Positions 1 to 64,000 of a stretch of 64,000 bases of DNA are shown here, in pieces; the stretch's first letter is position 1, and the number at the start of each line of letters is the position of its first letter. The DNA lies in NCBI GenBank assembly GCA_963663965.2, contig CAXXFK010000036.1, positions 1 through 64,000 on the forward strand, read 5' to 3'. This DNA comes from Sedimentisphaerales bacterium. Its GTDB lineage: Bacteria; Planctomycetota; Phycisphaerae; Sedimentisphaerales; SM23-30. The translations under genes were made by a program, and so were the position numbers. The notes beneath the pieces were generated by a model, which was not told the origin of the DNA, did no database searches, and saw nothing but the letters and a program-made list of their open reading frames with translations.

Positions 1-47
1 AACCAGACAAAAGATGTGCCGAGCGACGAGTAGTTTTTGTTTATATA

Positions 48-1190
48 TTGGATGCTATGGGGCAGGATAAACCAGAGATCAGGGAAGTTATGTTAACCGC
101 GGAGGTCAGGCGGCAATGGGTGGATTTACAAAAACGATATTATCCACAATTAGTGTATATTGATCCTGAGCGTATTCTGAGCCAGCAAAAGGCCTGCCCG
201 AAATGGACGTTTCGTCTTTTTCAGATCCGAGAACCTGCTCGCGCTGAATCCATCGGATTGCTGCCCTGTTGGGAGTTGAGTGTGAGGGCCATAGAAGCGG
301 TGGGAGTCGTCAGGCCCATAACGGGTGATATTCAACTGCTTGTTATTCATAATGGGGGGCTGCTACTGCCGGCTTCTCATTTGCGTACGGCGATCCAGGC
401 GATATTTGAGTCCAATCGTCATATCGGGATCATTCATTTTAAACTTGCGCCCGAGGCCTATTATGATAGCTGTAAAAAAGGGCTAGTATCGAAGGTTGGC
501 GATTACCTGCATTGGGTAACCACTGTTCCGGAGACGATGGAGGGATTTTATCAGACTTTATCTAAGAAGCACCGAAGGAACCTGAAGACATTTTTGAAAA
601 GATATCGAAACAATCCCGAGTTTACCATTAAAACCTGTCCGAGTGTCGATCAACTTGAGACTTTTTTGGCGCAGGCTTATGACGTGTCGCAAAAGACATA
701 TCAATTTGCGCTGGGTGGCGGTCTGAAAGAAATCGAGAAATTCAGGATTCTGTTTCACGACGCTTTCAGGGCCGGCTGGCTGGATTTTAATGTGGCTTAT
801 CATGGCGAGCAGCCGATTGCGTTTTTGATTTCTTATCGATATCGACAGACATATCATATGGGGATTATGGGTTTTGATCCGGCTTACGCGCGAGAGAATG
901 TCGGGACAGTTATGTTTTTGCATAAACTGGAAGAACTTTGCGGCAGTGAAATCAAGTGGATCGATTATGGATTTGGGGATGAATTTTTCAAGAACAGTTA
1001 TGGTGACGAATCGCGCCGTGAGATTTCGTTTAATGTGTACGCGCCGCGGCCGGGAGCTTTTTTTCTCTGGTTCAGGGATAACTGCATCAATTATATGCTC
1101 ACAGGAACTCGTAAATTAGCGACGCGCTTAAATTGGATGCCGTATCTCAAACGACTCAAACGAAAAAGGGGGGCGGGTTTAGCGGATTAA
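48..1190 (+). CDS. GNAT-family N-acetyltransferase (CelD/BcsL-like, Acetyltransf_6)
   Basis: Motifs 'LSKKHRRNLK', 'GFDPAYARENVGTVM' and 'IDYGFGDEFFK' are typical of Acetyltransf_6 GNATs. Start codon uncertain. Confidence 0.75.
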   Translation: MDAMGQDKPEIREVMLTAEVRRQWVDLQKRYYPQLVYIDPERILSQQKACPKWTFRLFQIREPARAESIGLLPCWELSVRAIEAVGVVRPITGDIQLLVIHNGGLLLPASHLRTAIQAIFESNRHIGIIHFKLAPEAYYDSCKKGLVSKVGDYLHWVTTVPETMEGFYQTLSKKHRRNLKTFLKRYRNNPEFTIKTCPSVDQLETFLAQAYDVSQKTYQFALGGGLKEIEKFRILFHDAFRAGWLDFNVAYHGEQPIAFLISYRYRQTYHMGIMGFDPAYARENVGTVMFLHKLEELCGSEIKWIDYGFGDEFFKNSYGDESRREISFNVYAPRPGAFFLWFRDNCINYMLTGTRKLATRLNWMPYLKRLKRKRGAGLAD

Positions 1191-1461
1191 AATAAACGCA
1201 CTTTAATGCTTATAAATCCTTTATCAGTCAGATTTTGTTCTGGTTGATAAAGGATTTTTTATTGGCAAATAATTCAGATTAGGGAGAATTGGGAAAAATA
1301 TTGAAAACAACAGGTTATTTTTATATCATAATGGTTAATGTCAATTATACTGTCGATAATAAGATTAGCGCCTGATTATTTTCTCCGGAAAGAAGACCAT
1401 TTGAATGTTGAGAACGGATATCTCGTAAGTCAAAGAATTCAGGTAAATTGCGAGGAAAAGC

Positions 1462-4023
1462 ATGTTCGAAGATATTAGCCAAAATGGAATAAAAAATCGT
1501 AATCCACGGGGCTTGAAGGGGATTATTGTTTGGGTTATTTTGTTTGCCTTCCCCCTTTGGGCTGAACATATTAAAGTCGATATGGATACACGCGGTGACG
1601 CAACAGCGGCCGGTTTTACTTCGTGGCAGGCGTCTCACGGATTGTCAAAAAGTTTTGGGGATTTGACTGTGAGTCTAGCGCTGTTGAATCCGCCCAGTTC
1701 AACGGATTGGAAGATTAACTGGTATAACAAGGATGGTTTAAATAAATATGAACTGGCGATGGATTGTTTCTACGCCAATTTTGATGATGGTACAAGTTCA
1801 CATCCCAGTTATCAGGGCGGCACCATTGTCATGACGCTTGAGGGATTAACGCCGGGAGCGCATACGGTTATCAGCTATCATAACGCGCCGTGGCCGGTGA
1901 GTAAATATGGGCGGGCGATTTGTTCCTGTCAAATTCATGTTGATGATATTAAGCAATTAATAATTCAACCCTCACAGTATGTTACTGATGATACTGATAT
2001 TACCAGTACATTTTTCACGGTGGAAGCGGTTGCCGGTCAGCCGGTGGTGATCCGGTTTGAGCCAGTAGGCGATAGCGCGACGGAACTCTGTACGGCGGTT
2101 TTAAATGGTTTTGAAATCGACAACCTGGCATCAGTAGACAGTTATGCCGCTAATCCGATGCCGGTGGATGGCGATCATCATGTTTTTGCGAATAATGATG
2201 ACGCGGCAGCCGGTTCGGCTGGAACCGGTTATACCGTGCTTAGCTGGACCGCTTCGCTGTTTGCGGTTGAACATGATGTTTACTTTGGAACAGATCGGGA
2301 TGGAGTGGAGAACGCGACCATTTCCACTGCCGGTGTTTATCGCGGGCGTCAATCCGGCGCTGATACTGACTGGAATGCGGAGAATCTGGATAGCAAACTG
2401 ACTTATTACTGGCGGATCGATACGGTGAAGGCGGATGGATCGATTACTAAGGGGTATGTCTGGTCGTTTCAGACGCGCCATCTGGCTTATCGAACGGCTG
2501 AAGGATATGGCCGGTTTGCCCGGGCAGGCCGCTATGGCAGGACTATCGAAGTGACGACCCTGGAAGATTATAATCCCGGCTCGGAAGCGGTTATCGAAGG
2601 TAGTTTACGCCAGGCTATTGAGGTGGAAAAGGGGGCCAGGGTAGTGGTATTCCGGGTTGGGGGGACAATTTTTCTTAAAGGCAAACTGGTCATACCCGCT
2701 GATGGCGGGAATGTTTATGTTGCGGGTCAGACTGCGCCGGGAGAGGGGATCTGTGTGGCACGCTATCCGTTTGGTATGCTGGGCGCGGAAGACGCGGTGA
2801 TCCGGCATATTCGTACGCGGGTGGGCGATTATGCCCAGATTTCGCTTGATGGCATGGGCATGGCCAGCAGTAACCATTGTATTATCGATCATTGCTCAAT
2901 CAGTTGGAGTATCGATGAAGGACACAGCTCCCGATCGGCCAGGAATATTACTTTTTCGCGTAATATTATTTCGGAGGCCCTGAACAATTCCTATCAATAC
3001 GCTGATCATTCTTTTGCCGGTTCGATCAGCGGGAATATCGGCAGTTATCATCATAATCTATTGGCGCATTGTGCCGGGCGTAACTGGTCGCTGGCGGGTG
3101 GACTTGAGCCGGATGGCGAGTATGCCGGATATTGCGATATCCGGAATAATGTGGTGTATAACTGGCAGCATCGAACGACTGACGGCGGCGTGATGCGATG
3201 TAATTTTGTCAATAACTATTATCTGCCGGGAGCGGCGACGACGCTGTTTCTGTTGATGCGGCCGGATGGGGATCAGATGGGGACGGGCAATCCCCAGATG
3301 TTCTATATTTCGGGTAACCGGATGGAAGGGTATCCTCAGTTTGATACTGATAACTGGAATGGGGTTTCGCCCAATTACGCGACGGAATCTCAGATACGCA
3401 GTGATGTGCCGTTTTTTCCATCTTATGTGACAACGCACCCGGTTGCAGAGATTCTGGAGAATGTATTGAACGATGTGGGGGCGACCTGTCCCAGGCGCGA
3501 TGCGATTGACCGGCGTATTATCGATGAGGTGTGGGAACGGCGCTTTACCTATCGGGGCAGTATCGATCATCTGCCGGGTATTATCGATACGCAGGAGGAT
3601 GTCGGGGGTTATCCGATCTTAAAAAGCGGGCCGGTTCCGCCTGATAGCGATCATGATGGTTTGCCTGATTGGTGGGAGCAGGACAAAGGGCTTAATCCAA
3701 ACTCGCCGGTGGGCGATACCAGCGATATTCATGGTGATCCTGATGGGGATGGATTTACCCATCTGGATGACTATCTGGAATATCTGGCGGAGGGGGGGAC
3801 CCAGTTTCCCACCTATAATTGCGCGGAAGCTAACATGGCCGATTTGGATGACGATTGCCAGGTTACCATACAGGATTTCAGTTTGTTTACCGGGTTGTTA
3901 GCGCTTGGATTGCCGGGGGGGGATGTGAATGGTGATGGTTCGATCGATCTGCTGGATCTGGTTGGTTTTGTCAATAACTGGCTGGTCTGTTATCGTGAGC
4001 CGATGTCTGCATGTTACCGATGA
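1462..4023 (+). CDS. Secreted pectate lyase (PL1-like beta-helix) with C-terminal dockerin/EF-hand-like repeats
   Basis: Signal-like N-terminus; 'TAEGYGRFARAGR', 'VAGQTAPGEGI', 'IIDHCSISWSIDE', 'DSDHDGLPDWWE'; C-terminal 'DLDDDCQVTIQDF' and 'DVNGDGSIDLLDL'. Confidence 0.8.
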   Translation: MFEDISQNGIKNRNPRGLKGIIVWVILFAFPLWAEHIKVDMDTRGDATAAGFTSWQASHGLSKSFGDLTVSLALLNPPSSTDWKINWYNKDGLNKYELAMDCFYANFDDGTSSHPSYQGGTIVMTLEGLTPGAHTVISYHNAPWPVSKYGRAICSCQIHVDDIKQLIIQPSQYVTDDTDITSTFFTVEAVAGQPVVIRFEPVGDSATELCTAVLNGFEIDNLASVDSYAANPMPVDGDHHVFANNDDAAAGSAGTGYTVLSWTASLFAVEHDVYFGTDRDGVENATISTAGVYRGRQSGADTDWNAENLDSKLTYYWRIDTVKADGSITKGYVWSFQTRHLAYRTAEGYGRFARAGRYGRTIEVTTLEDYNPGSEAVIEGSLRQAIEVEKGARVVVFRVGGTIFLKGKLVIPADGGNVYVAGQTAPGEGICVARYPFGMLGAEDAVIRHIRTRVGDYAQISLDGMGMASSNHCIIDHCSISWSIDEGHSSRSARNITFSRNIISEALNNSYQYADHSFAGSISGNIGSYHHNLLAHCAGRNWSLAGGLEPDGEYAGYCDIRNNVVYNWQHRTTDGGVMRCNFVNNYYLPGAATTLFLLMRPDGDQMGTGNPQMFYISGNRMEGYPQFDTDNWNGVSPNYATESQIRSDVPFFPSYVTTHPVAEILENVLNDVGATCPRRDAIDRRIIDEVWERRFTYRGSIDHLPGIIDTQEDVGGYPILKSGPVPPDSDHDGLPDWWEQDKGLNPNSPVGDTSDIHGDPDGDGFTHLDDYLEYLAEGGTQFPTYNCAEANMADLDDDCQVTIQDFSLFTGLLALGLPGGDVNGDGSIDLLDLVGFVNNWLVCYREPMSACYR

Positions 4024-4056
4024 AGGGCGCGATTTCTGCTGCTACGGGTTAGATAG

Positions 4057-4476
4057 TCATTCGTTTGATATTTTGCCCCGCATCTGTTTGATTTTGCCGC
4101 GATGAGATTTACTTTCGAGCCGACGCTGGCGAGAGGCTAGTGACGGACGGGTTGGTTTGCGTTTTTTGGGGGGCTTGAGGGCAGCGAGAATCAAGACGCG
4201 CAGCCGGTTGAGGCATTCCTGCCGGTTGGCAGACTGGGAACGGGACTCATCACAACGAACGACAATGATTCCTTTGTCGCTATAGCGATGGCCGGCCAGT
4301 TCGATCAAGCGGCGCTTTATCGATTCGGAAAGTTCGGGGCATTGTTTCACATCGAAGAACAGTTGAACCTGGGTATTGACTTTGTTTACGTGCTGGCCGC
4401 CGGGCCCGGAGGAGCGGGCATATTGATAGCGTAGATATTCTTCGCTGATACTTAACTGGTCGTTGATTTCAAACAT
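4057..4476 (-). CDS. arfB: Alternative ribosome-rescue peptidyl-tRNA hydrolase ArfB
   Basis: GGQ motif 'RSSGPGGQHVNKV', 'RSQSANR', and a basic C-terminal tail 'PKKRKPTRPS'. Confidence 0.93.
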   Translation of the reverse strand: MFEINDQLSISEEYLRYQYARSSGPGGQHVNKVNTQVQLFFDVKQCPELSESIKRRLIELAGHRYSDKGIIVVRCDESRSQSANRQECLNRLRVLILAALKPPKKRKPTRPSLASRQRRLESKSHRGKIKQMRGKISNE

Positions 4477-4632
4477 CGGGATATAGTAACGGATTCGGTT
4501 TATTAATACAACACAACTTTGGATGGATATCCAGGAATCGGGCCGGCAGATAATGCGTACCCTGGATATATGAATGGATCACATGGGTTCATTCATGCAT
4601 TAGGAGACCATGTTGTGATGATTGGGATTAGT

Positions 4633-5472
4633 TTATTTCTTATCCTCCTGGATGGGGATGTCGGCCGGGGGTTTGGTGGGGATGCCGAGGGCGTGGAGGG
4701 CTTCTTCGCCGTTCTGGTTCGCAAACGTGTTGAGGGCTTCGTAGCGGTTGCAGGCGTAACTGAAGACCTGGTCGTCAGTTATGCTGTGGTCGTTTTCCAT
4801 TTCGGGCAGTCGGTCTTTGATGTATTCGGGGGCCAATTTGGCTTCGCTGGGGTGCGTGGGGATTCTGGGCGGGTCGGGGATGTGGACGCGGGGCAGGTCG
4901 GGAAATGGGTACTCTGGGGGATATCCATTGGGTTCGTTTGGTTTTTGTTGTAATTGCAACTGTTGCAGGAGCTTAAGATTGGCCTGGAAGGTTCGGTTGA
5001 GGTGGGCTTCGTAGCGGGCCAGGCAGTTGAAGGCGGGGGTTTCGAGGGTGAAGGCGGTGCCGACTTCGTTGTGGCGGGGCAGGTAGATACTCGAATGGGC
5101 GAAGGGCTGGTCGATGACGGTGTCTTTGCGGATCTCTTCGTTGGTGAGCCGGAGTTTATAGACGCGGGCGTCGACCATCTCGGCTTCGATGCGGCCGATG
5201 CGTTCCAATCGCCAGGCGGCGGAAACGATCTGGTCGGCGATGTGACGCTGGAGATAAGTTGTTGGTTTGAGATCTTGCAGCAGCGCGGCGCGGAACTCGA
5301 GGTAGGTGAGTTCGGATTCGCCGGGAACGATGAGGTGGGCGGGATCCTGACCGCTGAGGCCATGCTTGATGGCATTCTTCGATGAGATGGCCTTGCCTTC
5401 GGGGGTTTTGGGGCCGGTGGATTTCTGGGCGTTGCGACGGTTGGCGCGTAGTCTTCTGAGTGAAGATGACAT
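4633..5472 (-). CDS. Uncharacterised protein with N-terminal 'ANRRNAQKSTGPKTPEGK...NAIKHGL' motif (HGGxSTG-related) and internal 'NEPN' motif
   Basis: 279-aa ORF with a strong RBS (AGGAGGT, 5480-5486 on the minus strand). The N-terminal motif is recognisable; function unknown. Confidence 0.75.
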   Translation of the reverse strand: MSSSLRRLRANRRNAQKSTGPKTPEGKAISSKNAIKHGLSGQDPAHLIVPGESELTYLEFRAALLQDLKPTTYLQRHIADQIVSAAWRLERIGRIEAEMVDARVYKLRLTNEEIRKDTVIDQPFAHSSIYLPRHNEVGTAFTLETPAFNCLARYEAHLNRTFQANLKLLQQLQLQQKPNEPNGYPPEYPFPDLPRVHIPDPPRIPTHPSEAKLAPEYIKDRLPEMENDHSITDDQVFSYACNRYEALNTFANQNGEEALHALGIPTKPPADIPIQEDKK

Positions 5473-6077
5473 GGTAGTACCTCCTGTTTAGAAATTTAAA
5501 ATTTAGAATTTAAAATGCAAAATTGTGGTATCCGCCAAGAGGCGGATGTTCGTTTTATTTTGGTTAAGTTTGGTTCGTTGTTGGGGTTAGGGTGATATTT
5601 TTTCATGTTGGGTTTGTTTCGTTTTATGTTGGTATTCGCTGCGCTCATGGTTAGTTTTATTTTTCGCCTCCGGTGCGAAATCCTGTCGGTACGCCTCTGC
5701 GAGGCGTGGGTTGAAAATTTTCTACGCTGGTTCGGGTATTCCCGCCAATGAATTGGCGGGCTATGCGTTTTTGATCTCTCCGAGATATTATTTGTATCCG
5801 TCCTCCTGAGGCGGACCTGCGGCCTTGAGGCGGATGAGTTTTTATTTTTTGTTAAGCTCAATTCTTGGTTGAGGTTAGGGCGATATTTTTTCATGTTGGG
5901 TTTGTTTCGTTTTATGTTGGTATTCGCTGCGCTCATGGCTGGTTTTATTTTTCGCCTCCGGTGCGAAATCCTGTCGGTACGCCTCTGCGAGGCGTGGGTT
6001 TAAAATTTTCAAATTCGGGTTTGGTACCCAGGGTGGCGCTCGTCCCGTTAGACGGGACTCGCTCTGCCCTCATAGGT

Positions 6078-6083
6078 TATACT
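6078..6083 (+). promoter_or_regulatory. -10 box (TATACT) of the IS110 circle-junction promoter
   Basis: Lies exactly 17 nt from TTGACA (7624-7629) once the ends are joined through one CT. Confidence 0.85.
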
Positions 6084-6089
6084 AATCCT

Positions 6090-6345
6090 TAGAGTATATG
6101 TTATTATTAATATCAGTATTCTTTCTTTTTGCTTCTTTTTCTTTCTGTGAAATCTGTTAAATTCTGTGAAACTTGTTATTTCCCCGAAACACGCCGGGGT
6201 GTGGCGAGGTCCGCGTTGCCCAGACCTTCGAGGGCCCAGCCCAGACTGACCCGCCATCACCCCACACCAACAACCATGAGGAACAATAGATTGTCTTCCT
6301 TCGAGGAACACTATGAGGCTGCCTGGGTTGTTCGGCTTGGCGTAA
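6090..6345 (+). ncRNA. Predicted IS110 bridge RNA (target-binding loop ~6196-6263, donor-binding loop ~6269-6332)
   Basis: Two stem-loops, each with an inner CCT-TCG-AGG hairpin; their internal loops match target and donor sequences. The 5' and 3' ends are approximate. Confidence 0.85.
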
Positions 6346-6372
6346 CACAACCACTAGAAAGGAGATGAGTCC

Positions 6373-7608
6373 ATGCTGTTCGCCGGAATCGATTGGTCCG
6401 ATCAAAACCTGGATTATTGTTTGTTGGAGGAACAGCAGGACCCACCATTGGCCCAGGGCCAAGCGCCCGTTAGCGCCGAGGGCCTGGCCGACCTGTTCGT
6501 GCATTGGGAACAATACGCACGGCCTGACCAAATCTTGCTGGCGGTGGAAACCTCCTGCGGCTGCTGGGTTCAAAGTCTGCTGGACCGCGGCTATCGCGTA
6601 TATGTGGTTCATCCCGCCGCCATTAAAAAGTTTCGCGAAGCCTTGTATCCCCAAGGCAACAAAACTGACAAGATCGACCGGTATGTGATCGCCCGATTTC
6701 TGAAAATCATGCATGCCGAATTGAAACCGTTGAAGCCCGACAGCGACGACATGATCGCCTTGCGGATCGCTACCCAAAACCGGTTGCGGCTGGTAGAAGA
6801 ACAAACCGCCAAAATCAATGAATTGAAATCTCTGCTGAAATGCCATTATCCGGCCTTCCTGACGCTGTTTGGCAGCATAAAAAGCCATATCGCCCTGGAT
6901 TTTCTGTGGGCGTTTCCCACCCAGAACCGAATGATGGCCCTGACACCCAAACGACTGGGAAAATGGTTGATCAAACACCATTATCCCAGCATGGGCCGTT
7001 TTGAAAAAATGGCTGCCATTCTGAAAGCGCCGGTTTTGCCCATTGCCCCCAATTTGCAAGAAGCCCACGCTTCGCTGATTGGCTATTTGGCTAAAAGTCT
7101 GCAAGCGCTCACGCGCGAAATCGATGACTATGATCGGAAAATTAACGACCTGCTCGACAATATGCCCGAAGCGGATTGGATCCGATCCCTGCCGGGTGCC
7201 GGCAATGTGTTGGCCCCGGCTTTGCTGGCCTGTTTGGGGCGAGACCCGGAACGCTTTGACAATCCCGCCCAAGCCCAGGCCTTCTTTGGCACCGCGCCGG
7301 TTACCAAACAAAGCGGCAAATCGTGTCAGGTCCATTTTCGCTTCGGCTGTTGGAAATTCGCCCGTCGCACTTTGCAGCTCTTTGCCGCCAGTTCCTGTCT
7401 CTTTTGTCAATGGGCCAAAGAATTCTACCATAAACAACGACAGAAAGGAAAGTCCTACCATGCCGCCCTGAGAAGTCTGGCTCACAAATGGGTAAAAATA
7501 TTGCTGGCCATGAAAAAAACCGGCCAACCCTATGATGATAACATGTTTGTTAACAGTCAACATAGATATCTCGAAAATCAATCGCAATTAATAGCGGTAA
7601 CTGGTTAA
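6373..7608 (+). CDS. IS110-family DEDD recombinase/transposase
   Basis: RuvC-like residues in 'GIDW', 'VET' and 'KTDKID'; Tnp20 region 'SLPGAG...GTAPVTKQSG' with the catalytic Ser; RBS AAGGAG at 6359-6364. Confidence 0.95.
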   Translation: MLFAGIDWSDQNLDYCLLEEQQDPPLAQGQAPVSAEGLADLFVHWEQYARPDQILLAVETSCGCWVQSLLDRGYRVYVVHPAAIKKFREALYPQGNKTDKIDRYVIARFLKIMHAELKPLKPDSDDMIALRIATQNRLRLVEEQTAKINELKSLLKCHYPAFLTLFGSIKSHIALDFLWAFPTQNRMMALTPKRLGKWLIKHHYPSMGRFEKMAAILKAPVLPIAPNLQEAHASLIGYLAKSLQALTREIDDYDRKINDLLDNMPEADWIRSLPGAGNVLAPALLACLGRDPERFDNPAQAQAFFGTAPVTKQSGKSCQVHFRFGCWKFARRTLQLFAASSCLFCQWAKEFYHKQRQKGKSYHAALRSLAHKWVKILLAMKKTGQPYDDNMFVNSQHRYLENQSQLIAVTG

Positions 7609-7623
7609 TTTTTAAATTAAGAT

Positions 7624-7629
7624 TTGACA
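7624..7629 (+). promoter_or_regulatory. -35 box (TTGACA) of the IS110 circle-junction promoter
   Basis: Consensus TTGACA 8 nt before the right-end CT core. Confidence 0.85.
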
Positions 7630-9711
7630 TAGATTGTCTGGGCTATTTTATGCCGGCCCGTTGGGCCGCTTTGGGTATCCGCCATTTGGCGGATGAAATT
7701 ATTATTTTCGTTAAGCTCATTTCGTTGGTAAGGTTAGGGTCATTATTTTCATCATTGGGTTTCCCGATAGATCGGGATTTTGCTGTGCTCAACGTTTTGT
7801 ATTGGTATTCGCTGCGCTCATGGTTGGTTTTATCTATCTCTTTTGCGAGATATCCTGTCGGTACGCCTCTGCGAGGCGTGGGTTAAAAGTTTCAAACTCG
7901 GGTTCGGGTATTCCCGCCAATGAATTGGCGGGCTATACGCTTTTGATCTCTTCGAGATATTATTTGTATTCGTCCTCCTGAGGCGGACCTGCGGCCTTGA
8001 GGCGGATGAGTTTTTATTTTTTGTTAAGCTCATTTCGTTGGTGAGGTTAGGGTTATTATTTTCATCATTGGGTTTCCCGATAGATCGGGATTTCGCTGTG
8101 CTCAACGTTTTGTGTTGGTATTCGCTGCGCTCATGTTAGTTTTATCTATCTCTTTTGCGAGATAACCTGGCGGTACGCCTCTGCGAGGCGTGGGTTAAAA
8201 TTTTAATTTCGTGTTTGTTACCCAGGGTGGCGCTCGTCCCGAAGGATCGGGACTCGCTCTGCCTGGGCTATTTTATGCCGGCCCGTTGGGCCGCTTTGGG
8301 TATCCGCCATTTGGCGGCTGTTCGTTTTATTTTTAGTTAAGCTCATTTTAACGCTGAGGTTAGAGTGACATTTTTTCATCATTGGGTTTCCCGATAGCTC
8401 GGGATTTTGCTGTGCTCAACGTTTTGTGTTGGTATTCGCTGCGCTCATGTTAGTTTTATCTATCTCTTTTGCGAGATATCCTGTCGGTACGCCTCTGCGA
8501 GGCGTGGGTTAAAAGTTTCAAACTCGGGTTCGGGTATTCCCGCCAATGAATTGGCGGGCTATGCGCTTTTGATCTCTTCGAGATATTATTTGTATCCGCC
8601 TTGAGGCGGATGAGTTTTTATTTTTTGTTAAGCTCGATATATTGTTAGGGTTATTATTTTCATCATTGGGTTTCCCGATAGCTCGGGATTTCGCTGTGCT
8701 CAACGTTTTGTGTTGGTATTCGCTGCGCTCATGTTAGTTTTATCTATCTCTTTTGCGAGATAACCTGGCGGTACGCCTCTGCGAGGCGGGGGTTTAAAAT
8801 TTTCTAACTCTGGTTCGGGTATTCCCGCCAATGAATTGGCGGGCTATGCGCTTTTGATCTCTCCGAGATATTATTTGTATCCGCCTTGAGGCGGATGAGT
8901 TTTTATTTTTAGTTAAGCTCGATATATTGTTAGGGTTATTATTTTCATCATTGGGTTTCCCGATAGCTCGGGATTTCGCTGCGCTCAACGTTTTGTATTG
9001 GTATTCGCTGCGCTCATGTTTGGTTTTATCTATCTCTTTTGCGAGATATCCTGTCGGTACGCCTCTGCGAGGCGTGGGTTAAAAGTTTCAAACTCGGGTT
9101 CGGGTATTCCCGCCAATGAATTGGCGGGCTATGCGCTTTTGATCTCTTCGAGATATCATTTGTATCCGCCTTGAGGCGGATGAGTTTTTATTTTTTGTTA
9201 AGCTCGATTCAAATTGGAACACACAGGGCGACGCATGCACCCACAAGCTGCGCTTGAAGGGCGCCACCCAGGGGATAAACAATAATTCGCTAAGCTCATT
9301 TCGTTGTTGAGGTTAGGGTGATAATTTTTTATATTGGCTTTCCCGATAGATAGGGATTTCGCTGCGCTCATGGTTGTTTTATTTTTCGCCTTCGGTGCGA
9401 AATCATGCAGGTACGCCTCTGCGAGGCGTGGAAAAAATTAAAAAAACGTTGACCGGCGGTCTCACGATTCCGGCCAGGAACGGTCGGCTCCTCCTGAGGC
9501 GGATCTTCGATCTTCGGGCCTCTCTTATGCCAATGATACTCTTGTGGTTACGGGCAGTCGGGCAGCCTCATATGATCCATCCATAAACAAAATCAACAGC
9601 ATGTGCCAATCACAGATTTGCCGCATCCTCTATGATAATGGTTTGAGTGATTTTTTGGTTTTACGAATAAAATCCGGGGGTTATTATAAAAAGTGGAATC
9701 CGGCTGGAATG

Positions 9712-9784
9712 TTCTTAATGATTTAATATTAAAGAGTTATGTTGTTTTAAGGATTTGTCAACACGATAAATTACACTGTGCTTT
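9712..9784. repeat. ~72-bp AT-rich dispersed element, divergent copy
   Basis: TCTTAATG...AAAGAGTTATGTTG...CAAC...CACTGTG aligns with the copies at 13589 and 14508. Confidence 0.6.
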
Positions 9785-9810
9785 GTAAAGACAAGTTTCA
9801 ATGAAGCGGA

Positions 9811-11118
9811 TCAGTCTTCGCCCAGCGATTCATAGACGAGATCAAGTGCCCGTCTCAGGATCCAGGCTTTTTGACTGGGAGTCTGTTGTTCGTCGTTGCG
9901 TATTTGACTCAAAGCGTCCTGCAGAACCGAGTAGTCCTGCTGCCTGATGGCTTTGTTTTGCGATTTCAGTAAAGATTCAATGGCGACCTCATAGATGGCC
10001 GCACAGGCGGCGGGTTGCCCTTCATTGAACAAGGGGACGCCCCGTTCGATCGCCAGTTCGATCACTTGCCGGGCCCCTTGACGAGGCGTCAACTGCGTGG
10101 GGGTTGGGATCAGGACACTATCGATAATATGTATTACACCATTAGAGGCCATGATGTCAGTAGCAAGGATTTTTACCCCGTTGATCTTAACAGGCATGGC
10201 CGGTTCAATTGATATGGATTGGCCCTGCAGTGTTTTGAACGACTGGGAACCCAGCAGAATCTTTCCCGGCACCACATGATAGGTCAGAATTGCGCGGAGT
10301 TTGTCGCGGTTTTCGGGCTGAAGCAGTTCTTCTAAAGTGGTGTTGGGCAATTTGGCAAAGGCCTGATCATTGGGAGCGAAGACGGTGAGCGGCCCTTCGC
10401 TTTTCAGCGATTCGACGAGACCGGCCGCTTCGACTGCGGCAACCAGGGTCTTGAACTGGCCGGCAGCCACGGCGGTATCCACGATGTCGCCTGGTGGGTC
10501 AGACGGATCATCGGTATTGGTGGTCGGACCTTTTTCGGCCTTTATCCATTGGACTTCCAATCGAAACTTGCCGGCCTGTTTGTCCGCCAGCGTAAAGCCC
10601 ACACTCTGGACATTGGCTGCCACGAGGGGGCCGGCAAACGGAATGAGTTTGCCGAAGGCTGCGTATTGGAAACCATTGAGAGGGATGCGAACTTCCTGCC
10701 AGGTATCCTTTATCGTCTTGACCGGCGCACGATAGGAACCTGCGGAAATGCCCGAAGGGGTTCTCAGATCGAAGTAGTAGCTCCTGCCATCCCCTTTGAC
10801 CCGCAGGGCGATGGTGTCATAACCGGCCAGATCGAGTTTTGCCGGGCGGGTTCGAATAGAAGCGAATCCGCCGTTGTTTTGCAAAGAGATCTCGCCAGAA
10901 AATTCCAGTGTTTTGTTTTCGGTAACACGGAACCTGCCTTTGGAGACGCCGCCCATGACATTGTCATTGACGGAAAGCCATTGCTTGTCAGCCGCGGCGT
11001 CGGAGAAATCTATCAACACTTTTGCATTTATCTCGGAGGCGAACCCAGGGGATATCGCACCGAATAAAATAACCGGAATTAACATCAGACAGGATGGGTA
11101 TAACATTCTATTTTTCAT
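9811..11118 (-). CDS. Secreted CIA30 (NDUFAF1-like) plus fasciclin (FAS1) domain protein
   Basis: CIA30 motifs '[10 protein letters not shown]', 'NNGGFASIR', 'RVKGDGRSY'; FAS1 motifs 'FKTLVAAV', '[10 protein letters not shown]', '[11 protein letters not shown]'. Confidence 0.88.
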
Positions 11119-11250
11119 GGTAAACAGCCTTTTTTCTGGAATTAAAGAATGGAATTTTTTGTTTGCATCTATCGTAAGTCACCAGGATTGTGCATAATTC
11201 TTTCAATCTCAAGAGCCTTTAAAACGATTGATCGTGGCACACTTTATTAA

Positions 11251-12684
11251 TTACTGATTTTTTGGCATCGGTAAGGTCTCGGCAGGTTCCTGCCAGTGAT
11301 AAACGGAAATGGCCCGCAGTTCCCGGACGAATATCTGTCGGCCAGCCACAGCGAGGTGGCCCCAGGTCTCCTGCGAGGCGATCTTTCGGCGATCGAGTAA
11401 ATTGAAACGATCGGGGCCGGCCTCGATCAGCAGGAGTTCGCCCCGCTGGTCAAGCGCCAGGATCCTGTTACCGTTGGCAACGAGGGAGCAGTACTGACCA
11501 TATTCAGGCGAGGTCCACAGGATTTTTTTCGCCGCTGGATCCAGACAGCTAAAACGCCGGTCCCGACGATGGAAATAGAGTCGGCCGTCGATTACCACCG
11601 GGGTGGACATATAGGCCTGGGATTTTTCATCACTCCAGATCTCGGATACCGTAAAACCCTGGTCGTTTCTGGTTAATTCATGCAGTATGGAAGCGCCGCG
11701 ATAGCAACTGGTAAACAGGGTATTGCCCAAGGCGACAGGGGTTTGAATGTTCATGCCGCGGTAGGCTTTAATCGGTTGGCTCCACAGCACCGTCCCGGTG
11801 GTGGGGTCGACGCCGGCCAAAACCGTACGGGTTTGTACCAGCAGCTGCTCTATTCCACAAAGCGACTGCAAAACCGGAGAGGAAAAAGCGCTGCCGAACA
11901 TGCCGCCGCCATCCTCGAGAGTCCGCCAGAGGGTGTCGCCGCTGGTTTTGTCGAGTTTGACGAATCCGGCGCCGGCCTGGACATAGACAGCACCGTCAAC
12001 CACTAAAGGCGAGGAGACAAATCCAAAATCGGGCAGCGGGGCGCCAAACCGTTCAACAAAATCGACCTCCCATTTGACGGCGCCATCGCGCACATCCAAA
12101 CAGACCAGAACATCGCGCATCCCACCGACATAGAGATATTCTCCATCCAAAGCGGGTGTGGACCGGACCCAACTGCCATTGCGGGCGGCAAAAAAGGCCA
12201 CTTTCATGGAACCCTCCCAGGCGGTCTCCCACTTCTGTTCGCCGGTGACGCGATCGAAGGCGCGGACGATCTCGAATTTTTTATCGCGGGTTTCGACTGT
12301 AAATACCCGATCGGTACTGACAATGGGGCCGGGATAGCCTTCGGCGAGTTTCTGAGACCACATTTTTTCTAATCGGGCGCTGTCGAGTTTGTCGGGCCAG
12401 GCAGGTCCTTCGATAGTGCCATCCCTCTGCGGGCCGCGCCACTGGGGCCAGGTACCGGGGGAGACTTGAGATAAGGGTTGGCCAAACAGCCAGTCCGCCG
12501 GCCCGTAACTCAGGATGATCAGGAACAGGCATAACTGGATTAAAAACTTCTTTCGTTCCAATTTTACATCGCGTTCACGCCCACGAGGAACGGCGGCTCT
12601 GTTTGTTATGTTCATGGCATTGATTCCATTTAAATAGTCAAGCTCAGGATACAATAGAAACGGCGGAAAGTTCGAACCACACAT
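11251..12684 (-). CDS. PQQ-binding-like beta-propeller protein (planctomycete BamB-like family)
   Basis: 'WPQWRGPQRDG', 'RSTPALDG', repeated 'G...W' propeller motifs, 'TWGHLAVAG'. The true start is probably downstream of 12684. Confidence 0.85.
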   Translation of the reverse strand: MCGSNFPPFLLYPELDYLNGINAMNITNRAAVPRGRERDVKLERKKFLIQLCLFLIILSYGPADWLFGQPLSQVSPGTWPQWRGPQRDGTIEGPAWPDKLDSARLEKMWSQKLAEGYPGPIVSTDRVFTVETRDKKFEIVRAFDRVTGEQKWETAWEGSMKVAFFAARNGSWVRSTPALDGEYLYVGGMRDVLVCLDVRDGAVKWEVDFVERFGAPLPDFGFVSSPLVVDGAVYVQAGAGFVKLDKTSGDTLWRTLEDGGGMFGSAFSSPVLQSLCGIEQLLVQTRTVLAGVDPTTGTVLWSQPIKAYRGMNIQTPVALGNTLFTSCYRGASILHELTRNDQGFTVSEIWSDEKSQAYMSTPVVIDGRLYFHRRDRRFSCLDPAAKKILWTSPEYGQYCSLVANGNRILALDQRGELLLIEAGPDRFNLLDRRKIASQETWGHLAVAGRQIFVRELRAISVYHWQEPAETLPMPKNQ

Positions 12685-12718
12685 TCAGATAAAAGGTTAA
12701 TAATATTCGGTGACCGGG

Positions 12719-13345
12719 TTATTCTACGGGGAACAGGACTTCATTGCGGCGAAGGAACCATAACTGGAAGGGAGGGTCGTAGCGGGCAAAGATATCTTCT
12801 CCAGAGATGGTTAAACCCTGTCGGCGGATAAAGTCTTCGAGAAGGGTTCGTTTCTGCTGATATTTTTTCTGACTCCAGGTTCCGGAGTAGCGAACGGCGG
12901 CCATTTGGCGGGTTGGGATTTCTTTAATGACCACCATGGGGTCCAGCGGTTCGGGTATGGTACTCGTGGAATACCGGGCCGGCATAAGAAAACTGACGGC
13001 GTATTTATCCTGTACTTTGCGCTGATTGACGGGCGAGGTCATGGCGATTTTTTCGGCAGTGGGTTGCTGGTTGACCGGAGCGGTCATGGCGATGGATTCT
13101 TTGGTGCGATTGTTGCCTGAGATATATTGGAAAAGTCGCCGGAAGGCGATATTGCCGGATTGGTCAAAATCGGCATCGACGATGGTCTCGGCCACGAGCT
13201 GGCCTGGATAGCGCCGGATCTCGAACTTGCCTTCTTTGTGGAGGACGGTATATTGAGCTTTTTCGATTCCCACGGTTGCACAGGAACATAAAGATATCGG
13301 GATAATTAAGCTGGTCAGGATAACAATTTTCAAGGTTCTGTTCAT
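12719..13345 (-). CDS. SOUL heme-binding family lipoprotein
   Basis: 'FEIRRY', 'AFRRLFQYISGNN', 'IAMTAPV', 'ARYDPP...RRNEV'. Confidence 0.9.
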   Translation of the reverse strand: MNRTLKIVILTSLIIPISLCSCATVGIEKAQYTVLHKEGKFEIRRYPGQLVAETIVDADFDQSGNIAFRRLFQYISGNNRTKESIAMTAPVNQQPTAEKIAMTSPVNQRKVQDKYAVSFLMPARYSTSTIPEPLDPMVVIKEIPTRQMAAVRYSGTWSQKKYQQKRTLLEDFIRRQGLTISGEDIFARYDPPFQLWFLRRNEVLFPVE

Positions 13346-13588
13346 AGTCGTTGGCCTGTCTGATATCTATATTCTATGGCGCTTTCCCATAGAATTCAAA
13401 TACAGTGCCATTAAGTTGTAATGACTTTTCAATTCGCCACCGATGAACATCACGCGGGATCTGAGCTATAACATGTTTCATTATATGGAATTATAAACTG
13501 ATTCCGGTTGAAGCTATTGTTTGGATCGGTTGCCGGGCTCAGGTGCGGTCGATCAATTTTAGAAGAAAATTTCGGATGGTTAGTTCTT

Positions 13589-13660
13589 ATCTTAATGGTT
13601 TGTTATTAAAGATTTATGTTGATTTCGGGAGTTTTCAACAAAATAATATGCACTGTGTTT
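13589..13660. repeat. ~72-bp direct repeat, left of the GxxExxY gene
   Basis: Near-identical to 14508-14579 (ATCTTAATGGTTTG...AACAAAATAATATGCACTGTGTTT). Confidence 0.85.
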
Positions 13661-13682
13661 ATATATAAGTGACGATCATAGC

Positions 13683-13761
13683 GGAACAGCCGGAGAAGGC
13701 AAAAAACCAAAAGGCATTATTTACCGTGAAGATAGTGAAGTCAGTGAAGGAACAGCCGGAA
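13683..13761 (+). repeat. GTGAAG-NNN periodic repeat unit, upstream of GxxExxY
   Basis: TTTACCGTGAAG-ata-GTGAAG-tca-GTGAAG-GAACAGCCGG; repeated downstream of the gene. Confidence 0.85.
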
Positions 13762-13834
13762 AGGCAAGATATTTAAAAATCTTTTTTTCTCCACAAGTTT
13801 CATTCCACGGTGAAAAGGTTTTAAGGATTTCAAT

Positions 13835-14233
13835 ATGAAGCCAGAACCTGAAATAACCGAATTGGCCAGAAACGTCATTGGTTGTGCGATCGAGGTCCAT
13901 AAGGTGTTGGGGCCGGGGTTGCTGGAATCAGCCTATCAATGCTGTTTATGCCATGAGTTAACATTACAGGGTATTCCGTTTGAAAAGGAAAAACCGTTGC
14001 CGGTGGTGTATAAAGGGTGCGAACTGGATTGCGGGTATCGCATGGATATCCTGGTGGCGAACGAGATTATTCTTGAGCTGAAAAGCGTAGATAAACTGTT
14101 GCCTATTCATGATGCCCAGCTTCTGTCTTACTTGAAGCTGGCCGGGTTGAGGCAGGGGTTGCTGATTAATTTTAATGTGATGTTACTTAAGGATGGGCTG
14201 AAGAGTCTGGTGAATCCATTGGATCGAGTGTGA
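13835..14233 (+). CDS. GxxExxY protein (PD-(D/E)XK nuclease-like)
   Basis: 'LGPGLLESAY', 'YRMDILV', 'ILELKSV', 'AQLLSYLK', 'GLLINF'. Confidence 0.93.
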   Translation: MKPEPEITELARNVIGCAIEVHKVLGPGLLESAYQCCLCHELTLQGIPFEKEKPLPVVYKGCELDCGYRMDILVANEIILELKSVDKLLPIHDAQLLSYLKLAGLRQGLLINFNVMLLKDGLKSLVNPLDRV

Positions 14234-14252
14234 TTGCTTACAGTCATAAATA

Positions 14253-14353
14253 TTTTTACCGTGGAGGAAGTGGAGGAGCCGCCGGGGAAGTCAAAAAACC
14301 AAAATACATTATTTACCGTGAAGGTAGTGAAGCAAGTGAAGGAACAGCCGGAA
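14253..14353 (+). repeat. Two GTGAAG/GTGGAG periodic repeat units, downstream of GxxExxY
   Basis: TTTACCGTGGAG-gaa-GTGGAG and TTTACCGTGAAG-gta-GTGAAG-caa-GTGAAG-GAACAGCCGGAA. Confidence 0.85.
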
Positions 14354-14507
14354 GAAGTTAAAGACCTGGTGTTAATGGCAAATAACTGGTTGAAGGAAGA
14401 AAAATGTCTCCAGTCTCAGGCAAGCTTACTGGGAAGTTATTAACTTAATATTAGCGATTTTTGTTTTTATGGCGGTTCCATGTTAGAGGGAAAATTCGGT
14501 GGACTTG

Positions 14508-14579
14508 ATCTTAATGGTTTGTTTTTAGAGATTTATGTTGATTTTTGGAGTTGTTAACAAAATAATATGCACTGTGTTT
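14508..14579. repeat. ~72-bp direct repeat, right of the GxxExxY gene
   Basis: Near-identical to 13589-13660. Confidence 0.85.
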
Positions 14580-14668
14580 TTAAAAGCTGCTTACAAAGGA
14601 AGTACTTCTAACAAAATGAATCGGGCTGATGACGCAAATGGGCCAAAGCCTGATTCTCGACATTATAT

Positions 14669-15502
14669 TTGAATGATCCAATGCTGGTAAAATACATCGG
14701 TAACAACAATGAAATTTATGTGAAAGGTCGTGAGCTTTTTGAGAGTAGTGATGACGGTTGTTTTACCGCCAGAGAAATAGCGAACCTATTAGAATTGGAT
14801 GTGGACCATGTTCTTGCTGAAATTGAGAAACTGCAGGAAACCGATTGGGTTGTTAGAGATGATGAGGATTGGACCTCTCCGGCAACTCCCGATACTCGCT
14901 GGATAGCAAGAAACCATTCCTCTTTAACTTCAGGGCGAACATATGAGGTTCTTGGCATTGAGTATGGCGACTACATGATCGTAGATGACTATTGTGATCT
15001 TACCCTTTTTAATACATCCGGTTTCGAAATCGTGGATGGCACACAACCTGAGTTTTGGGAATGTAAAGAATATCGGGATGGTGATCGCTATTACGGTCCT
15101 CCGCGGTGGAATAAACCAGGCTTTATGGAAGATTATAACGACCGTGTTAAAGAAGCCCGTAGGCAATTTCGTCAGGATCTCAAGGAACTTTATCCCTATA
15201 CCTGGCGTCAGGCGGAAACTCAAAAAAGAAGCAATGTCAAAAAGCTAATTCAACTTCTTGAAGAGATCAGAAAAGGATTTCTGTTGCCCTATGATAACAA
15301 TGGTGTGTTTGCCGGTATTGGCCAGGCTATTGATAACTTATTTGACCAACAGATCATGCTGCTCAAAAAAGGAGACTTCTCCCAGATCAGGAACCTGCGA
15401 GTTCTAACAACTCAGAGCGTTCTACTTCGTAAAATGCAATTGAGTGAAGAAGGCTGGGATAAGATATTCAGGTTGATTAGTAGTGTTTATTGGGATAAGT
15501 GA
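14669..15502 (+). CDS. Hypothetical acidic protein
   Basis: 277-aa ORF in a lower-GC segment; no family recognised with confidence. Confidence 0.6.
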   Translation: MNDPMLVKYIGNNNEIYVKGRELFESSDDGCFTAREIANLLELDVDHVLAEIEKLQETDWVVRDDEDWTSPATPDTRWIARNHSSLTSGRTYEVLGIEYGDYMIVDDYCDLTLFNTSGFEIVDGTQPEFWECKEYRDGDRYYGPPRWNKPGFMEDYNDRVKEARRQFRQDLKELYPYTWRQAETQKRSNVKKLIQLLEEIRKGFLLPYDNNGVFAGIGQAIDNLFDQQIMLLKKGDFSQIRNLRVLTTQSVLLRKMQLSEEGWDKIFRLISSVYWDK

Positions 15503-15604
15503 AGATATATAACAGAATAGCGATACTGACAGTTATATAAGTTGCGAGTGGGTTAACGCCTGACAGCGCAATTCCCTTCCGATATTAAGCAGGCTTGCGT
15601 TATT

Positions 15605-16045
15605 ATGACAATAAAAATAATTTTTCTAGGCATTCAGTTTCTATTTTACTTATTTGTTGGATTTCTTTGCCTTTATGTAGGCATACAATCAATACCTGAG
15701 TGTCAAAAATCATACGGGGCAAATGGTTATTCCCTTAAAAAAGGGATAATTGTAAAAAAAGAAATTAAGGAGGCATTCTTGTCTGTTAAAAGACATCTTT
15801 TATCTATTCAGGAAATTGAAACCGGGATTATTCTAAAAGCCTCTCTTTTATTGGATACAGATATTGAATCTTCAAATGTAACTTTTTACTACTCAGGAAA
15901 TCCTGATGAGGAAATATTCCTGCAGGAAGAATCAAGCCCATTGATTTTTGGATTATTGTTCTTAATAATTGGAAGTATCGGTATAGTTTTAAATTCAAGG
16001 TGCTTAATGAATATTAGAAGAATAATACAATCAGAGAGCACTTAA
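15605..16045 (+). CDS. Hypothetical membrane protein (two TM helices)
   Basis: Very AT-rich ORF with N- and C-terminal hydrophobic segments. Confidence 0.6.
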   Translation: MTIKIIFLGIQFLFYLFVGFLCLYVGIQSIPECQKSYGANGYSLKKGIIVKKEIKEAFLSVKRHLLSIQEIETGIILKASLLLDTDIESSNVTFYYSGNPDEEIFLQEESSPLIFGLLFLIIGSIGIVLNSRCLMNIRRIIQSEST

Positions 16046-16084
16046 TATTGGGATACGCTACTGTGTGATTTGGGCATGTGATCT

Positions 16085-16432
16085 TTGCGTTTGGCCTTGA
16101 AAGATCGAAGTTTTATGGGAAAGATTGTACGAACTGTCATAAAGCCACAGCCATCGGGGACGCTGGAAGCGTTGGGGGTTATTTTTGTTCCTTTTGTTGC
16201 CGCTATTGTGCTGAGTCTGGTATTTGCCGAATTGGGTATCGTTATCGGGGTGGGTGTGGCGCTTGCTATGGCGGCCGGGGTTTGTGTCGCGTACCGGCGG
16301 CAATTAAAAGTGAAATGGACTTGTTCTCTGTGCGGACATACCCTGGCGGGGCCGGTACGTCTTAGAGACAGGGCAGAACTACCCGGGGAGTGTCCCAATT
16401 GCAAAGAGACGTTTGAACGTGAAGATGAATGA
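16085..16432 (+). CDS. Small membrane protein with C-terminal zinc ribbon
   Basis: Hydrophobic core followed by CSLC...CPNC. Start uncertain. Confidence 0.55.
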   Translation: MRLALKDRSFMGKIVRTVIKPQPSGTLEALGVIFVPFVAAIVLSLVFAELGIVIGVGVALAMAAGVCVAYRRQLKVKWTCSLCGHTLAGPVRLRDRAELPGECPNCKETFEREDE

Positions 16433-16560
16433 TGGCCCAGTCAATCATAGTATACCCAATGGATATGAAAATTCCCGATCGCTCGCAAACTAAGTATTTA
16501 CTTGCAGGAGACTTGTCTTACGGCCAAGCGGGTATTATCAATTGTTAATGGTATAAAATG

Positions 16561-16960
16561 GGGTATTCGCTGCGCTCATGGTTGGTTTTATCTATCTCTT
16601 TTGCGAGATATCCTGGCGGTAGCGCCTCTGCGAGGCGTGGGTTAAAATTTTACATTCTGGTTTGGCTTACTCCCCCCAATGAATTGGGGGGCTATGCGCT
16701 TTTGATCTCGCCGAGATATTATTTGTATCCGTCCTCCTGAGGCGGACCTGCGGCCTTGGGGCGGATGGTTTGTTTTATCTATCGCTTTAAAGCGATATTC
16801 TGGTGGTAGCGCCTCTTGCTAGGCGTGGGTTTAAAAATTTTACATTCTGGTTCGTTACCCAGGGTGGCGATCGGCTAGATGGATCGGGACTCGCTCTGCC
16901 TGGGCTATTGTATACCAACCCGTTGGGCTGCTTTGGGTATCCGCCGGGTGGCGGATGGAT
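16561..16960. repeat. Second, two-unit copy of the modular hairpin repeat
   Basis: Contains GGTATTCGCTGCGCTCA, GCCTCTGCGAGGCG, CCCCCCAATGAATTGGGGGG, TCCTCCTGAGGCGGAC and CCCAGGGTGGCG...GCCTGGGCTA, as in 5527-9520. Confidence 0.9.
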
Positions 16961-17370
16961 TTTATAGTGGTCGACTGGTTGTGGTTGGGTTGCCTGGTGC
17001 AGGCGGGTGGTTTGGGGGCTATTGGAGCGTCCGTGGTATAGATGCGGGGGGGGGTGCTGGTCGTATAAGTTGTTGTTTTATCGCTGGTTAGCGATTCATT
17101 GGTTTGTTGCTGCCAATTGTTTTAAAGGCATGGGAGGTATGGGAATTATGGGAGTTATGGGATTGGAGCGGGGTGATGAGGGGGTTTTGTCGATACAGGA
17201 TTATTTTTAGTGTGGGGAGGCTGGATTGAAAGTGGAAATTGATTTAATGTTTTATTATATTGTTTTAAACAGGATTGTCAGGAGCGGCTATGAAGAATGG
17301 TGGAGGATGGGAGTTGTGAGAGGGGGATTGGCGCCATCAGGTGTTTGCTGGAAATTGACAGGAGTCATTT

Positions 17371-18420
17371 ATGAGTGAGCGACCCGGACAACAGACAAGT
17401 ATTATTTTATACCAGACGGAAGATGGCCGGACCCGGATTCAGTGCCGGTTTGAGGATGAGACGGTCTGGCTGACGCAGGCGTTGATGGCAGAGTTGTTTC
17501 AGGTGACCCCCCAGAATATAACCTTACATTTGAGAGCTATTTACAGTGAAGGAGAATTGGAGGAAACGGCAACTTGTAAGGAATACTTACAAGTTCGAAA
17601 TGAGGGGGGCCGTAAAATTACGCGTAAATTGAAACATTACAGCTTGCCGGTTATTCTGGCGGTGGGGTATCGGGTGCGCAGCCATCGGGGGACGCAGTTT
17701 CGGCAATGGGCGACTGAGCGGTTGACAGAGTATCTGGTAAAAGGGTTTGCGATGGACGATGAGCGGTTGAAGAATCCGCCGGGCCCTGGGCAGACGGATT
17801 ATTTTGATGAGTTGCTCGAACGTATCCGCGATATCCGGTCTTCCGAACGGCGTTTCTATCAGAAGGTATTGGATATTTATGCGACCAGTGTGGATTATAG
17901 CCCTGATACCGATTTGTCCCGGATGTTTTTTGCCACTGTCCAGAATAAGATGCACTGGGCCAGTCACGGTCACACGGCCGCGGAGGTGATCTATGAAAGG
18001 GCCGATTCCTCCCAACCGTTTATGGGGCTTCAGAATACGCGGCCGGGTGGGATCATCCGTAAAGAGGATGTCTCGGTAGCCAAGAACTATCTAACCGGAG
18101 ATGAGTTGCAAGCTTTGAACCGCATTGTCAGTCTTTACCTGGAATTTGCTGAACTACAAGCGCTGGAGCGGCGACCGATGACGATGGCAGACTGGGTCAG
18201 GAAACTGGATGATTTTCTTAAGATTTCCGACCGGGCGCTGCTTGATCATGCCGGTAAGATATCGGCGGAATTGGCGAAGACCAGGGCTGAGATGGAATAC
18301 GAGAAATATCAAGCCTATCTGGATACTCAACCACGCAAGGTGGATCAAGATTTTGAGGATGCGATTAAGAAGCTTCCGCAATCAAGAGCATCCCAGTCAG
18401 GTAAGGGGCATAAAACATGA
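17371..18420 (+). CDS. rhuM: RhuM-family (virulence RhuM) protein
   Basis: 'ETVWLTQ', 'VGYRVRSHRGTQFRQWA', 'KGFAMDDERLK', 'IRDIRSSERRFYQK'. Confidence 0.9.
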   Translation: MSERPGQQTSIILYQTEDGRTRIQCRFEDETVWLTQALMAELFQVTPQNITLHLRAIYSEGELEETATCKEYLQVRNEGGRKITRKLKHYSLPVILAVGYRVRSHRGTQFRQWATERLTEYLVKGFAMDDERLKNPPGPGQTDYFDELLERIRDIRSSERRFYQKVLDIYATSVDYSPDTDLSRMFFATVQNKMHWASHGHTAAEVIYERADSSQPFMGLQNTRPGGIIRKEDVSVAKNYLTGDELQALNRIVSLYLEFAELQALERRPMTMADWVRKLDDFLKISDRALLDHAGKISAELAKTRAEMEYEKYQAYLDTQPRKVDQDFEDAIKKLPQSRASQSGKGHKT

Positions 18421-18610
18421 ACGTAACAGGAACAATCGATCCGGTGTTATCGGCGGTGGGTACCGGCAAAGGCTTAATCATAGTTCCGGTTGACTGGAAT
18501 CAGAATGGACGGTTCCGTTTCAGTCAAGGTGATTATGTTTGTTAGTAGTAAATAATCATGTTGGAGTACTTTCTGGTTATTGGCAAACTCTGGATATAAG
18601 GAAATGAATC

Positions 18611-19834
18611 ATGACTGACAACTGGAAGTTTAAGGCCCTGGTGGGATTGTTGGTGTGTTGGTGTGGCTGTGAGATGGCGGCGGGTCAGGACTGGCCGCAG
18701 TGGCGGGGGGCAAACCGGGATGGCCGGATAGTGGGGGCGGTATGTCCGGAGCGGTGGCCGGAGGCGCTTTCGCAGAGGTGGAGCCTGGAGGTGGGGAAGG
18801 GTGATGGCACGCCGCTGCTGGTGGGGGGGCGGCTGTACTGCTTTACCCGGCAGGAGCCCAATGAGGTGGTGTGGTGTCTGAATCCGGCCGATGGCGAGAT
18901 ACTCTGGCAGGCGGGCTATCCGGCGAACCTGACGCCCTCCGGGCCGTCGGCGAAGCATTCGGGGCCGTGGAGTACGCCGGTGATTGCTGACGGCAAGCTG
19001 TATACGCTGGGACTGGGGGGGATTTTGTCCTGCTTTAACGCGGTGACGGGAGCGGAGATCTGGCGGAAGCAGTCGAATGAGGATTACCAGGGGATCGAGT
19101 TTAATGGTGAAACGGCGATGTCGCCCCTGGTGGAGGATGGGCTGTGCGTGGTGCAAATTGGCCGCAAGACCTGCGCGATTTTCGCATTCGAGAAGGAGAG
19201 CGGTGCGATCAAATGGCGTTGGGACAGCGATGGGTCTTCGTTCTCATCGCCGGTGATTATGATGGCAGGGGGTGTGAAACAACTGGTTACCTTTACCGCC
19301 AAAAAGCTAGTCGGTCTGGCGCTGGCGGATGGCCGGCTGCTCTGGCAGATGGATTATGAGGCTTATCAGGGCAATAATACTACGCCGGTAGTGGATGGCT
19401 CGACCCTGATTCTTACGGGCCAGAGCAAGGGATTATCGGCAGTGCGGATCGATCGGCAGGGTGAACTTTTTACGGTGACACCGTTGTGGACCAACAAGCC
19501 GCTGTCCGCGCGATTTACTACCCCGGTTTTGAAGGATGGTTTGCTGTATGGCTTCAATGGCGCGATTTTTTGCGCGAACGTACAGGATGGCAACCTGGTC
19601 TGGCAGGATCCGGCGCGACGGGGGCCGAGCGCGTCGGTACTGGATGGCGGTGAGGCGTTGTGGGTGTTGACCTATAAGGGGGAACTGGTTGCGTTTAAGC
19701 CGGCCGGTACGGAATTTCATGCGTTGGGGGTTTATAAGGTGGCCGAGCCGGAGGTGTGGACTCATCCGATTATTGCCGGGAAGCGGATTTATATTAAGGA
19801 TGACCTTACTTTGAGTTTGTGGAGTATGGACTGA
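18611..19834 (+). CDS. PQQ-binding-like beta-propeller protein
   Basis: Signal peptide, 'DWPQWRGANRDG', 'STPVIADG', 'WTHPIIAG'. Confidence 0.85.
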   Translation: MTDNWKFKALVGLLVCWCGCEMAAGQDWPQWRGANRDGRIVGAVCPERWPEALSQRWSLEVGKGDGTPLLVGGRLYCFTRQEPNEVVWCLNPADGEILWQAGYPANLTPSGPSAKHSGPWSTPVIADGKLYTLGLGGILSCFNAVTGAEIWRKQSNEDYQGIEFNGETAMSPLVEDGLCVVQIGRKTCAIFAFEKESGAIKWRWDSDGSSFSSPVIMMAGGVKQLVTFTAKKLVGLALADGRLLWQMDYEAYQGNNTTPVVDGSTLILTGQSKGLSAVRIDRQGELFTVTPLWTNKPLSARFTTPVLKDGLLYGFNGAIFCANVQDGNLVWQDPARRGPSASVLDGGEALWVLTYKGELVAFKPAGTEFHALGVYKVAEPEVWTHPIIAGKRIYIKDDLTLSLWSMD

Positions 19835-19863
19835 CGTTAGAGACTCAATCGGGAGCAATCGAT

Positions 19864-21741
19864 ATGAGATATGGCTGGATGATATTCATTGGGATAATCT
19901 GTCTGTTTTTGGCTGTGCCCTTATCCGCCGAGGAGAAAGATAGTTGGCGGGGGGTGCATGTGCCGGCGACGAGTGGGGGGCAGGTTGAAGGTCTTACCAG
20001 AGGGATTAAGGACCTGGCGGAGGCGGGGATCAATACGATTGTGGTAGAGATTAATTATGGGTATGAGTATGCCTCTCATCCTGAGTTGAGGGGTGGGGGG
20101 GGGAGTACGGCCCGGCAGATCAAGCGGCTGGTAGCTGAGTGCCGAAAGTATCAGGTGCGCCTGATTCCGCAGTTTCAATGTCTCGGGCATCAATCGTGGG
20201 ATAAGACGACCTATTCGCTACTGACGAGGTATCCGCAGTTCGATGAAACGCCGGGGAAATATCCGGGTAATAAAGGGATTTACTGCCGCAGCTGGTGTCC
20301 CCGGCATCCGGAGGTGAATCCGATTATCTTCGCGCTGATGGATGAGTTGATCGATGTGTTCGAGGCGGACGCGCTGCATGTGGGGATGGATGAGGTGTTT
20401 CTAATTGGGGATGAGGATTGTGCCCGCTGCCGGGGAGCCAGTAAAGCGGAACTGTTTACCGAAGCGGTTAAAGGCTATCATGATCATCTGGTGGGGAAAC
20501 GGAAAATTGAGATGCTGATGTGGGGGGATCGTTTGATTGACGCGGGTAAGATCCGCTACGGCCGGTGGGAGGCCAGCGCTAACGGGACGGCCGGGGCGGT
20601 TGATCTGATTCCGAAAGATATTGTGATCTGTGACTGGCATTACGAGACCCGGAATGCTTATGAGTCCATACCGATGTTTCTGGAGAAGGGGTTTCGGGTG
20701 TGGCCGGGGAGTTGGAAGAATGTGGAGGCGGCCCGGGCGCTGGTTGATTATTCGCGCCGATTTGCAAATCCGGGAGTGATCGGGCATTTGAATACGATAT
20801 GGGGGGCGGTACCGATGGATCAACTGGCCGGATTTGCGCCGTTGAAATATGCTGTCGGGGCGTTTCGGCCGCTTCGGCTTGGGGTCTGTGCGGATGTTCA
20901 TAAGGATATTATGCCGGATGCGGATAAGCGGCTGGGGGTGTTTATTGACCGGATGAATCGGGAAAAGATGGATTTTATTATCCAACTGGGCGATTTCTGC
21001 CGGCCTTATGAAAAGAACCAGGGGTTTCTGGATATCTGGAATGGTTTTGAAGGGGACCGGTATCATGTACTGGGGAATCATGATACCGATGGCGGGTTTA
21101 CGCGGGAGCAGACACTGGCGTTCTGGGGGGCGGCGGCGAAGTATTACTCGTTTGACAAGGGAGGGTATCATTTTATTGTGCTGGATGGCAATGATAAGAA
21201 AGAGGGGGCGGCCAGCGGCTATCCGCGTTATATTGGCGCGGAGCAGCGCGAGTGGGTGAAGAAAGACCTGGCGGGGAGCCGACTGCCGGTGATGGTCTTT
21301 TCGCATCAGAGTATCGAGAACGCCGGGGGATTGAAGAATGGGGCGGAAATCAGGGAGATATTTGAATCAGTTAACCAAGAAGCGGGATTCCGGAAGGTGA
21401 TTGCGTGTTTCAGTGGGCATCATCACGCTGATTATGTCAAGGTGATTAACGATATTTACTATGTTCAAATCAACAGCATGTCTTATCAGTGGCTGGGATC
21501 TGAATACAAGCATGCCCGGTTCGGTAGGGAGATTGAAGAGGCGTATCCCTGGGTGAGCGCGACGGCGCCGTATCAAGACGCTTTGTATGCCATTGTTACG
21601 GTTAATCCGGACCGGAGTATACGCATTGACGGTGTTAAGAGCGATTGGATTGCGCCGGGACCGGCGGAACTGGGTGTGCCAGTGGGGTTGGAGAGCGCCT
21701 CAGTGCCGTGGATATCCGATCGAGTGTTTGAGGCGCGGTGA
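19864..21741 (+). CDS. Secreted GH20-like glycoside hydrolase fused to a calcineurin-like metallophosphoesterase
   Basis: GH20-type 'LIPQFQCLGH', 'HVGMDEV', 'MWGD'; phosphoesterase motifs DVH, LGD, GNHD, SH, GHHH. Confidence 0.82.
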   Translation: MRYGWMIFIGIICLFLAVPLSAEEKDSWRGVHVPATSGGQVEGLTRGIKDLAEAGINTIVVEINYGYEYASHPELRGGGGSTARQIKRLVAECRKYQVRLIPQFQCLGHQSWDKTTYSLLTRYPQFDETPGKYPGNKGIYCRSWCPRHPEVNPIIFALMDELIDVFEADALHVGMDEVFLIGDEDCARCRGASKAELFTEAVKGYHDHLVGKRKIEMLMWGDRLIDAGKIRYGRWEASANGTAGAVDLIPKDIVICDWHYETRNAYESIPMFLEKGFRVWPGSWKNVEAARALVDYSRRFANPGVIGHLNTIWGAVPMDQLAGFAPLKYAVGAFRPLRLGVCADVHKDIMPDADKRLGVFIDRMNREKMDFIIQLGDFCRPYEKNQGFLDIWNGFEGDRYHVLGNHDTDGGFTREQTLAFWGAAAKYYSFDKGGYHFIVLDGNDKKEGAASGYPRYIGAEQREWVKKDLAGSRLPVMVFSHQSIENAGGLKNGAEIREIFESVNQEAGFRKVIACFSGHHHADYVKVINDIYYVQINSMSYQWLGSEYKHARFGREIEEAYPWVSATAPYQDALYAIVTVNPDRSIRIDGVKSDWIAPGPAELGVPVGLESASVPWISDRVFEAR

Positions 21742-21907
21742 GGGTTAGGCGTGAACGAATTGACTTAAGCTTATAATTGATCTATCAGCATCTGTAATGC
21801 AAACTTTTTTTGTACGGTCATCATAAAAAGCTAATTTACCCGTTTAAATACTGATGGATAAATTTCACTAGTATCATCGGGAGATAAGATAAGCAAGGAA
21901 TAGGGGA

Positions 21908-22828
21908 CTAAAGAGATAGCTGATTCATGTCAAAGTGCTCCATATGCCAATTTGCCGCTTTTTGATTTTCTGAAGAATTTGTACCAATCGCTTTTAATAG
22001 TTGATGACTGATTTTTTTTAGAGTGGATCGCAAAGTCATTGGAAGGTCATAGCGTAAATTATGCAAAACCTCTCCCTGCTGATCTGCTAATATAATAAAA
22101 CATGTTTTAGCTGAGGACAAACGAGTCAGAAGCGCAGGAGGGGAACTGTGAGGAGCAGGTGATTCGATTTGCGGAGAAAGAATCAGGCATTCCTGACGAT
22201 GGGTCTGGCCATTTCTTTCCAGAAGAATATAATGGGCACCGATTGGACCAAATGGAGTGCGATTACACACGGCTTCCCAGCGATAGCGGGTTGGAGAATC
22301 AGGCCAGTCATGTTTTGTGACAGTAAACAATATAATGAGCGCAGTTTGAAGGCTATGACGAACTGATTGTAAAACCTCTCCCTGGTTAGCATTTTCTGCC
22401 AAGACTGGATGTATAAGATTTGACTGGGATGACCAAGGGGGTAAGAAGAGAAGGTGATTCCATTCCCCGGCATACTGAAGCATATTGAACGCTTCAATAT
22501 GTTTGGGATTGATTTGCAGTGCATGATTCAGGTCATGATTAGCTTGATCCGAGTTATTTAATAATATATGTGCAGAAGCCCTAACTACCAACAAGTCAGG
22601 ATCATCAGGCGACTCATTAAGAGCAATATCCAGCATGCTAATAAGATCGTGCAAAGAATCGGTATCCGTACAAATGGAAGGTTTACTGTCGACCACCTTA
22701 ACAGTCATTCGCCGTTCCGAGATGACTGTAGCCATCTCAATCCACTTTTTGGACGGGTGATTTGGATCTGCAAGTCCTAATGATAGGGTTGGTTGGGATT
22801 TATTGAATAATTTTTGGAAAAAGTTCAT
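21908..22828 (-). CDS. TPR-containing hypothetical protein
   Basis: TPR-like 'DLNHALQINPKHIEA'; low GC. Confidence 0.6.
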   Translation of the reverse strand: MNFFQKLFNKSQPTLSLGLADPNHPSKKWIEMATVISERRMTVKVVDSKPSICTDTDSLHDLISMLDIALNESPDDPDLLVVRASAHILLNNSDQANHDLNHALQINPKHIEAFNMLQYAGEWNHLLFLPPWSSQSNLIHPVLAENANQGEVLQSVRHSLQTALIILFTVTKHDWPDSPTRYRWEAVCNRTPFGPIGAHYILLERNGQTHRQECLILSPQIESPAPHSSPPALLTRLSSAKTCFIILADQQGEVLHNLRYDLPMTLRSTLKKISHQLLKAIGTNSSENQKAANWHMEHFDMNQLSL

Positions 22829-23480
22829 TTTTGTAGTTTATGATTTTTTTAAGCCAGTTAACAATAGGATCAAGAATCCACTTTCGAGAAAACGAACAGA
22901 GCCTTTGCCGTTTTTCCAGCCATTTTGCTATTGGAGGCGAAAAGGTATAATATATATTAATTAGAAAATTGCCCCATCTGGAATTGGATAGCCGTTCATC
23001 CCGGTAAGTTCTCAAGATCCTAACTTCTTCACAATCGGCATTTTTATAGCACGCAGTAGCAATAAAACATCCGCTCTTATCTGATTTTTCTTTCATTGAA
23101 GCTTTTGCTGTTGCCAGCGCTTGCGGAATTCCTTCTAAATTCGGATTCAGTTCAAGAGCTTTTTCGAGCCAGGGTATGGCTTGTTCCGGTTTACCTTGTT
23201 TCAATAAAATTGCTCCCATGTTCCCATGCGCGGTAGGATTCAGGGGGGCAAGCTTAAGGGCGATCTGCAGTTCTGCAATGGCTTCGTTATATTGACCTGC
23301 TAAATATAAAGGCATAGAATTGTCCACGTGTTCTTTGGCCTTGTACTGGTCTTGCATCGAATCAAGCATAGAAAGCGCATCTTCGGCGCTATATGATCCA
23401 ATCAAAGTACCGCTCCCACACTTTGGGCAGACATAGGCTCTATCATCAACCTCGGCATTACATTCCACGCACTTTTTCAT
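22800..23480 (-). CDS. Zinc-ribbon + TPR + CFI-box-CTERM domain protein
   Basis: N-terminal CxxC..CxxC, TPRs, and 'GCFIATACY...EVRILRTYRD..L...YY.FSPPIA'. Confidence 0.85.
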   Translation of the reverse strand: MKKCVECNAEVDDRAYVCPKCGSGTLIGSYSAEDALSMLDSMQDQYKAKEHVDNSMPLYLAGQYNEAIAELQIALKLAPLNPTAHGNMGAILLKQGKPEQAIPWLEKALELNPNLEGIPQALATAKASMKEKSDKSGCFIATACYKNADCEEVRILRTYRDERLSNSRWGNFLINIYYTFSPPIAKWLEKRQRLCSFSRKWILDPIVNWLKKIINYKNELFPKIIQ

Positions 23481-23778
23481 CAGACAACTCCTAATTAGAA
23501 TGACGAATAATACCTGAGTACCACTTATAGTGGATTTGCCATAACCACAATATTAAGACTATACAACAATAATTCAAGATTTGTCAATTAGGAAAAACAG
23601 GGATAGTTTAAAAAAAAGATTACATAATAAGAGCTTATTATAATAAATTATAATTTGATATTGACCCTACATAACTATCTATTGAATAGTAGCTTAGGAT
23701 GACGGGGGGATGTGTCTGATGAACTGGACTACAAAAACCGACTGCAATCAATATAGTTGTTTAAAGTATAGAAAGGTC

Positions 23779-23807
23779 TTGCAGTAGTATTTTTATTACT
23801 CTATATT
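23779..23807 (+). promoter_or_regulatory. Putative sigma70 promoter for the methyltransferase leader
   Basis: TTGCAG-N17-TATATT. Confidence 0.45.
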
Positions 23808-24022
23808 GCATATACAGTAAACTGGATGTGGCCAGTTCTGATAATTTTATACTCTTTATTGAGGTGTTTTTTGAAACTTACCAAGAAGACCGAAGTGTGA
23901 CAGCGCACACATGGGTGTGCGCGCCAAATTGCATTGTTAATTGGAGGTAAACTCTATGATTAAATAAACAAATATCACACTGCGACCGGTGGTTGCAGTC
24001 AGACATAAAGGAAATAAATATC

Positions 24023-24802
24023 ATGAAACAATGGTATGAAGCATTGTTTGAAAATTACGCTGACGGCTATGAGAACGAGCATTTTACCCAGGGTACCCCG
24101 GGTGAATGCGATTTTATCGAGCGTGAGATTGGATCGGATAAATCTATCCGAATCCTGGATATTGGCTGCGGGACGGGCCGGCATTCGATTGAACTGGCTC
24201 GGCGCGGCTATGAAGTGGTGGGCGTGGATCTTTCGGAATGCATGCTGGCCAAAGCGCGGCGGAAGGCTGAGCAGGCTGGTGTGTCTGTCCGGTTTATTCA
24301 TGCTGATGCCCGTGAATTGACGTTCGATAAAGAATTCGGCCTGGCGATTATGCTATGTGAAGGCGGTTTCAGCCTGATGGAAACCGATGAGATGAACTAT
24401 GCGATTCTGCAGAGCGCGGCCCGGGCGCTGGTTCCGGGCGGCAAGTTTATCTTTACCTGTCTGAATGGCTTGTTTCCGCTGTTCCATTCGGTGAAGGAAT
24501 TCATGGATAAGGCCGCCGCTGAAGCGGAGCAGGGTAAACCTAATACCAGCTATGACGGGCAGCGGTTTGACTTGATGACTTTTCGTGAATCCGGCGAGAT
24601 CAAGATGACCGACGATAGCGGACAGGAAAAGGAGTTGCTGTGTAATGAGCGGTACTATGTGCCCAGTGAAATTACCTGGCAGCTCAAGAGCCTGGGTCTG
24701 CGAGACGTCGAGATTTTTGGCTCGAAGCTGGGGGCCTACAGCAGGCAGGATCAACTCCAGACCAGCGATTATGAAATGCTGGTGGTGAGTCGAAAAGCTT
24801 AG
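24023..24802 (+). CDS. Class I SAM-dependent methyltransferase
   Basis: 'ILDIGCGTGRH', 'GVDLS', 'ALVPGGKF'; ATG at 24023 follows AAGGAA. Confidence 0.92.
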   Translation: MKQWYEALFENYADGYENEHFTQGTPGECDFIEREIGSDKSIRILDIGCGTGRHSIELARRGYEVVGVDLSECMLAKARRKAEQAGVSVRFIHADARELTFDKEFGLAIMLCEGGFSLMETDEMNYAILQSAARALVPGGKFIFTCLNGLFPLFHSVKEFMDKAAAEAEQGKPNTSYDGQRFDLMTFRESGEIKMTDDSGQEKELLCNERYYVPSEITWQLKSLGLRDVEIFGSKLGAYSRQDQLQTSDYEMLVVSRKA

Positions 24803-24833
24803 ACTATCGCCAGATAGCGATGTTTATTAGTTA

Positions 24834-24872
24834 AAAAGATCGGATTGGATCTGCCAGTCCGGTCTTTTTTTA
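24834..24872. terminator. Intrinsic terminator between convergent genes
   Basis: AAAAGATCGGATTGG-atctg-CCAGTCCGGTCTTTT followed by a T-run. Confidence 0.75.
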
Positions 24873-24880
24873 TGGCGCGC

Positions 24881-27028
24881 TTATTGGCGGGAAAGTATAA
24901 CCTGGTGGATGTAGCCGGTTCTGTTTTCGCCGAGGAACAGTCTGAAGTCGGCGCCGTTGTTCTGGCGGTCGGCAAAGAAGGCATCATTAAGCTTGAAGGT
25001 ATGGGTGCGCCATTGATTGGTACCGTTGAAGGGGGCGTTACCGGCTGAGCGGTAGATGTTGGAGGCGCCTTCACCGGCGGCGTCGTATTGCAGTTGGAGG
25101 CAGCCATCGGGGGTATCGAGATAGGTGACCTGGAGTTGATATTGCCGGGGAGGTTCGGCGAAGGCTATAAGATTATCTATCGCAAAGTAGAGGTAGCGGT
25201 CAGGGATTTTCCCGGTAGGGTCGGCATTTTTTCGACAGGCTTTTCCGGCTTGATGAGTCAGTTCAGTGCGGCCATCCTGATTTTGAATATGGGTCAGGCC
25301 GTCGGGGGTATCGATGTTATCCAGATTCAGAGTGAGGTTTTCCCGGCCAATGATGGGAACGGTGGCGGTTGCCTGATGGTTGGCGGTGGTATTGACGATC
25401 AGGCGGATCCAGTTATGGGTTGCCGACGGGGTATTGAATGGAATGGCGTTGAGAGTGACAGTCAGGGTGTTGTTCTGATTGGCAGGTTCGTCCATGGTGG
25501 TTTCGTTCAGGGTGATAAATGATTTCAGATTGTCGGTGGAGTATTCCGCTTTCACTGATTTTTTGTCCAGTTTTTCTGCCGGATTCGATACCTGTAACGC
25601 TATCGTTGGTGAATCTGACTGGGGATTATCGATCCGAAGTATGTTGATTTCGGTACGAGGCCGGCCGACGTAGAGGATGATATCCTGTTTCGTTGGCGGG
25701 ATGGGGCATGCGTTCTGGCCGGGCTGGGCCTGATGATGCTGGAAGAAGGCACCGGTGGTGGGATTGTACCAGTAAGCATGGGGGGTGGCGGGTTTGAGAT
25801 CAAGGAGCAGAGCGCCACCGGGACAATTGCCTTGCAGATAGATGATGTATTCGCCGCGTCCGGCCAGGCAGGAGGCTTGGGTATGGGGCGGTTTCTGGAG
25901 GATGATTTCATTGGCCGGGTGCAGGTGGGGAAGGGGGAGTTGCCAGTCGTGAATGAATCCGGCGGCGTTGTAGTAATAAAGGCCCTTGCGGAGATTGTAG
26001 GCGGCGGGTGATTCGGGTGAATAGTAAAACTCATCGGGATTGGTGACATAGAAGTCGCTGGAATAGTTGAGCCAGCCGGATAGGGCGGCGGTGAAGGCTT
26101 GCCAGAGGCAGCGCCGGGCGCCATCGGAACCAATATTGGTGATCGGACCGCCATCGGAACTGGAGGCGATGAATTTGTTTTTTTGCATGAGTTGGGGAGC
26201 AAAGGGAGTAGTGACCCGGGATTCTTTCTGGACATGAGCGGTCGCGCCGGCAAAGACAGGGTCGCTGAGGCCGATGTCGCCGTTGTAGGTGATCAGGTTA
26301 TCGCAGCGCTGTCGGATGAAATTGACCCAATAGTGAATCCAGTCGATGCCGGGGTCGGGTAATTCATTGCCGATTTCGTAGATAACATTGGGGAAAGGGG
26401 AGGTCTCGGCGATCAGGCGTTCGATCTGTTTTTCCTGATAATATTTCAGGGCCTTTTGCTGGGGGGTGGCATTGGGACTGGTGAGGGCCTGGTAATCGTA
26501 GAATTCGCCTGGTTCGCAGCCGTTGCCATCGCCATCGTGATCGAGGTCGCCCAGGTCGGTGTTGATATTGAATTTGGGATTAAAGGGGTGCTGGGGCCAT
26601 CGGAGGCAGCCTTCAAACAGGCTGACATGGGCAATGATGCCGTGATTTCGCATGAAGGTTAGGTGTTGAGGGATTCTGAGCCAGTTGGCTTCATTCCATT
26701 GGCCGAGATCCAGTTTTTGGGAGTCGACTTTGAGGAACATCAGCCACTGGTGGTCGCCGGGGGTGTCTGCCATTCTGGCGCTGAACGGGAAATAGCGCAT
26801 ATAATTGATTCTATTTTGGGCGTTGGCAGCGAGCAGGGTATCATAGCCGATGGAGTTGCCGAGATCGAGATTGTGGGCATGGTAACCGATCAGAAACATG
26901 GGGTGATTATCAGGGGAAAGAAGGAGATAACGATTATTATCCTGGCATAATTTGACAGGTGTATTCGTGACTGCCAGGCCAAGGGAGCCACACGTTAGCA
27001 GTATTATGAGTATTCTGGTCATCTTCAT
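24881..27028 (-). CDS. Secreted putative glycoside hydrolase (TIM-barrel, DUF4038-like) with collagen-binding-like and C-terminal beta-sandwich domains
   Basis: Signal peptide from ATG 27028; 'NVIYEIGNE', 'WYNPTTG', 'LQLQYDA...WRTHTF.L.DA.F..RQNNGADFR'. Confidence 0.65.
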   Translation of the reverse strand: MKMTRILIILLTCGSLGLAVTNTPVKLCQDNNRYLLLSPDNHPMFLIGYHAHNLDLGNSIGYDTLLAANAQNRINYMRYFPFSARMADTPGDHQWLMFLKVDSQKLDLGQWNEANWLRIPQHLTFMRNHGIIAHVSLFEGCLRWPQHPFNPKFNINTDLGDLDHDGDGNGCEPGEFYDYQALTSPNATPQQKALKYYQEKQIERLIAETSPFPNVIYEIGNELPDPGIDWIHYWVNFIRQRCDNLITYNGDIGLSDPVFAGATAHVQKESRVTTPFAPQLMQKNKFIASSSDGGPITNIGSDGARRCLWQAFTAALSGWLNYSSDFYVTNPDEFYYSPESPAAYNLRKGLYYYNAAGFIHDWQLPLPHLHPANEIILQKPPHTQASCLAGRGEYIIYLQGNCPGGALLLDLKPATPHAYWYNPTTGAFFQHHQAQPGQNACPIPPTKQDIILYVGRPRTEINILRIDNPQSDSPTIALQVSNPAEKLDKKSVKAEYSTDNLKSFITLNETTMDEPANQNNTLTVTLNAIPFNTPSATHNWIRLIVNTTANHQATATVPIIGRENLTLNLDNIDTPDGLTHIQNQDGRTELTHQAGKACRKNADPTGKIPDRYLYFAIDNLIAFAEPPRQYQLQVTYLDTPDGCLQLQYDAAGEGASNIYRSAGNAPFNGTNQWRTHTFKLNDAFFADRQNNGADFRLFLGENRTGYIHQVILSRQ

Positions 27029-27167
27029 TTTCCCTAATTTTAAGAGGGGATTCCAATCGTTTAAAAAAGCCAGTCGAATCAACCAGGAATTTTTAGCCAT
27101 GTTAACTATTCGGACTGGTTTTGTGAAGTCAAATATCGAAGAGGATCGATGGTCAGATATTGTAGAC

Positions 27168-27200
27168 AAAAAAGAAGCCTGAGATTGCTCTCAGGCTTCT
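27168..27200 (-). terminator. Intrinsic terminator
   Basis: AGAAGCCTGAGA-ttgc-TCTCAGGCTTCT preceded by an A-run (U-tract on the minus strand). Confidence 0.8.
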
Positions 27201-27241
27201 GTGATTACACGGGTCCATAGCCGCTCAGAGGCGGTTATGAT

Positions 27242-29338
27242 TTACTGGATGCAAGTGGGCACGATGTTGCATTCCAGCCAGGCATCAATGGCGGGCAACA
27301 GGTCGTAGATATTGACGATACAATCGCGGAATTCATCGCCAACGCCGTCCGGACCGGCAATATCGTATTCAGGATATTCGGTACAGACTTCTTCGCCCGG
27401 ATTGAAATCGACATACAGATTGGCAATGGTAACCGGATCCAGCGGGTAGGTATAAAGCCGGACATCGTCCAACTGGCCAATAAAGGCAACCAGATCATTG
27501 CCAGTGGGCACTTCAGCGCCCAGCAGAAGATCAGCGGTGTTGGTACCGGGAATACCATTATTAATGGTGGCATTTCTGCTGAAACCATCCACGTAGACCT
27601 TGCCTTGGCGCATAGTGGCGTCATAAGTACCGACTACCAGATGCCATTCATCATCGTCGATGTCAGTATTAGAGTTGAGATCGCCAAAGGATTGGCGCAG
27701 GGTATGGATGGCCTGGCCGGCACTATTGTGAGTCAGGATAAAGCCGATATTGGTGCCATCTTTGGTCTGTTTGGTCACATAGGCACCCCAACCAGAGGTT
27801 TTTTCCGGGGCCTTAACCCAGGCGCTGACGGTATAACCCAACGGATAGAAGTTGAAGTAATCGGCCGTGCCGGGCATGGTCACCAGACCGTCGGCATCGC
27901 CGAGCAGATCGAGGGCGCCGCCGTCTTTGCCGACATCAACGAAGTTGGGATCAACGGAGGCGCCATCGTGAGCGGGCGCGCCGGCAATTGCTGAATCGAC
28001 GGAGTCTTCCAGGTTGCCATCGAGCTTCCACCAGCCGATCAAGCGCCGGGTCAGCACGCGGGCATCCGCAGAGGTATCGGGAATACCCAGACTGTTATCG
28101 ACGACGCAATGGTAGTAACCTTCATCTTCCAACTGAGGATCGACAATCGTGAGTGCCGCACTGTCTTCGCCAATGAATTTAGTATCGGTCTGGTCATCAA
28201 TCGCGGCCCCGTCTTTGTACCACTGGAAAATCGTGGCGTTGAGGGTGGCAACGCTTAACTGGGCATCGATACCGGCGGGGATAACCATACTGGCCGGATC
28301 GGTTTCGACCCGGGCGGTATCGGGCTGAGTGGTGAAGGTCCAGACAGCGCCGGTATGGAGAACCGGGGCGCCGTCATTGGGTTCCAGAGCATCGACACGC
28401 CAGATATAAGCGGTGCCTTTGGCCAGGTCGGGATCGGGATCGAAGAAGAAATCGGCCGGATCGGCGGTGGTGGTTTTGACCGGAGCGGCATCCCAGGTAT
28501 TGGGATCGCTGCCCAGATAGACCTGATAGGTCACACCCGTTCCAACGGAACCATGATGCTGCGACCACGAAAGCACTTTATCAATCGTCACTTCTTCGCC
28601 GATAGCAGGATCGGGTTCCATCGCCTGGTAGATATCAATTTCTTCGATAATCACCGCGTTGACAGTACCACGATATGACTGACCATTCAGATGGACCTGT
28701 GCTTTAATGTTTAATGATGGTCCATCCGCTTCCTGTACCCAGTAATTACCGATTACTGAAGAGCCGGCGACCATCGGGGTCCACCATTCCCCATTGGCGG
28801 CGTTATTATCCGTAATCGAGGCATTAAACTGCTGGGTATTATCCGCCGCGGCGCCGCCCATCACCCAGGTGCCGTTAACCTGCTGGTCGGCAAATCCTAC
28901 CGGTGAGCCCCAGTCGGAACCCAGCAAACAATAGACCCGGTAGTAGGTATAGGGAATATTAGAAAAGGTAATGCTGATTTCTGACCAGTCATCGAGATAT
29001 CCCACGGCCATGCGGTGTTCATCATCCCCGGTACCATCTTCGTTATACCATACGCCACTGCTGGTCCAGGTGACACTGACACCGGTATTGGCGCCGGTAT
29101 CGTCGATCAGGTCGGCTATCGAACCGTTGCCCAGATCACCACTATCGTAATCGTCGGACATATTCCAGTTGGCGCTATCGGTTTTCAAGGGACCGATCAG
29201 CTCGCCACCGACGAAACGCTGGTTACCGGAGTTTTCGCTGAAGTTGAGCGAAATCATGTTGGCCGCCCAACCCTGGCCGGCGATGACGATGATCAACGCC
29301 GCGACAAGCCACATGAACATTGTTTTTGTTTTCTTCAT
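27242..29338 (-). CDS. Secreted Ig-like + LamG-domain protein with dockerin-like tail
   Basis: Signal peptide; Ig motif 'FQWYKDG...DEGYYHC'; LamG motifs 'WWKLDGN', 'WHLVVGTYD', 'GQLDDVRLY'. Confidence 0.8.
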   Translation of the reverse strand: MKKTKTMFMWLVAALIIVIAGQGWAANMISLNFSENSGNQRFVGGELIGPLKTDSANWNMSDDYDSGDLGNGSIADLIDDTGANTGVSVTWTSSGVWYNEDGTGDDEHRMAVGYLDDWSEISITFSNIPYTYYRVYCLLGSDWGSPVGFADQQVNGTWVMGGAAADNTQQFNASITDNNAANGEWWTPMVAGSSVIGNYWVQEADGPSLNIKAQVHLNGQSYRGTVNAVIIEEIDIYQAMEPDPAIGEEVTIDKVLSWSQHHGSVGTGVTYQVYLGSDPNTWDAAPVKTTTADPADFFFDPDPDLAKGTAYIWRVDALEPNDGAPVLHTGAVWTFTTQPDTARVETDPASMVIPAGIDAQLSVATLNATIFQWYKDGAAIDDQTDTKFIGEDSAALTIVDPQLEDEGYYHCVVDNSLGIPDTSADARVLTRRLIGWWKLDGNLEDSVDSAIAGAPAHDGASVDPNFVDVGKDGGALDLLGDADGLVTMPGTADYFNFYPLGYTVSAWVKAPEKTSGWGAYVTKQTKDGTNIGFILTHNSAGQAIHTLRQSFGDLNSNTDIDDDEWHLVVGTYDATMRQGKVYVDGFSRNATINNGIPGTNTADLLLGAEVPTGNDLVAFIGQLDDVRLYTYPLDPVTIANLYVDFNPGEEVCTEYPEYDIAGPDGVGDEFRDCIVNIYDLLPAIDAWLECNIVPTCIQ

Positions 29339-29609
29339 TTTTCATTTCTCCATAAAAAAGGTGTGAAGTATTGCATCATGTGAATACACATTAACTAATC
29401 GACGTAAAAATAGAATGGCTGATTTTAAAAATAGAAAATTGTGTTTCATATTCTCACTCACAATGGTGAAAGCGCCGTTTTTGATACGGGTTAAAGTAAC
29501 AGTCCCAAACGGCAACCGTTAAGGATGCTAATTATCGGAATCAGGACTTTTCTGCCTTTTTTGTCATTCCAGGTCATATTGATAACAATTGATATCGGAC
29601 ATTCCGGTT

Positions 29610-31295
29610 TTATTTTGGGGTTAATTTTAAAACCGGATTTCCAAATATGACCCAGTCGCAGCCGATGAGATTTTCGGCTTCGGTAGAGACCAAAGTTAAA
29701 AATCGGTCCTGGCTGGTTATCGGAAGTTTTATTAAGGGGATTTCTGAACCAGGGGATAGTTTCATTTTTTTAAAACGCAGATCGCCATCGATCAAGACAA
29801 ACACATCGGCTGACGCAGAGGCCGGCGCGTTAGAAGACACGCCGCACAGAGTCTGAAAGCATTCCAGATTCCAGTCAGACCAGACTGCGCGAATCGCATC
29901 CAGATCAAAGGTGATACCCAGGTTGGGATGGAAATAGAGGGCGGGATTGGATTCGGTTCCCACCTGTTGATAGTCCAGCATCATGGGGAGAGTTGAAGAA
30001 TCGCTCACGATGATCTGGCCGCCGTTACGAATCGAATCGAATATTTCGCCGGAGGTATCGGGGCAGCCGGTAAACAGATGGCCCCGGGAACTGATCTGAA
30101 GATCCCCCACGCCGCCATCGGGCACAAAAACGCCATCCACATAAGGCAGGTCTGGCACCCGGTGGTAAGCTGGTTCGGTCATGAGGTTCTGGCAACTGCA
30201 AAAGAACTCCAACGAGCCGTCCGTGGGATTGATTCCCCCGGCGATTTTGCCGGTTCCCAGTCCGTCGCCACCGCCCACGATATCGGCCAGATTGAGGTCT
30301 TCGCCGCGCCAGACGAGGCCTTTACTGGATTCGATGTGGCGGACGAACGCCATGCGGTCGAAATCGGTTTCGACAATCTGGCCGGACTGGCTGTTGACAT
30401 GAAATGCCTGGGCGTCATTCAAGACCACACTCTGGCGCTCTTTCTGTTTGACCATGGAAATCAGGGAAGCTTTGCCCTGATGCAACTGAATACGATGGCT
30501 GTTATCTTTGCCGATACTGACCCCGAATTCGGTGCCCAGATCGCAGACCCTGAAATCGGGTGCATCCACGGTAAAGCCGAGGCCCTGTTTGGTAACCTGG
30601 ACATAGACATTGCCATGGTTGAGCAGGATGTTTTCGGGTGAGGTGCAGGAAAATGACGCCGGGCCTTCCAGCAGGACCCGGGTGCCATTGTCATATAGCA
30701 GTTCGGCATAGCCGCGAAGGAGGCGATAATGATCGCCGCCCAAACGATCGCCGTTGGCCAGATCGGGACCGGCCGGATCCCAGGTGGATTGGTACTGGTC
30801 GATCAGGGCCGCCACTTTGGGACGGGCGGGCGGCAGGGCGTAGCGTGTGACCATCCGGTCAAAAGCCAACATGCTCAGGCAGATGATGAGGATAGCCGCA
30901 ATTTTGGGCAGGGTATGCAGGATGTCGTTGCGACCAAAACGGCGGGGCGAGTTTTTTTCGGTGATTGCCAGAGAGGCGGTCACGTCATTTGCGTTGCATT
31001 GCAAGGCCTGACGCATGACCGATTCGTCCAGGTCCCTGATGACCGTTTCATAGAGAGGAACGGAATGAATAATGTCGAGATAGACCTGGTCCTGCTCCAG
31101 TTGGATAGGCACACCGCCCATGCGATAGAATCCGGCATCGATAATCATGGATTCGATATAAATCCGCCGGGCCTGTGGATAAGTCAGCAGCAGGGATTCC
31201 AGTTCGTTTTTTTCAGCCTCCTCGATGGAATTGTCAAGCGCCCGGTTGAGTAAATCATACAACCGACGGATAATCTGGTCATTGAGGATTGTCAT
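29610..31295 (-). CDS. FecR-like anti-sigma factor with C-terminal NPCBM/NEW2-like domain
   Basis: One TM helix; 'GTRVLLEGPA', 'DLGTEFGV', 'LNLADIVGGG', 'H.NLGITFDL', 'DWVIFGNPVL'. Confidence 0.85.
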   Translation of the reverse strand: MTILNDQIIRRLYDLLNRALDNSIEEAEKNELESLLLTYPQARRIYIESMIIDAGFYRMGGVPIQLEQDQVYLDIIHSVPLYETVIRDLDESVMRQALQCNANDVTASLAITEKNSPRRFGRNDILHTLPKIAAILIICLSMLAFDRMVTRYALPPARPKVAALIDQYQSTWDPAGPDLANGDRLGGDHYRLLRGYAELLYDNGTRVLLEGPASFSCTSPENILLNHGNVYVQVTKQGLGFTVDAPDFRVCDLGTEFGVSIGKDNSHRIQLHQGKASLISMVKQKERQSVVLNDAQAFHVNSQSGQIVETDFDRMAFVRHIESSKGLVWRGEDLNLADIVGGGDGLGTGKIAGGINPTDGSLEFFCSCQNLMTEPAYHRVPDLPYVDGVFVPDGGVGDLQISSRGHLFTGCPDTSGEIFDSIRNGGQIIVSDSSTLPMMLDYQQVGTESNPALYFHPNLGITFDLDAIRAVWSDWNLECFQTLCGVSSNAPASASADVFVLIDGDLRFKKMKLSPGSEIPLIKLPITSQDRFLTLVSTEAENLIGCDWVIFGNPVLKLTPK

Positions 31296-31414
31296 ACTGC
31301 CTCCTCCGTCAACAGGACCGGAAGACCGCGAATTAACAAGCTGGTTATCCGGACCATTGACCGATAGCGGCTCTGAATGGACTGACCAAGCCGGGCAGTA
31401 AATTTTCTAATACT
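31292..31414 (-). pseudogene. C-terminal remnant of an ECF sigma factor (region 4), truncated at a MITE
   Basis: 'SIRKFTARLGQSIQSRYRSMVRITSLL' resembles the planctomycete ECF HTH; its stop overlaps the FecR ATG (ATGA). Confidence 0.6.
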
Positions 31415-31581
31415 TAAGGGCACCTCTAAAAATTCATTCAGGGCTGCAAGCGGTCTGATTTTCCTCTGGACTGCGTCACAAAAAACCGTGAATATTAACA
31501 AATATGCCCGGTTCTTTGTTCCTTGCCAGTGAAAAATCATCCTCGCTTTCGCCTCTAAAGCAATTTTTAGAGGTACCCTTA
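31415..31581. mobile_element. MITE-like element, copy 1
   Basis: TIRs TAAGGGCACCTCTAAAAATT / AATTTTTAGAGGTACCCTTA; TTAA at both edges; no transposase. Confidence 0.85.
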
Positions 31582-31755
31582 AAATAAAGAAGTATTTAAA
31601 GAACAAGAAAATCCTGGGATCAGTCATTTTCGAAAAACAGGCAGACGGCACCCCGGAGTAAAACGGATAAGTGTATATCCAGAAAGGACTTTGTCCAAAA
31701 CTTAATGGCAATATTTGTGTCTCGATGTTTCATCAATGATCCAAGTTCTTGTACT

Positions 31756-31943
31756 TAAAGGCACCTCTAATAATTCATTTTGGGTTGCAAGCGGGCACTC
31801 CGCGTGGGGTGAGACAAGCATTTTCCTCTGGACTGCGTCACAAAAAACCGTGAATATTGACAATTATGCCCGGTTGTTCGTTCCTTGTCAGTGGAAAATC
31901 ATCCTCGCTTTCGCCTCAAAAGCAATTTTCAGAGGTACCCTTA
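31756..31943. mobile_element. MITE-like element, copy 2 (~21-bp internal insertion)
   Basis: Same TIRs and body as copy 1. Confidence 0.85.
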
Positions 31944-32093
31944 ATTGGCATCATCTGATTTTTTTTTTCGCTTAAAATTAATATTTATGCCCATCGGGCA
32001 AGTCAGTGTCCGATCACTCGCAAGATAAGTTTTTACTCGTGTAGCACTTATAATACGGCCTGGCGGGCATTTTCAATTGTAAGCAATATATAA

Positions 32094-33680
32094 TTATTGT
32101 GTGGGTTGGGCCAGCCAGTGGGTGGGGAAGAGAGTCAGGTCGTTGAGGTCGACGGTGTTGTCACCCCCATAACGAGGGACGATATCTGCGAATGGGGTGT
32201 CAGAAAGCCAGGATGAAGTGAAAATGGCGAAATCGGCGAGATCGGTCAAGCGATCCTGATTAAAATCGGTTTCATAAGGTAAAGTTGGGGGCCATACATT
32301 CATAGCTGTGGTGAATTTATATTCGAAATCATCCAGGCCAAAGAGTGAAGCCGGAAAGGTCAGTTCGATGAAATAGGCGGTCCAGCCTGATTCAGGTTGG
32401 GGAGCGGGAGTGGAATAAATCCCATTACCCAGATCGGTGAGCGGGGTACTGGTCCAGATTTTTCCGGTGACGGGAAGGCGGAAGTCGCGGGTATTGGGAT
32501 TGTTTGCCTGCCAGAGGCTGACGGAACTGGGACTATCGACGGTAACGACCGTGATCTGGCCGTTCTGATCGATGGTCCAGGTGAATTCCGGCCGGGTTCT
32601 TTGATTAAGGATAGAGTCATACCAGGGCGCGGCGCTATAGAGGACATCATTAAAGACATCGGTCAGGTAATGATCGGCATTGGGGACGTGCCGGAGGTAT
32701 GTTTCGCCAATAAGATTATCGAGATAGAATCTGACAGAATCGGAGACAAAGAAATTATCGCCGGAGGCGTTAATGATGAGTTTTGGGATGTCCAGCCGGT
32801 AGCGATATTGATAGGGATCGACAATTTCGAGCAGTTCCTGAGCGCGTGGATCGGTGCTGAGCTTATAGAAAATGTCGAGGTCTTCGTAGGCATAAAGCGC
32901 TTCGGCCCAGAAGCCGTGGCAGGCCCAATGATGGATGAAGGATCGTTCCATATTGAGCAGGTCACTGACAATGGGAATGATGGCGGTAACCCGGTTATCG
33001 ACAGCCGCGGTTAGCCAGGTGGTCCAACCGCGCTTAGAACCGCCGGTGAGAATAAAAGAAGAGATACTTTTTTCGCCATGGTATTCATCCGCCAAAAAAT
33101 CCTGGACGGTGTTCATGCATTGGACGACGGATTTGACCATGGGCAATTGGACGGGCCAGTAGTTGTCGCCGGTTTTCAGGAACTTGTCCCAGGAATAGGC
33201 GATAATTTCATCTTCACTGCGGGATGCGATTTCATCTGAGAACAGCAGGGGCTGGTTGGGAACGGCAGTCAGGATGACCAGAACCGAACGAGTGCCCGCG
33301 GCCAGTAAACGATAATTGGCGTCGATAGCCGGGGCGGGATCGTTGTGATTACCGCCGTCGATCAGGATGAGCGCGGTATTTCTGGTGGCGCCCAGAATGG
33401 AATCCATTTCCGGAACGATAATCGTCACCCAATGCTGCCAGATGGCGGGAGACACTTGAGAGCTGTCGCGCCAGGAACCGGAAGTGAGACGGAGGGTGAA
33501 GCCGCGGGTGAAAGTGGATAAGTCGTAGGCTGAGGTGACTTTTGAATAAGAATAGCCGGGATCGGGCTGAGCGACAAAGTCGTCCAGCGCGGTTGCGCCG
33601 GCAATGGAGGAGATAACAAGGAGAAGGAGAATAAGGGATTCTGTGGATAAGTTATAGTACCGATCAGCAGTTGTGTTCAT
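32094..33680 (-). CDS. PhoPQ-activated pathogenicity-related (PqaA-type) alpha/beta hydrolase with dockerin-like tail
   Basis: 'WQHWVTI', 'VPNQPL', 'EDEIIAYSW', 'GGSKRGWTTW', 'DPYQY', 'VPNADH'. Confidence 0.85.
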   Translation of the reverse strand: MNTTADRYYNLSTESLILLLLVISSIAGATALDDFVAQPDPGYSYSKVTSAYDLSTFTRGFTLRLTSGSWRDSSQVSPAIWQHWVTIIVPEMDSILGATRNTALILIDGGNHNDPAPAIDANYRLLAAGTRSVLVILTAVPNQPLLFSDEIASRSEDEIIAYSWDKFLKTGDNYWPVQLPMVKSVVQCMNTVQDFLADEYHGEKSISSFILTGGSKRGWTTWLTAAVDNRVTAIIPIVSDLLNMERSFIHHWACHGFWAEALYAYEDLDIFYKLSTDPRAQELLEIVDPYQYRYRLDIPKLIINASGDNFFVSDSVRFYLDNLIGETYLRHVPNADHYLTDVFNDVLYSAAPWYDSILNQRTRPEFTWTIDQNGQITVVTVDSPSSVSLWQANNPNTRDFRLPVTGKIWTSTPLTDLGNGIYSTPAPQPESGWTAYFIELTFPASLFGLDDFEYKFTTAMNVWPPTLPYETDFNQDRLTDLADFAIFTSSWLSDTPFADIVPRYGGDNTVDLNDLTLFPTHWLAQPTQ

Positions 33681-33850
33681 TTTCCTAACCTCAAAAATCA
33701 GTTGAATGTATTGATAACGGTTATTATGATTTTTGTGGATAGAAAAGGAAAAGTCAAGTTTTATCGGGGAAAACGCCAGGAGAGATGAAAGATCCCGAAT
33801 TTTGAGTTGATTGCAATGGTTATTGGGAATAGATTTACTCATTCGTAAAC

Positions 33851-33890
33851 AAAAAAACAGGGAGGACAAAGGCGTGATTTGTCCTCCCTG
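33851..33890 (-). terminator. Intrinsic terminator of the pilus operon
   Basis: CAGGGAGGACAAA-ggcgtga-TTTGTCCTCCCTG with an adjacent A7. Confidence 0.8.
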
Positions 33891-33916
33891 AGTAGAAGAG
33901 TGGTAGGAGTCTTATT

Positions 33917-35557
33917 TTATAACTGGACGAACGTACTGCCATCGCGTTTTAAGACGATGGGGGTTTTAATACCGCTGGGCAACATTTTTTCTTTGTCGGG
34001 TTTGATCAGGATGGTGCCGATATCACCCAGTTCGACGGTTTCGCTACCGCCGTCATCGAGAGTGGCGCCGATGTTGGTGACATACCCGCTGGTCCAGGCG
34101 GTGGTATCGCACATGGAAACAATGGTACCGTAAATTTTGGCATTACCACGGACATCGACAATCCCGCCAAACAATAGCGCCGGTCAGGATGTTTTCATCA
34201 CCGGCTGACGGGCAGGTATTCCCCAGGTTGACATTAAAGTGGGGCGCGAGGATGGGTGGCCTCGGCCATGGCGGTGTTCTGGAAGGTGGCGCTGCCCGTG
34301 AAGTAGAGGCAGTTTTCGCGCCATTTGAGGACTTTTGGGGTATCGGTAATGATGGGGGCCGCGGAAGGTGCAGTCTTCGAAGCGGACGTTGTTATAATAG
34401 GAACTGGCGCTTTTGTAGCAGTCGATGTACAGGATGCCTTCGAAGGTGCAACGGCGGAAGAGGGCGTTGTAGTTATCGGGGTACGCGCATATTCATGAAG
34501 GTTTTGTCTTCGTAAACATGACGGGTCAGGCGCAGGTTGGAGGTATAGGACGGCGTTCCATCGCGGGGATAATTGTAGTTGCCGGCGGCTGTGCGGGAAA
34601 TATTCGACTTCACGATCACCGGTGGGGCAGGCCGGCAGTGAGGTGAGTCCATTGAGGTATTCGTCCGTGTTGTAATCGTTTGATGGACATGCCGGGGACA
34701 TCGGAACCGACGCCGTAGTTGATGCCTTCGTGCTGGCCCTGGATTTCATCGCCGGGGCTGACAACGGGATTGCCAAATTCATCGTAAATGGGCTCGCCGT
34801 TTTCGTCGAGGGTTTCCAACTGCCAGGCGGCGCTATTAACCTGTTGTTTGGTAAACACGGTATTGATGGGTGCCGAGGACTTTGGAATCGCTGGTCATAT
34901 TAAATGGAGAGCGGGCCAGGTTGTCCCAGTCGCTATAGACATCGCCGTCAATGGTGGTGTCGCCGGTCATCCAGATACGGCCCCGGCTGGCAATGGCATA
35001 TTCCAGCACGGAGGCGTCTTTTTTGATGGGATAGGACATCTGGACGGCGCGCTGGACATCGCCGGCTGAGCCGGTACAGACGGCGCGGAGTTCATGGTAG
35101 TAATTGGCATCACCGGGAATGAATTCGAAGCGAATGGAGAATCCCGCCGATTGGTCTTGCGCCAGGGCGATCGAACCTGATGCGGGGATTTGAATGGTCA
35201 GATTGGCGCTGTTGTAAGCGACGCCCTGTCCGGCCAGGGCGGGTGAATTATACAAGACGGTCTGAACATGCTGAGCGAAACTGCCGACGGTGTCTTCGGC
35301 TTCGGTCTGGCTGATGGTATTGGTTATGGTGTAGGCCGTGGCGGGCGGGACGTAGCTGCTGATGAGATAATCCGCGAAGGCCAGCCCCGATTCAGCGGCG
35401 GTTTGGGAGACGGCCACATTCTGATAACTCTGGGAGATGCCGGCGTTCATGTGGCTCAGGGAGTTGAACGAGAGCGCGATCACTGCGAAGAGGAAAATGA
35501 AAAACAGTGCGATCTTAAGGAACACAGGCCGTGAGCATTTCTTTTCTTACACCTCAT
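33917..35557 (-). pseudogene. PilX-like pilus protein (~540 aa), apparently frameshifted (probably read errors)
   Basis: Hydrophobic N-terminus and 'AAESGL'; a continuous protein is restored by removing seven +1 bases and correcting one shift near the start. Confidence 0.7.
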
Positions 35558-35641
35558 AACGTCGTCCTTTCAATAGTATTCGGAAAAGTTGATCCAAAAA
35601 GCACCGGGCGCCCTGGACGAATATCCGACCTTTGCAAGTTA

Positions 35642-36244
35642 TTAATGATAAATGACATTCCGGGGTATTGCCGACATGGTTACGATCTGGGAGGCATCAC
35701 AGGAAGAGGCGCGAAAGGCAATTTCAACCTTGCCAACCGTACCGGCGGGGAGGGAATCATCGAGTGGATCCCACGCGGTAAAAATCGGGGTCACCGCATC
35801 GACCGGATCGATATTCCGGGCCATGATATACCAGGTGTCGGAACTGTCGATATTGACTTTTAGCGTTTTATTGACGGCATCGTAGGCATAGATCACATCA
35901 CGTCCGAGCGAATCGACCAGGCAGCAGGAGGTGCCGTCGGCATTCACCAGGATGAGTGCGGTATCGGGCGAGTTGGCGGCCGTTCGAATCACGCTGCACA
36001 TCTGATAGACGGCGTTGCGGGACACCGTGGATGTGCGGGCCAGGTCGTTATTGACTTTATAGCTTTTAAAGGCGGCATCGAAGGTGACGGCGGTGGCGGT
36101 CAGCAGGATGGCCATCAGGACGATCGCCAACAGAATTTCGATAAGGGTCATGCCGCGTGTTTTCGAATGACAATGCCGGCACAATTGAACGTGCGGATTA
36201 AAGACTTTGTTATTATTATGTCGTAATACAGGATGCATGAACAA
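35642..36244 (-). CDS. Minor pilin / pseudopilin (PilW/GspJ-like)
   Basis: Class III signal 'RG/MTLIEILLAIVL'. Confidence 0.85.
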   Translation of the reverse strand: MFMHPVLRHNNNKVFNPHVQLCRHCHSKTRGMTLIEILLAIVLMAILLTATAVTFDAAFKSYKVNNDLARTSTVSRNAVYQMCSVIRTAANSPDTALILVNADGTSCCLVDSLGRDVIYAYDAVNKTLKVNIDSSDTWYIMARNIDPVDAVTPIFTAWDPLDDSLPAGTVGKVEIAFRASSCDASQIVTMSAIPRNVIYH

Positions 36245-36260
36245 GCCTTTCTAATAAATA

Positions 36261-36710
36261 TTAATCAGCGACGCGCAGCCAGCTCATGCGACTGAGCCGG
36301 GTATTGCCCTGGCTGACGGTTACGGTAATGCGGCAGGCGGGCGGGTCGGGGTTGGTCCACGGGGTCATGGTAGCCGGGTTAATCGGCTCGACCAGGATGG
36401 ACTGTGAGTAATGTTCCAGACCAGACACCGGATTGCCATTGCCATCGCAACCGGTAAATGCCTGGCCGTTGAGGGCGGCCAGGTCATCATAACTCATTTC
36501 TTCAGTCATATTACGGATCTGTTCGGCCAGGAAGACGGCGCTGGACAGATCGCGGCCGTATTCGTTGACCTGGGTGCCGGCGCCCATCAGCATCATCAGG
36601 GCGGTCATGCCCAGACCGATAATGAGCGTGGCAATCATGATGTCGATCAGGGTGAACCCTGATCGACGGTAGCGTGCGGAACGGTATTTTTGGGTGAGAA
36701 TCTTTTTCAT
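36261..36710 (-). CDS. Minor pilin (PilV/GspI-like)
   Basis: 'SG/FTLIDIMIATLII' (Asp at +5 instead of Glu). Confidence 0.8.
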   Translation of the reverse strand: MKKILTQKYRSARYRRSGFTLIDIMIATLIIGLGMTALMMLMGAGTQVNEYGRDLSSAVFLAEQIRNMTEEMSYDDLAALNGQAFTGCDGNGNPVSGLEHYSQSILVEPINPATMTPWTNPDPPACRITVTVSQGNTRLSRMSWLRVAD

Positions 36711-36715
36711 GCCAC

Positions 36716-37942
36716 TTATCCTTTGACCATACTGGACATTTTGAAAATCGGCAATACGATACTCATGGCGATAAAGCCAACGACGCAACCCATGACGACG
36801 ATCATCAGGGGTTCGATCATACTGGTAACGGCACGGATGGTGGTTTTGAGTTCTTTGTTATAGAAGGTGCTGATATCACCCAGCACATCGGCCAGCTTCC
36901 CACTTTCTTCACCGCTGCTGATCATCTGGACCACACTGCTGGGCAGAAGCTTTTCGCTGGTGAGCGGGGTGGCGATTTTTTTACCCTGACGGACGGCATT
37001 GGCCACTTTTTTCCACATGTTTTTGTAGATGGTGTTACCCGATACGTTCGCGGTAATATTGATGGTATCGAGCATCGGGACACCGGCGTTAACCAGTTCG
37101 CCCATGGTCTGGAGGGAGCGGCAGATATAGAGGCTGCGGCAGAGCTTTTTGAAGATGGGGATGCGCAGTTTGGTGGCATCCCACCAGGCGCGGCCCCAGG
37201 TGGTATTGATGATATAGAGGAAGAGCCAGGCGGCGCCGACCACCCCTCCAATGACCAGATACCACTGATGGCGGAAGACATCACTGATGGCCAGGATGAT
37301 CTTGGTGGGGGTGGGGAGCATGTCTTCCTTGCCTTCGAAGATCACGACGAATTTGGGTAAGACGTAGGTGAGCATAAAGACCGTGGTCAGGACGGCCATG
37401 ACCGCGATGATGATCGGATAGACCATGGCGCTTTTGACCTGGGACTGGGTTTCGATCTGTTGTTCCTGATATTCGGCGATGCGATCGAGCATGGAGCCGA
37501 AGGAACCGGACAGTTCGGAAGCCTGCACCATATTGACATAGAGAGCGCTGAAGACCTTGGGATGTTGGGCGAGCGCTTCGGAAAAGGCCTTGCCGCCTTC
37601 GACGTCGCGTTTGATCTGCTGGAGGATATCCTGGAATTTTTCGTTGTCGACCTGATCGACAATGGCTTCCAGGGCCGCGCGGATACTGATACCGGCTTTG
37701 ATCATGACGGCCAGCTGGCTGGTGAAGTTGAGGACGTCTTTGGCGCCGGGCCCGAACTGGATTTTGATATTGGCCAGGTCTTTGAACGATTTGGCTTTTT
37801 TCTGGGCGATTTCGGTCATCGACACGATATAGGCCCCCTGGCTCTTGAGCATCTGGGCGGCCGCCGCGCTGCTCTGGGCGCCGATCACGCCGGTCGAAAT
37901 TTTTCCATCTGCCTGTTTGATTTCGTATTTAAAATTAGCCAT
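36716..37942 (-). CDS. pilC: Type IV pilus platform protein PilC (GspF family)
   Basis: 'QLAVMIKAGI', 'YVNMVQASELSG', 'SAMVYP', 'MIEPLMIV'. Confidence 0.92.
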   Translation of the reverse strand: MANFKYEIKQADGKISTGVIGAQSSAAAAQMLKSQGAYIVSMTEIAQKKAKSFKDLANIKIQFGPGAKDVLNFTSQLAVMIKAGISIRAALEAIVDQVDNEKFQDILQQIKRDVEGGKAFSEALAQHPKVFSALYVNMVQASELSGSFGSMLDRIAEYQEQQIETQSQVKSAMVYPIIIAVMAVLTTVFMLTYVLPKFVVIFEGKEDMLPTPTKIILAISDVFRHQWYLVIGGVVGAAWLFLYIINTTWGRAWWDATKLRIPIFKKLCRSLYICRSLQTMGELVNAGVPMLDTINITANVSGNTIYKNMWKKVANAVRQGKKIATPLTSEKLLPSSVVQMISSGEESGKLADVLGDISTFYNKELKTTIRAVTSMIEPLMIVVMGCVVGFIAMSIVLPIFKMSSMVKG

Positions 37943-37968
37943 ATTTGCACCTGAATTCTAGAGTGGGA

Positions 37969-39030
<1,062 letters not shown>

Positions 39031-39060
39031 ATAGGTTTCTCCTTGCTTCTGCCTGAAAAT

Positions 39061-40896
39061 TTAGAGGGTGCTTTCGGTAACCCGCATGACTTCATCAACA
39101 GTCGTCAGGCCGGCCTGGACCTTGCGGAATCCTTCATCCCGCAAGGAGAGCATACCGCGTTCCTTACAGACGCGGCGCAATTCGGTTACCGTGGGATTTT
39201 TGGTGATAATATCGCGATAGGTGTCGTCGAGGGCCAGCAGTTCGTAAATACCGATCCGGCCGGAGTATCCGGTGTGGCGGCAGTGGTCGCAGCCTTGGCC
39301 CATGAACATGTTGTCTTCGGTAAAGCCATAGGATTTCAGAAAACCGGCGTGTTCGGCATTGGGTGTGTGGGGCGCCTTGCATTTGGGACAAATGCGGCGA
39401 ACCAGCCGCTGGGCCAGGCAGGCATTGAGCGAGGCGGCGATCAGGTAGGGTTCGACGCCGATATTGATCAGGCGGGTGATACTGCTGGGGGCATCGTTGG
39501 TATGGAGGGTGGACAGCACCAGGTGGCCGGTCAGCGACGCCTGAATCGCGATGCGCGCGGTTTCGGCGTCACGAATTTCGCCCACCATGATGACGTCGGG
39601 GTCCTGACGCAACAAAGAACGAAGCGCCGCGGAAAAACTCATGCCGATCTTGTCGTGAACCTGGACCTGGTTGATGCCGTCGAGCTGATATTCCACCGGA
39701 TCTTCGACGGTGGAGATATTCATTTTGCCGGCGTCCATGGTGCGCAGCGCGCCATAGAGGGTGGTGCTTTTACCGGAACCGGTAGGTCCGGTGACCAGAA
39801 TAATCCCGTGCGGCTGCTGGACCTGATGAGTCAGAATTTCGAGGGTATCGGGTTCGAAGCCCAGATCCTGCAGGGTCATGGAAGCGGCTTTGCTGCTGTC
39901 GAGGATACGAATCACCACTTTTTCGCCGTAGGCGGTGGGCAGGGTTGAAACCCGCATATCGATATTGCGGCCGTGAATCACCACGCGAATGCGCCCGTCC
40001 TGGGGGACGCGCCGTTCGGCGATATCGAGGTTGGCCATGATTTTGATACGTGAGACGATGGCGGCGAACATGGAATGGGGGGGATTGAGCATTTCGAACA
40101 GGATGCCGTCGATACGGAAACGGACGCGTAATTTCTTGTCACCCGGTTCGATATGGATATCGGAGGCTTTTTCCTTGACTGCCATCAGAAAGATATAATT
40201 GACAAATTTGATGATGGGGGAATCCCCGGCGGCTTTTTCCAGATCGGCGATATCTTCTTCCTGTTCGTCGACGACTTCGATATCATCATCGGTGACGGTT
40301 TCGATCAGATCGTCCATCTGAATGTTGGCGGTGGAATCGTTATGCGTTTCGAGAATCGCCTTGATGTCTTTTTTGGTCGCCACTTTGATGGTCAGGGGCA
40401 TTCCGGCGCGGCGGCGGATTTCATCCTGGAGGAAGATATTGGTGGGATCGGCGGTGGCGATGACCAGTTTATTGCCATCGATATCGATGGCAATGGTCAT
40501 GTGTTCTTCCATGAAGGCACGATCCAGCCTGGCCATGGCTTTGGGATTGACCATATCGTTGACCAGCTGGATGAACTGCAGATGGTATTGTTCCGCCAGG
40601 CACATCAGCAATTGTTCTTCGTTGACCAGCCCCATTTCGAGGAGAACCTGGCCGAGGCGTTTGCGGGGCGACCGTTCGTGGAGGGAATGGGCCTGGGCCA
40701 GTTGTTCGTTCGAAATACGGGCGCGTTCGCACAGATTCTTTTCGAACGTGGATAAGGCGGCCACTGCCGGGGAGGGTTTCTGCTCGGGTTGCCAGAGATC
40801 GTGCAGTTCGATCGAACCGGGCATGATGCGCGTATTCGGGCGCGCATTGCCTTTTTCGGTTTTGAGGACTACATTATTGCCGAACTTCTTAATCAA
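39061..40896 (-). CDS. pilB: Pilus assembly ATPase PilB/GspE with N-terminal MshEN-like motif
   Basis: 'RLGQVLLEMGLVNEEQL', 'ASDIHIEP', 'GPTGSGKSTTLY', tetracysteine motif. Confidence 0.92.
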   Translation of the reverse strand: MIKKFGNNVVLKTEKGNARPNTRIMPGSIELHDLWQPEQKPSPAVAALSTFEKNLCERARISNEQLAQAHSLHERSPRKRLGQVLLEMGLVNEEQLLMCLAEQYHLQFIQLVNDMVNPKAMARLDRAFMEEHMTIAIDIDGNKLVIATADPTNIFLQDEIRRRAGMPLTIKVATKKDIKAILETHNDSTANIQMDDLIETVTDDDIEVVDEQEEDIADLEKAAGDSPIIKFVNYIFLMAVKEKASDIHIEPGDKKLRVRFRIDGILFEMLNPPHSMFAAIVSRIKIMANLDIAERRVPQDGRIRVVIHGRNIDMRVSTLPTAYGEKVVIRILDSSKAASMTLQDLGFEPDTLEILTHQVQQPHGIILVTGPTGSGKSTTLYGALRTMDAGKMNISTVEDPVEYQLDGINQVQVHDKIGMSFSAALRSLLRQDPDVIMVGEIRDAETARIAIQASLTGHLVLSTLHTNDAPSSITRLINIGVEPYLIAASLNACLAQRLVRRICPKCKAPHTPNAEHAGFLKSYGFTEDNMFMGQGCDHCRHTGYSGRIGIYELLALDDTYRDIITKNPTVTELRRVCKERGMLSLRDEGFRKVQAGLTTVDEVMRVTESTL

Positions 40897-40960
40897 GTTG
40901 TCGCTCCGTTACCTAAAAAAACCTGGATCGTTGTGGTAAACCGAGAGATTCTCACTTCGG

Positions 40961-41647
40961 TTACATGCTTAAAGAGAACGTTTCATCACCGGATTGCAGC
41001 ACAACCAGGTTGGTTCGGATTTCTTTGATAGTAAATTCGCCGACGGTCTGGCCGGGCCGATAAATTTCGCCATCAATCATACAGGTCCCGCCTTTTTGGG
41101 TGACGATGACGGACTGCAACGCGAGAGAGGCGATTCTGGATTGCAGGGCCTTGCGAATTTCTTCTTTGGTGGGGCCTTGAGGCTGTGATTCGACCGGATC
41201 GGCGATGACGGCGCCCTGGCTATCGAGGGTAAAGGGGTTTTTCTGCAGTTCGTCGCTATTGACCTGCTGATTGACCGGAAAGCTATTGAAGGCACGAATC
41301 ATCTGTTCGGCGTCGGTGACCAGTTTTCGGGAGGACAGATTCCCGGTCAGGCGTGTCAAAGCCTTATCCACCTGGGTTTCCAGCGTTTTTTCCGCGGCGC
41401 TGGCCACCTTGGAGCCGTTTTTAATGCCAAAGAAGTAGATTCCTGCAATCGCGACCAGACAGACCGCGGGCAGAATAAGGAATTTTTTACGGGAGGATTT
41501 CTCTTCGTAATAAAACTCTTCGCCGTTGTCCGATTCGGATACGGAAGGCGGATCGAAGGCGTTCCAATTGGGAACTTCTCGAGAAGTCGAGGCGTCGGTG
41601 TTTTCCAGAGAGTCGAATTCATGTTCATTTTGGTTGTACATATTCAT
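40961..41647 (-). CDS. Pilus operon membrane protein (PilP/GspB-like position)
   Basis: One TM helix, 'KNPF', C-terminal 'CMIDGEIYRPGQTV' beta domain. Confidence 0.6.
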   Translation of the reverse strand: MNMYNQNEHEFDSLENTDASTSREVPNWNAFDPPSVSESDNGEEFYYEEKSSRKKFLILPAVCLVAIAGIYFFGIKNGSKVASAAEKTLETQVDKALTRLTGNLSSRKLVTDAEQMIRAFNSFPVNQQVNSDELQKNPFTLDSQGAVIADPVESQPQGPTKEEIRKALQSRIASLALQSVIVTQKGGTCMIDGEIYRPGQTVGEFTIKEIRTNLVVLQSGDETFSLSM

Positions 41648-41677
41648 AGTTCCTTCAACAGGAAAGAGATGGTTGGC

Positions 41678-42205
41678 TTATTTATTAAAAAAGATACTTA
41701 TGGTCATTTCGACATTGGTATTGCCTTCGTGCTTGCTGTCTTTTTTCAAGACCAGTTCTTTCACACGGGTAATGCGGGGGAGTTTTTCGAGATCGAGCAG
41801 GAATTGATAGAACGCGTCAAAATTACCGTAGACTTCCATTTCGATGGGCTGTTCATAATAGTTGGCCCACGGATTGGGGGCGCCGGTTTTAAACAGCCGC
41901 GTATCGAGCATTTTATCGTCGGCGATATGGGTTACCTGTTCGAGGACCTTGTGGATTTCATGCTGATCGGGCAATTTGTCCTCGAAGAACTGCAGGGCAT
42001 TGCCTAGACTGTCGATTTCGTGTTCCAGATCTTCGATCTGATCGGCGGCCTTGACCAGCTGGGACAGCTTTTGTTCTTTGGTTTGCAGTTCCTGCTGCTG
42101 CTGAGCCAGGCGGGCGTCATTTTTCTTGAATACCTGGAAGTAAGACAAGACCGGTATGGCGATCAATAATCCCAGGAAAAGTATTTCTTTAATCCCTATT
42201 TTCAT
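41678..42205 (-). CDS. pilO: PilO
   Basis: TM helix plus coiled coil, 'LPDQHEI', 'YYEQPI...GNF..FYQFL...LPRI'. Confidence 0.88.
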   Translation of the reverse strand: MKIGIKEILFLGLLIAIPVLSYFQVFKKNDARLAQQQQELQTKEQKLSQLVKAADQIEDLEHEIDSLGNALQFFEDKLPDQHEIHKVLEQVTHIADDKMLDTRLFKTGAPNPWANYYEQPIEMEVYGNFDAFYQFLLDLEKLPRITRVKELVLKKDSKHEGNTNVEMTISIFFNK

Positions 42206-42247
42206 AATTCAATCCTCGACTTTCTTGAGGGTTAACCCAGGTTTCAA

Positions 42248-42985
42248 TTACATGCCTTCAACGTGTTGGCGTCGAGCCCATTCCACCGCATCCGGGGTGG
42301 CCTGGGTTGAGGGCGCAATGACAGTTTTAATGACAAACCGTTTCAGGTTCATCTGTTCCAATTGATGTTCTTCCGAATACAGCAGATCGACACTGCTGAA
42401 CAGCGATGACCGATTGAGGTTTGAGATCAGTTGAGCGACCTTGTGGTCATCCGAAGCCAGACCGGTGATCTGGATGGTGGATTCATATTCTTTGACGGCG
42501 TCTTCGGTGGTTTCTTCCGGTTTTTTTGTTTTGGCGGCGCTGCTGCTGCCACTACTGCTACTGCTGCTGCGAGAAGTCCGGGTGGTTTTCGCTTTCGGCG
42601 CGGGTGATTTTTTGATTTCTTTGCTGACCAGGTTGAAATCGGTCAGGGCGCAATCCGAAGGCAGGTTATTGGTAATGGTCGCCAGGATGAGTGAACGTGG
42701 AACCGGTTCCATCAATAAGGCGCTGATCTTGGCTTTGTCCAGCATCTGCAATCGTTTCTTATCCAGTTCCTCCAGTTTTTTGAGGGTGTCATCGGCGGCC
42801 GTCAACTTCTGGTTGACCACATTGATCCGATCCTGCATTCTTTGCTGGCGCTGGTTCGACAAGACAAAACCAAAGCCGACCCCTGACACTACCAGAACAA
42901 ACAGAACCAGACCAATCACAGTCATGCGCTGCCGGGCTTTGTTTTCCAGGTAATCTTCCGGTAAAAAATTGATACTGTTGCTCAT
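42248..42985 (-). CDS. pilN: PilN
   Basis: 'INFLP' motif, TM helix, 'ITGLA'. Confidence 0.85.
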   Translation of the reverse strand: MSNSINFLPEDYLENKARQRMTVIGLVLFVLVVSGVGFGFVLSNQRQQRMQDRINVVNQKLTAADDTLKKLEELDKKRLQMLDKAKISALLMEPVPRSLILATITNNLPSDCALTDFNLVSKEIKKSPAPKAKTTRTSRSSSSSSGSSSAAKTKKPEETTEDAVKEYESTIQITGLASDDHKVAQLISNLNRSSLFSSVDLLYSEEHQLEQMNLKRFVIKTVIAPSTQATPDAVEWARRQHVEGM

Positions 42986-43010
42986 AGCTTAACACCTTGT
43001 AATAAATGGT

Positions 43011-44129
43011 TTAATTTGCCGTGGATTCGTCGAGAGCCGGCAGTGCCAGTCCATAGGCGACGGTCCAGTCGGAATGGACGCCGTCCTCCTGCAAGCATTG
43101 GGGCAACTTGTTTGAATCGGAGAGGATGGCGGCAATCGGATCGCCGATTTGAGCCGGCAAACATAAATTCCGGGCCAGTGAATGGCAGAAATTGATATTT
43201 TTGACCAGCCCTCCCAGGAAAACAACTCTTTCAACCGGGTGAGCATGGAAAGACATTTCATGATATCTCAGGCAATTCTGCAGTTCGCTGACCAGCATTT
43301 GAATGTGCTGGGTCACCGCGACATTGCAGACCGTATCGACCGCCACAGCCAGGTTGCCCTGACAGTAAGGTGAGTCGCTATCCTGTCCATACTGGCAGAT
43401 CATTTCATCGGCCATCAGATCGTTGACTTGGCGATCTTTCATGATAGAGCGCTGAAGGGTGCTGTAAGACAGGGAAATACTGCGACCGAATTTTATCTCG
43501 TGACCGGCGGAAATCTGAACCCGGGTGCGGCTATATCCCAGATCAACCAGCATATAACGCGCTGACTGGCCGGCAAAGGATTCCATTGCCCCAAATGCCT
43601 TCATTAACGCGTTGGATTCTGTTGTGATGTTTTCAGTCATAAGTCGGCAATTCTGAATAATACGCAGGAAGCGATGGACACAGGCTGCCGGAGCGGCCAT
43701 GACAATGACATCCAATTGGGGTTCGCCGGATGTTCCCTGGTACACTTCTCCAGAGACCACATGGCGTAAAAGAGCGCCTTTGGTACTAAAAGGCAGTTTG
43801 CCTTCCAGTTCCTGATTTAAAACGCTGGCCAGCCTGGACTGGTCCTGTTTGGGCATTCTGATATGCTGAATCAGTAAATCTTTGCCAGGAACCGCAGTAA
43901 TGCATTTTTTGCCTTTAAAAGGAGCTTCATTCAAAAGGGTTCGAATTGACTGGGCATACCAGGCATCCATTTCTGCGGGTTTGTGACGAATCTCAAAAGG
44001 AGCAGTGCAGGAGCCGGCGGCCCCCAACTTTACATTTTTGTCACAGTATTCCAATTGCAGCATTCGGATGGTATGGTTACCAAAATCAATCGCAATCGGG
44101 CCATAATTTCTTTTCTTTAGCGTAAACAT
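43011..44129 (-). CDS. pilM: PilM (actin-like)
   Basis: 'PIAIDFG', 'LVDLGYS', 'FLGG', 'WTVAYGLAL'. Confidence 0.85.
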   Translation of the reverse strand: MFTLKKRNYGPIAIDFGNHTIRMLQLEYCDKNVKLGAAGSCTAPFEIRHKPAEMDAWYAQSIRTLLNEAPFKGKKCITAVPGKDLLIQHIRMPKQDQSRLASVLNQELEGKLPFSTKGALLRHVVSGEVYQGTSGEPQLDVIVMAAPAACVHRFLRIIQNCRLMTENITTESNALMKAFGAMESFAGQSARYMLVDLGYSRTRVQISAGHEIKFGRSISLSYSTLQRSIMKDRQVNDLMADEMICQYGQDSDSPYCQGNLAVAVDTVCNVAVTQHIQMLVSELQNCLRYHEMSFHAHPVERVVFLGGLVKNINFCHSLARNLCLPAQIGDPIAAILSDSNKLPQCLQEDGVHSDWTVAYGLALPALDESTAN

Positions 44130-44625
44130 CCCTATTTCATTTCTATGTTATAGGTACTTATTCGTTTTGAAAGATTCCTCCTGCTTTGCAAAGAACCAAT
44201 AAGGGCACTTTAAATCTATGATAAGATTGGAAGTGAGGCAAAATAGATAAGCTATAATTTCTCGATATTCATTAGCAGTAATCATTACCCTGTCGGCATA
44301 AAACTCACATTTTGACATAAAGGTCGACCCAGTGTAGTCCGAGGAGGGATTGTGAATGTAAATAGCTGAAATAAAAGTAATTATGGAATTTAAGGTCGTA
44401 TTGGCCGATAATCAAGCCATGGTATTAATACTGATATTGAGGTTTTTTAAAAAAATCGTCCGATAAGAATAAAGAAATCTGGCGCGCAGAACCGATAAAC
44501 GGAATAAAAGTTTTTTTGTTAGAAGTACTGTATAAATATGTTATTGCGTTCTCTCCAGCAGGATGAGGAGGAACCAGCTATAACCAGTTATGTCTTGGTT
44601 GGGGAGCCAAATAACGAGGTGTGAT

Positions 44626-45840
44626 ATGCGATGTATAGCAATCATCAATCAAAAAGGGGGATGTGGAAAGACTACTATAGCGATGAACTTATCGGCCTGT
44701 CTGGCGGTACAGGGTCATCGTACGCTTTTAATTGATATGGATCCCCAAAGCCACTGTGCGGTTGGCCTGGCGGTTCCGGAAGATCAGATCGAGCATAGTA
44801 TCTATGACGTGCTGATCTCAGCGCATTCCGACACAAAAATGCCCTTGAAGAATGTGGTCTGGCAAATTGCCCAGCATTTCGATCTGGCGCCATCGGGAAT
44901 CGAGCTGGCGGCGATTGAGCCGCAGCTGGCAGGAAAGGATCGTCGGGAAGATTGTTTACGCGACGTATTGCAGGCTGAAGCGAACGGCTATGAGTTTGTT
45001 ATTGTGGATTGTCCGCCTAATGTCGGTTTGTTGACATTTAACGCATTGCGTGCCGCGGATGAAGTGGTCATCCCCGTGGAGACGGGTTATTTCGCGTTGC
45101 ATGGTCTGGCCCGTCAATTAGAAACGCTTCAGGTATTGAAGCAGCAGTGTCAGCAGGACATAACGATCCGGGTAGTCGCCAGTATGTACGATGTGAGAAC
45201 GAAACTGGCGCGTGAGGTATTGAATGAACTCCGTAAGAATTTTTCAACATATCTCAGTCAGACCGTTGTGAATTTTAATACGAAATTGAAGGAAGCCGCC
45301 AGTTTTGGTCAGCCCATCAGTGAGTATGATCCAGCCAGTAAAGGGATGAAGGATTTTATGACGCTGGCTTCCGAAATAAGCTCGATCCAGGCCGATACCG
45401 AGCGGATCGGCAGTGTGTCGGCGATTGAGCAGCAGCTGAAGAAAATCAGCCGGACGGCCGATCAATTGTTGAGCGAGTCAAGGCGCACGATTGGTGAAAT
45501 GCCTGTGACAGAGCGTGAAACGAAGAAAACCATGACGCTCCAGGAAAAGATCGATTATTTTTATGGGGTACGTAAGGAAGGGGACCGAATCCGGTTTATG
45601 GCGCTTTATCCGAATGCCAAAGAGGTCTGTCTTGCGGGTGATTTCAACGGCTGGCAGCCTGAGAAAACCCAGTTAAAGTCCATGGATGAGAAGGGACGCT
45701 GGGCCGTCGATTTACCACTGGATAGCGGCACCTACCGTTACCGTTATGTTGTCGATGGGCGCTGGCAGCAGGATCCGTATAATGAATCGGTTGAGCAAAA
45801 TGAATTTGGCGAATATAACTCACTGGTAGAGGTGCAATAA
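44626..45840 (+). CDS. ParA/Soj-family ATPase with C-terminal CBM48/AMPK-type glycogen-binding domain
   Basis: 'NQKGGCGKTT', 'DMDPQ', 'DCPP'; C-terminus 'LAGDFNGW...GTYRYRYVVDGRWQQDPYN..N.FG.YNS'. Confidence 0.9.
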   Translation: MRCIAIINQKGGCGKTTIAMNLSACLAVQGHRTLLIDMDPQSHCAVGLAVPEDQIEHSIYDVLISAHSDTKMPLKNVVWQIAQHFDLAPSGIELAAIEPQLAGKDRREDCLRDVLQAEANGYEFVIVDCPPNVGLLTFNALRAADEVVIPVETGYFALHGLARQLETLQVLKQQCQQDITIRVVASMYDVRTKLAREVLNELRKNFSTYLSQTVVNFNTKLKEAASFGQPISEYDPASKGMKDFMTLASEISSIQADTERIGSVSAIEQQLKKISRTADQLLSESRRTIGEMPVTERETKKTMTLQEKIDYFYGVRKEGDRIRFMALYPNAKEVCLAGDFNGWQPEKTQLKSMDEKGRWAVDLPLDSGTYRYRYVVDGRWQQDPYNESVEQNEFGEYNSLVEVQ

Positions 45841-45841
45841 G

Positions 45842-47413
45842 ATGTCCCCCCCTGATCCGGCTGAAAAGGGCAAGCGAGGCATCGACTCGATTGCCCATTT
45901 GTTTTTATCGCAAAATAATTCATCGCAGTCCCGTCCACCGGTTCATCGCAAGCCGCCTCAGGTAGAAGACCATAAAACGCCCCAGCATCATCCAGGATTG
46001 GATGAGGATGACGCTTCGGAACCGGCGCCGGCGGAAATATTGATCAGCGCTCATTTGAGGCATCCGGTGCGTAAAGCGGGATTGTACGCCGCATATTTAA
46101 CGCGTCGCGGGGACGATATCCGGTTGGTGAACGTCGACAGCTATGAAGCGGCCTTGATCAAACTGGAATCGCTTTCCAGTCAGCCGCGGGATGACTGGGA
46201 TCATCCGGGTCTGAAGGATTCGTTGGTTCTGTGCGAAACGGAAGATATTCAAAACTGCCTGATTCCTACCCTGGTTGAAGCGGCCTATGACTGCGATAAT
46301 TTATTGATCAATATTGATCCTTCGTTTATGAATAAGACGGCTGAATTAATGGCCAGTTTCAGTCATATCACCATTCTGACCGAATGTTCAAAGGACAGTA
46401 TCATCGAAACCTACCAAGCGGTCAAAAAATGGTCTTCTTATCTGCGTTCCGATCAGGAGTTGGGGTTGTTTATCTGCGAGGCTCCCGATAATGAGACGGC
46501 GGATGAGGTCTACTATAAAATAGCGGATACGACCCGGCAGTTTCTCAAAAAGGTTATCGTGCCGGCCGGGTGTCATGTCGTACCCGGCAGTTACGACGAT
46601 GAGTTCGAAGAGGTGGCTGAGGTTGAAGCCGAACAGGGGACGATTGTGTCAGATGCTGAGGAATCAGTCAGGGCAGAGGGCACGATCCCCATTCAGCCGG
46701 CTATCAATGAATCGCATCTGGAGGAACTGGCCTCAATCGTGGAACCGGTTTTGGGAAATGAACCTGAGGATCACGCGGAGAACCCCGGAACATTGGATGC
46801 TGAAATGAATGAGAACCCTTCCGCAGAGATAGGGACAGAGCCGAACTCCAATCAAACAGCCTCACAGGAGCAGGTGACTATGTATACTCCGTTGGAAATA
46901 TCCCAATCCAGAAACGAAAGCCATCAGGCGCCGCCGAAGTTATTCCCCGCGGTCTATGCCCCGGTGTCATTACATAAATTGCCCGGAGACGACCGGGAAC
47001 TGTTGCAGGTCTTACAGAACAGTCTGGCCCAGTGGCTGGTGACGATACCGGGGGCGCTGCCGGTGCCCTTGCCTGATTTTGGTCAGTTTGAACAACCGGC
47101 GTTGCTGCTGCTGGATGGGGCGGGGCGTTTTCATGTTCTGGCCGCGACGTTGTCGAGCCAGATCGGCTTGCTGGAGTCCGCCCTGGAATATCGCCAGTGG
47201 TTTTTAAAAAATCGAATGGGATTGATGCGGATGTTCCAGCAACTGCAATTTAATCCGGGCACTGAACCGGGTATCATCCTGATCAAGCCCTCTTATAGCG
47301 AGAACCAGAAAACGGCCGCCCGTTCATTGCCGGCCATGACCTGTCAATTGATGAGTCTGTGCTTTTTTGAAATGGGAGAGAATAAGGGCATGCTTGTAAC
47401 CCCCTTATCGTGA
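45842..47413 (+). CDS. Hypothetical protein, possibly a degenerate MinD/FlhG-like fold with an acidic linker
   Basis: Starts 1 nt after the ParA stop; 'IAHLFLS', 'SIIETYQAVK', 'YYKIADTTRQFL'; no Walker A. Confidence 0.6.
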   Translation: MSPPDPAEKGKRGIDSIAHLFLSQNNSSQSRPPVHRKPPQVEDHKTPQHHPGLDEDDASEPAPAEILISAHLRHPVRKAGLYAAYLTRRGDDIRLVNVDSYEAALIKLESLSSQPRDDWDHPGLKDSLVLCETEDIQNCLIPTLVEAAYDCDNLLINIDPSFMNKTAELMASFSHITILTECSKDSIIETYQAVKKWSSYLRSDQELGLFICEAPDNETADEVYYKIADTTRQFLKKVIVPAGCHVVPGSYDDEFEEVAEVEAEQGTIVSDAEESVRAEGTIPIQPAINESHLEELASIVEPVLGNEPEDHAENPGTLDAEMNENPSAEIGTEPNSNQTASQEQVTMYTPLEISQSRNESHQAPPKLFPAVYAPVSLHKLPGDDRELLQVLQNSLAQWLVTIPGALPVPLPDFGQFEQPALLLLDGAGRFHVLAATLSSQIGLLESALEYRQWFLKNRMGLMRMFQQLQFNPGTEPGIILIKPSYSENQKTAARSLPAMTCQLMSLCFFEMGENKGMLVTPLS

Positions 47414-47472
47414 TTGCAGCCGATTTCGGTAGGGAGACACAATTAAAAGCAACGGTTTGTGTTGCGGTCCGG

Positions 47473-50400
47473 TTAATTTTTACGGAGCAGTATTATCCAG
47501 TCTGCTGATGGTTCGGAAGGGGGATTTCCCAGCGAGACCAGTTTGCCAGCCTTAATGGTTTTAATGGAGCCATTCTGCAAAGGGCCTCCTGTTCGGGGAT
47601 TATACCATTTTACGAAAAAACGTCCGGTCGCATTGGTCAGATCCAGTTGAGTCGTATCTCCATTGGGCAGGTAAACGACATAAACGTTATTGGGTTGCGC
47701 CAGGCAATATTTTTCATTGGAATGGGCCTCATTGCCGATTAACGGGTCCGCATTGGTCATCTGCCAGAACGGGATATGGTTATTATGGAAGAAATCCAAG
47801 GCAATCCGGCAGTAATCCCAGGATTGGTCACGGCTGCGGTAGTCTTCACAGACCAGATCACTCTGAGGCAACTGGTAACCGAAGTAGTATTCCACCCCGG
47901 CGCCACCGGCCATTAAATTGCCCCAGAGGGTGGCTTTACGGATATCATCGATTGACTGGACTTTGGCGCCATCTTTTCTGGTACCCTTATAGCCCTGATA
48001 GCCCATATCCGGGGGCACACCGGTATCGGCGCCATTTTGTTCATCGTTGGCAACCACCCAGGGCCGGTTGGCGGCAGCCGATTCTGTGACCCACTTGAGT
48101 GTCCGTTGATGAACGGCGTTCCAACTGTTTTGGAGCGAGGCGCCGGTCAGGCGGGACCGGTCGCCTAATAAGGGCGGGTAGACTTTGTCCTGCTGATCGG
48201 GATAGGTATGAATGACGATTGGGTGGTGATAAGGATCGAGGGCGGCAATATAATCCGCCATCGCGTTGATTTCGTCCGTTGTCTGGGTGTTTTCTTCGCC
48301 GATATTCCAGTTGAGAGCCAGGTTATGAGCAAAACGCGCGATCAATTCCCGGCAATACAGTTTGCGTTCCGGGCCGAGTTTGCCGCCGTCCAGTGATTCG
48401 GGTACATTTGCCGGCCCGTTCTGACCGCGCCGGTTATCGTCGATTTCGGTTTCCTGTAATTTGAAGTGCAGATACAATCCTCTGGCTGTGGCATGGTCAA
48501 ATACCATTCCCCACTGATCCAGCTTGGAGCAATCGTAATGCATTTTATCCTCCCGCGCCACAAAGGGCCAGACATTGTCGCCATCGCCTCCGGCGTTATA
48601 GGGCAAAAAGGAAAAGGCGTTGAGGCCTTTGCCGGCCAGATAATTCAGGGCGCCGATCAAGCCCTTGCCTTTATCCTGCTTCCAGGTGGGATCGCCCGGT
48701 TGCCAGTCGGCAATATGGGGTTGCCAGGTTTTCAGAGGGGCAGATGGCTTGCGGGCCTGGGTATTGTCAAAATCGGCATAAGCCAGCAGGGTTTCAGGGG
48801 CGTCGGGACCGGCCTTGAGGAAATAATCTTTGGAACCGGCAAACTGCAGGTAATGCTTGCCCACATAATCCAATCTGCCCAGGGCACGGAAGTCAGGGGC
48901 GGTTTTGTCGCTGGCGGTGACTTGAAAACGACCTGTCAGGCCATCATACGGTTTTTGGGGTTTGCCGCCGCCATCGAGAGCGACTTTATCGCCTTTGGTG
49001 AACGATATTACGTAGGTCCACCGGCCGGGTTTGTCGGGCGCCAGATGCGCGCGCCAACAAGTCCCTGAAACGGCAGAACTGTTAGCGGCATTGCCATCAG
49101 CGGCAAAATAGCCCGGTATCTGATAGGAAGGTGAACCGGATTCATGGGTGAAAGTGACGGTCAGGTTGTAATCGGTAAAGGGGTTGGGGTTGTTATCCTG
49201 TTCACGCGCGGATGGGCCGGCAAGATTGAGTGTTACTTTGTGCCATTGTCTGAGTTGACCGGAAATGGTTACCTGACTGTTACTGTCAGGTAATTGTTGT
49301 GAAGGTGGGGGAATGACCGGCTGGGTTTTTACGGTCTTATCTTCAGCGGCGGCATCTTTATCCAGATTCATCTGGATCCAGTTGGCCAGGGTGGAACTGC
49401 CCATGCCGTAGCCTCCGGGCAATTCACGCAGATCGCGCGTTTGAATTTTAGGAGGATCGCCCCAATGTTCAGGATACTTCTTTTCAGGTTGCGGGTAGGG
49501 AGGTTGTGTTTCAAAATCGGATTGATTGACCCAGCCGGCTTTGATTGGTTCGCCATTCATGTAGCGTTCATAGAAATTCCGTTGTGCCGGATAAGCAACG
49601 GGATACTGATCGAAAACCTCGCCGTGACCCAATACCCGTGGGTCTTCCTGTTCGGTCAGTTTCGCAGTCAGCCAGTCGCTCATTTCGGTGCGACGCCGGG
49701 TATATTGAGGATTATCCGCTAAATTTTTGACGCAATCGGGATCGATTTTCAGATTGTAAAGTTCTTCAAGCGGGCGTTTGCCAAAGTTCAATGCCCAGAA
49801 CGGATCGGACCGATTTTTACGGTGCGCATCCAGGATGAAGGTTTTGGTGGGGCTGCCATCGGTATTCAGATAGCCGGTTTCGGGATTGCCGGCCGGCCAG
49901 CGATCCGGCTCCCAGTTGTGCAGATATAGAAAGTCATTACGAATCAGGCCACGGATGGGATAGCCTGCATCATTGGGCCGGCCTACGTCGTGCCGTTCTT
50001 TGCCAATCAGCATATAATCCCGTCCGGGTTCGATCTGGCCGGATTGACTGCTGGTTAGAATCGGGAGCAGGCTTTGGCCGGTTATGGCCGCCATACCGCT
50101 ATTTTGCTGAGATAAGCCGGTGACGGCGAGGAACGTCGGGGCCAGATCCACAAAACTGACATAATCGTTGACCGTGCGGCCGGGGTGAGTGATGCCTTTG
50201 GGCCAGCGGATTGCCAGCGGAATATGATTGGAGGCCAGATAGGCCTGACCCTTGACGCGGGGAAAGGGCATGCCGTGGTCGGAGGTGAAAACCACCAGGG
50301 TGTTGTCAAGCTGACCACGTTTTTTTAATTCCGCCAGCATCATCTGGAGGTGCCGGTCTACGTGTTCTACTTCGAAGGCATAATCCAGCATGTCCGTACG

Positions 50401-51057
50401 TACCGTTTCGTTGTCGGGCCAGTAATCGGGAACATGGTCTACCTGATCCAGGTTTTTGTCACCTTTGTTGATCCCTGATCCATATTCATATCCCCGATGC
50501 GGTTCGTAGGCGCCGAACCAGAAAAACCATGGCTGGTCTTTGGGGGCGGCGTCGAGAAAATCTTTGAAATTGGCGGTGTAGTCATTATTGCTAATGCCAC
50601 GAGCCGGCGGGGTAGCGGTTCGAGATTGATAGGGTTGGCCGCAAAGCTGACGGGGTTTATCATTGGCATCGTTAGCAATTCCCGGGGCCCATCCTTTGCC
50701 GGTGGCGCCGACGAAATAGCCGTGTTCGATGAGGGCTTCGGGGAAACTTTTGAATTCGGCCGGGAAAAATGGCTGATGGTTGGCGGCCGCGCGCAATTGC
50801 CAGGAATAGCGTCCGGTCAGGATAATCGCGCGTGATGGGGCGCACTTGGCGTTAGGCGTGAAGGCATTGGCGAATAACACCCCTTCGCGCGCCAGGCGGT
50901 CAAAGGCGGGGGTCTTGATCCAGGGAGTTGTGCCATAGGCTCCAGCGTGGCAACCCCAGTCATCGGCTATGGCGAACAGGATATTGGGTTGTTCGGAGGC
51001 ATGGCTGAAAGCGCAAGAGATTCCGGTTAACATGCCAATATACAGCCATTTATACAT
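47473..51057 (-). CDS. Multidomain secreted enzyme: FGly sulfatase + small linker domain + DUF5060/TIM-barrel putative glycoside hydrolase + collagen-binding-like domain
   Basis: '[10 protein letters not shown]', 'CAPSR', 'TSDHG'; later 'NPF', 'GYFAADG', 'WNIGEEN', 'WGNLMAGG', 'WYNPRTG'. Confidence 0.85.
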
Positions 51058-51361
51058 AACTATTCTCCTGAATGGGAGGTAAGTGTTTCTGTTTCAATCG
51101 ATTACACAATATGTAAGAGACCGGATTGGATAGGCGTTGACCGGTCGTCAGGAAAGATTGCTATAACAGATATCCAAGAAACGAGTTCGTTTTTATTTTA
51201 TTGCCGGATTGTCTGGTTAGCAACGATGCAAGGATGTTCAGTTGCCGTAAACTGAATCATTGAAATCGAAAATAATTTGATATTCAAAGCGGGAATCAGC
51301 GTTTATAATTCAGGTTACATTTGAGATTTGATGTCAAACAGGTTAGCAGGCAATAAGATTA

Positions 51362-51526
51362 TAGGGCACCTCTAATAATTCATTCAGGGCTGCAAGCGAT
51401 CTGATTTTCCTCTGGACTGCGTCACAAAAAACCGTGAATATTGACGAATATGCCCGGTTCTTTGTTCCTTGCCAGAGAAAAATCAACCTCGCTTTCGCCT
51501 CTAAAGCCATTATTAGAGATACCCAA
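51362..51526. mobile_element. MITE-like element, copy 3
   Basis: AGGGCACCTCTAATAAT...ATTATTAGAGATACCC; body matches copies 1 and 2. Confidence 0.85.
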
Positions 51527-51566
51527 TATTATTTGATCAAGAAAATCAGAAAATCGGAGAGTAAGA

Positions 51567-52898
51567 ATGAAAAAGCCCCGTCTTGTTCCATTAATGATTT
51601 TTATCCTGACCTTCGTTTTACTGCTGGGAGGTTTTGGCTTATATTACTGGGGGTACCGATCGAAGGAAATCTTGATGGCACAAGCTGAGAAAGCGGGCCT
51701 GGCTTTGACCCTGGAAGAGGTTGAAAACCGGTATCGGAAAGATGCGGCTAATGCCGCGGAATATTACGAGCAGGCGTTTGATCTGCATCGGCAATGGATC
51801 GAGGCGCACGATGATTTGTCAATAAAGGCGTTGAGTATTCCCGCGGACCGGTACAAAACAGCCGAAGAGAATGAGTCGGAAGCCCAGGCGGTTTATACCC
51901 GTTATGTCAGGGATAATCCGGAAATCCTGGACCTGTTTCGAACTGCCGCGAAAATGAAGTATTGTTATTTTAGTCTGGAAACGACCCGTGAAGACCCGCT
52001 AACGACAGTTAGTTACCTGGGGCCCCTGCGGGACTTTGCCAGCGTGATGTCGCGAGACGCCATCTGCGCCATCCGTTCAGGCAGGGTAGAACAGATGAGC
52101 GAATCTGTTGAAACCTTATTTCGTATTGGCCGGCATGTTATGGAACAACCCTTTTATCTCAGTCATTTAGTGGGAATCCGTATCCAGAATCTGGGTATCA
52201 ACACGATTGAAACAATACTGAATGAAATGCAGCTGGACGATGATTGTTTACACCGTCTTAGTGAACAGGTGGCAACGGTATATTGTGAAAGCGATTTACA
52301 GGATGCCATCCGATCTGAAACCGCCTGCGGCAAGGCCTATATTTTTGACTTCGACCGTTCCAGAATGCCTGGCTGGCTCTGGCATACCTATTCATTTGTT
52401 CAGGGACCGCAGGTGGCCTACCGGGATTATCTGACAGGAATGATCCGTTTATCGCATGCCGCGGAAGCGGCGTGGCCGGATAAACTGGATAATGTTCGAT
52501 CTCTTAAGGAAATTTATTCAACTCAGCAGAGCAGGTATTTCCCATCGCGTCTGGCTTCCATGGATTTTGATTTTAGCGATCATGAAAAAATATTTCTGTT
52601 CAATTTGAGTATTCTGGTCCGGCATACCCTGTGTCAGGCCGCACTGGCAGTAGAGAGGTATTCTAATCAACATAACGAATTGCCAAAAACCCTGGATGAG
52701 TTAGTGCCCGAGTACCTGGAGCAGGTACCACAGGATTATTTTATTAAAGGTCAGGTTCCAATCTGTTATGAAGTAACTGAATCCGGATATGTGTTGTACA
52801 GTGTGTCAGCGGATGGTATCGCCAACGGCGGGCAGGAAATGGAGGGTCATTTTGACAGTGGAAGCGATCTGGTATTCCGGGTAAAAAGACTTCGGTGA
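51567..52898 (+). CDS. Planctomycete-type membrane-anchored hypothetical protein
   Basis: N-terminal TM helix, 'NAAEYY..AF', C-terminal 'ALAVERY....LP.TL.ELVPEYL..VP.D...LYSV..DG'. Confidence 0.7.
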   Translation: MKKPRLVPLMIFILTFVLLLGGFGLYYWGYRSKEILMAQAEKAGLALTLEEVENRYRKDAANAAEYYEQAFDLHRQWIEAHDDLSIKALSIPADRYKTAEENESEAQAVYTRYVRDNPEILDLFRTAAKMKYCYFSLETTREDPLTTVSYLGPLRDFASVMSRDAICAIRSGRVEQMSESVETLFRIGRHVMEQPFYLSHLVGIRIQNLGINTIETILNEMQLDDDCLHRLSEQVATVYCESDLQDAIRSETACGKAYIFDFDRSRMPGWLWHTYSFVQGPQVAYRDYLTGMIRLSHAAEAAWPDKLDNVRSLKEIYSTQQSRYFPSRLASMDFDFSDHEKIFLFNLSILVRHTLCQAALAVERYSNQHNELPKTLDELVPEYLEQVPQDYFIKGQVPICYEVTESGYVLYSVSADGIANGGQEMEGHFDSGSDLVFRVKRLR

Positions 52899-53053
52899 TA
52901 TGGTGGTGTTTTTTCGGGGGAAATGGTATTCATCTGGATGAATTGGCAAGGTTTTGGAGATGGAGACATGATTGACCCTGTGGATTAACTGGATGGCTAT
53001 GAGATGGACCGTTTGTTTATGGATAACTGCCTGATGATCGAGCAGGAGATACT

Positions 53054-55204
53054 ATGAGGTTTGTTGTTTTGTGTTTATTGGCGATGGGATGGGGGGTGGC
53101 TGGTTGTCTGGGGGCTGAGGTTGAGGGGCGTGAGCCGCTGTACCGGGAGTCGTTGCGGCCGCAGTTTCATTTTACGGCGCGGTACTGGGATGAGTATCAG
53201 TTGAATCCGCCGAATCATCATGAGGGATGGATAAACGATCTGAACGGGCTGGTCTATAACCAGGGGGAATATCATCTGTTCGCACAGCGGTGGTGGTCGG
53301 CGTGGCTGCACGCGGTGAGCCGGGATCTGATCCACTGGGAGGAGATGCGGCCGGCGTTTGGGAAGGGCGGGCCGTTCGGTGGGACGCAGTCGGGGGGCGG
53401 GGTGGTGGATGTGCATAACTGTTCGGGATTGGGAAAGGGCGATGAACCACCGATGATCGCGTTCTGGAGCAGTACGGATAATTTGAATCAGTGTATTTCG
53501 TATAGTCTGGACCGGGGGCGGACCTGGACGAAGTATGAGAAGAACCCGGTATTGGTGCATCCGTATCGTGATCCGCGGGTGTTCTGGTATGAGCCGGATC
53601 AGAAGTGGGTATTGATCCTCTATGGGCCGTCGGATGAAGGGCGGCGGGTGTTGCGCTATGGTTTTAATGGGGAAGAGAATGATGCGCATGATTTACGCGC
53701 GTACAATGATGAGCAGTGGATGGTATCGGTGGTACGAGTTTGCGCGGATGGTCAAGTCGTGGTGAACGATACGGAGGGGAGAAGCGACGGGCGGATCGAT
53801 ATCGGCAGGCTGAATATCGGGACGGAGGCGTTTTATGTGGGGGCGAAGGCGAACGGTTCGGAGTATCTGAAAGGGGAGATTGGGGAGGTGCTGGTGTATG
53901 ACCGGGTGTTGTCGGATGAGGAAACGGAATGGACGCTGGGCAGGTTGCGGACGAAGTGGGGATTGTGCGACGACAAAAGTGATGGCAAGCTGGTATCGGA
54001 TGGGCTGGTGATGCATCTGGATGGGGGGGAAGGTGTGGTTGAAAATGGGGGGCGAGTGACCGGTTGGAGGGATTTGTCGGGATTGGGGCATGATGTGAAG
54101 GTGGCGGGGGACGGGGGTATGCCCGGATATATCGAAAATGGGTTGAATGGGCGGCCAGTGGTGCGGTTTGAGGGTGGGCAGGTATTACGCGGACCGGCGG
54201 TGCTGGGGGAGGGAGATGATACGTTTACGATGGTGGCATTGTGGCGGCGGGACCGGGCGGATGGGTCGCAGGTGGTGTGTGAGCAGAATATCGGGCGGCG
54301 TGAGGCCGGGCGGCGGACGGCGCTGTTGACGGTGTGCCGGGAGGAACGGGAGAATGTGTATCTGCTGTTTGAGTCGAGGAATCTGCTGGAGTGGAAGAAA
54401 CTGGACAGTTCGATTCCGAACTCATTTGAGTGTCCGGATATGTTTGTGCTGCCGGTGGAAGGTGAGCGGGATCGGAAGGTGTGGGTGGTGATCGATGGGA
54501 ATGGGGATTATGTGACGGGGCAGTTTGACGGCAAACAATTTACCGGCACCGCGCCGAAACGGAAAGGGGATTATGGGCGGAATTTTTACGCGACGATGAC
54601 CTTTGAGAATATGCCGAAGAGCGATCCGAGACGGATCCAACTGGCCTGGATGCGAGGGTGGGATGATTATCCCAAGACGATGCCGTTTAATCAGCAGGTC
54701 AGTTTTCCGTGCGAATTGACGTTGCGGCAGGTGGGAGAGGCGTTGGTGTTGTGCCGGTATCCGATCGATGAGATTAAGCGGCTTTACCGGGATACCTTCC
54801 GGTTGGAAAACCAGAGGCTGAGGCCGGGCGAGAATCCGCTGGCGGGGTTGGAAGGGGAGTTGTTTGATATTTCGATGACGGTGGATGTGGCGAAATCGAA
54901 GGCGTCGGCGCTGACGCTGCATATGCGGGGGAATGAGGTGCGCTATGATATCACGCGCGGGGTTTTAGCATCGGTGGGATCGGAGGTGGTTCTGACGCCG
55001 AGGGATGGGCTGGTTGAGATCCGGGTGTTGATGGACCGGTTATCGATTGAGAGCTATGGGAACCGGGGCGAGGTGTCGATTACGAATATCGCCTATCAGC
55101 AGGATGGCCGGCCGGATCTGGCACTGGAGGCGGTGGGGGGTGAGGTTCGGATTGTGTCGCTGGTGTCTTGCAAGTTGGGATCGATGTGGGTATATGGAGG
55201 ATGA
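53054..55204 (+). CDS. GH32 beta-fructosidase/levanase-like enzyme with an inserted LamG-like domain
   Basis: 'WINDLNG', 'RDP', 'FECPD', 'DYGRNFYA'; ~235-aa insert between RDP and ECP. Confidence 0.88.
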   Translation: MRFVVLCLLAMGWGVAGCLGAEVEGREPLYRESLRPQFHFTARYWDEYQLNPPNHHEGWINDLNGLVYNQGEYHLFAQRWWSAWLHAVSRDLIHWEEMRPAFGKGGPFGGTQSGGGVVDVHNCSGLGKGDEPPMIAFWSSTDNLNQCISYSLDRGRTWTKYEKNPVLVHPYRDPRVFWYEPDQKWVLILYGPSDEGRRVLRYGFNGEENDAHDLRAYNDEQWMVSVVRVCADGQVVVNDTEGRSDGRIDIGRLNIGTEAFYVGAKANGSEYLKGEIGEVLVYDRVLSDEETEWTLGRLRTKWGLCDDKSDGKLVSDGLVMHLDGGEGVVENGGRVTGWRDLSGLGHDVKVAGDGGMPGYIENGLNGRPVVRFEGGQVLRGPAVLGEGDDTFTMVALWRRDRADGSQVVCEQNIGRREAGRRTALLTVCREERENVYLLFESRNLLEWKKLDSSIPNSFECPDMFVLPVEGERDRKVWVVIDGNGDYVTGQFDGKQFTGTAPKRKGDYGRNFYATMTFENMPKSDPRRIQLAWMRGWDDYPKTMPFNQQVSFPCELTLRQVGEALVLCRYPIDEIKRLYRDTFRLENQRLRPGENPLAGLEGELFDISMTVDVAKSKASALTLHMRGNEVRYDITRGVLASVGSEVVLTPRDGLVEIRVLMDRLSIESYGNRGEVSITNIAYQQDGRPDLALEAVGGEVRIVSLVSCKLGSMWVYGG

Positions 55205-55208
55205 CAGG

Positions 55209-56510
55209 TCAGGGAATAAACTCGTCGGCGCCGATGTCTGTGGGGGGATGGCGGGGAGTGAGGTCGATGTCGTCGGTAATGGCGTTGAGGGGACGGGCCT
55301 GGTCGATGGCGGCGGTTGCCAAGGGGGTGAGGTGGAGGTTGCCGCGGGCCGGATCGACGAACCAGGAGGGGATGGGTTTGATGAGATTGCCGGCCAGATC
55401 GATGGGGCCGGGATCGCCTTCGATAGAGAGGCGGGGGCCGCTGAACAGGTTGTTTTTGACGATGAGGTTATCGTTGGCGTGGACGACGCGGAGCAGGCGG
55501 CCATTAGGACTGTCCGGATCGTGAATGGAGTTATGGATGATGATACAGTCGCGGGTATGGTCGGTGACGATATTGCTTTCGGGACAGCGGGTAATAAAAT
55601 TGTTGCGGACGATGACGTGATTGCAATGGCGGCGCGGACCGCGAGCGCTGGAGTTGCCCAGGGCAATGCCGGTATCGCAATCGATGATGATATTACGTTC
55701 GATGATACAGTTCCGGCAGTTGTGCCAGAGGAAGATAGCGCCGCGGGCCTCGGCGGTTTTGCCGTGGATGTTGAGAAAAACGTTGTCGCTGATGGTCCAG
55801 TCAGAGGCGTTCATGATGTCGATGCCGCCAATGTAATTGTAGCCCATAGGGGAGCCTTGATTGGCATCTTCCCAGGGATCATCGCCGTGCTGCTTGGGGC
55901 GGTCATTATAGAAAAGGCAATATTGCACACGGCAGGCGTTGACCCATTGGGGGGCGTTATCACTATCGGGGACTTTGGGGCCTTTGATGTGGCGCTGCCA
56001 GATGTTGTGGCTGATGATGTTATAGATGGTGGCGTGATGGGCGTTGAGGTCGGAGTTGATTTTGATACCGTTCTGGGTGACGTTCTGGATGGTGAGGTTG
56101 GCGATAGTAACACCAGCAGCATGGCTGATGGCGATACCCTCGCCGTGGATACTGTTGGCGAAATCAAGTACGACACTGGACCGGTTGCCGGATCCGCCGC
56201 GCAGGGTGACCTGGTCGGTTTGCAGGGTCAGGGTGCGGGACATGGAGTAATGGCCGTCGGTAAGCAGAATGGTTGTGCCGGATTGAAGACTGGCGGCGGC
56301 CTGGTAGAGTTCGGCGGGGGTGGAGATTTTGATGACCGGACCGGAGGGCGGCTGCAGCGGGGGCGCCTGGGGGTACCAGGACTGTTGGAGTATTTCCGGG
56401 GGGACTTCCGCCCTGAGAAGGGATGTTATTAAGATGGCGGACAGGAACGTCTGGACCAGGATCGGATGGTTAAGTTGTCGATAGATTCTTTTCATAAGAA
56501 TCACACACAA
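55209..56510 (-). CDS. Secreted right-handed parallel beta-helix protein
   Basis: Asn/Ile-ladder repeats and C-terminal 'DIGADE'. Confidence 0.75.
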   Translation of the reverse strand: MCVILMKRIYRQLNHPILVQTFLSAILITSLLRAEVPPEILQQSWYPQAPPLQPPSGPVIKISTPAELYQAAASLQSGTTILLTDGHYSMSRTLTLQTDQVTLRGGSGNRSSVVLDFANSIHGEGIAISHAAGVTIANLTIQNVTQNGIKINSDLNAHHATIYNIISHNIWQRHIKGPKVPDSDNAPQWVNACRVQYCLFYNDRPKQHGDDPWEDANQGSPMGYNYIGGIDIMNASDWTISDNVFLNIHGKTAEARGAIFLWHNCRNCIIERNIIIDCDTGIALGNSSARGPRRHCNHVIVRNNFITRCPESNIVTDHTRDCIIIHNSIHDPDSPNGRLLRVVHANDNLIVKNNLFSGPRLSIEGDPGPIDLAGNLIKPIPSWFVDPARGNLHLTPLATAAIDQARPLNAITDDIDLTPRHPPTDIGADEFIP

Positions 56511-56612
56511 AAAGTTCTTAAGAAAGAATAAACATGTGGATCACTATCCGTTTACCACTGCCTAAGACATGATGAAAATCATTATTGTCAGGCAATTAAA
56601 AAACCAGTCAGG

Positions 56613-58514
56613 TCATTTCCAGAACTGCCACCATTTTTTAGAAGATTTTGTCGATACGGGGGCCGGCTCGGGCTCTGGTTGTAACTTGTTCGGGGTATGA
56701 ACTGGCTGTTTTTTCGCCGGGGGTTGACCGTTGACATGGATAGTGAGTCCAGGAGAGTCAGATAGTGACTCACCTGTGGTCTGGAGATCGATGACAACGA
56801 AATCGCCCTTGAGACTGACTGCCAAAAGGTAACGCTGAGAAAGCAAGGCCATATGATAAGCTTCAAAGTTTATCGGAGCAACGGCCTGCATGGTTTTTTG
56901 TTTTCTATCACATTTCCAGACCGCATCAGGTTGTCCGGCCAGATAGATGGTGTTCAGTGCGTCATCGCCTGGAATCAGGGTGAAAAATGGTTGATGCGTC
57001 CGGGGATTCGACAAATCAATCGGATCACCATCTTGATTGCCCTGATCATCCACCCATAGCAGGATTGGGGACATCATTTCCGAACACCAGAGGCTTCGGT
57101 CCCTGCTGTTAATCAAATGATGACAGCAATAGCCGGGCATCCCATACTGGTACATATCCAGATGGATATGGTATTCATTTGGATTACTGAAACGATAGAC
57201 CATTTGTGAGGCATACTGACCGGCAATGAGATCCCCGTAGTCATTAAAATAAAATACCTCGAAGGAGCCTGAATAGGAGTTAGGCACGGGAAACTGTCCT
57301 AATGTTATTTCTTCCTGGTAGTCGTAAATTACCAGTTCAGTCCTATCGGCAATGGCTACATGAGGATGGCAGGGAGACAGGGCGATTCGTTCCGGGTTTT
57401 CTATGGGGCAATGGCAGGTGACGTTGGCGCCCTCCAGTTCAATATGCAGTTCGGAGGCCAGGGCGTAAGCTTGTCCATGAGGCGCAATATACACGCAATC
57501 GCAGGACAGATCTTGTTCGATGATCTGGATATCGATGACGGGCAGGTCCGGGTTGTCTTTCAAATCGAAGGAGAAGAGCTGTGCACTATTTTTATCGAAA
57601 AGGAAACGGCCGTTGGCGCCGGCTTGTTCCAGAGACTCAAGCGGGCCGTCATCGCTGTATTCGTTCAATTTGCCTTCCGCGACAATCGGGCAAGCCAGGT
57701 CATTCAAAACGGTGGCATTGATACCGGTTAGCCTTGGTGGTTCCTGGCTGATTGCCGGGGAGGCATCCGGTCGGGTTTTCTTTGCCGCGCTTTGAGGTGT
57801 GTCAGAATTTTCTGGCAGAACCGGGTTGATTTCCATCGGCATGATATCATAAACACACTGGACAGATCGCCGATAATCCCTTGAGTATGCCGATAAATCA
57901 TCGTGAAATTGCAGAACAGAGGCCAGTTCCTCTTGTAAGGCTTGGCGGCATTCCAACGGCAGCGCCAGGTCGATGTCATAGACGGCTTGAGGGGAGGTTG
58001 CCTCCTGGTATTGCCCAGTACTGGTATCGTAAAAGCTGGTGGTGCTCATACTGCGATCGGCAATTGTCACCACCAGGGTATTGTTTGTGAACGCGTCTTG
58101 ATAAAGCTTTACCGTGGTGTCCCGTTCATCCAGACCGTTAATCATCTCCAGGAAAGGGTTCGGTTTGCCAAAAGCTTCGCGTAAAGAACCCGATTCCATT
58201 CCAACATAGATGCCGACCAATCCGCCATATTGAGTTCTGAAGAAGGAAAACGCGATTTTGATATCTCCTTCAATCAGTTTGCCGGTATAATCGTCTAACC
58301 GGGTCAACAGGAATGGTCCCTGATCGGAATCCAACCGGAAAAAACCGGCGCCATGTTTATTGATGGTTAAATGTCGATAATTGGCCGAGAGTAACAGGGT
58401 GCCAAATCGAGATGCTTTATGCATGCCCTGGGGGACGCAAAGCACCACCTGACGTAAATTTTTATCTGGATCTTCGGCAAAATACCATTTCAAGTTGGAT
58501 TGATCGTCACTCAT
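56613..58514 (-). CDS. Hypothetical protein with beta-propeller-like region and C-terminal KKWWQFWK motif
   Basis: 633-aa ORF, RBS AAGGAA, terminal motif visible in the translation. Confidence 0.65.
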   Translation of the reverse strand: MSDDQSNLKWYFAEDPDKNLRQVVLCVPQGMHKASRFGTLLLSANYRHLTINKHGAGFFRLDSDQGPFLLTRLDDYTGKLIEGDIKIAFSFFRTQYGGLVGIYVGMESGSLREAFGKPNPFLEMINGLDERDTTVKLYQDAFTNNTLVVTIADRSMSTTSFYDTSTGQYQEATSPQAVYDIDLALPLECRQALQEELASVLQFHDDLSAYSRDYRRSVQCVYDIMPMEINPVLPENSDTPQSAAKKTRPDASPAISQEPPRLTGINATVLNDLACPIVAEGKLNEYSDDGPLESLEQAGANGRFLFDKNSAQLFSFDLKDNPDLPVIDIQIIEQDLSCDCVYIAPHGQAYALASELHIELEGANVTCHCPIENPERIALSPCHPHVAIADRTELVIYDYQEEITLGQFPVPNSYSGSFEVFYFNDYGDLIAGQYASQMVYRFSNPNEYHIHLDMYQYGMPGYCCHHLINSRDRSLWCSEMMSPILLWVDDQGNQDGDPIDLSNPRTHQPFFTLIPGDDALNTIYLAGQPDAVWKCDRKQKTMQAVAPINFEAYHMALLSQRYLLAVSLKGDFVVIDLQTTGESLSDSPGLTIHVNGQPPAKKQPVHTPNKLQPEPEPAPVSTKSSKKWWQFWK

Positions 58515-58774
58515 AGATTTTCCTTTGGGCTATTAAAGGGTACCTATAGAAATTTATTCTGGCGGGCAACTAGTTTTCATCAGGTTATATTGGGTGGAAA
58601 CTGCCTGCCAGGGGTTTGAGGAAAATAGCGGTTTTCCTATGGCCGGATCATTGGTAAATATCCAGTCGTTGCGATCCAGAGGGAGATCCCGCTTATAACA
58701 CAATTATTCGGCAAAATACCTTTTGGTAAAGATTCCTGCAGGGTAAAAGTATACTGAAACTTTTTTGGAAACTA

Positions 58775-60028
58775 TTAAACAGGAATAGGAAATTGCTGAC
58801 AGAGTTCGCGGGTTTCGTTGCGAACCGCTTCGATGACCCTGGTGTCACCGCCGGAGCTGAGGATCCGGTCGAACCAGCCGGCGATCTGAACCATGTGGTC
58901 TTCTTTGAGACCGCGGGTGGTGATGGCGGGGGTGCCGACCCGGATCCCGCTGGCTTCCATGGCTTTGCGGGTGTCGAAGGGGATGAGGTTCTTGTTGACG
59001 ACAATCCCGCCATCATGGAGCCAGGTTTCGGCGGCGGCGCCGGTGAGATTTTCGTTATAGGGGCGCAGGTCGACCAGGACGAGATGGTTGTCGGAACCGC
59101 CGGAGCAGAGGCGGAAGCCTTTACTGAGTAGGGCTTCGGCAAGGGTATGACAGTTTTTGACGACCTGTTCGATATATTGTTTGAATTCCGGCCGGGAGGC
59201 TTCGGCGAAGGCAACCGCTTTGGCGGCGATGATATGACAGAGAGGCCCGCCCTGCATGCCGGGGAAGACGGCGGAATTGACCTTTTTGGCCCATTCTTCC
59301 TTGCACATGGCAATGCCGGAACGGGGGCCGCGCAGGGTTTTGTGGGTGGTGCTGGTAACGAAATCGCAGACGGGAACGGGATCGGGATGGAATCCGGTGC
59401 AGACCAGTCCGGCGATGTGGGCGATATCGGCCATGAGCAGGGCGCCGGTGTCTTTGGCGATCTGGCTGAGACGGTCGAAATCGATGACGCGCGGGTAGGC
59501 GCTGGCGCCGCAGACAATGAGTTTGGGTTTATGTTCGCGGGCGAGCTGGTGGACCTGGTCGTAGTCGATGGTTTCGGTTTTGGGATCGACGCCGTAAGAG
59601 ACGACGTTATAGAGCCGGCCGCTGAAGTTAAGTTTGAAACCGTGGGTGAGGTGGCCGCCGTGGGAGAGGTCCATGGCGAGCATGGTATCGCCGGGATCCA
59701 TGCAGGCAAAATAAGCGGCCATATTGGCCTGACTGCCGGAGTGGGGCTGGACGTTGGCATGATCGCAACCGAAGAGGGCTTTGCAGCGGTCGATGGCGAG
59801 GGTTTCGACCTGGTCGACGTTTTCGCAACCCCCGTAATAACGTTTGGCGGGGTAGCCTTCGGCGTATTTGTTGGTAAGGCAGCTGCCGCCGGCGATGGTA
59901 ACGGCGGGTGATGCATGATTTTCGGAGGCGATCATTTCGAGCATGGACTGCTGGCGTCGCTCTTCCTTGGCGATCAGGTCGTAAATGGCGGGGTCACTAT
60001 TTTTGAGGTATTCGGCTGATCCAAACAC
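58775..60028 (-). CDS. glyA: Serine hydroxymethyltransferase
   Basis: 'MIASEN', '[14 protein letters not shown]', '[11 protein letters not shown]', 'GGHLTHG', '[10 protein letters not shown]'; GTG start at 60028 after AAGGAG. Confidence 0.97.
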
Positions 60029-60306
60029 GGTATGCTCCTTATAAAAAAGACAAACTGTCAAGCTGACAAGGCTAACCATAGCCTGTCAGCCAACCCGTCA
60101 GCCAACTCGTCAGCAACTGTCAAAACAAGTAATTGTTTTTTAACGACTTAGCTGGCGATAAGCTGGATAAGTGTTTCAGTAAAAGATATAATTTATGAAA
60201 AAAATTGCTATAATACAAGGAAATAGTTTATTGTATGAGCCGAGTTAAGTGGATTGTGGGCAATGACAAGGAATTTAGATACTAACTTATTAAATGTGAA
60301 ACAGTT

Positions 60307-63189
60307 ATGGTTAAGATGGCAGACAGTCAGCAGATCGTTCGAGAATTGGGAAGTGAACTGGCCGGACAGGTACTGGGTGATAATCTCACATTGGCGATGT
60401 ATAGTACGGATGCGAGCATCTTTCAGATCCGGCCGGCGTGTGTGGTAATTCCTGAGCATCGAGAAGATGTACAGACCGTAGTACGTTATGCCCGGGAGCA
60501 CGGATTGAGTGTGATCGCGCGGGGTTCGGGCAGCGGTCTGGCGGGTGAGAGTCTGGGTGAGGGGATTGTTCTGGATTTTACCAGTCGGATGAACCGGATG
60601 CTGGGAGTTGATCTGGAACGGGATACGGTGACTGTACAGCCGGGGGTGGTATTGGAATGGCTGAACCGTCAGTTACGGGTTCATGGCAAGATGGTGGGAC
60701 CGGATCCGGCCAGTGGTTCACGGGCCACGTTTGGCGGGATGATCGCCAATAACGCCACCGGGGCGCATTCGCTGGTCTATGGGTATATCGGGGATCATTT
60801 AAAGGGATTGGAGATGGTCTGGAGTGATGGCGAGGCGGATCGCATGAATGGCGCGGGGATGGGGGAGCGATCAACCCGTTACACGGGGCAGGTGGGTGAT
60901 TTGCTGGCGGGAGTGAAAGGGTTGCTGGAAGCGAAGCGGCCGAAGAGTCCGCGGCATGGCAGCGGGTATAATCTGTATGGGACAATGGAAAATAACGGGA
61001 TTAACCTGAGGCAACTGATAGCGGGTTCGGAAGGAACGCTGGGGATTGTGACAGAGGCAGAAATCGGGTTGGTGGATATCCCGAGGGTTAAAATGCTGGC
61101 GCAGCTTAATTTCGATACGCTGGGAGCGATGGCCCGCTGTGTGCCGGCGATTCTGGAACATGATCCGGCGGCGTGCGAATTGATGGATGGGACATTACTG
61201 GAATTGACGCGGGAGGCGCATCCGGATTATCGGGGGGTATTGCCGGATGGTGTGGCGGCTTCGCTGCTGGTTGAACTGGCCGGCGGCAGTGAGGGTGAGG
61301 TTCGTCGACGAATCGAACAATTTGGCGCGGCCATGCGCGGGTTGCCGGTTGCGGCACGGTGCCGGGATATGAAAGAGATTATCAGTGCGACTGATCAGGC
61401 GTTGGTGTGGAAGGCACGCAAGGCGGCGCTGCCGTTATTATTCCGGCGGAAGAGCGCGTATCAGCCGACGCCGATTATTGAAGATGTGGCGGTGCCGCCG
61501 GAGGCGCTGGGAGAGTATCTGGATGGACTGACGGAGATAACCAGGCGGTTAGAGATCCCCATCGCGTATTACGCACATGCGGGTCATGGCGAGATTCATC
61601 CGCGGCCATATTTAGATTTGCATCAGGCGTCCGAGATCAGGAAAATGCGTCAACTGGCGGATGAGGTCTTTAAGCTGGCATGGAAGCTGGGTGGCTCGAT
61701 CAGCGGAGAACATGGCGAAGGACTGGTGCGAGCCGCGTGGATCCGCCAGCAGGTGGGGGATGAGGTGTATGAGGTATTGCGCGGAATTAAAGGGGTATTT
61801 GACCCGGAGAACCGTCTTAATCCGGGCAAGATTATTAATGACGATCCGGATATCATGGAGAAAAATCTTCGGTTTCAGTATCCACGTTTGCGGGAGAACT
61901 GGCCAACAAACTTGGTATTTCGAAAAGATGAGTTCCGGGCGGAGATCGAGCAGTGTAACGGGAATGGTTTGTGCCGGACGGCCGATCCGACGTTGAGTAT
62001 GTGTCCGGTATTTCGGGCGACGGGGGATGAAAAGGCCAGTCCACGGGCGAAGGGTAATCTGATGCGCTGCTGGTTTGACGGGCTGCTGCCGGAGACCATT
62101 ATGCAGACGGCTGAGTTCAAGCAGATCGCGGATTTGTGCATTAACTGCAAGATGTGCGCGTCGGAGTGTCCCTCGCTGGTGAATATCCCCAAGCTGATGA
62201 TGGAGGCACGGGCGGAATATGTCAAGCATCATGGTTTGACGCGTGCGCAGTGGCTGCTGACGCGGAGCGAGTTGTTGAGTATGGCGGGCAGTCTGCTGGG
62301 TCCGGTGTCGAACGCGGTGTTGCGGATGCCGGTGGTTAAGCAGGTGATGGCGATGGCATTCGGGCTGGATCGGCGTCGGGATTTGCCGCCGTTTGACTGG
62401 GGTTGGAACCTGGGCAAGTTGCGGCGCTATCTGAAGCAGTCCGGGCAACCGAAACAGCCGCTGGCACGGGTGGTTTATTTTGTGGATTTATTCGCGAATT
62501 ATAATGATCACGCGTTGGGGCGGGCCACGGTTGATGTGTTGCGGCATCATGATATTGAGGTGGTGATTCCGGCGCAGATGGGTTGCGCGGTACCGGCGGT
62601 GAGTTATGGCGACCTGGGATTCGCGCGGATGGCGATTGAACATAATGTGCGGTCGCTGGTAGAATGGGCAAAGAGGGGATATCAGATTATTTGCAGTGAA
62701 CCGACGGCGGCGCTGGCGTTAAAACATGAATATCTGGATGTAGTCGGTAGCGCGGAGGCGCGACTGGTGAGCGGGCAGACGCGGGAGTTGACGGATTATC
62801 TGTCGGAGTTGCAGCGAAAAGGGCAATTGAAGGCCTTTGAGCGGCCGGTTAATTTAAAGCTGGCGTACCACCGGCCGTGTCATTATGAAGCGCTGGCGGT
62901 TGACGGGGGGACCGTGGCATTATTGAAAGGGATAGAGGGCTTACAGATTGAGCGTTTGCCGGTGAGTTGCTGCGGGATGGCCGGTACGTTTGGATTTCAG
63001 AGCAAGAGTTATGACCTGTCGATAAAGGCGGGCGAGCCAATGTTGCAGGGGTTGCAGGGATCGGATTGCGATTATGGCTTGACGGAGTGTTCGACCTGTA
63101 GAATGCAGATGGAAGGGATCGGACGCAAAAAAACGCTGCATCCGGTTAAGGTACTGGCAGCGGCATGGGGGTATGGGGAGATCGGTTGA
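60307..63189 (+). CDS. FAD-linked oxidase with 4Fe-4S and CCG domains (GlcD/GlcF-type fusion)
   Basis: 'YSTDAS', 'RGSGSGLAG', 'GSEGTLG', 'SGEHGEG', CxxCxxCxxxCP, 'CCGMAG'. Confidence 0.9.
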   Translation: MVKMADSQQIVRELGSELAGQVLGDNLTLAMYSTDASIFQIRPACVVIPEHREDVQTVVRYAREHGLSVIARGSGSGLAGESLGEGIVLDFTSRMNRMLGVDLERDTVTVQPGVVLEWLNRQLRVHGKMVGPDPASGSRATFGGMIANNATGAHSLVYGYIGDHLKGLEMVWSDGEADRMNGAGMGERSTRYTGQVGDLLAGVKGLLEAKRPKSPRHGSGYNLYGTMENNGINLRQLIAGSEGTLGIVTEAEIGLVDIPRVKMLAQLNFDTLGAMARCVPAILEHDPAACELMDGTLLELTREAHPDYRGVLPDGVAASLLVELAGGSEGEVRRRIEQFGAAMRGLPVAARCRDMKEIISATDQALVWKARKAALPLLFRRKSAYQPTPIIEDVAVPPEALGEYLDGLTEITRRLEIPIAYYAHAGHGEIHPRPYLDLHQASEIRKMRQLADEVFKLAWKLGGSISGEHGEGLVRAAWIRQQVGDEVYEVLRGIKGVFDPENRLNPGKIINDDPDIMEKNLRFQYPRLRENWPTNLVFRKDEFRAEIEQCNGNGLCRTADPTLSMCPVFRATGDEKASPRAKGNLMRCWFDGLLPETIMQTAEFKQIADLCINCKMCASECPSLVNIPKLMMEARAEYVKHHGLTRAQWLLTRSELLSMAGSLLGPVSNAVLRMPVVKQVMAMAFGLDRRRDLPPFDWGWNLGKLRRYLKQSGQPKQPLARVVYFVDLFANYNDHALGRATVDVLRHHDIEVVIPAQMGCAVPAVSYGDLGFARMAIEHNVRSLVEWAKRGYQIICSEPTAALALKHEYLDVVGSAEARLVSGQTRELTDYLSELQRKGQLKAFERPVNLKLAYHRPCHYEALAVDGGTVALLKGIEGLQIERLPVSCCGMAGTFGFQSKSYDLSIKAGEPMLQGLQGSDCDYGLTECSTCRMQMEGIGRKKTLHPVKVLAAAWGYGEIG

Positions 63190-63214
63190 GAACGGCGCAG
63201 ACTCAGAAGGCGAG

Positions 63215-64000
63215 TCAAACCATGGTATGAGCCTGGGCGATGATATTGAGCATGGCGGCGGCCTGTTTGCGGACTTCGCTATCGCTGTGAGTGACGCGGC
63301 CGTTCCATTTGCGGTATTCGCGGCTGAGATAATTTTTGATGTCGCCGGGCAGCATGTCCGGTTCGATCCCCAGGATAAAACCGGGATCAACCTGTTCCAT
63401 GCGGGTGACGGGCAGGTGGACTTCGAGGAGATTGCGGAAGCGGGAGCGGTTGATTTTAAAGCTGATAGCGAGATTATCAAGTTCGTGGAGTTCGGTCATA
63501 ACTACCTCACCACGGGTACATAATACATCCATACATTGGGTAAGAATGGCGATCAGCCGTTTGCGGGGTGACAGCCGGGTGAGTTCCCGAATCAGTTCTT
63601 TGCGGAGGTTCTGTGGCGATTTAAGGCGGGCCAGTCCTTTAAATAAAAGCGCTTTCAGATTGCCTTTGATGGTCATACCGGCCTGCAGAGCCGGCTGGTG
63701 ACCTTTGGGAACGAAGGTCCAGGCCAGAACTTCGCCAAGGTGGTCGATGTAGGGTTCGAGTTCGATTTCGTCGAGGAACCCATTTTCAGGATTGTGAATA
63801 ACAACGACAGATTGAGCCAGGGCCAGCGGGGTATTCATTTGCTCGTGATCGGCGTTGATGGAGGCGGTGACCAGGATTTTACGGTTGCCTCTACGGGCAA
63901 AATGCAGGTTATGATAATCGATATCGGCAATCGCGGTCCAATCGGACAGCGTGGCGGTACCCACGGGCAGTATGCCATTAGAAGCGGAGATGCGAACGGT
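63215..64000 (-). CDS. Hypothetical protein, 5' end probably outside the window
   Basis: Frame is open from 63964 and appears to continue to the window edge; C-terminus 'YRKWNGRVTHSD..VRKQA..ML'. Confidence 0.6.
   Translation of the reverse strand, partial: TVRISASNGILPVGTATLSDWTAIADIDYHNLHFARRGNRKILVTASINADHEQMNTPLALAQSVVVIHNPENGFLDEIELEPYIDHLGEVLAWTFVPKGHQPALQAGMTIKGNLKALLFKGLARLKSPQNLRKELIRELTRLSPRKRLIAILTQCMDVLCTRGEVVMTELHELDNLAISFKINRSRFRNLLEVHLPVTRMEQVDPGFILGIEPDMLPGDIKNYLSREYRKWNGRVTHSDSEVRKQAAAMLNIIAQAHTMV

Follow-up and report, generated by a model that had tools for sequence, protein, structure and literature searches.

The locus analysed here finds its closest described counterparts among the IS110-group insertion sequences (ISs), above all IS621 of Escherichia coli. 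In the excerpted text of the IS621 report, the 5' side of each bridge RNA loop pairs to the DNA's bottom strand and the 3' side to its top strand, with the core included (Durrant et al. 2024, PMC11208160), and the same excerpts report a promoter split across the circle junction of IS621 and describe ATA and TAT around the donor in the IS110 group (PMC11208160). Handshake guides, as set out in the excerpts of the companion structural paper, are the two bases which follow the right target guide (RTG) and the right donor guide (RDG), and, once the strands have been exchanged, base-pair at positions 6-7 with the other DNA (Hiraizumi et al. 2024, PMC11208158). Part of a 2026 paper further states that integrated IS621 is weakly expressed and that its excision is less efficient than its insertion (PMC13626964). 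In the 64,000-nt stretch of a Sedimentisphaerales bacterium contig analysed here (the window), positions 6071-7639 of the forward strand very probably represent an active-looking IS110-group IS, the left end (LE) of which encodes a genuine bridge RNA that would guide recombination at a CT core. RNA expression, binding of the RNA by the protein, the chemistry of recombination and its programmability would be expected by analogy with IS621. The mechanism is already known, and the new part is a further member of the family.

Counting one copy of the core, the element measures 1569 bp, with an LE of 302 nt (6071-6372) and a right end (RE) of 31 nt (7609-7639). The IS110-group arrangement, a long LE carrying the RNA (6187-6346) and a short RE, is present, terminal inverted repeats are absent, and comparison of the junctions with the empty sites shows a short CT core common to donor and target. 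A second full copy (G000:C3:48552-50142) lies in another copy of the genomic repeat and differs from the first at 8/1591 positions (99.5 % identity). Two of these differences change an amino acid, the reading frame is open in both copies, and the RNA and the non-coding ends are identical between them. The occupied junctions of both copies read CTCTGCC-CT-CATAGG on the left and GATTGT-CT-GGGCT on the right, in different repeat units, and exact empty sites (CTCTGCC-CT-GGGCT) occur at nine places elsewhere in the genome. On the basis of these shared junctions and empty sites, the element is delimited to 6071-7639 with a CT core. The left target CTCTGCC (6062-6068) and the left core copy (6069-6070) form the flank/element junction common to the two copies and recur in the nine empty sites (CTCTGCCCTGGGCT), and on the right, at 7629-7644, the left donor ATAGATTGT is followed by the right core CT (7638-7639) and the right target GGGCT (7640-7644), all on the forward strand. 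ATA and TAT stand on either side of the donor.

The insertion site lies in a repeat with approximately 25 copies genome-wide. In the window, a tandem array of 285-314-bp units extends from about 5530 to 9430 with the element inside it, and the insertion site is held by a module of approximately 100 nt with three hairpins, which is present in only some of the units. An unoccupied paralogous site, CTCTGC-CT-GGGCT, which is one C shorter than the used target, is found at 8257-8269 (forward strand). A search of the genome with the decoded guides returned no perfect site, two sites with one mismatch and, with two mismatches, the nine repeat sites. An Rfam scan of 5500-8500 (E <= 1) gave no match on the RNA, and two Acido-Lenti-1 matches on the target repeat, at 23.8 and 20.4 bits, below the cut-off of 37. 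Traces of the element occur at other repeat copies. A solo left-end remnant (G000:C12:79772-79838; locus L003) consists of LE nucleotides 1-56 (6071-6126) fused to right-flank GGGCT. Its joint (6123 to 7637), at which TCT is shared, was seen in runs X1 and X2, and the endpoint of the deletion falls inside the mirror repeat described below. A guided origin of this remnant is unsupported, with the pseudo-site matching the left donor guide (LDG) at 6/11 and the left target guide (LTG) at 1/7 positions. Furthermore, the target-repeat copies near G000:C13 103327 and G000:C10 309198 read CT-CATA-GGGCT (one CT-CAT-AGGCT), and the first four LE bases remain between the core and the right target. These variants look like scars of earlier insertions which were imprecisely removed.

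The recombinase gene (6373-7608, forward strand) is intact and encodes a protein of 411 amino acids. It incorporates the PF01548 domain (E 8.7e-29; residues 4-160, full profile) and the C-terminal PF02371 domain (E 7.4e-14), and is matched by the structures of IS621 (8wt6; E 1.5e-12) and ISCro4 (9t56; E 1.5e-11), both remote but significant. Residue S314 aligns with the SG-motif serine of the IS621 chain 8wt6 (chain residue 243 by count), and would be the counterpart of S241 in the IS621 structure paper, if the chain is assumed to have two additional residues at its N-terminus. Acidic residues of IS621 are the counterparts of E59, D99 and D102 in this alignment, and no variation at D7, E59, D99, D102 and S314 is seen across about 24 aligned relatives. 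Both Pfam domains and the invariant residues thus bear out the intact 411-aa IS110 recombinase of the preliminary description. The suggestion made there that the ortholog may be new holds only weakly: the closest protein in a collection of 5.8 billion is 68 % identical, and the clade is populous (379 matches at E <= 1e-20, most relatives being 53-62 % identical), with one relative already bearing the NCBI name 'IS110 family RNA-guided transposase'. A phylum-wide sample of 401 genomes yielded relatives at <=34 % identity only, and closer relatives were therefore taken from protein and contig collections. Upstream of the gene, the Shine-Dalgarno region AGAAAGGAG (6356-6364, forward strand) coincides with a GAAAGGAGG block conserved in the homologs. 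An open frame of 476 codons runs antisense to the recombinase gene (6157-7587, minus strand); codon bias is its probable source.

The bridge RNA core comprises 160 nt (6187-6346, forward strand), with its limits drawn from a covariance model (129.1 bits; E 6e-21; full length 1-160), and forms a three-way junction in which a closing stem, P0, encloses two stem/internal-loop/hairpin modules. The minimum free energy (MFE) fold of 6185-6345 (-60.4 kcal/mol; z -2.25; 5/200 shuffles fold as well) yields both modules, in agreement with the two-module fold proposed from the letters. The stems are common to the MFE fold and the covariance model: P0 pairs ACGCC (6191-6195) with GGCGT (6339-6343), the stem of the target-binding loop (TBL) pairs 6196-6211 with 6248-6263, and the donor-binding loop (DBL) has a basal stem that pairs CC and AACAACC (6267-6275) with GGTTGTT-C-GG (6326-6335). 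The hairpins, GACCT-TCG-AGGGC with one A-G mismatch in the TBL (6223-6235) and TTCCT-TCG-AGGAA in the DBL (6296-6308), are found in the MFE fold and the alignment. The stem strings of the preliminary description are located where it had placed them (GGGGTGTGGCGAGGTC at 6196, GACCCGCCATCACCCC at 6248, AACAACC at 6269 and GGTTGTT at 6326), as is the DBL hairpin (TTCCTTCGAGGAA at 6296).

Conservation of this fold was examined in homologous loci from contig scans, eighty from metagenomes and sixteen from genomes, seventy-five of which extend 300 nt or more upstream of the gene. An alignment of the fifty-six distinct upstream regions makes conservation of the RNA obvious, and the fold is kept in about fifty homologs at 50-62 % protein identity. 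For an unfitted test, forty sequences were aligned with MAFFT and the structure, namely the initially proposed model with the closing stem added, was written by hand. Among these forty homologs 94.3 % of the cells are paired, and both sides have changed in 26/41 pairs. Column shuffles give 11.3 +/- 2.1 such pairs (0/500 reach 26) and slid partners 9-13. From this alignment the covariance model was built, the check on the non-coding ends of homologs that had been proposed. By helix, P0 (helix 1) is 98.3 % paired in forty sequences with double changes in 5/6 pairs in the model-fitted alignment, and both-side changes occur in 11/14 pairs of helices 2 and 3, the TBL stem, in the 40-sequence alignment. 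Helix 4, the TBL hairpin, is 96 % paired with double changes in 3/5 pairs, and double changes affect 7/9 pairs of helix 5, the DBL basal stem, and 3/5 pairs of helix 7, the DBL hairpin. When sixty-six distinct sequences were fitted to the model, an alignment which leans towards the structure, double changes were present in 38/41 pairs. The covariance model finds two matches only in the 7.2-Mb genome, both inside the IS copies, and seventy-four matches in eighty-eight loci, including four relatives at 30-34 % protein identity.

All four guide segments named in the preliminary description can be assigned with the LTG/RTG/LDG/RDG geometry of IS621, on the published rule and a family-wide test in homologs. 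In the TBL, the RTG AGCCCAG (6238-6244) is the reverse complement of CTGGGCT (7638-7644; 7/7) and is followed by the predicted handshake AC (6245-6246), the complement of GT at RE positions 7636-7637. In the DBL, the RDG CTATGAG (6311-6317) is the reverse complement of CT-CATAG (6069-6075; 7/7) and is followed by the predicted handshake GC (6318-6319). The LDG ATAGATTGTC (6286-6295) is identical to RE positions 7629-7638. The 11/11 match originally claimed for it is present as letters (ATAGATTGTCT at 6286 and 7629), and becomes 10/10 because the hairpin stem already starts at its last T (6296). The LTG CGTTGCCC (6214-6221), which comprises 7 nt for the left target and the core C, is delimited by per-position identity in the family. 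Compared with the flank CTCTGCCC, it is identical at 6/8 positions and has one U-G wobble. Both non-identities are distal (G against T, and U against C, the wobble), and A6222 mismatches the core T. Having the sense of the left flank, the LTG, in the first module, would pair with the left target's bottom strand. The expectation of these matches by chance was determined with 1000 dinucleotide shuffles of 6187-6346. The 11-nt right-end match was recovered in 1/1000 shuffles, the 7-nt reverse-complement matches to core plus left end and to core plus right flank in 24/1000 and 55/1000, respectively, and all three jointly in 0/1000. The TGCCC which the left strand shares with the left target (6217 and 6065) does occur as first noted. 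A 5-nt match of this kind recurs in 932/1000 shuffles, is not above chance and therefore carries no weight alone; the left-target match, as judged from the aligned sequences, gains meaning in the family register only.

For the family-wide comparison, loop strands were taken by alignment column, and in each locus the right end was located by its own LDG and the left end by its own RDG. Left out of the counts were L069 (upstream region not alignable), L058, L081, L083, L111 and L113 (aligned loop strands of a length other than 11 nt) and loci in which the contig ends before a flank; L104, the right end of which was not found, was left out of the right-target set and the per-position counts, with its left-target pair counted. 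The LTG matches the left flank at 6.04/7 non-core bases on average over forty-seven distinct pairs (shuffled 3.14 +/- 0.19; 0/2000), and the RTG matches the right flank at 4.76/5 over forty-two pairs (shuffled 1.67 +/- 0.17; 0/2000). The test of guide/target covariation in homologs proposed at the outset thus places both guides far above shuffled flanks. Because related loci have guides in common, the shuffle tests make the pairs look more independent, and the result more significant, than they are; the magnitude of the effect is beyond question despite this kinship. The window itself scores 5/7 non-core bases for the LTG and 5/5 for the RTG, and an LTG match of <=5/7 is also seen in 12/47 natural homolog pairs.

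Per-position counts give the reach of each guide. The LTG occupies strand positions 3-10 of 11 (seven bases and the core C; identity 0.75-0.98), and position 11 matches the core T at 0.08 and mismatches it in 92 % of the family, so that A6222 of the window is typical. In the RTG, the core C and T and positions +1 to +5 match at 0.88-1.0, and positions +6 and +7 at 0.07 and 0.14, respectively. The seven nucleotides of the RDG (CT and CATAG) match at 0.98-1.0, and the RTG and RDG include the core CT in all cases. The first eight nucleotides of the LDG match the RE at 0.89-1.0, and positions 9 and 10, which face the last donor base and the core C, at 0.11 and 0.34, the window being among the few that match throughout. 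Since the LDG stops short of the last donor base and the core in most relatives, inclusion of the core in all four pairings, as published, seems not to hold fully in this clade. The putative TBL handshake is AC with RE GT in forty-seven loci and AT with AT in three, and the first base of the putative DBL handshake pairs with the last left-target base in 51/52 loci (G-C 40, G-T 6, C-G 4, T-A 1, G-G 1). A candidate decoding rule for the clade emerges from these alignments: LTG, seven bases and C; RTG, CT and five; LDG, eight; RDG, CT and five. The LTG of the window is also the LTG of six relatives (L025, L053, L080, L084, L103 and L110), the flanks of which read GCGTTGCC-CT and which carry another RTG (for CT-ATCCT). 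The two target guides, left and right, therefore appear to have undergone exchange or independent evolution.

The two ends of the element carry the halves of a predicted promoter, the -10 hexamer TATACT in the LE (6078-6083) and the -35 hexamer TTGACA in the RE (7624-7629), both on the forward strand, and the RE-LE circle junction would read TTGACA - 17 nt - TATACT. Among the homologs, the LE hexamer is TATGCT in 28/53 and TATACT in 8/53, and TTGAC is found in the same register in 43/50 and shifted by one base in three more. A promoter scan for the integrated state, between the LE start and the RNA, gave no promoter-like site. An inverted repeat, TATACT...AGTATA (6078-6098), overlaps the -10 hexamer, with TATGCT...AGCATA in relatives. 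It is 79 % paired in forty-two sequences with weak covariation, and could serve as an operator or fold as a hairpin in read-through RNA. The sequencing runs listed for the locus include none of RNA. No RE-to-LE circle joint occurs in the contigs of four runs, which cannot show rare circles, and the only element-spanning joint in these contigs is that of the C12 remnant. As proposed here on the IS621 model, circle formation would join TTGACA to TATACT, so that the RNA and the recombinase gene would start to be transcribed. The LDG ATAGATTGTC and the RDG CTATGAG would read the RE-core-LE junction of the excised circle, and the recombinase-RNA complex would recombine this circle with CTCTGCC-CT-GGGCT at the CT core, with AC and GC, after the RTG and RDG, acting as the handshake guides towards the opposite DNA once the strands have been exchanged.

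A leader of approximately 100 nt, conserved more than the RNA itself, separates the -10 hexamer from the RNA. It contains a homopyrimidine mirror repeat, TCTTTCTTTTT-GCTT-CTTTTTCTTTC (6120-6145, forward strand), near-invariant in the alignment and in the clade of the form TCTTTCTTTTT-G-N-T-N-CTTTTTCTTTC. Mirror symmetry is kept in 55/55 distinct instances, with runs of (3,5,5,3) in fifty, (3,6,6,3) in four, which may be one lineage, and (5,5,5,5) in one. The outer C is missing on the left in six and on the right in six, the same loci by reading of the alignment. In this genome the motif is found in the two IS copies only. It is followed by four phased TGTKAAAY-like repeats (TGTGAAAT, TGTTAAAT, TGTGAAAC and TGTTATTT; 6146-6181, forward strand), of which most homologs have three. 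RNAalifold, run on the leader of forty-two clade members, yields zero pairs. Relatives at 30-34 % identity have a long hairpin in the place of the mirror repeat, and the 5' stem-loop which is lacking here marks a difference between clades; it does not define the family.

Homopyrimidine mirror symmetry is a requirement for an intramolecular triplex. It is conceivable, and put forward tentatively, that the mirror repeat and the TGTK repeats form a new control module which replaces the usual 5' stem-loop and acts via a triple helix, the latter being suggested by the strict mirror symmetry maintained through coordinated changes in both arms. Such a helix could take the form of H-DNA in the supercoiled circle, or else of a pyrimidine clamp that grips a purine strand, for example the Shine-Dalgarno region. 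If so, the helix could control whether RNA and recombinase are transcribed or translated after excision. A search inside the element for a purine partner of the mirror repeat found none within one mismatch. MFE folds pair the polypyrimidine tract with the Shine-Dalgarno region in 25/49 homologs, which is uninformative since any CU tract pairs with purine-rich sites and both partners are invariant. Within the papers searched, nothing linked IS110 to a mirror repeat, and only unrelated work came up for IS110 with a triplex.

Three other explanations of the locus can be weighed against the reading of an active-looking IS with a genuine bridge RNA. The RNA motif may be real and the element recently dead, with guides that fit the target poorly or recombinase variants that are inactive. 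The 5/7 score of the window LTG, the lack of a circle junction in the contigs of the runs holding the locus, and the presence in the genome of one truncated remnant and two short scars are in line with such a relic. However, the two copies differ at only 8/1591 positions, with open frames and identical RNA and ends, LTG matches of <=5/7 are shared by 12/47 natural homolog pairs, and contigs cannot show rare circles, so that recent death of the element appears improbable. Less probable again, and by a wide step, is that the structure is a 5'-UTR regulator of recombinase translation or stability and the matches to ends and flanks a by-product. The RNA does sit in the 5' UTR and its leader can pair with the Shine-Dalgarno region (25/49 MFE folds), but the loops vary with the flanking DNA of each homolog as the stems stay, and nothing would make a regulator follow the insertion sites; the strand geometry and the handshake positions are, moreover, as in the excerpted IS621 papers. 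That the matches are chance similarity in a GC-rich stretch, as the recurrence of the 5-nt LTG match in 932/1000 shuffles could suggest, has a negligible probability, given that the three other matches jointly occur in 0/1000, the covariance model scores 129 bits and the family-wide tests agree.

The mechanism being established, the main value of the active-looking element and its bridge RNA is as a clean natural example, in which one can directly read all the guides, the two handshake dinucleotides, the promoter at the junction and nine empty targets. As a possible additional programmable recombinase, from a lineage remote from E. coli, it is easily put to the test. The clade shows natural variation in the reach of the left guides into the core, and the mirror-repeat leader is the one point which could possibly teach something new on the control of these elements.

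Among the known systems, the likeness is greatest to IS621, as far as the excerpted descriptions of the latter extend. In common are a DEDD plus Ser recombinase, a CT core, an LE that is long and carries the RNA, an RE that is short, a pair of internal loops sharing the strand geometry, handshake dinucleotides after the RTG and RDG, a split junction promoter, ATA and TAT around the donor, and a repeat as target. The proteins differ, with the remote match to IS621 covering the C-terminal half only (E 1.5e-12) and 411 amino acids here against a chain of 328 residues. The guides differ in that LTG position 11 here mismatches the core T in 92 % of the family and that the LDG mostly ends two bases short of the core T. 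Furthermore, whereas the IS621 RNA, known here by its partial description, has a 5' stem-loop ahead of its two loops, in this clade P0 encloses both modules and the leader is without predicted pairs. The ISCro4 recombinase (PDB 9t56) belongs to the same family and is matched to the same extent as IS621, but is distant in sequence, the comparison being by protein alone. ISPpu9 and ISPpu10 of Pseudomonas putida, compared by excerpted description, are likewise IS110 elements which insert into one conserved intergenic repeat, in another host and another repeat. Finally, the IS1111 group shares the recombinase family and the RNA-guided logic, according to the excerpted account (PMC11208160), but carries its RNA in an RE that is long and has long subterminal inverted repeats, whereas the element described here has its RNA in the LE and an RE of 31 nt.
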